From positions 51,695 to 71,694 of the IMG/VR virus record IMGVR_UViG_3300042398_000686: DNA of 20,000 nt; one strand, 5' to 3'. Within the stretch, counting starts at the first letter, position 1; each line of letters begins with the position of its first letter. The translations under genes and the position numbers were made by a program. Below the pieces are notes generated by a model. The model made no database searches. It had not been told where the DNA came from and worked only from the letters and a program-made list of their open reading frames with translations. Positions 1 through 20,000 of the stretch are shown in pieces. This DNA is from an uncultured virus (IMG/VR IMGVR_UViG_3300042398_000686). Lineage: Duplodnaviria; Heunggongvirae; Uroviricota; Caudoviricetes.

Positions 1-117
1 TCCATTTCGTCTATAAAAACGTTGGTCTAACACGTTAATTTGTTTATTATCTGCGCTATACTCAACGATTCTTTTTATTTTAACGTCTTTTATGACGTTG
101 GCATTTCTGTCGATCAT
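1..117 (-). CDS. 5' end (partial) of a probable PD-(D/E)XK-family exonuclease
   Basis: Not in the ORF track. Manual translation from ATG at 117 gives MIDRNANVIKDVKIKRIVEYSADNKQINVLDQRFYRRNG, open to the window edge, with an ATGA overlap on the primase stop. 'RFY..NG' resembles the segment before YPSVT in phage PD-(D/E)XK nucleases, but the catalytic motifs lie outside the window. Confidence 0.5.
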   Translation of the reverse strand, partial: MIDRNANVIKDVKIKRIVEYSADNKQINVLDQRFYRRNG

Positions 118-1073
118 ATCAATTCTATTTTTTTATTTATAAGTGTTGAAAAATTAAGAGGCTGGGTTTGTTCAATGGTATTTAGGAAATTTTCAAATCC
201 TATTTCATTAGCATCTTTACCTCCTAGTTCAACTAGATATACTTCCTTACCATAAGAAAGTAGTGTTTCACAATGTTTGATGGCTTGTTTTAAAGCATCA
301 TTATCTAGAGCAATATATATTTTTTGTACTTGAGAACCAACTATTTTCTTCATTAATGTTTCAGAAATATCTTTACCAAATAATGGTATAACATTTCGTT
401 TAATGGTTAAAGCATCAAATATACCTTCAACTAAAATCAAAGGAACATCCCAGTTAATATAATATTCCCAACCAATAATATTTCTTCCTACAGATGGATT
501 TTTGTATTTTTGAGATTCATCATCACGATAAGTTCGAGTGCTAAAATAATTTAAATCACCATTAGCATCATGAGAAGGTACTACAATGCGATGATCATAT
601 GGACCACTAGGGCAAAAACCAATATTATATTTTAAAATGTCGTTTTCGGTAATTCCTCGCTTTTTTAAAAATTTAATAGCGTGTTTAGCTTCAATAGCCG
701 TTATAGTATCTAAAGAATCAACATTATATAAAGAAATAAATTCTTTAGGTAGAGAAACCGTTTGGTTAACTTCTACCATTTTACTACCCGGTTTAATTAA
801 ATTATTTAATTCTTGAATTCGGTGAGAAGGTGCCTTTACTTTTTTAAATAATGAAATAAGTGTCTTACCTTTTTCACCACATACCCAACAATGCCAAGGA
901 TTTTCCTTTTTTTCATTGGTGTGAAGTTGAATTTCTAATTTAGGTTTAGAGTGATGGCAAAATGGACATGGGACGGCAATATTACGACGTGCCGTAGATT
1001 TACTCCTTCCTAATACCGATTCTATTACCGTTAGAACCATTTTTTCTCTTATTCCCTCTTCTTTTATTTCCAT
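114..1073 (-). CDS. DNA primase (DnaG-type, zinc-binding domain plus TOPRIM)
   Basis: N-terminal CPFCHH...WHCWVC zinc-binding domain; FLKKRGI, RIVVP and KYKNP segments; TOPRIM motifs LVEGIFD, ALDND and GKDANE. Confidence 0.93.
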   Translation of the reverse strand: MEIKEEGIREKMVLTVIESVLGRSKSTARRNIAVPCPFCHHSKPKLEIQLHTNEKKENPWHCWVCGEKGKTLISLFKKVKAPSHRIQELNNLIKPGSKMVEVNQTVSLPKEFISLYNVDSLDTITAIEAKHAIKFLKKRGITENDILKYNIGFCPSGPYDHRIVVPSHDANGDLNYFSTRTYRDDESQKYKNPSVGRNIIGWEYYINWDVPLILVEGIFDALTIKRNVIPLFGKDISETLMKKIVGSQVQKIYIALDNDALKQAIKHCETLLSYGKEVYLVELGGKDANEIGFENFLNTIEQTQPLNFSTLINKKIELI

Positions 1074-1100
1074 TTTTTTATGTTTTCAAACCCTGTAGGG

Positions 1101-1132
1101 CGAAGGTAATAAAGATTTCTGGGTTTTCCAAG
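1101..1132 (-). promoter_or_regulatory. Putative host-RNAP (Bacteroidota-type -33/-7) promoter for the primase
   Basis: Minus strand reads CTTG-N20-TACCTTCG, matching the Bacteroidota primary-sigma consensus TTTG-N19-21-TAnnTTTG with one mismatch per box. It lies in the 64-bp, relatively GC-rich gap upstream of the primase ATG. Confidence 0.55.
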
Positions 1133-1137
1133 CGGGT

Positions 1138-1569
1138 TTAAATTAAGTCTTTGCGGAAGAATTTACCTAATATATTGTCATTATATGAATTATAATTAAG
1201 TAAGCATTCATTTATGCACTGATAATGTAATTCGTAATATGTTAATTCTTTTTTATCTTTACAAAGTTTTAGAATAATACATTCAAACATTTCAGTTCCT
1301 AATTCTTTAACATCTTGTTGTAATTCTTTAGATGAACCCCAATAAGATCTCCAGTCACTTTCCTTAATTACTTGCTTTGTAGTCGATTTTCTTCCTCGAG
1401 TCACGGGAAGTGCTGCTAATTCTTTTTTCCCCAATTTAACATTGGAAGTATGGTAGAAATATTTCTTACCAATATAGAATTTACTGTTAGTAAGATTTGT
1501 AATTTTATATACAAATCCAAAGTAGTCTTGAGGATCAAATTCCTCCGAGTGTAACCATTTATTTTCCAT
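1138..1569 (-). CDS. Stand-alone GIY-YIG family endonuclease
   Basis: GFVYKITN...FYIGKK (GIY-YIG variant), ESDWRSYWGSS, a conserved Glu in YYE and a C-terminal YN. No C-terminal DNA-binding repeats. Confidence 0.8.
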   Translation of the reverse strand: MENKWLHSEEFDPQDYFGFVYKITNLTNSKFYIGKKYFYHTSNVKLGKKELAALPVTRGRKSTTKQVIKESDWRSYWGSSKELQQDVKELGTEMFECIILKLCKDKKELTYYELHYQCINECLLNYNSYNDNILGKFFRKDLI

Positions 1570-1583
1570 AACGTTAATTTATT

Positions 1584-1934
1584 TTATTTATCGTATTTTA
1601 TGACAAAAGTCATATCTGTATTTTGTGATATAGGTAATGCTTGAGATAATTTAGCAACAGCTAATAAGTCGTTTTGTTCATTATATAATCCTATAGTTGT
1701 AACATAAGGTTCAAAATATGAAGATGTTGCAAAATATTTTAATTCAGGTAAAGGTGTATTTAATGATTGTGATATAAAAGTACTTCCTGTAAATAAATTA
1801 TTTTGTAATAATGTTGGGTTATATGAAGCATTAAATTCATTATCCTTAACATGACATATTACGTTTTGCTCATAGATTATCACTTCGTTTTGAAACGAAA
1901 TGTTAAAACTTGGTGGCGGTGGAGAATATCCCAT
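1584..1934 (-). CDS. Virion structural protein; C-terminal-half paralog of the 340-aa protein
   Basis: HVKDNEFNASYNPT and YVTTIGLYNEQNDLLAVAKLSQAL align directly with RVKNQDFNYTTNPS and YITTVGMYNDQNELLAVAKLSRPL of 5363..6385. Confidence 0.8.
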   Translation of the reverse strand: MGYSPPPPSFNISFQNEVIIYEQNVICHVKDNEFNASYNPTLLQNNLFTGSTFISQSLNTPLPELKYFATSSYFEPYVTTIGLYNEQNDLLAVAKLSQALPISQNTDMTFVIKYDK

Positions 1935-1957
1935 ATTATTATTTTATTATAATTATA

Positions 1958-2698
1958 TTAACAAATAGTAGAATTTAAAATAAGTCCTGAAGTGCCTATT
2001 TGGATTACACCTACTATGGGTCCAATTCCTAGATATGATAATGCAACCCATCTGTCAAATCCATTAACAGGTATTGTAAGAGCTGCATCTCCATATACAT
2101 AATTTCCAGGTGCTATACCTCCCACTGAATTAACATAATAGGCAGCGTATGCAAATGCTGGATATGCATTACAAGCTAAATAAGCTTGAGTATAAGCTCC
2201 AGAAGGAGTACCTATATACAACAAACTAGATGCGGGTGGTGTAACTGATGGTGTTCTGCTAATTGATATAGAAGGAGTTGGTGTTAATGAAATAAGAGGT
2301 GTTTCACTTGGGGTAACACTTGGGGTAACACTTGGTGTATTACTAGGTGGTGGTGTTACACTAGGTGTTACACTAATAGTTGGACTAGGAGTTACAGTTC
2401 TAGTTGGTGTTACAGTAACAGTTGGTGTTATACTAGGTGTTATACTAATCGATGGTGTAATAGATATAGATGGCGTTGGAAACGGTACTATATCTTGTGT
2501 AGCACAACCAAATGACATATTAACTACAACAATAGACGATGAAGTAAACCCACTAGGAAGAGTAATAAAATATCCTCCATCCAATTGAGCTTGAGTTACT
2601 CCTGAAGCATATAATTGCAATCCTGAAGTTCCTGATAAGTAAATATCAAATGGTCCAGGTGAATTTCCTTCTTGATAGTATATTTGAAAATCTGGCAT
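1958..2698 (-). CDS. Putative virion surface/fibre protein: small N-terminal beta domain, TPS mucin-like linker, Cys-bracketed C-terminal domain
   Basis: About 85 aa of TPS(I/V) repeats between two globular segments. The C-terminal domain has a Cys near its start and a terminal Cys. Located in the tail gene cluster. Confidence 0.7.
2230..2480 (-). repeat. Coding TPS repeat tract of the 246-aa protein
   Basis: [32 protein letters not shown]..., the same unit type as in the 871-aa protein. Confidence 0.9.
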
Positions 2699-2721
2699 AA
2701 ATTATTTTATATTAAATATTT

Positions 2722-5337
2722 TTAAAAACATGTGAACGGTAATTGTCCCTCATAGTTTATTATTGTTGATGTAAAATTTACTGAATACTCATCATATACA
2801 TCAAATCCAAAAAATGGGTCATAATATTGATATTGGTACCAAAATTCTGCTAAAGAATACATTAATGTAAATGTAACGGCACCATCATCAGTAGCATAAT
2901 AATAACCGTCACTACCTAACCATATACCATAAGCAGGACCACAAGGTGTACCAGGAGTCCAATCATTAGCATAGAATGTATATGATATACCTGATACTGA
3001 TGGTGTTATACTTGGTGTAATTGATGGTGTTTTACTAATACTAATTGAAGGCGTTACACTTGGTGTTTTACTAATACTAATTGAAGGCGTTACACTTGGT
3101 GTTTTACTAACCGATATTGATGGTGTTACACTTGGAGTAGCACTAGGTGTTCTACTTACACTAATAGATGGCGTTATACTAATCGATGGTGTTATACTTG
3201 GAGTAACACTAGGTGTTCTACTTACACTAATACTTGGAGTAGTAGATGGTGATGGTGGAGCAGGGCATGGATTAAATGCTGTACATGCATTACAATCTTC
3301 AAACCCTAAATCACCACTCCACGTTATAGTTGCAACTGGTTCAATATTACTGTTTATAAAGAAACATTCATCTGTTGTTGATGTTACTACTGTTCCTATA
3401 AATGCCGCTGGTATTACCATTCCTTCTTTTCTAGAATCACAACAACTTATTGCTTGGCGAATAACTGATGGTGATGAAGTAGAAGGTGTTCTACTTGGTG
3501 TTACACTAGGTGTTTTACTAACCGATATTGATGGTGTTATACTTGGTGTAACACTAATCGATATACTTGGTGTTATGCTAGGAGTAACAGATGGTGTAGC
3601 ACTAATCGAAATCGATGGTGTTATCGAAATTGAAGGCGTTACACTTGGTGTAACACTAGGTGTTTTGCTTATACTAATCGATGGTGTAATACTAATAGAT
3701 GGTGTAATACTAATCGATGGTGTACTTGATATATTAGGCGTTACACTTGGAGTATTAGAAATAGAAATACTAGGAGTAACAGATGGTGTTGCGCTAATCG
3801 ATATACTAGGTGTAATTGAAATCGATGGCGTTATACTAGGAGTAACACTTATAGAAATTGATGGTGTAACAGATGGTGTTGCACTTATACTAATACTAGG
3901 CGTAATACTAGGAGTAGCAGATGGTGTAACAGATGGTGTTGCACTTATCGAAATTGAAGGTGTTATACTAATAGACGGTGTTATACTCGGCGTTATACTT
4001 GGTGTAGCGCTTATCGAAATTGATGGTGTTACACTTGGAGTAGCACTTATCGAAATCGAAGGTGTAATCGATGGTGTTGTACTAGGAGTAGCACTAATCG
4101 AAATCGATGGCGTTATCGAAATTGAAGGCGTTACACTTGGAGTTACACTTGGTGTAGCACTTATTGAAATTGATGGTGTTACACTAGGTGTTGCACTAAT
4201 TGAAATCGAAGGCGTTATTGATGGTGTTATACTAGGTGTTCTACTTGGTGTTACTGATGGTGTTCTACTAACACTTATACTTGGTGTAGGACTTACTGAC
4301 GGTGTAGCCGATGGAGTTCTACTAACAGATATAGTTGGTGTTGTTGTTGGTGTAACAGTTGGAGTAACAGATATAGTTGGTGTTGGTGTTACAGATGGTG
4401 CTGGTGGTGAAATTTCTATAATACCTATTTCAAATTCACATTCTGGATCTGTTACATTTACTGTTATACTTCCTGTACCACTACGTAAAGGAGCACAATA
4501 AGAACCAGTAACTAAAAATGTATAAAAAGTTTGATATGTCCCTACTCCTAAACCAGAGAAAGACATAGATACAGTGTTACTAGAACCTGTACTAAAGAAT
4601 GATATATCCCCTCCAAATAAAGTAATAGATTGATTTACTAATGTATTACCCCTTAAATCATCATTTATTAAAGGATTAAATGAGAATGTTGCTGGGTTAG
4701 GGTAGTCACTTCGTATAATTGTGTAATTATCATCGTACGCTACTGGAGGTAATACAAATAATGTTTGAAAATCTTGACTAGTAATTACTACTGTACCTTG
4801 TTCATAAAAAATATTACCTACGTGAGCTGGTGGATTACTATTAAAGTTATCATAAACATTACCCTTACCATCATCATAAAAATTATACTGAGATGATGAC
4901 ATTTGGAAAGTATAAGGTAATAATCTACTTCCGTAAGCTTTAGGTGATATTTGTATTACCTTTATTTCCTCATTTGCTCCTGTTGGGAAATTAGAAATAA
5001 AAGCAGGGTCATTGTTATAGTTAAAATATGAAGCAGTAGGGTGACTACTGCTAGCTGATTCATAATATAATGATGATGCTAATGAAGATGTATTTAAACT
5101 ACCTGAAAAGTCATGGTAAAATAATTGGTTAATCTGTCTATACGTTAACCTATCATAATGTCCATTAGTTATCCAATCCTCATTAGGATTAAATAGATCT
5201 GTTGAATTTATACCATTATAATACGAAACATAAGGGTCATTAGTTGGAACCGGACAATAATTAAAGTTCCAACTTTTATTTGCTACAACAGGTACTGTTA
5301 TAACATCCGAAGATTTTAACTTTTTGAATGAACCCAT
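2722..5337 (-). CDS. Multidomain virion fibre/baseplate protein: N-terminal anchor domain, Ig/cadherin-like domain, long TPS repeats, Cys-rich modules
   Basis: The N-terminal ~195 aa resemble the N-terminal part of the 340-aa protein. PPVAYDDNYT...NPLINDD...TFYT...GSITVNV resembles Big_9/cadherin-like Ig domains. About 400 aa of S/T/P/I/V repeats fall in two tracts separated by a 6-Cys module. Confidence 0.75.
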   Translation of the reverse strand: MGSFKKLKSSDVITVPVVANKSWNFNYCPVPTNDPYVSYYNGINSTDLFNPNEDWITNGHYDRLTYRQINQLFYHDFSGSLNTSSLASSLYYESASSSHPTASYFNYNNDPAFISNFPTGANEEIKVIQISPKAYGSRLLPYTFQMSSSQYNFYDDGKGNVYDNFNSNPPAHVGNIFYEQGTVVITSQDFQTLFVLPPVAYDDNYTIIRSDYPNPATFSFNPLINDDLRGNTLVNQSITLFGGDISFFSTGSSNTVSMSFSGLGVGTYQTFYTFLVTGSYCAPLRSGTGSITVNVTDPECEFEIGIIEISPPAPSVTPTPTISVTPTVTPTTTPTISVSRTPSATPSVSPTPSISVSRTPSVTPSRTPSITPSITPSISISATPSVTPSISISATPSVTPSVTPSISITPSISISATPSTTPSITPSISISATPSVTPSISISATPSITPSITPSISITPSISISATPSVTPSATPSITPSISISATPSVTPSISISVTPSITPSISITPSISISATPSVTPSISISNTPSVTPNISSTPSISITPSISITPSISISKTPSVTPSVTPSISITPSISISATPSVTPSITPSISISVTPSITPSISVSKTPSVTPSRTPSTSSPSVIRQAISCCDSRKEGMVIPAAFIGTVVTSTTDECFFINSNIEPVATITWSGDLGFEDCNACTAFNPCPAPPSPSTTPSISVSRTPSVTPSITPSISITPSISVSRTPSATPSVTPSISVSKTPSVTPSISISKTPSVTPSISISKTPSITPSITPSVSGISYTFYANDWTPGTPCGPAYGIWLGSDGYYYATDDGAVTFTLMYSLAEFWYQYQYYDPFFGFDVYDEYSVNFTSTIINYEGQLPFTCF
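2995..4405 (-). repeat. Coding low-complexity repeat (TPS[IV] and TPSISIS units) in two tracts, about 3466-4405 and 2995-3260
   Basis: Degenerate 12/18/24-bp units. Includes a perfect 36-bp tandem repeat (3025-3110, about 2.4 copies) and a 53-bp duplicate with one mismatch (3596-3648 and 4088-4140). Confidence 0.95.
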
Positions 5338-5362
5338 TTATTAACATTTGTTATTGATTAAA

Positions 5363-6385
5363 TTAGTAATCTAATTTTACTTGAATTAATGCTTCTTTTG
5401 TAAAATCTTTTACCAATGGTCTACTTAATTTAGCAACAGCTAATAACTCATTCTGATCATTATACATACCTACAGTAGTAATGTATGTTTGAGGATTGTT
5501 AATTAATGTAGTATATATTAAATTACCATTAGCATCAATAATAGATGGGTTAGTAGTGTAATTAAAGTCTTGATTTTTAACTCTAGTAAAGAACAAATGA
5601 GAAGAGACATTCTCCTCAGATTGTAAAGCAAAATAAGAACTCCCAGACATTATCTGATATATTCCTGTTTGAATATTGTTATTAGTTCCAGGTGCATTTA
5701 CTGTAGGATTATAAGATATACCTCCATCTACAATAGATTTACTTAAAGCTGTAGGATTTAAAATAATAATATCACTATCTGGGTATAAGTAACCATACAC
5801 AGAAGCATTAGTAGCTGCTGTAGCTGCCGTACCTGCACTACCTGAAATTAAAGTATAATATAAAGTACCTGCTGTTGTATAATTTGTTGTACTAGATATT
5901 TGACTATTATCTGTTAAAGAAATTTCATTAAATCCATTTTTCAATTTTAATGTCATTGAACCTGGTTGAATGTGTTCTTTATATCTATTTCTAGCAACAT
6001 TTATGATGTAAATACCATTTGGGTTGTCATTATTAAACTCAAAACTACCACTTTCAGTCCCTAATAATAATGTCCTATATTGACCATATACAACTCTAGA
6101 AGTTGTAAGTGATGAACCATCCGGTAAGACAGTTGTAACTCCGTTATTTATATAACTAGAACCACTTCCATATTTGTTACCATATTGAATAGCTAATTGA
6201 ACTGACTCCGTAGTAGAAGTTAAAGCTCCTGGATAATTGGAGTAGACATTTAAGTAAAAAGGACTTGTAATAGCACTAGAAGTGTAAAATGTAGATAATA
6301 CATTTTCATCACCACTCCACATTGGTCTTACAATAGCCTCAGTACTTACTACAGAATCTTCTGGTGTGTATCTTACGAATGACAT
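5363..6385 (-). CDS. Virion structural (baseplate/tail-fibre attachment) protein
   Basis: S/T/G/N-rich, beta-type composition. The C-terminal TTVGMYNDQNELLAVAKLSRP motif is reminiscent of the EIGLFD..G.LIAVA end of tail-collar fibre (DUF3751) domains. Located in the baseplate cluster. Confidence 0.7.
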   Translation of the reverse strand: MSFVRYTPEDSVVSTEAIVRPMWSGDENVLSTFYTSSAITSPFYLNVYSNYPGALTSTTESVQLAIQYGNKYGSGSSYINNGVTTVLPDGSSLTTSRVVYGQYRTLLLGTESGSFEFNNDNPNGIYIINVARNRYKEHIQPGSMTLKLKNGFNEISLTDNSQISSTTNYTTAGTLYYTLISGSAGTAATAATNASVYGYLYPDSDIIILNPTALSKSIVDGGISYNPTVNAPGTNNNIQTGIYQIMSGSSYFALQSEENVSSHLFFTRVKNQDFNYTTNPSIIDANGNLIYTTLINNPQTYITTVGMYNDQNELLAVAKLSRPLVKDFTKEALIQVKLDY

Positions 6386-6391
6386 ATATTA

Positions 6392-7054
6392 TTATGAGTT
6401 TGATTTAGTTATTGTTAATGGTATTGTTATTCTAGCTCCACTATCTCTACCTAATACTGTAATTGTAGTTGTGATTTGATTTAAACCAGAACCAAATAAT
6501 GTATTAATAGTAGTACCAGTTAATGTAAACGAAGTACCTATAATAGTTTGACTTAATTGTGAACCTACTGTTGATGTAATACCTGTTGGTGTAGTTTCAG
6601 AACCAGCAACACCCGTTGCTGAGAATGTAGATAAGAATCTAACATCCGCAATTGTAACAGCGTACCCGTTAGCTTCAAATGTACTAGTAGCACCTAAGTA
6701 ATTCAATGTTTGAGGAGTAATTGTTAAAGTAGCTCCTTGTTTCAATGATATACTGTTATAACCAACATTAATAACAGGTAATTTAGATGTACCTCTAGGT
6801 AAAGTTGCTAATTTGTAAATCATTATCTGCGTATCATCAGGAAATGCTTCCATTACAGGCATAGCTTCAATAGCTTGTCCATAAAAAGCTGATCCTGAAG
6901 GGTGTTGTGGATTGTATAATGTATAATCTACTTCGTCGTCTGCCAAAGAGAATTGAGTGATTCTAAATGAACCATCATTTCTAGCTAATAATTCTCTTCC
7001 TTTAGCTGTTAAAATAGCATCTACGGTTACTGTATTATTGTTTAATATAGCCAT
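6392..7054 (-). CDS. Virion structural protein (baseplate/tail associated)
   Basis: N-terminal ILTAKGRELLA...ITQFSLADD is reminiscent of the start of tail-collar fibre domains. Thr-rich beta-type C-terminus. Preceded by the ATATTTATA motif. Confidence 0.65.
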   Translation of the reverse strand: MAILNNNTVTVDAILTAKGRELLARNDGSFRITQFSLADDEVDYTLYNPQHPSGSAFYGQAIEAMPVMEAFPDDTQIMIYKLATLPRGTSKLPVINVGYNSISLKQGATLTITPQTLNYLGATSTFEANGYAVTIADVRFLSTFSATGVAGSETTPTGITSTVGSQLSQTIIGTSFTLTGTTINTLFGSGLNQITTTITVLGRDSGARITIPLTITKSNS

Positions 7055-7070
7055 TATTAATTAATTTGTT

Positions 7071-7079
7071 TATAAATAT
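7071..7079 (-). promoter_or_regulatory. Putative late promoter motif ATATTTATA
   Basis: Intergenic, 16 nt upstream of the ATG at 7054. The same 9-mer occurs before the ATGs at 13454 and 18955. Confidence 0.6.
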
Positions 7080-7096
7080 TATATATTTTAATTTTT

Positions 7097-10000
7097 TTAT
7101 TGAGTTAAATTGATTCCTGCGTCAATTAATTGTTGTTTAGTATTAACTGTTATGACATCTATATTGTTTAAAACATTTTGTGCTATGTTTTGAGGGATTG
7201 AAAATCCATAAGATGTTTTTCCATTTGGTTTAATTAGGTTAACTATAATATTGGTTTCGTCATTTACACGTTTTAAGAAAATAATTTTAAAAAATTTATT
7301 ACAACGATCCTCAAAATACCCACTTATATCTTCTTTAGTTTGTATATAAACAATACCATTTCCACTATATATAATATTACTAACTGTGTATTCCAAGAAA
7401 GGTCCATTTTCATCTATTACTTGAACAATAATTTTATCATTTTCTTGTAAAGCAAATGGATATAAAATATCTCCATATTCTAAATATAAATTAGCATATG
7501 ATGAAGATATTAAAGTATCTAACGGGTTAAATATATAATTAGTACTAAAGAAAGGGGATAACTGAGGTGATAGATAAAAAGAATTAGCAGCTTGATTAAC
7601 ACATACAGACGAAGTTGTCACTAATAAAGAGTCATTAGTAGGAACTACCTGTAATATGCTATTATTAGTTCTAAGAAGAGAAGCTGTTACTGGGCCTACA
7701 TTAGATTCTACAAAAAATCTAAATCCAATTTTATCACCTACTACATAATTAAATTGGTCAATTTCTACTAGGAAATTTCTATTAAAGTTTAATGTTTGAG
7801 GTTGAGGTCCTGAAAATGGTCGTGATATAAATGTATATTTAGGAGTAGTAGGACTTCCTGGTATTCCTGACCCATCTTTTATCCAAATGGTCCCAGCAAA
7901 ATAGCTTTGAATAGGAACATTATTTTGATCTATAAGTACAGGATTACCAACACCAACACCATCAATATCACTACCACCAATATCACTGTTAGAGGAGTCA
8001 TCAAGAGCATTACCAATATAAACATAAACATTATAAGCAGAATATAGAGTATCTGCTAAAAACGTCTCCGTGCTTATTGGATTTGGGTTTATTCCATCAT
8101 ATGAATATAATATATACCCATTTAATAGTGTTTTATTTTGAGTAGGATCTGGTACGTATTGGGCCGGTCCTGAAAAATCTTCAAAAGAAGACAAAGTTCC
8201 ATTATAGTAATTAGTTCTCATTTTAGCTGTTAAGCTTTGAGTACTTTCTGTTAACATACTTATACCTGAAGAGCCACTTTTCCATAATTGCATACTAGCT
8301 GTTAATTCTGAGTTTAAAGGACCTTCTACAAAAATACTAAAATTGTATGTGAACATATAGTCCCCTTCTGTAGCTAATGTATAATATGAAGAAGTTAATA
8401 CATTTCCAGCACCCGGACCAGTTCCAAAATTATAATATAATCCTAGATTGGAGTTAGGAGCCGTTAAACTAAACATATTCCAGACTTCATACTTATTTCC
8501 TGTTCCTAAATAACTTGAAGAAACATATTGGGTTGATGGATTTACTCCACCTGATACTATAAGACCTCCAGAGGGATATAGAGTAAAAAATCTATCAACA
8601 ATTGCTGAGTTTCCTCCTCCTACAGTATTAAATATAGATTGTGATTCATAACTTGCAGATTCAAAACCAAACATGTAAAAAGTAGGGAAATAAGAATATC
8701 CACTTTCGTAAATAACTTTATTACCATTAGTTTGTGCTTGATTTGAATATTGTTGTGAATTAAATAAAGATACGTTTAATGAATTACCTGCTTTAAATGT
8801 GTTTTGTACTTCTTGCCAGTTTCTGTTTCTCTGGTTTAATTCAGTAAATCCTCCAACTTCATTAACTAGATATTTTAATTTAACATTTGATTTATAAGGT
8901 AATATACTGTTTACAACTTCTGTAAATAATCCTAATTTTTTAGTATTATGAGTAATAACTGGAGATTGACCATATGCTACATCTCCTGGTGTCCATACAT
9001 TATAAAATCTACCAAATAATTGAACTCCATTATATCTTGAATTTACATGTGCATGTAAGCTTAAATATGAATCTTGTAGATCTACAGGTTCTTCAATAGA
9101 ATATGATGTAAAAACTCTTCCTAAACTATCAGTTGACATAATAGGAGTTAATTTTTTTCTAAAGCTAGATTCTAAACTTTTACTTACATTATTAAATAAA
9201 GCATTAAAACTTGAATTATAGAAAAAATTCTCATAAAATACGGCATTATAATCTAATATAAAATCAGTATTCCCACCCATAAACCCAGGAGGTACTACTC
9301 CTGCTGTATTGTTGACTAAATAAGGATTTATATTGTTTTCTTCAAAATATATGTAAGTATCAATAAATGAACCTGTAATTTCACCATTATAGTAAGCTAC
9401 TTTATCTCCTGATAGATATTCGTAATATGGATCATATATAGGGATTATAGCAGCACCCGTTATAGCACCATCTAAATCTATCTGAACATTGGATACAGGT
9501 CTAGCTTCTGGTACTTTAGGGCGTTCTAATACTGGTGATTTAATAGATACCCCTGTCCAAGTATTACCTCTAGCAGGAGTAAAATCTTTAACCATTTTAA
9601 ATAATGAATTGTCAAAGAATTGAATTAATCTAATAAACCCAGCATAGTCGAATCCTTCATTTGGATGTGTAAATGTTTGACCAAACCAATAATCTCTTTG
9701 GTATGATAAAGAAGGATAATTATCTAAATATAAAGCTTGAGGATATGCTATATAGTCATCTATAACCCATGATGGGTTAGAAGCAGCTATAGAAGCAGAT
9801 ACAGCCTCATCTATTTGTGTTTGAGGTGAAAAAGATACATCAATAAAATGTAAATCTTGACTTTTAATTGCTCTAGATGATGTTGTAGTGGTTTCTAAAC
9901 GTTTTATAGGAGATAAAATACTTCCTGTGATGTTATTAGAACCAATTGATATTTTATCTGTTGTATATCCTTTTAAATCTTGGTAGTCGTTCATCCCACC

Positions 10001-11944
10001 ATATTCTTTAATAGGAAGAATTGAACCAGTAATACCAAATAAGGTAATTAAGCCTTGTAAACCACCATGTGCACCTTTTCCTTTAAATAAGTAAGGTAAA
10101 TTATGATAAAGTCTTTTATAAGTATCTAGTACTAAATCTTTTCTAGGTACATTATTTAAAAAACTACTTGATGGTGAATAATCCCCATTATAACAAGGTC
10201 CTAAATCTGTTACTGTAATTCCTGAAGTTAATGGTAAATAGCTTCCCGATATAGCGCATACTTCTGAAGTTCCATTAAATGGTGGTACGGATACAGCATC
10301 TGGGGTTCCATTACATGAGGTATAAGTTTGAAATAGAAAATTACCTGAGGTGTTAGTAAATCGGTAGCTAACACAATTAGGAGCAAAATCAACACTACCA
10401 CTAAATCCACCTACATTATAATCTAATACACTTTGGTTACCTTGAGAATTGTATAATTTCATCCCAAACGATTGTAACCAATCATATACTAAATCTTGAG
10501 ATATACCTTCATTTAGATTGTTATTATTATCCCATACATCTGTTAATTTATCTATATAAATCCAAACATTATCAAAATATTGACCTATCATTTCAACAAA
10601 TACAATATATGGTAGATAATTGTCTGGATCATCTGTTATATATGATGGTATTGTGTTAACTAATATATCTTTATTTGTTAAATCAAACTCACCAGCTACT
10701 TCAATAGTATCGTTATACCAAGATTGAACTATAACTGATGATGAAGCATATAATGTGTATGGTTTTGTACTGTTAGATTTTGGATAAGGAGCAACGTTAT
10801 AAATAAAATATGATCCTGATTCTAAAGCATATGTTGTTATACTTGAAGTTAAAGAACTAGAAGTATAGTATAAGTAAGTTTCAAATCCATCAAAACCACC
10901 TATTACTGTATTTAAACTAGAACTTGCTCTTGTTACTTGATTTACTAAAGAAGCATTACTAGATGTTAATGGTGAAAGAGTACTAATTTCATATTGGTAT
11001 CCTTCAATTTCACCTATCTTATTTAAAAAATTATTTACTCTACTTGTAGCTGAACTGTAGTGAACAAATTCATTAAATGCACTATAATCTACATTTATAT
11101 TTACATTTTGATTTGTTAATGAATTTAATACGGCTTGATAAGATGAGCCTGTAAAAGATGTTACTAACTGATTTAAATTACTATATGGAGTAGGTACTAC
11201 TTCTTTAATTTCTAAATCAATATCAAAATTAGGTCCTTTTAAAAAAGGTTGAGGAAGTGGAGTTGTTAACTTATCTAAATTAAGATCAAACACATAAGGA
11301 TTAACAATTTCTTCTACAATCCAAAATGTTGATTTTAAAGAAATATTAGCTGGTAATGGTTCATATAATTTAAATAATATGCTAACATTACCTGTTTGAT
11401 CTACTTCACTTACTATATTTACAGCTACTACTTGATTATTATCACCGAAATTTAAAATAACATAGTAATAATAAGGAACATCAAGCTGTTTAGTAGCAAA
11501 ATTTTCAGCTATGTCAATTAAGGCTTCATCAGTTAACTCAGTAGAATCTACACGTAATTCAGTTCTATCTGTAGATATTTGTTGAATAAACAATTGATTA
11601 CTAAATGGTTCACCTGATATTTTTCTAAAGAAATTATAACGAGATACAACTTCCCCAGACTCATATCCTAAATCCTGTATATCTTTAATAGGATCTATTT
11701 CAATATCAGGAAGTAAGCTTTGTGAATATGCTGAATTGGATGGTAATTTATATGAATTATAATTGTAATCTGAATTAAGGATGTTTCCTCCTTGATCAAA
11801 TAAAAAGTATTCAATATAATCCTGAGGTAAACCAAAGGTTTCCTGGTTTAAGATAGGATTAAGTAATTGTTCCTCTTGAGCAGTATAACGATTTATACGC
11901 TCAATATCTGTAACTTGTCCTACTATTTTAATATTATCGGCCAT
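7097..11944 (-). CDS. Large baseplate protein (gp7 / P2 gpI-like wedge region plus extended C-terminal domains)
   Basis: 1615 aa. RLYHNLPYLFKGKGAHGGLQGLITLFG...IKEYGG resembles the KGT helix motif of P2 gpI/T4 gp7-type wedge proteins, and LFKMVKDFTPAR resembles their distal motif. Downstream of the gp25-like and gp6-like genes. Confidence 0.6.
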   Translation of the reverse strand: MADNIKIVGQVTDIERINRYTAQEEQLLNPILNQETFGLPQDYIEYFLFDQGGNILNSDYNYNSYKLPSNSAYSQSLLPDIEIDPIKDIQDLGYESGEVVSRYNFFRKISGEPFSNQLFIQQISTDRTELRVDSTELTDEALIDIAENFATKQLDVPYYYYVILNFGDNNQVVAVNIVSEVDQTGNVSILFKLYEPLPANISLKSTFWIVEEIVNPYVFDLNLDKLTTPLPQPFLKGPNFDIDLEIKEVVPTPYSNLNQLVTSFTGSSYQAVLNSLTNQNVNINVDYSAFNEFVHYSSATSRVNNFLNKIGEIEGYQYEISTLSPLTSSNASLVNQVTRASSSLNTVIGGFDGFETYLYYTSSSLTSSITTYALESGSYFIYNVAPYPKSNSTKPYTLYASSSVIVQSWYNDTIEVAGEFDLTNKDILVNTIPSYITDDPDNYLPYIVFVEMIGQYFDNVWIYIDKLTDVWDNNNNLNEGISQDLVYDWLQSFGMKLYNSQGNQSVLDYNVGGFSGSVDFAPNCVSYRFTNTSGNFLFQTYTSCNGTPDAVSVPPFNGTSEVCAISGSYLPLTSGITVTDLGPCYNGDYSPSSSFLNNVPRKDLVLDTYKRLYHNLPYLFKGKGAHGGLQGLITLFGITGSILPIKEYGGMNDYQDLKGYTTDKISIGSNNITGSILSPIKRLETTTTSSRAIKSQDLHFIDVSFSPQTQIDEAVSASIAASNPSWVIDDYIAYPQALYLDNYPSLSYQRDYWFGQTFTHPNEGFDYAGFIRLIQFFDNSLFKMVKDFTPARGNTWTGVSIKSPVLERPKVPEARPVSNVQIDLDGAITGAAIIPIYDPYYEYLSGDKVAYYNGEITGSFIDTYIYFEENNINPYLVNNTAGVVPPGFMGGNTDFILDYNAVFYENFFYNSSFNALFNNVSKSLESSFRKKLTPIMSTDSLGRVFTSYSIEEPVDLQDSYLSLHAHVNSRYNGVQLFGRFYNVWTPGDVAYGQSPVITHNTKKLGLFTEVVNSILPYKSNVKLKYLVNEVGGFTELNQRNRNWQEVQNTFKAGNSLNVSLFNSQQYSNQAQTNGNKVIYESGYSYFPTFYMFGFESASYESQSIFNTVGGGNSAIVDRFFTLYPSGGLIVSGGVNPSTQYVSSSYLGTGNKYEVWNMFSLTAPNSNLGLYYNFGTGPGAGNVLTSSYYTLATEGDYMFTYNFSIFVEGPLNSELTASMQLWKSGSSGISMLTESTQSLTAKMRTNYYNGTLSSFEDFSGPAQYVPDPTQNKTLLNGYILYSYDGINPNPISTETFLADTLYSAYNVYVYIGNALDDSSNSDIGGSDIDGVGVGNPVLIDQNNVPIQSYFAGTIWIKDGSGIPGSPTTPKYTFISRPFSGPQPQTLNFNRNFLVEIDQFNYVVGDKIGFRFFVESNVGPVTASLLRTNNSILQVVPTNDSLLVTTSSVCVNQAANSFYLSPQLSPFFSTNYIFNPLDTLISSSYANLYLEYGDILYPFALQENDKIIVQVIDENGPFLEYTVSNIIYSGNGIVYIQTKEDISGYFEDRCNKFFKIIFLKRVNDETNIIVNLIKPNGKTSYGFSIPQNIAQNVLNNIDVITVNTKQQLIDAGINLTQ

Positions 11945-11961
11945 TAACCATCAATTATTTA

Positions 11962-12312
11962 TTATTCAATTCTACCTGTTTGGGCTTCCAATGTAGCATT
12001 AGTTGTTTCGGCCTCCAACAGTTGTTGTCTTAAATCTGTTATTTCTTGTAATAAAGCTTGTATTTCATTATCATCTGATATTCTTACTCCCAAATACTCT
12101 GCTTCACGTTCTAAAATAAATCTATGTGAATCTACATCTCCCTCTCTAGGTATTTCAGTAAATAATTCATCATATAATTCAAAAAAATTTTCTAAAGTTG
12201 TTTCAGGTGTTGTTGGTGGAACAGCATTAAGTTCACTAAATTGAGTATTAATTACTTTAGCAAACGTGTCTTTGTTATAAACTAAATTTCTAATTGGAAT
12301 TACTTCAGCCAT
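11962..12312 (-). CDS. Hypothetical protein with C-terminal coiled coil (probably virion-associated)
   Basis: Acidic 116-aa ORF with the heptad segment EIQALLQEITDLRQQLLE. TAATG overlap with the upstream gene. Confidence 0.7.
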   Translation of the reverse strand: MAEVIPIRNLVYNKDTFAKVINTQFSELNAVPPTTPETTLENFFELYDELFTEIPREGDVDSHRFILEREAEYLGVRISDDNEIQALLQEITDLRQQLLEAETTNATLEAQTGRIE

Positions 12313-13454
12313 TATTTATTAAGTTTAAAAATATATGAATTATCATAAACTACTGTTGAACCATTTTCAAATGAAGATTTTACTAATATTTTATAATATC
12401 TTTCAGGTTGTAAACCAGCCATGTACATGTCAAAATAATTTCCAGATCCATCACAACTTAATTTAGTGCAACTTGGATCAAAATCTATAACATATTCACC
12501 TGTATCTAAATCTTGTAAAGCCCAATATGAGCTAGAAGGTAATGCTTTATTTAATGTATAAACAGATACAGTTGTAAATTGTCTAGCAGGGTATATATCT
12601 CTAGCATTTACTCTAAATCTATAAACATCATTTCGATTATATTTACCTATATTATTTCCTAATGTAATTGCTATGTTTTCATTAGTTAAAACATTTAACG
12701 AACCTGTATTATAGACACTATCATCCCATTTTATTTCTAATTGTGGTAGATATATTGTGTGAGTATCTCTAGAAAAATATTTTAATGAATATGATGATGT
12801 ATTAGTAAGTTCATAATTACTTGTCATTTTTAACAAGAACCCATCATTTATTAAAGTATTACTATTATAACCATCTGTAATATTGGTTACATTTAAATTA
12901 ATATCTTTACTTTGATTTATACCAAATGTTTGAGAACCGGCGTAACTAAACCACCATGTACCTCCACCTGGATTTTGAGATTGAAAAGATGCTGTTGTAT
13001 CAGTATAAAAACTAGCTGTTAACCATTCATTAGTATTATCTCTATTTCTCCAAGTTGCATTTTCTGTATCATATGGGTTATATAAAAAACGTCCTGTACC
13101 TTGTTCCCAAGATTGAGATACACTATAACATTCTAATGAATAAGTGTCTGGTAAATTTGAAGCGTCTGCTAAATATAATCTTAAAGAGGCTGAGTAGAGG
13201 CCATTTGTTGAAATTATAGGAGTTAAAGAATTTATACTTTCTGTATTAACTGTAGGCAACACTATTGTATTTAATACTCCCTCTATTTCATCAGTAGGAA
13301 ATTTTATTAATACACGAGAAGCATAAGGAGTTGAACCCGCTAATAAAGAATTTTCATTAGAGATTTCTAGAATCTGATCCAACCCAGTATTCATGTCTGG
13401 GTATTTGGAATAAATTGTTGTATCCTTCTCAGGGAATATCTTATAAACTGCCAT
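12312..13454 (-). CDS. Virion protein with DNRLRE-like beta-sandwich domain
   Basis: The pattern DTTIYSKYPDMNTG...SRVLIKF...ASLRLY...VSQSWEQG...ATW...GFLLK...PQLEIKW follows the DNRLRE/CBM96-type layout. A second beta domain follows. Confidence 0.55.
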   Translation of the reverse strand: MAVYKIFPEKDTTIYSKYPDMNTGLDQILEISNENSLLAGSTPYASRVLIKFPTDEIEGVLNTIVLPTVNTESINSLTPIISTNGLYSASLRLYLADASNLPDTYSLECYSVSQSWEQGTGRFLYNPYDTENATWRNRDNTNEWLTASFYTDTTASFQSQNPGGGTWWFSYAGSQTFGINQSKDINLNVTNITDGYNSNTLINDGFLLKMTSNYELTNTSSYSLKYFSRDTHTIYLPQLEIKWDDSVYNTGSLNVLTNENIAITLGNNIGKYNRNDVYRFRVNARDIYPARQFTTVSVYTLNKALPSSSYWALQDLDTGEYVIDFDPSCTKLSCDGSGNYFDMYMAGLQPERYYKILVKSSFENGSTVVYDNSYIFKLNK

Positions 13455-13466
13455 CTATGTTATTTG

Positions 13467-13483
13467 TTTATTATAAATATAAA
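13467..13483 (-). promoter_or_regulatory. Putative late promoter motif (TTTATATTTATAATAAA)
   Basis: Intergenic 17-mer identical to 18966-18982. The core ATATTTATA lies 17 nt upstream of the ATG at 13454. Confidence 0.6.
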
Positions 13484-13487
13484 GTTG

Positions 13488-15299
13488 TTAAAAAGTTACA
13501 ACTCTACCTTGAATGTCTAATTCAGGATATCTTATTTCAAATATAGAAGGATCTAATGAAGGGTATAAGATTCCATTTTGAATAGCTCCTGCTACATCAT
13601 AGCTATATGGAGAATAATTTCCGCCTGATTTATTTGTAAATTCTATTTTAACTACCGATTGTACTCCTTTAATCTGTAACAGTAATGAATTAATATTAGA
13701 TAAGATTATAGGTTGATTTACCTGCCATTTATCTGTATCAAAATAGTTAGTAATAGCAGTAATACAATCTGTTAGTATTTGATTATTACTTAAACCAGGA
13801 ATAACAGTTATATCAAAATTTAATCCTAAATTTATATAGAATGCGTCTTTAATAGTAATAGCATCTGTAACCATTCTAAATGGCTCCATATATTCTTTTA
13901 AATTCGTTTTTAAATTTAAAGTAGCATTTTCTAATTTTTTAGTAGAATTATATGCTAACACATACATTGAAAGTGCAAGTGGATTATTATCTATTAAAGG
14001 ATCATTTCCTGAATTAACAGATAAAGCAGATGCTTGTTCAACATATACTTTAGCTATGGTACCAAAATCAGAAGGCATACTTAAAGCACGATTCATATAA
14101 TCGTCTTTTGTTACAGCTCTTAATTGTGCCGAGAACGCATTTAGCGTGTTTAAACGTATTTCTTCTGTAGTATCACCACTCCTGCCACCTACAGCAGGTA
14201 ATGGATTATTTGCGATTAAAGTCGCTAAAGATACGTTATTATATATTGGGTTAACAGCATTTATTCCAGCGTTTGAATTAATAATAGTAATATCATTTGC
14301 TGGTACATTAGCTGTTACTCCTCCACCTGAAAGGTATTGGACATTCATTGATATATTTGAAGGTACAGTACCGTACTGTTTTGTGTAAAATACAGCTGCT
14401 TGATTATAATTGTTAACTAAATCCGAAGTATCAACTGATGGTACTAATCCTAATTGAATATTGTCTGGTGTTGGTATGATAATATCATCGTTATCATTAA
14501 CATACATACCCGAACCAAATTGCAGTTCTACAACATCATCAGTTCTAATTCTTGATACAAATCTATTAGGTGTTTCTAAATAACTTAAAAGATAAGGTAC
14601 TTGATTAGAAGAAGGCCCAGTATTAGTTGTTCTATTAATTATGTTAGATTGAGCTAAATAAGGTACTTCATACCATTGGCTACCATCACTTCCTGTAGCT
14701 TGAAGTATTTGAAGGAAGGTTGGATCATTTATTTCAACTGAGGTAAATTTTACAGGTGCCCCAAACGTAAATGTTTGATTTTGTACTGTTGCTGATATAG
14801 CTCTAACTGATTTTTTGAATAAGTAATTATTACCATCGTACAATGTTATTTCAACTGATTCTGTTTTAGAAAAATCAACAGGATCTAAAGTTAAAAAGTC
14901 AACATTAGTACTTACTGATCTTAAAGATAAATTTTCTGGGATTATTAATGCATAATCTAGATTAGGTTGTCCTGCTACTATAGGAATTCTTTGATAAAAA
15001 TCAATTGTAGTAACAGATGCATATGACGATTTAGGACGATATCCTAATGAATACGCCATATTTAATAAATTTTCTTTTTCTCTAGCGGTTAATACAAAGT
15101 TTTCTTGTATTTGAGTATCTGTGTAAAAAGACAAAACATCTCCAACGTATGATGACATTTCAATAAACATCGTACCTGGTGACGCTTCTGAAAAATCGGT
15201 ATAAGTATTAGGAAAATAATTTTTAGCAAACTCTATAAGAGATGCTTTATACTGAAGGAAATTCTTATTTAAATAAGATATGTTTTTTTGCTCTGTCAT
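13488..15299 (-). CDS. Baseplate wedge subunit (T4 gp6 / baseplate J-like)
   Basis: YTDFSEASPGTMFIEMSSYVGDVLSFY, AYSLGYRP, LQFGSG, YLSGGG..ANV, GGRSGDTTEEIR and QLRAVTKDDY are characteristic gp6/J motifs. Directly follows the gp25-like gene. Confidence 0.9.
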   Translation of the reverse strand: MTEQKNISYLNKNFLQYKASLIEFAKNYFPNTYTDFSEASPGTMFIEMSSYVGDVLSFYTDTQIQENFVLTAREKENLLNMAYSLGYRPKSSYASVTTIDFYQRIPIVAGQPNLDYALIIPENLSLRSVSTNVDFLTLDPVDFSKTESVEITLYDGNNYLFKKSVRAISATVQNQTFTFGAPVKFTSVEINDPTFLQILQATGSDGSQWYEVPYLAQSNIINRTTNTGPSSNQVPYLLSYLETPNRFVSRIRTDDVVELQFGSGMYVNDNDDIIIPTPDNIQLGLVPSVDTSDLVNNYNQAAVFYTKQYGTVPSNISMNVQYLSGGGVTANVPANDITIINSNAGINAVNPIYNNVSLATLIANNPLPAVGGRSGDTTEEIRLNTLNAFSAQLRAVTKDDYMNRALSMPSDFGTIAKVYVEQASALSVNSGNDPLIDNNPLALSMYVLAYNSTKKLENATLNLKTNLKEYMEPFRMVTDAITIKDAFYINLGLNFDITVIPGLSNNQILTDCITAITNYFDTDKWQVNQPIILSNINSLLLQIKGVQSVVKIEFTNKSGGNYSPYSYDVAGAIQNGILYPSLDPSIFEIRYPELDIQGRVVTF

Positions 15300-15715
15300 T
15301 ATACAAAGTTAACTGTTATATTATCTGTTTCTCCTGATAGGAGTATTATGTATGCTATTTTTACAAGTAATGTATTAGAAGATTCATTAGGTTCTATTAA
15401 TAATTCAATATTTTGAATGTTTACTTCTGGGATGTATGTTGCAACGCTATTAATTATATCTTCTCTAACGTTATCTAAAGTTTCTTCTGTCATTTGTCCA
15501 AATAATTGACTCCTTAAAGTGGTACCAAAGTTTGGATTTTCTATTCTTTCTCCTTTAGAAGTTAATACTAAATTAATTACATTAAATTTTATTTGCTCCC
15601 TTGTAGAATAAATACTATTAAAAACTCCGGGAGCATTAAAAGGCAAACCAACACCAATAGCGGTATTGACTTGAAAATCTCTCGGGTCAACTCTAGTACT
15701 TCTAACGTAAGCCAT
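15299..15715 (-). CDS. Baseplate wedge / sheath initiator (gp25 / GPW-like)
   Basis: QIKFNVINLVLTSKGERIENPNFGTTLRSQLF...YIPEV is the GPW_gp25 signature. Confidence 0.92.
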   Translation of the reverse strand: MAYVRSTRVDPRDFQVNTAIGVGLPFNAPGVFNSIYSTREQIKFNVINLVLTSKGERIENPNFGTTLRSQLFGQMTEETLDNVREDIINSVATYIPEVNIQNIELLIEPNESSNTLLVKIAYIILLSGETDNITVNFV

Positions 15716-16077
15716 TACTGTACACTTCTAAAATTATTTAAATCAGCTGGGTTTGATCTCATTTCTGCTGCTACTTGAGATAATAAATCTGAGTATACTG
15801 CTTGTTTTTCACCGAATGTTTTAGGTGGTTCTGGTTTCATAGCATCTGCTATACCCATTTTTTCCATTAAACTATTTCGTAAAGCAGGGTTTGTGTTACT
15901 AGTATTAAAATTCATAGTAGGCCACGCTTCATTATTACTAGATGCAGGTGGTGGTGTATAAGGTAAACCATACGAAACAGATTCAGAAAGTTTCTGTTTA
16001 CCTAATTCTGCTAATTCTTCTTTTAAAACCTCTCTTACGGCTTCTTTAATTAATTTTTTTAATTCTAATGTTTTCAT
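15715..16077 (-). CDS. Hypothetical protein
   Basis: 120-aa ORF with N-terminal helix ELKKLIKEAVREVLKEEL. ATATTTAT lies 4 nt upstream of the ATG. TAATG overlap with the gp25-like gene. Confidence 0.75.
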   Translation of the reverse strand: MKTLELKKLIKEAVREVLKEELAELGKQKLSESVSYGLPYTPPPASSNNEAWPTMNFNTSNTNPALRNSLMEKMGIADAMKPEPPKTFGEKQAVYSDLLSQVAAEMRSNPADLNNFRSVQ

Positions 16078-16088
16078 GTCAATAAATA

Positions 16089-17393
16089 TTAAGCTTCAAG
16101 TCTTCGTTTGTCAATTTCTAATCTTAATTCCTCAATTAGAACCTCAGGATCTAATGTAAAGGACGGTTCAGATTGTAGAGCTATAAATCCACTTCTGTCT
16201 AAGGCAACAGCATATCTTCGTTTATTACCAGCTACTACAAATCTAGGATCATCTTCTTCTAATATAGAGAATGTAAATCCATTATATTCAACTCCAAGTA
16301 CAGGACCTAAACCACCACCATCTAAACCAGTACCAGAAGCATCTAATAAATCTCTTACTTCTTGAGGAGTTAAATCATTAGTAGCAGCATCATCTAGTAC
16401 TTTATTTAAAGGAAGTAATCTAGAACGTTCATATTGAATAGTTGATTTAAATCTATTTAAAGTTCCTATTGCAATTTGTAATAGTATATTAAGAGATATT
16501 ATTATAGGTGCGTATTTTGCTATTGTTCTTGTTGTTTTAATACCAATAGGTGATATCTGATATGGTGTGTATGGAATAGCTGTTAATACAGATACTGTTA
16601 ATGTCAATATTGTTAAAGTAGTACTTATAGATCTAAGTGTTCTATTAAAATTATTAACCTGATCCTCAGCAGATCTTAATGAAACTAAAGCTGCGTCTCT
16701 AGCTACTCTTGCTTTTTCTATATCTGCTTTAGTTGTAGCATTTGTAATTATTTCATTAGTTTTATTTACTAATTCATTTAATTTAGAAATAGTTTGAGCT
16801 AATTTATTAACCTGATTACTTAGTATTCTACCAAAAACCAATGTAATAGCAGCCGGTCCTGATGATTTTATTATTTGTGTTAAGGCTTTTTTAATTTTAG
16901 CTTTATTTGTTTTTATTTTTTTAGTATCTTTTGCTACTTTAACTTTATCTTTAATTTGTTGTTTGTCTTTTTTTTCTTTTAATGAGCGTTGTGTTGTTAA
17001 TACTCCAATTTGTTCTTGAAGTACTTCAATACGTTTTTGAGCACCCGCAATAGCAGCTTTAGCTTTTTCTAATTCTTGTTCTGCTTTTCTTTCTAATTTT
17101 CTAAGAGCTTCCTTTCTATCATTAATAGTTTTTGCTCGTTGTTCAGGTGTTATATTAGCAGCTAATGCGGTTATAGCAGCAGTACCTAAGGCAGCAATAG
17201 CTTCTGGTGAGCTTACATTAAGGGAGGGAGCAGAGGGTACTAAAGATTTAATAGCATTAGCTTGTACTTTAGCTTTATTATAAAGTGCTTCGGCTTTAGC
17301 ATATTGTCTCTCAGCATCTTGATATAATTTTTTAGATTCATCAAGTGATTTTTTAGCTGCTTTTATTTTATCCTGGTTAGTAACTTCAGCCAT
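16089..17393 (-). CDS. Long alpha-helical/coiled-coil protein with hydrophobic hairpin
   Basis: K/A/E-rich heptads; hydrophobic segments ISTTLTILTLTVSVLTAIP and APIIISLNILLQIAIG; small C-terminal alpha/beta domain. Confidence 0.7.
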   Translation of the reverse strand: MAEVTNQDKIKAAKKSLDESKKLYQDAERQYAKAEALYNKAKVQANAIKSLVPSAPSLNVSSPEAIAALGTAAITALAANITPEQRAKTINDRKEALRKLERKAEQELEKAKAAIAGAQKRIEVLQEQIGVLTTQRSLKEKKDKQQIKDKVKVAKDTKKIKTNKAKIKKALTQIIKSSGPAAITLVFGRILSNQVNKLAQTISKLNELVNKTNEIITNATTKADIEKARVARDAALVSLRSAEDQVNNFNRTLRSISTTLTILTLTVSVLTAIPYTPYQISPIGIKTTRTIAKYAPIIISLNILLQIAIGTLNRFKSTIQYERSRLLPLNKVLDDAATNDLTPQEVRDLLDASGTGLDGGGLGPVLGVEYNGFTFSILEEDDPRFVVAGNKRRYAVALDRSGFIALQSEPSFTLDPEVLIEELRLEIDKRRLEA

Positions 17394-18595
17394 TATATTG
17401 TATTAGTAGTTTTTGAAAGTAAACTTTCATTAAGTAATGTTTTATTTAATACTTCTAATTTATCTTGAAGAGTAATAGTAGCATCGTTTATAGTCATTAA
17501 TGGGGTACCTTCGGGTTGCGATACTGTGTTAGCTAGATTGGATGAAAAATCACTTAACGTTAATATTAAATCGGATAACCATACATTTAATGAACATCCT
17601 AATATTAATGGTTGCGGAGTAATATTACTATTAGTATATGGTCCTAAAAATACTTGATTATCTTGTAATACAATCCCTACTTTGTTACTTTGCAGATAAA
17701 TAGGTCCTTGAGAATAAGCTTCTACTCCAGTCTTACCAAATATTAATACTTCATCTGATTTAGATGATATAATAGTTCGATCAGCATTTATTATTACTTG
17801 CGGGTTTGTAAAATCTTTAACATTAATCGGGTTAGTAATATTACTTAATACTACATTTCCTGTATCTAAAGGTATAGATTGATTTGAAGTTAAATAAACA
17901 GACGCACCATCTTTATTAATATTTTCAACATATAAATCAGAATTAGGTAATTTTGAATTATGTTGATTAGTTAATAATGTAATAGGATTGTTTTCTAATT
18001 CATTAGGATTAGTAGACCATGGAGATAAATCTTGACTTCCTGCTCTATTAGTACTACCAAAACGAATAGAATTTCCAAATCTACCTTCTAATAAATAATC
18101 TCCTTCAAATGTTTGTAATCCTCTAAAATCTGAGTTTTGATTGAATGAATTATATAATACGTCTTTATCTTCATTTAAAAATAAACCATTAAATTGGGGA
18201 CTATTCCACGCATTAATAACACTTACGTAATAACTTTCCTCAGTTTTATTAGTAATAGGAGAAGGTGCCGATGGTAAATCCATCAACATGACAATTTCTC
18301 CAGGTAAAGGAAAATATTTTTGGTTAGGATATAATGGTAAGGCGGTAGGTAAATCAATTAATTGAGAATCACTTAGTGATTCTAATGGTAATTCAGTATC
18401 TTCTCTATATTCAGCATATAAAATAGTACCGACACCAGCCCATCCTCCATTATTAATCCATACTTGTTGAGGAACACTTTGTTCATCTAATATAACCGCA
18501 TATACTTTCCCTACTTTGTATCCTTGGGGAGCAGTATAATTATTAAAGCCCATATTGGCTGTAATATTAGATAATCCTGTTCTAACTCTAGTCAT
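17393..18595 (-). CDS. Baseplate central spike/hub protein (gp5/gpV-like)
   Basis: N-terminal OB-fold-like GKVYAV...FPLPGEIVML, then EGDYLLEGRFGNSIRFGST, followed by short beta-strand repeats typical of a trimeric beta-helix. Upstream of the gp25/gp6-like genes. Confidence 0.65.
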   Translation of the reverse strand: MTRVRTGLSNITANMGFNNYTAPQGYKVGKVYAVILDEQSVPQQVWINNGGWAGVGTILYAEYREDTELPLESLSDSQLIDLPTALPLYPNQKYFPLPGEIVMLMDLPSAPSPITNKTEESYYVSVINAWNSPQFNGLFLNEDKDVLYNSFNQNSDFRGLQTFEGDYLLEGRFGNSIRFGSTNRAGSQDLSPWSTNPNELENNPITLLTNQHNSKLPNSDLYVENINKDGASVYLTSNQSIPLDTGNVVLSNITNPINVKDFTNPQVIINADRTIISSKSDEVLIFGKTGVEAYSQGPIYLQSNKVGIVLQDNQVFLGPYTNSNITPQPLILGCSLNVWLSDLILTLSDFSSNLANTVSQPEGTPLMTINDATITLQDKLEVLNKTLLNESLLSKTTNTI

Positions 18596-18598
18596 GTT

Positions 18599-18955
18599 TT
18601 ATTCTTTAGAAGGTCCTTCTACTTCATTTCCTATTTCATTTACGGCGGAAAATAGTTGTTCTTTTTCGGCTTCACTTAATATAAAACCACCAATGCTATC
18701 TCCTTCACCTAAAGAAGCAGCACGTTGAACTATACTAGCTAATTTAATTAGTTGCTCATCATTCTTAACACTAATGTTAAGGTAATTTGCAATTAATGGA
18801 ACTATAGTAAGAGCAGAATGGTTATCTGTAATAAATGGTTTTAGAGTACCTATTAATTCTTTGATTTGTTTTTCCTTTTCTTTAGAATTGGCATAAATAT
18901 CTTTTAACAAATCGGAGAATTTTTTATTACCCCATATAGTTTTATCAAAATCCAT
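18599..18955 (-). CDS. Hypothetical protein (helical)
   Basis: 118-aa ORF in the same operon orientation, preceded by the ATATTTATA motif. Confidence 0.75.
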   Translation of the reverse strand: MDFDKTIWGNKKFSDLLKDIYANSKEKEKQIKELIGTLKPFITDNHSALTIVPLIANYLNISVKNDEQLIKLASIVQRAASLGEGDSIGGFILSEAEKEQLFSAVNEIGNEVEGPSKE

Positions 18956-18965
18956 ATAAATTTAT

Positions 18966-18982
18966 TTTATTATAAATATAAA
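18966..18982 (-). promoter_or_regulatory. Putative late promoter motif (TTTATATTTATAATAAA)
   Basis: Intergenic, immediately downstream of the sigma-like gene. The core lies 15 nt upstream of the ATG at 18955. Identical 17-mer at 13467-13483. Confidence 0.6.
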
Positions 18983-18994
18983 AATTAACAAAAA

Positions 18995-19750
18995 TTACAC
19001 ATTGATGTAATTATCTTCATAATATCTATTATATAAATCAATGTATATAACTTTTAATTTTTTAATAATTTTAGTAATTTGAGGAGTATCTACGTCTATC
19101 ATTTCACGAATATAGATGTATAATGCTTTTTTGTTAAATATATCCAATGATTCACATTTACGGAATAATTCAACTACGGCATCTGCTGTTTTAGCATCTA
19201 TTTCTTTAGGAAACAATTTATGAAGATTTTTATCTACATAACGAGTATATAAAGACATAAATTCACTTACACTATAGTCTTGTCCATAATGGTCATTTAT
19301 TATTTCTTCTCGTATAGTTTTATCTTCTTCAATCTCTAATAAATCTCCTTTATCTTGAAGTTTTTGATAGTTTTTCTTATTCTTTAAAATTAAATAACGT
19401 TTAGCTATAGTTCCAAAATAGGAATATGCCTTACCTTTAGCAGGTTTGTATAATTTAAGTTTTTCAAGTAAAAAAGCAATTACTTCTTGTTGTACATCTT
19501 CAACAGATTCACCATCAGTATAGTAAAATTTAAAAGTGTGAATGATGTTTTGAGTCAATTTAAAAAATCCATACTCAATACGTTCACGATAAACTTTATC
19601 TCTAAATTTTTGATCCTGAGATGCTACATATTCTACAATAGCATTCTGAGTGTCTTCAGTAAAGTATGTGTGAGATGTTTTGGGTTTACGTTTACGGGGC
19701 TTACCAGACTTGGTAAGCTCGACCGTTATTACATTATCTTCTAACTCCAT
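18995..19750 (-). CDS. Phage RNA polymerase sigma factor (gp55-like late sigma candidate)
   Basis: Sigma-70 region 2 pattern: EDVQQEVIAFLLEKLKLYKPAKGKAYSYFGTIAKRYLI (compare D..Q.....L......FDP.KG..F.TY....I). Sits at the head of the structural gene block. Confidence 0.75.
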   Translation of the reverse strand: MELEDNVITVELTKSGKPRKRKPKTSHTYFTEDTQNAIVEYVASQDQKFRDKVYRERIEYGFFKLTQNIIHTFKFYYTDGESVEDVQQEVIAFLLEKLKLYKPAKGKAYSYFGTIAKRYLILKNKKNYQKLQDKGDLLEIEEDKTIREEIINDHYGQDYSVSEFMSLYTRYVDKNLHKLFPKEIDAKTADAVVELFRKCESLDIFNKKALYIYIREMIDVDTPQITKIIKKLKVIYIDLYNRYYEDNYINV

Positions 19751-20000
19751 TCAAATTAAAATCATCTAATTCACTCTGTAATGTCTTTACACTCTCAAAA
19801 AACCATCCTATTTCGTCATCGGATTGAAATGTTCCTTTTTCATCAATTTCTCCTAATCGTTTATTAGTAAAATCTACTGTATTAGAAAATTTAGATATGT
19901 ATTGTTCTTGAGAATCTACTATCCTTTCTAATTGTTCAACTTTTTTAAATAAATTGTAAGAAATATATCCTAAAATAAGGACGATACTAATTAAAATAAT
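19734..20000 (-). CDS. 3' part of a small membrane-anchored coiled-coil protein (partial)
   Basis: Not in the ORF track. Manual translation gives IILISIVLILGYISYNLFKKVEQLERIVDSQEQYISKF...GTFQSDDEIGWFFESVKTLQSELDDFNLNGVRR*: a hydrophobic N-terminus followed by a coiled coil. Overlaps the sigma gene start by 17 nt. Confidence 0.75.
   Translation of the reverse strand: MILISIVLILGYISYNLFKKVEQLERIVDSQEQYISKFSNTVDFTNKRLGEIDEKGTFQSDDEIGWFFESVKTLQSELDDFNLNGVRR

Follow-up and report, generated by a model that had tools for sequence, protein, structure and literature searches.

A baseplate-operon gene split at a fixed junction around variable adhesin-like genes in freshwater phages

In many freshwater phages a gene of the type of immuto gp105 is, as judged by sequence comparison, split at a fixed spot, and variable adhesin-like genes lie between its two halves. 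The case analyzed here comes from a stretch of 20,000 nucleotides, referred to as the window, which belongs to a 71.7-kb viral record with an estimated completeness of 44%. Four ORFs, all on the minus strand, are present as the original prediction described them, encoding proteins of 340 aa (5363..6385), 871 aa (2722..5337), 246 aa (1958..2698), and 116 aa (1584..1934). The fission of a gene in this window, with the 871-aa and 116-aa ORFs as its products, is real, conserved, and under selection. Taken as a whole, the observations are probably best explained by a structural protein encoded by a gene in pieces, which refolds in trans and carries a variable stalk.

The N-half core of the split protein, comprising residues 1–197 of the 871-aa ORF (4747..5337), is homologous to immuto gp105 and to an unsplit 287-aa protein from a related locus (L102), which aligns over its residues 1–190 with residues 1–194 of the 871-aa protein (48% identity, E 4e-61). 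Residues 193–286 of the same unsplit protein match the 116-aa ORF, a free C-half with its own start codon (47% identity, E 7e-30). Since these two ranges are adjacent, the two halves of the window abut. Unsplit homologs in related phages, the search for which had been proposed in advance, were indeed found, including gp105 of the cultured Flavobacterium phage immuto; these orthologs of about 290–360 aa resemble the 871-aa protein at their start and the 116-aa protein at their end. The two ORFs are collinear with one unsplit ortholog, as expected for genes in pieces, and both pieces are under selection and have their own starts. Fission of one ancestral gene is thus supported by the alignments. 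Neither half nor the unsplit family has a name in Pfam or PHROGs, and a tentative assignment of the split protein to the tail-collar fibre (DUF3751) family was rejected, as no match was obtained.

The original prediction had viewed the split gene as a second copy of the 340-aa protein divided into two pieces. This holds directly for the C-terminal part, where BLASTP aligns the 116-aa ORF with the C-terminal end of the 340-aa protein (E 1e-12, 37%; HMM E 1e-19), but not for the N-terminal part: direct BLASTP between the 871-aa and 340-aa proteins gave nothing significant (best E 0.03 without composition correction), and profile-profile comparison by hhalign gave a weak match for the 871-aa N-terminus (12%, E 0.0024, 42 columns). 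Paralogy with the 340-aa family holds nevertheless, because the profile of the unsplit orthologs aligns with that family across the break, spanning both halves (99.5%, E 2.8e-23, 173 columns). The intact 340-aa protein, which is the ortholog of immuto gp106 (44%), is therefore a distant paralog, whereas the ancestral type to which the halves should be compared is the unsplit ortholog of the immuto gp105 type.

Three scans of viral contigs together with three phage records yielded 181 loci, which in the fetched DNA comprise 43 unsplit genes, 95 with both halves separate, 16 with the N-half only, and 27 with the C-half only. Deduplication left 106 loci (70 split and 36 unsplit), a sample that is biased toward the query and does not represent a census. 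Loss of the C-half was observed in none of the 16 N-only loci: one of them is an unsplit gene that scored below the cut-off; the remaining 15 stop before the downstream GIY-YIG-like gene. The junction is the same in all 69 readable split loci, where the GNIFY strand and a short helix are the last elements of the N-half to follow the unsplit alignment, and the C-half ORF begins a few residues ahead of the next strand in 69 of the 70 split loci, the exception (L075) being a C-half with a long N-terminal extension. The intervening material varies widely. The appendage on the split N-half ranges from 19 to 1,094 aa (median 379), the lower end being represented by a locus with only about 19 extra residues (L109), and the spacer between the halves measures 0–9,402 bp and holds 0–7 genes, with no gene between the halves in 9 of the 70 split loci. 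In the window, the break (near 4750) and the start of the C-half (1934) lie about 2.8 kb apart, in agreement with the original statement; however, the N-half gene itself accounts for about 2.0 kb of this through its fused appendage, and the 246-aa gene for 788 bp.

The split gene resides in a tail operon on the minus strand, in which gp25-like and gp6-like wedge genes (PF04965 and baseplate wedge PHROGs) come first and are followed by genes for the 380-, 116-, 1615-, 220-, 340-, 871-, 246-, and 116-aa proteins, a GIY-YIG-like protein, and primase. The upstream part of this operon (7097..15715, minus strand), encoding the gp25-like 138-aa, the gp6-like wedge 603-aa, and the 380-, 116-, and 1615-aa proteins, is syntenic with immuto gp113–gp109. 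Overall, seven neighbouring proteins are 31–66% identical to those of Flavobacterium phage immuto (Immutovirus); the 220-aa, 340-aa, and split proteins show 66, 44, and 26% (N-half)/45% (C-half) identity to immuto gp107, gp106, and gp105, respectively, with residues 1–235 of gp105 aligned to the N-half core at 26%. Immuto gp105 (vB_FspM_immuto; YP_010114578) is an ortholog at the same operon position, but it is an unsplit protein of 357 aa annotated as hypothetical, whereas its counterpart in the window is split; moreover, the tail fibre and tail spike genes of immuto sit just after gp105, whereas in the window the appendage is encoded inside the gene. We found no literature on the virion proteins of immuto. 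Kinship with immuto points to a Bacteroidota host for the record; Mel-JY01, which is less closely related, was deposited as a phage of Microcystis. In the latter genome (L034, 5817–15414), the 220-aa ortholog is followed by five tandem proteins of about 350–955 aa with the same C-terminal motif, which suggests an expansion of the family along a baseplate arm.

Several other genes of this neighbourhood deserve description. The 1615-aa protein (7097–11944) has no family match in Pfam or PHROGs, and its gene position would suit a gp7 role. This gene is itself split in 12 of the 86 loci with a match (L025, L027, L057, L062, L065, L071, L074, L082, L090, L093, L100, and L102), with a C-piece of about 240–257 aa and, in L025 and L093, an N-piece that has a PT-rich tail; at many of these loci the gp105-type gene is unsplit. 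In L011 the 1615-aa gene is broken elsewhere, near residue 270. Right after the C-half, the window encodes a conserved 143-aa SegE-like GIY-YIG protein (1138–1569) with the PHROG label 'NAD synthetase'; it lies downstream of the C-half at split and unsplit loci alike and thus behaves as a core gene, not a mobile one. In five loci (L009, L015, L018, L094, and L113), unrelated small proteins with a common MIKL-type leader are inserted just downstream of the C-half gene.

The family is probably a gp8/arm-segment-like outer component of the baseplate, as suggested by gene order and structural models. T4 gp8, the arm segment gp118 of phage 812, and A511 gp105 are small baseplate proteins encoded after gp6- and gp7-like genes; in the window, the genes of the family come after gp25-like and gp6-like wedge genes and after the 1615-aa gene, a gp7 candidate by its position. 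Sequence matches between the window family and the gp8/arm-segment proteins are absent, and the likeness in fold to a phi812 baseplate chain and to a 334-residue KP1 baseplate chain, which by length may be gp8, is weak. The five best VIA matches of the 340-aa model have Z-scores of 4.3–4.6, all below Z 8, with rmsd of 2.0–3.1 over 66–72 residues; three of them are chains of the phi812 baseplate, the KP1 baseplate, and the GP4 fibre adaptor, and the other two come from a haloarchaeal virus tail and a phage neck. For the baseplate chains, the values (rmsd 2.1–2.2, 68–72 residues, Z 4.3–4.6) fall below the reliable range. Placement in the baseplate is accordingly suggested by synteny and weak fold matches, and the gp8/arm-segment role is our best guess because of this synteny and of the gp8-like description of the 812 arm segment, which is reported to be similar to T4 gp8 and to form dimers along arms carrying the receptor-binding proteins (PMC13433997). 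Unlike these single-chain proteins without appendages, the counterpart in the window is split and bears one. Searches of PDB sequences with two profiles returned nothing but one chance match (E 0.64), and Foldseek gave no match against PDB at E up to 0.001. In BFVD, the matches at E up to 0.001 are uncharacterised or unnamed viral proteins, two being named only for a LamG/concanavalin-like domain, and the C-half as a query in ESM Atlas retrieved only unnamed viral clusters.

How the halves might fit together was addressed by structure prediction. In the AlphaFold model of the unsplit protein (pLDDT 70), two long strands cover residues 12–27 and 194–213, the latter being the beginning of the C-half, and the ranges obtained in fold searches (19–204 and 1–287) suggest two domains, each discontinuous across the break and built from both halves. 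Co-folding of the window N-core with the C-half, a check that had been proposed from the outset, gave a high score (ipSAE 0.84 vs. 0.21 for the best control), with contact agreement between runs of at least 96% and a partner pLDDT of 78 or higher; pairing with an unrelated chain lowers the pLDDT of the C-half to 34. The mark applied was passed by 116 of 157 solved pairs and by 2 of 215 mismatched pairs, counts that are only roughly valid with our own alignments. As the alignments included unsplit rows, and halves of split genes tend to pass, the co-fold demonstrates a capacity to rebuild the fold and not that the halves do so. In the predicted complex, the first strand of the C-half (residues ~7–29) runs antiparallel to N-half residues 11–30 and contacts residues 143–150, and the interface also includes N-half residues 1–5, which touch the C-half core. 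The idea that the 116-aa half completes the fold in trans thus gains a predicted fit, and stays at the level of a model; complementation of the halves by strand exchange is, in our judgment, the probable outcome.

On these grounds we propose the following scheme. The ancestral gene of the immuto gp105 type (~290–350 aa) would encode a two-domain beta protein of an Immutovirus-related myophage, with an insertion-tolerant surface loop downstream of the GNIFY strand and short helix. At this loop the split allele would interrupt the chain, so that the N-half runs on into an Ig-like domain, then a flexible PT-rich stalk, and finally a variable tip, while the C-half is translated separately and strand complementation restores the fold in trans, the first long strand of the C-half zipping along and packing on the N-half segments named above. 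The outcome would be a normal baseplate subunit with a free-ended stalk in place of a looped insert, and the conserved halves would flank a cassette of 0–9.4 kb with fast turnover and occasional loss that restores a single gene.

The appendage of the window has a modular organization. Directly after the break lies an Ig-like (Big_9-like) domain (residues ~196–310; 4408..4752), which has no Pfam match and is assigned from ESM Atlas feature matches to Big_9/cadherin-like clusters (score 0.90, 143–165 features in common) that serve as a lead only. Sixty of 65 split copies have a homologous domain after the break, and none of the 36 unsplit loci has a match. It is followed by a Pro/Ser/Thr-rich stalk (residues 311–624; 3466..4407) that matches phrog_15511 of unknown function, a Cys-rich module (residues 625–691; 3265..3465) with six cysteines at positions 632, 633, 658, 682, 685, and 691, a second Pro/Ser/Thr-rich stalk recognised from sequence (residues 692–781; 2995..3264), and a hypervariable distal tip that is a putative adhesin (residues 782–871; 2722..2994), all on the minus strand. 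The appendage is variable, as the original prediction held: its last 90 aa are 17–27% identical to those of three related contigs (L002–L004), whereas the cores are 93–94% identical. The 246-aa cassette gene (1958..2698, minus strand) encodes a conserved N-terminal module of about 75 aa, a PT-rich linker, and a variable C-domain; this N-terminal module occurs at 35 of the 70 split loci, in each case between the halves, and at none of the 36 unsplit loci, although these rows are related and do not constitute independent samples. Neither the appendage nor the 246-aa protein of the window matched a receptor-binding family; SprB-like repeats or DUF285 are present in other split copies. The variable stalk likely affects adsorption, and the appendage may have a role in host range or adhesion. 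In three loci (L005, 3310–9165; L015; L020), a second break parts the Ig-like piece, with an N-half of ~331 aa, from a PT-rich gene of 950–2,350 aa, which hints at docking among separately encoded stalk pieces. In L023, L024, L026, L061, and L072, the cassettes between the halves include several putative glycosyltransferase genes beside Ser/Thr-rich stalks.

The original prediction further argued that splitting frees a C-terminus so that the appendage can be displayed; this needs qualification, since a split is not required for display. Of the 126 unsplit-type proteins in a survey of the 150 top-ranking family representatives, 16 have in-frame insertions of 117–1,331 aa at this junction, and the native C-terminus bears a tail in 12 of 150 free C-halves and two of 126 others. 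The tails of the 12 free C-halves are mostly PT-rich, one having a Fib_succ_major domain, and circular permutation of these C-half-first proteins was rejected, as their tails are not N-halves. Among eight insert-bearing proteins scanned, seven have LamG or no named domain, with LamG located in an earlier loop. Thus, neither the loop nor the native C-terminus needs a split to serve as a display site; the split contributes a stalk with a free end and space for additional genes.

The tree of a neighbouring gene (96 rows) implies at least nine changes of the split state, four of them forced by starred branches, and the gene's own tree (95 rows) implies six, two of them forced; 11 of the 106 rows were left out of the latter tree (nine truncated or atypical, two without a readable motif). 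A single clade of split copies is rejected (p-AU 0.0007, from a quick tree with a simple model), and an eight-row unsplit clade (96*) is nested inside split lineages. The non-monophyly of split copies points to re-fusion or allele swapping; the trees are quick and unrooted and may be affected by recombination. Most split copies have one Ig-like domain in common, so that one origin with later re-fusion or replacement by unsplit alleles is a simpler account than repeated fission; re-fusion of the split gene may have taken place.

Whether the split brings an advantage is a separate matter. An in-frame loop appendage may have later gained a stop and a restart, yielding a heterodimer that works without advantage, with cassette genes piling up only because the site tolerates insertions. 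This neutral origin does not conflict with in-trans assembly, the difference being one of adaptive value alone; it would account for the same-loop inserts in unsplit-type proteins, for the apparent loss of the split state in several cases, and for the non-stalk genes in cassettes. However, the retention of the split allele with its Ig-like domain over deep lineages, the fast replacement of the tip, and the exclusive location of the 246-aa-type module between split halves argue against it, and we regard it as possible though somewhat unlikely. A more elaborate adaptive proposal, in which a reversible split subunit with a reciprocal beta-zipper forms a plug-in socket, the half-genes act as recombination arms for a host-range cassette, the stalk carries 246-aa-type modules, deletion of the cassette re-fuses the gene, and the 1615-aa gene undergoes the same fission, is likewise tentative.

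A different possibility is that the halves became independent after fission, the C-half acting alone or swapped into the 340- or 220-aa paralogs and the N-half anchoring the stalk via other partners. The homology of the C-half to the 340-aa C-terminus would permit this, and the correlation of N- and C-half distances is lower in split loci (0.50, 62 rows) than in unsplit ones (0.80, 27 rows), although this difference may reflect recombination over the longer spacer or unequal depth of the row sets. The collapse of C-half pLDDT without the N-half, the predicted interleaving of domains across the break, and the absence of any demonstrable C-half loss among the 16 N-only loci make independence unlikely. 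Selection was compared in pairs picked by hand from tree neighbours: the free C-half gives a dN/dS of 0.091 (18 of 19 split pairs could be used) against 0.096 for unsplit copies (all 8 pairs), and the N-core gives 0.12 in split pairs (n = 18) and 0.27 in unsplit pairs. These values support retention of the free C-half under purifying selection, and by this measure it is functional.

Translation of the C-half from its own start, as in the preferred in-trans scheme, is consistent with the upstream regions: the C-halves have their own ATG in AT-rich initiation regions, where 46 of 70 starts have A at -3 and 23 of 70 have ATATTTA at a distance of no more than 30 nt; these may represent a Bacteroidota initiation signal and a late-promoter-like motif, respectively. 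These ATG codons, together with a spacer of 0–9.4 kb made of long open stalk-coding frames, speak against rejoining of the halves into one chain via an intron, a split intein, or ribosomal bypass. Of 22 split N-halves scanned from related loci, one (L067, 10001–13072) ends in a PT-HINT-like domain at the distal tip, with a HINT match below the threshold (E 1.4e-5), but no intein family was found in the parts of the window, nor any HINT match there or among 77 C-halves, and rejoining is highly improbable. Misassembly, raised as a concern from the start, was checked with contigs from four of 20 runs and excluded at both junctions, the one near 4760 being bridged by contigs X4 (4112–6232, 0 differences) and X6 (4615–5583) and the one near 1940 by X4 (1744–2520) and X5 (1684–2577), all from other runs; the related contigs L002–L004 have a gene order identical to the window. 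Thus, although the region is repeat-rich and its whole stretch is not spanned by any one examined contig, an assembly artefact is refuted by these bridges and by the recurrence of the arrangement in 70 deduplicated loci, and its probability is negligible.

Among phage enzymes there are known cases of fragmented genes whose products reassemble as proteins, and in chaperone-usher and other pili a strand from one chain completes the fold of another by donor-strand complementation. Here, in contrast to pili, the partners are fragments of one ancestral chain, the predicted exchange is apparently reciprocal, and no polymer is formed. The closest mechanistic precedent is nrdA of phage Aeh1, an enzyme gene fragmented by insertion of a homing endonuclease gene, whose two polypeptides are described as assembling in trans without splicing (PMC3045599), new tails being needed. 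In the window, by contrast, a structural protein is split by stalk/adhesin-like DNA and native strands are predicted to join; no endonuclease gene lies between the halves, where the spacer consists only of the appendage and the 246-aa gene, with no Pfam match. A full-text literature search, covering few subscription papers, turned up no report of a comparable split protein from a virion or baseplate.

If confirmed, the arrangement would show how a widespread group of aquatic phages diversifies its adsorption apparatus while leaving the conserved baseplate untouched. The two halves would then represent a natural split-protein pair usable as a display or tagging tool, and the family would lend itself to the study of how a gene can reversibly split and fuse at a fixed structural seam.
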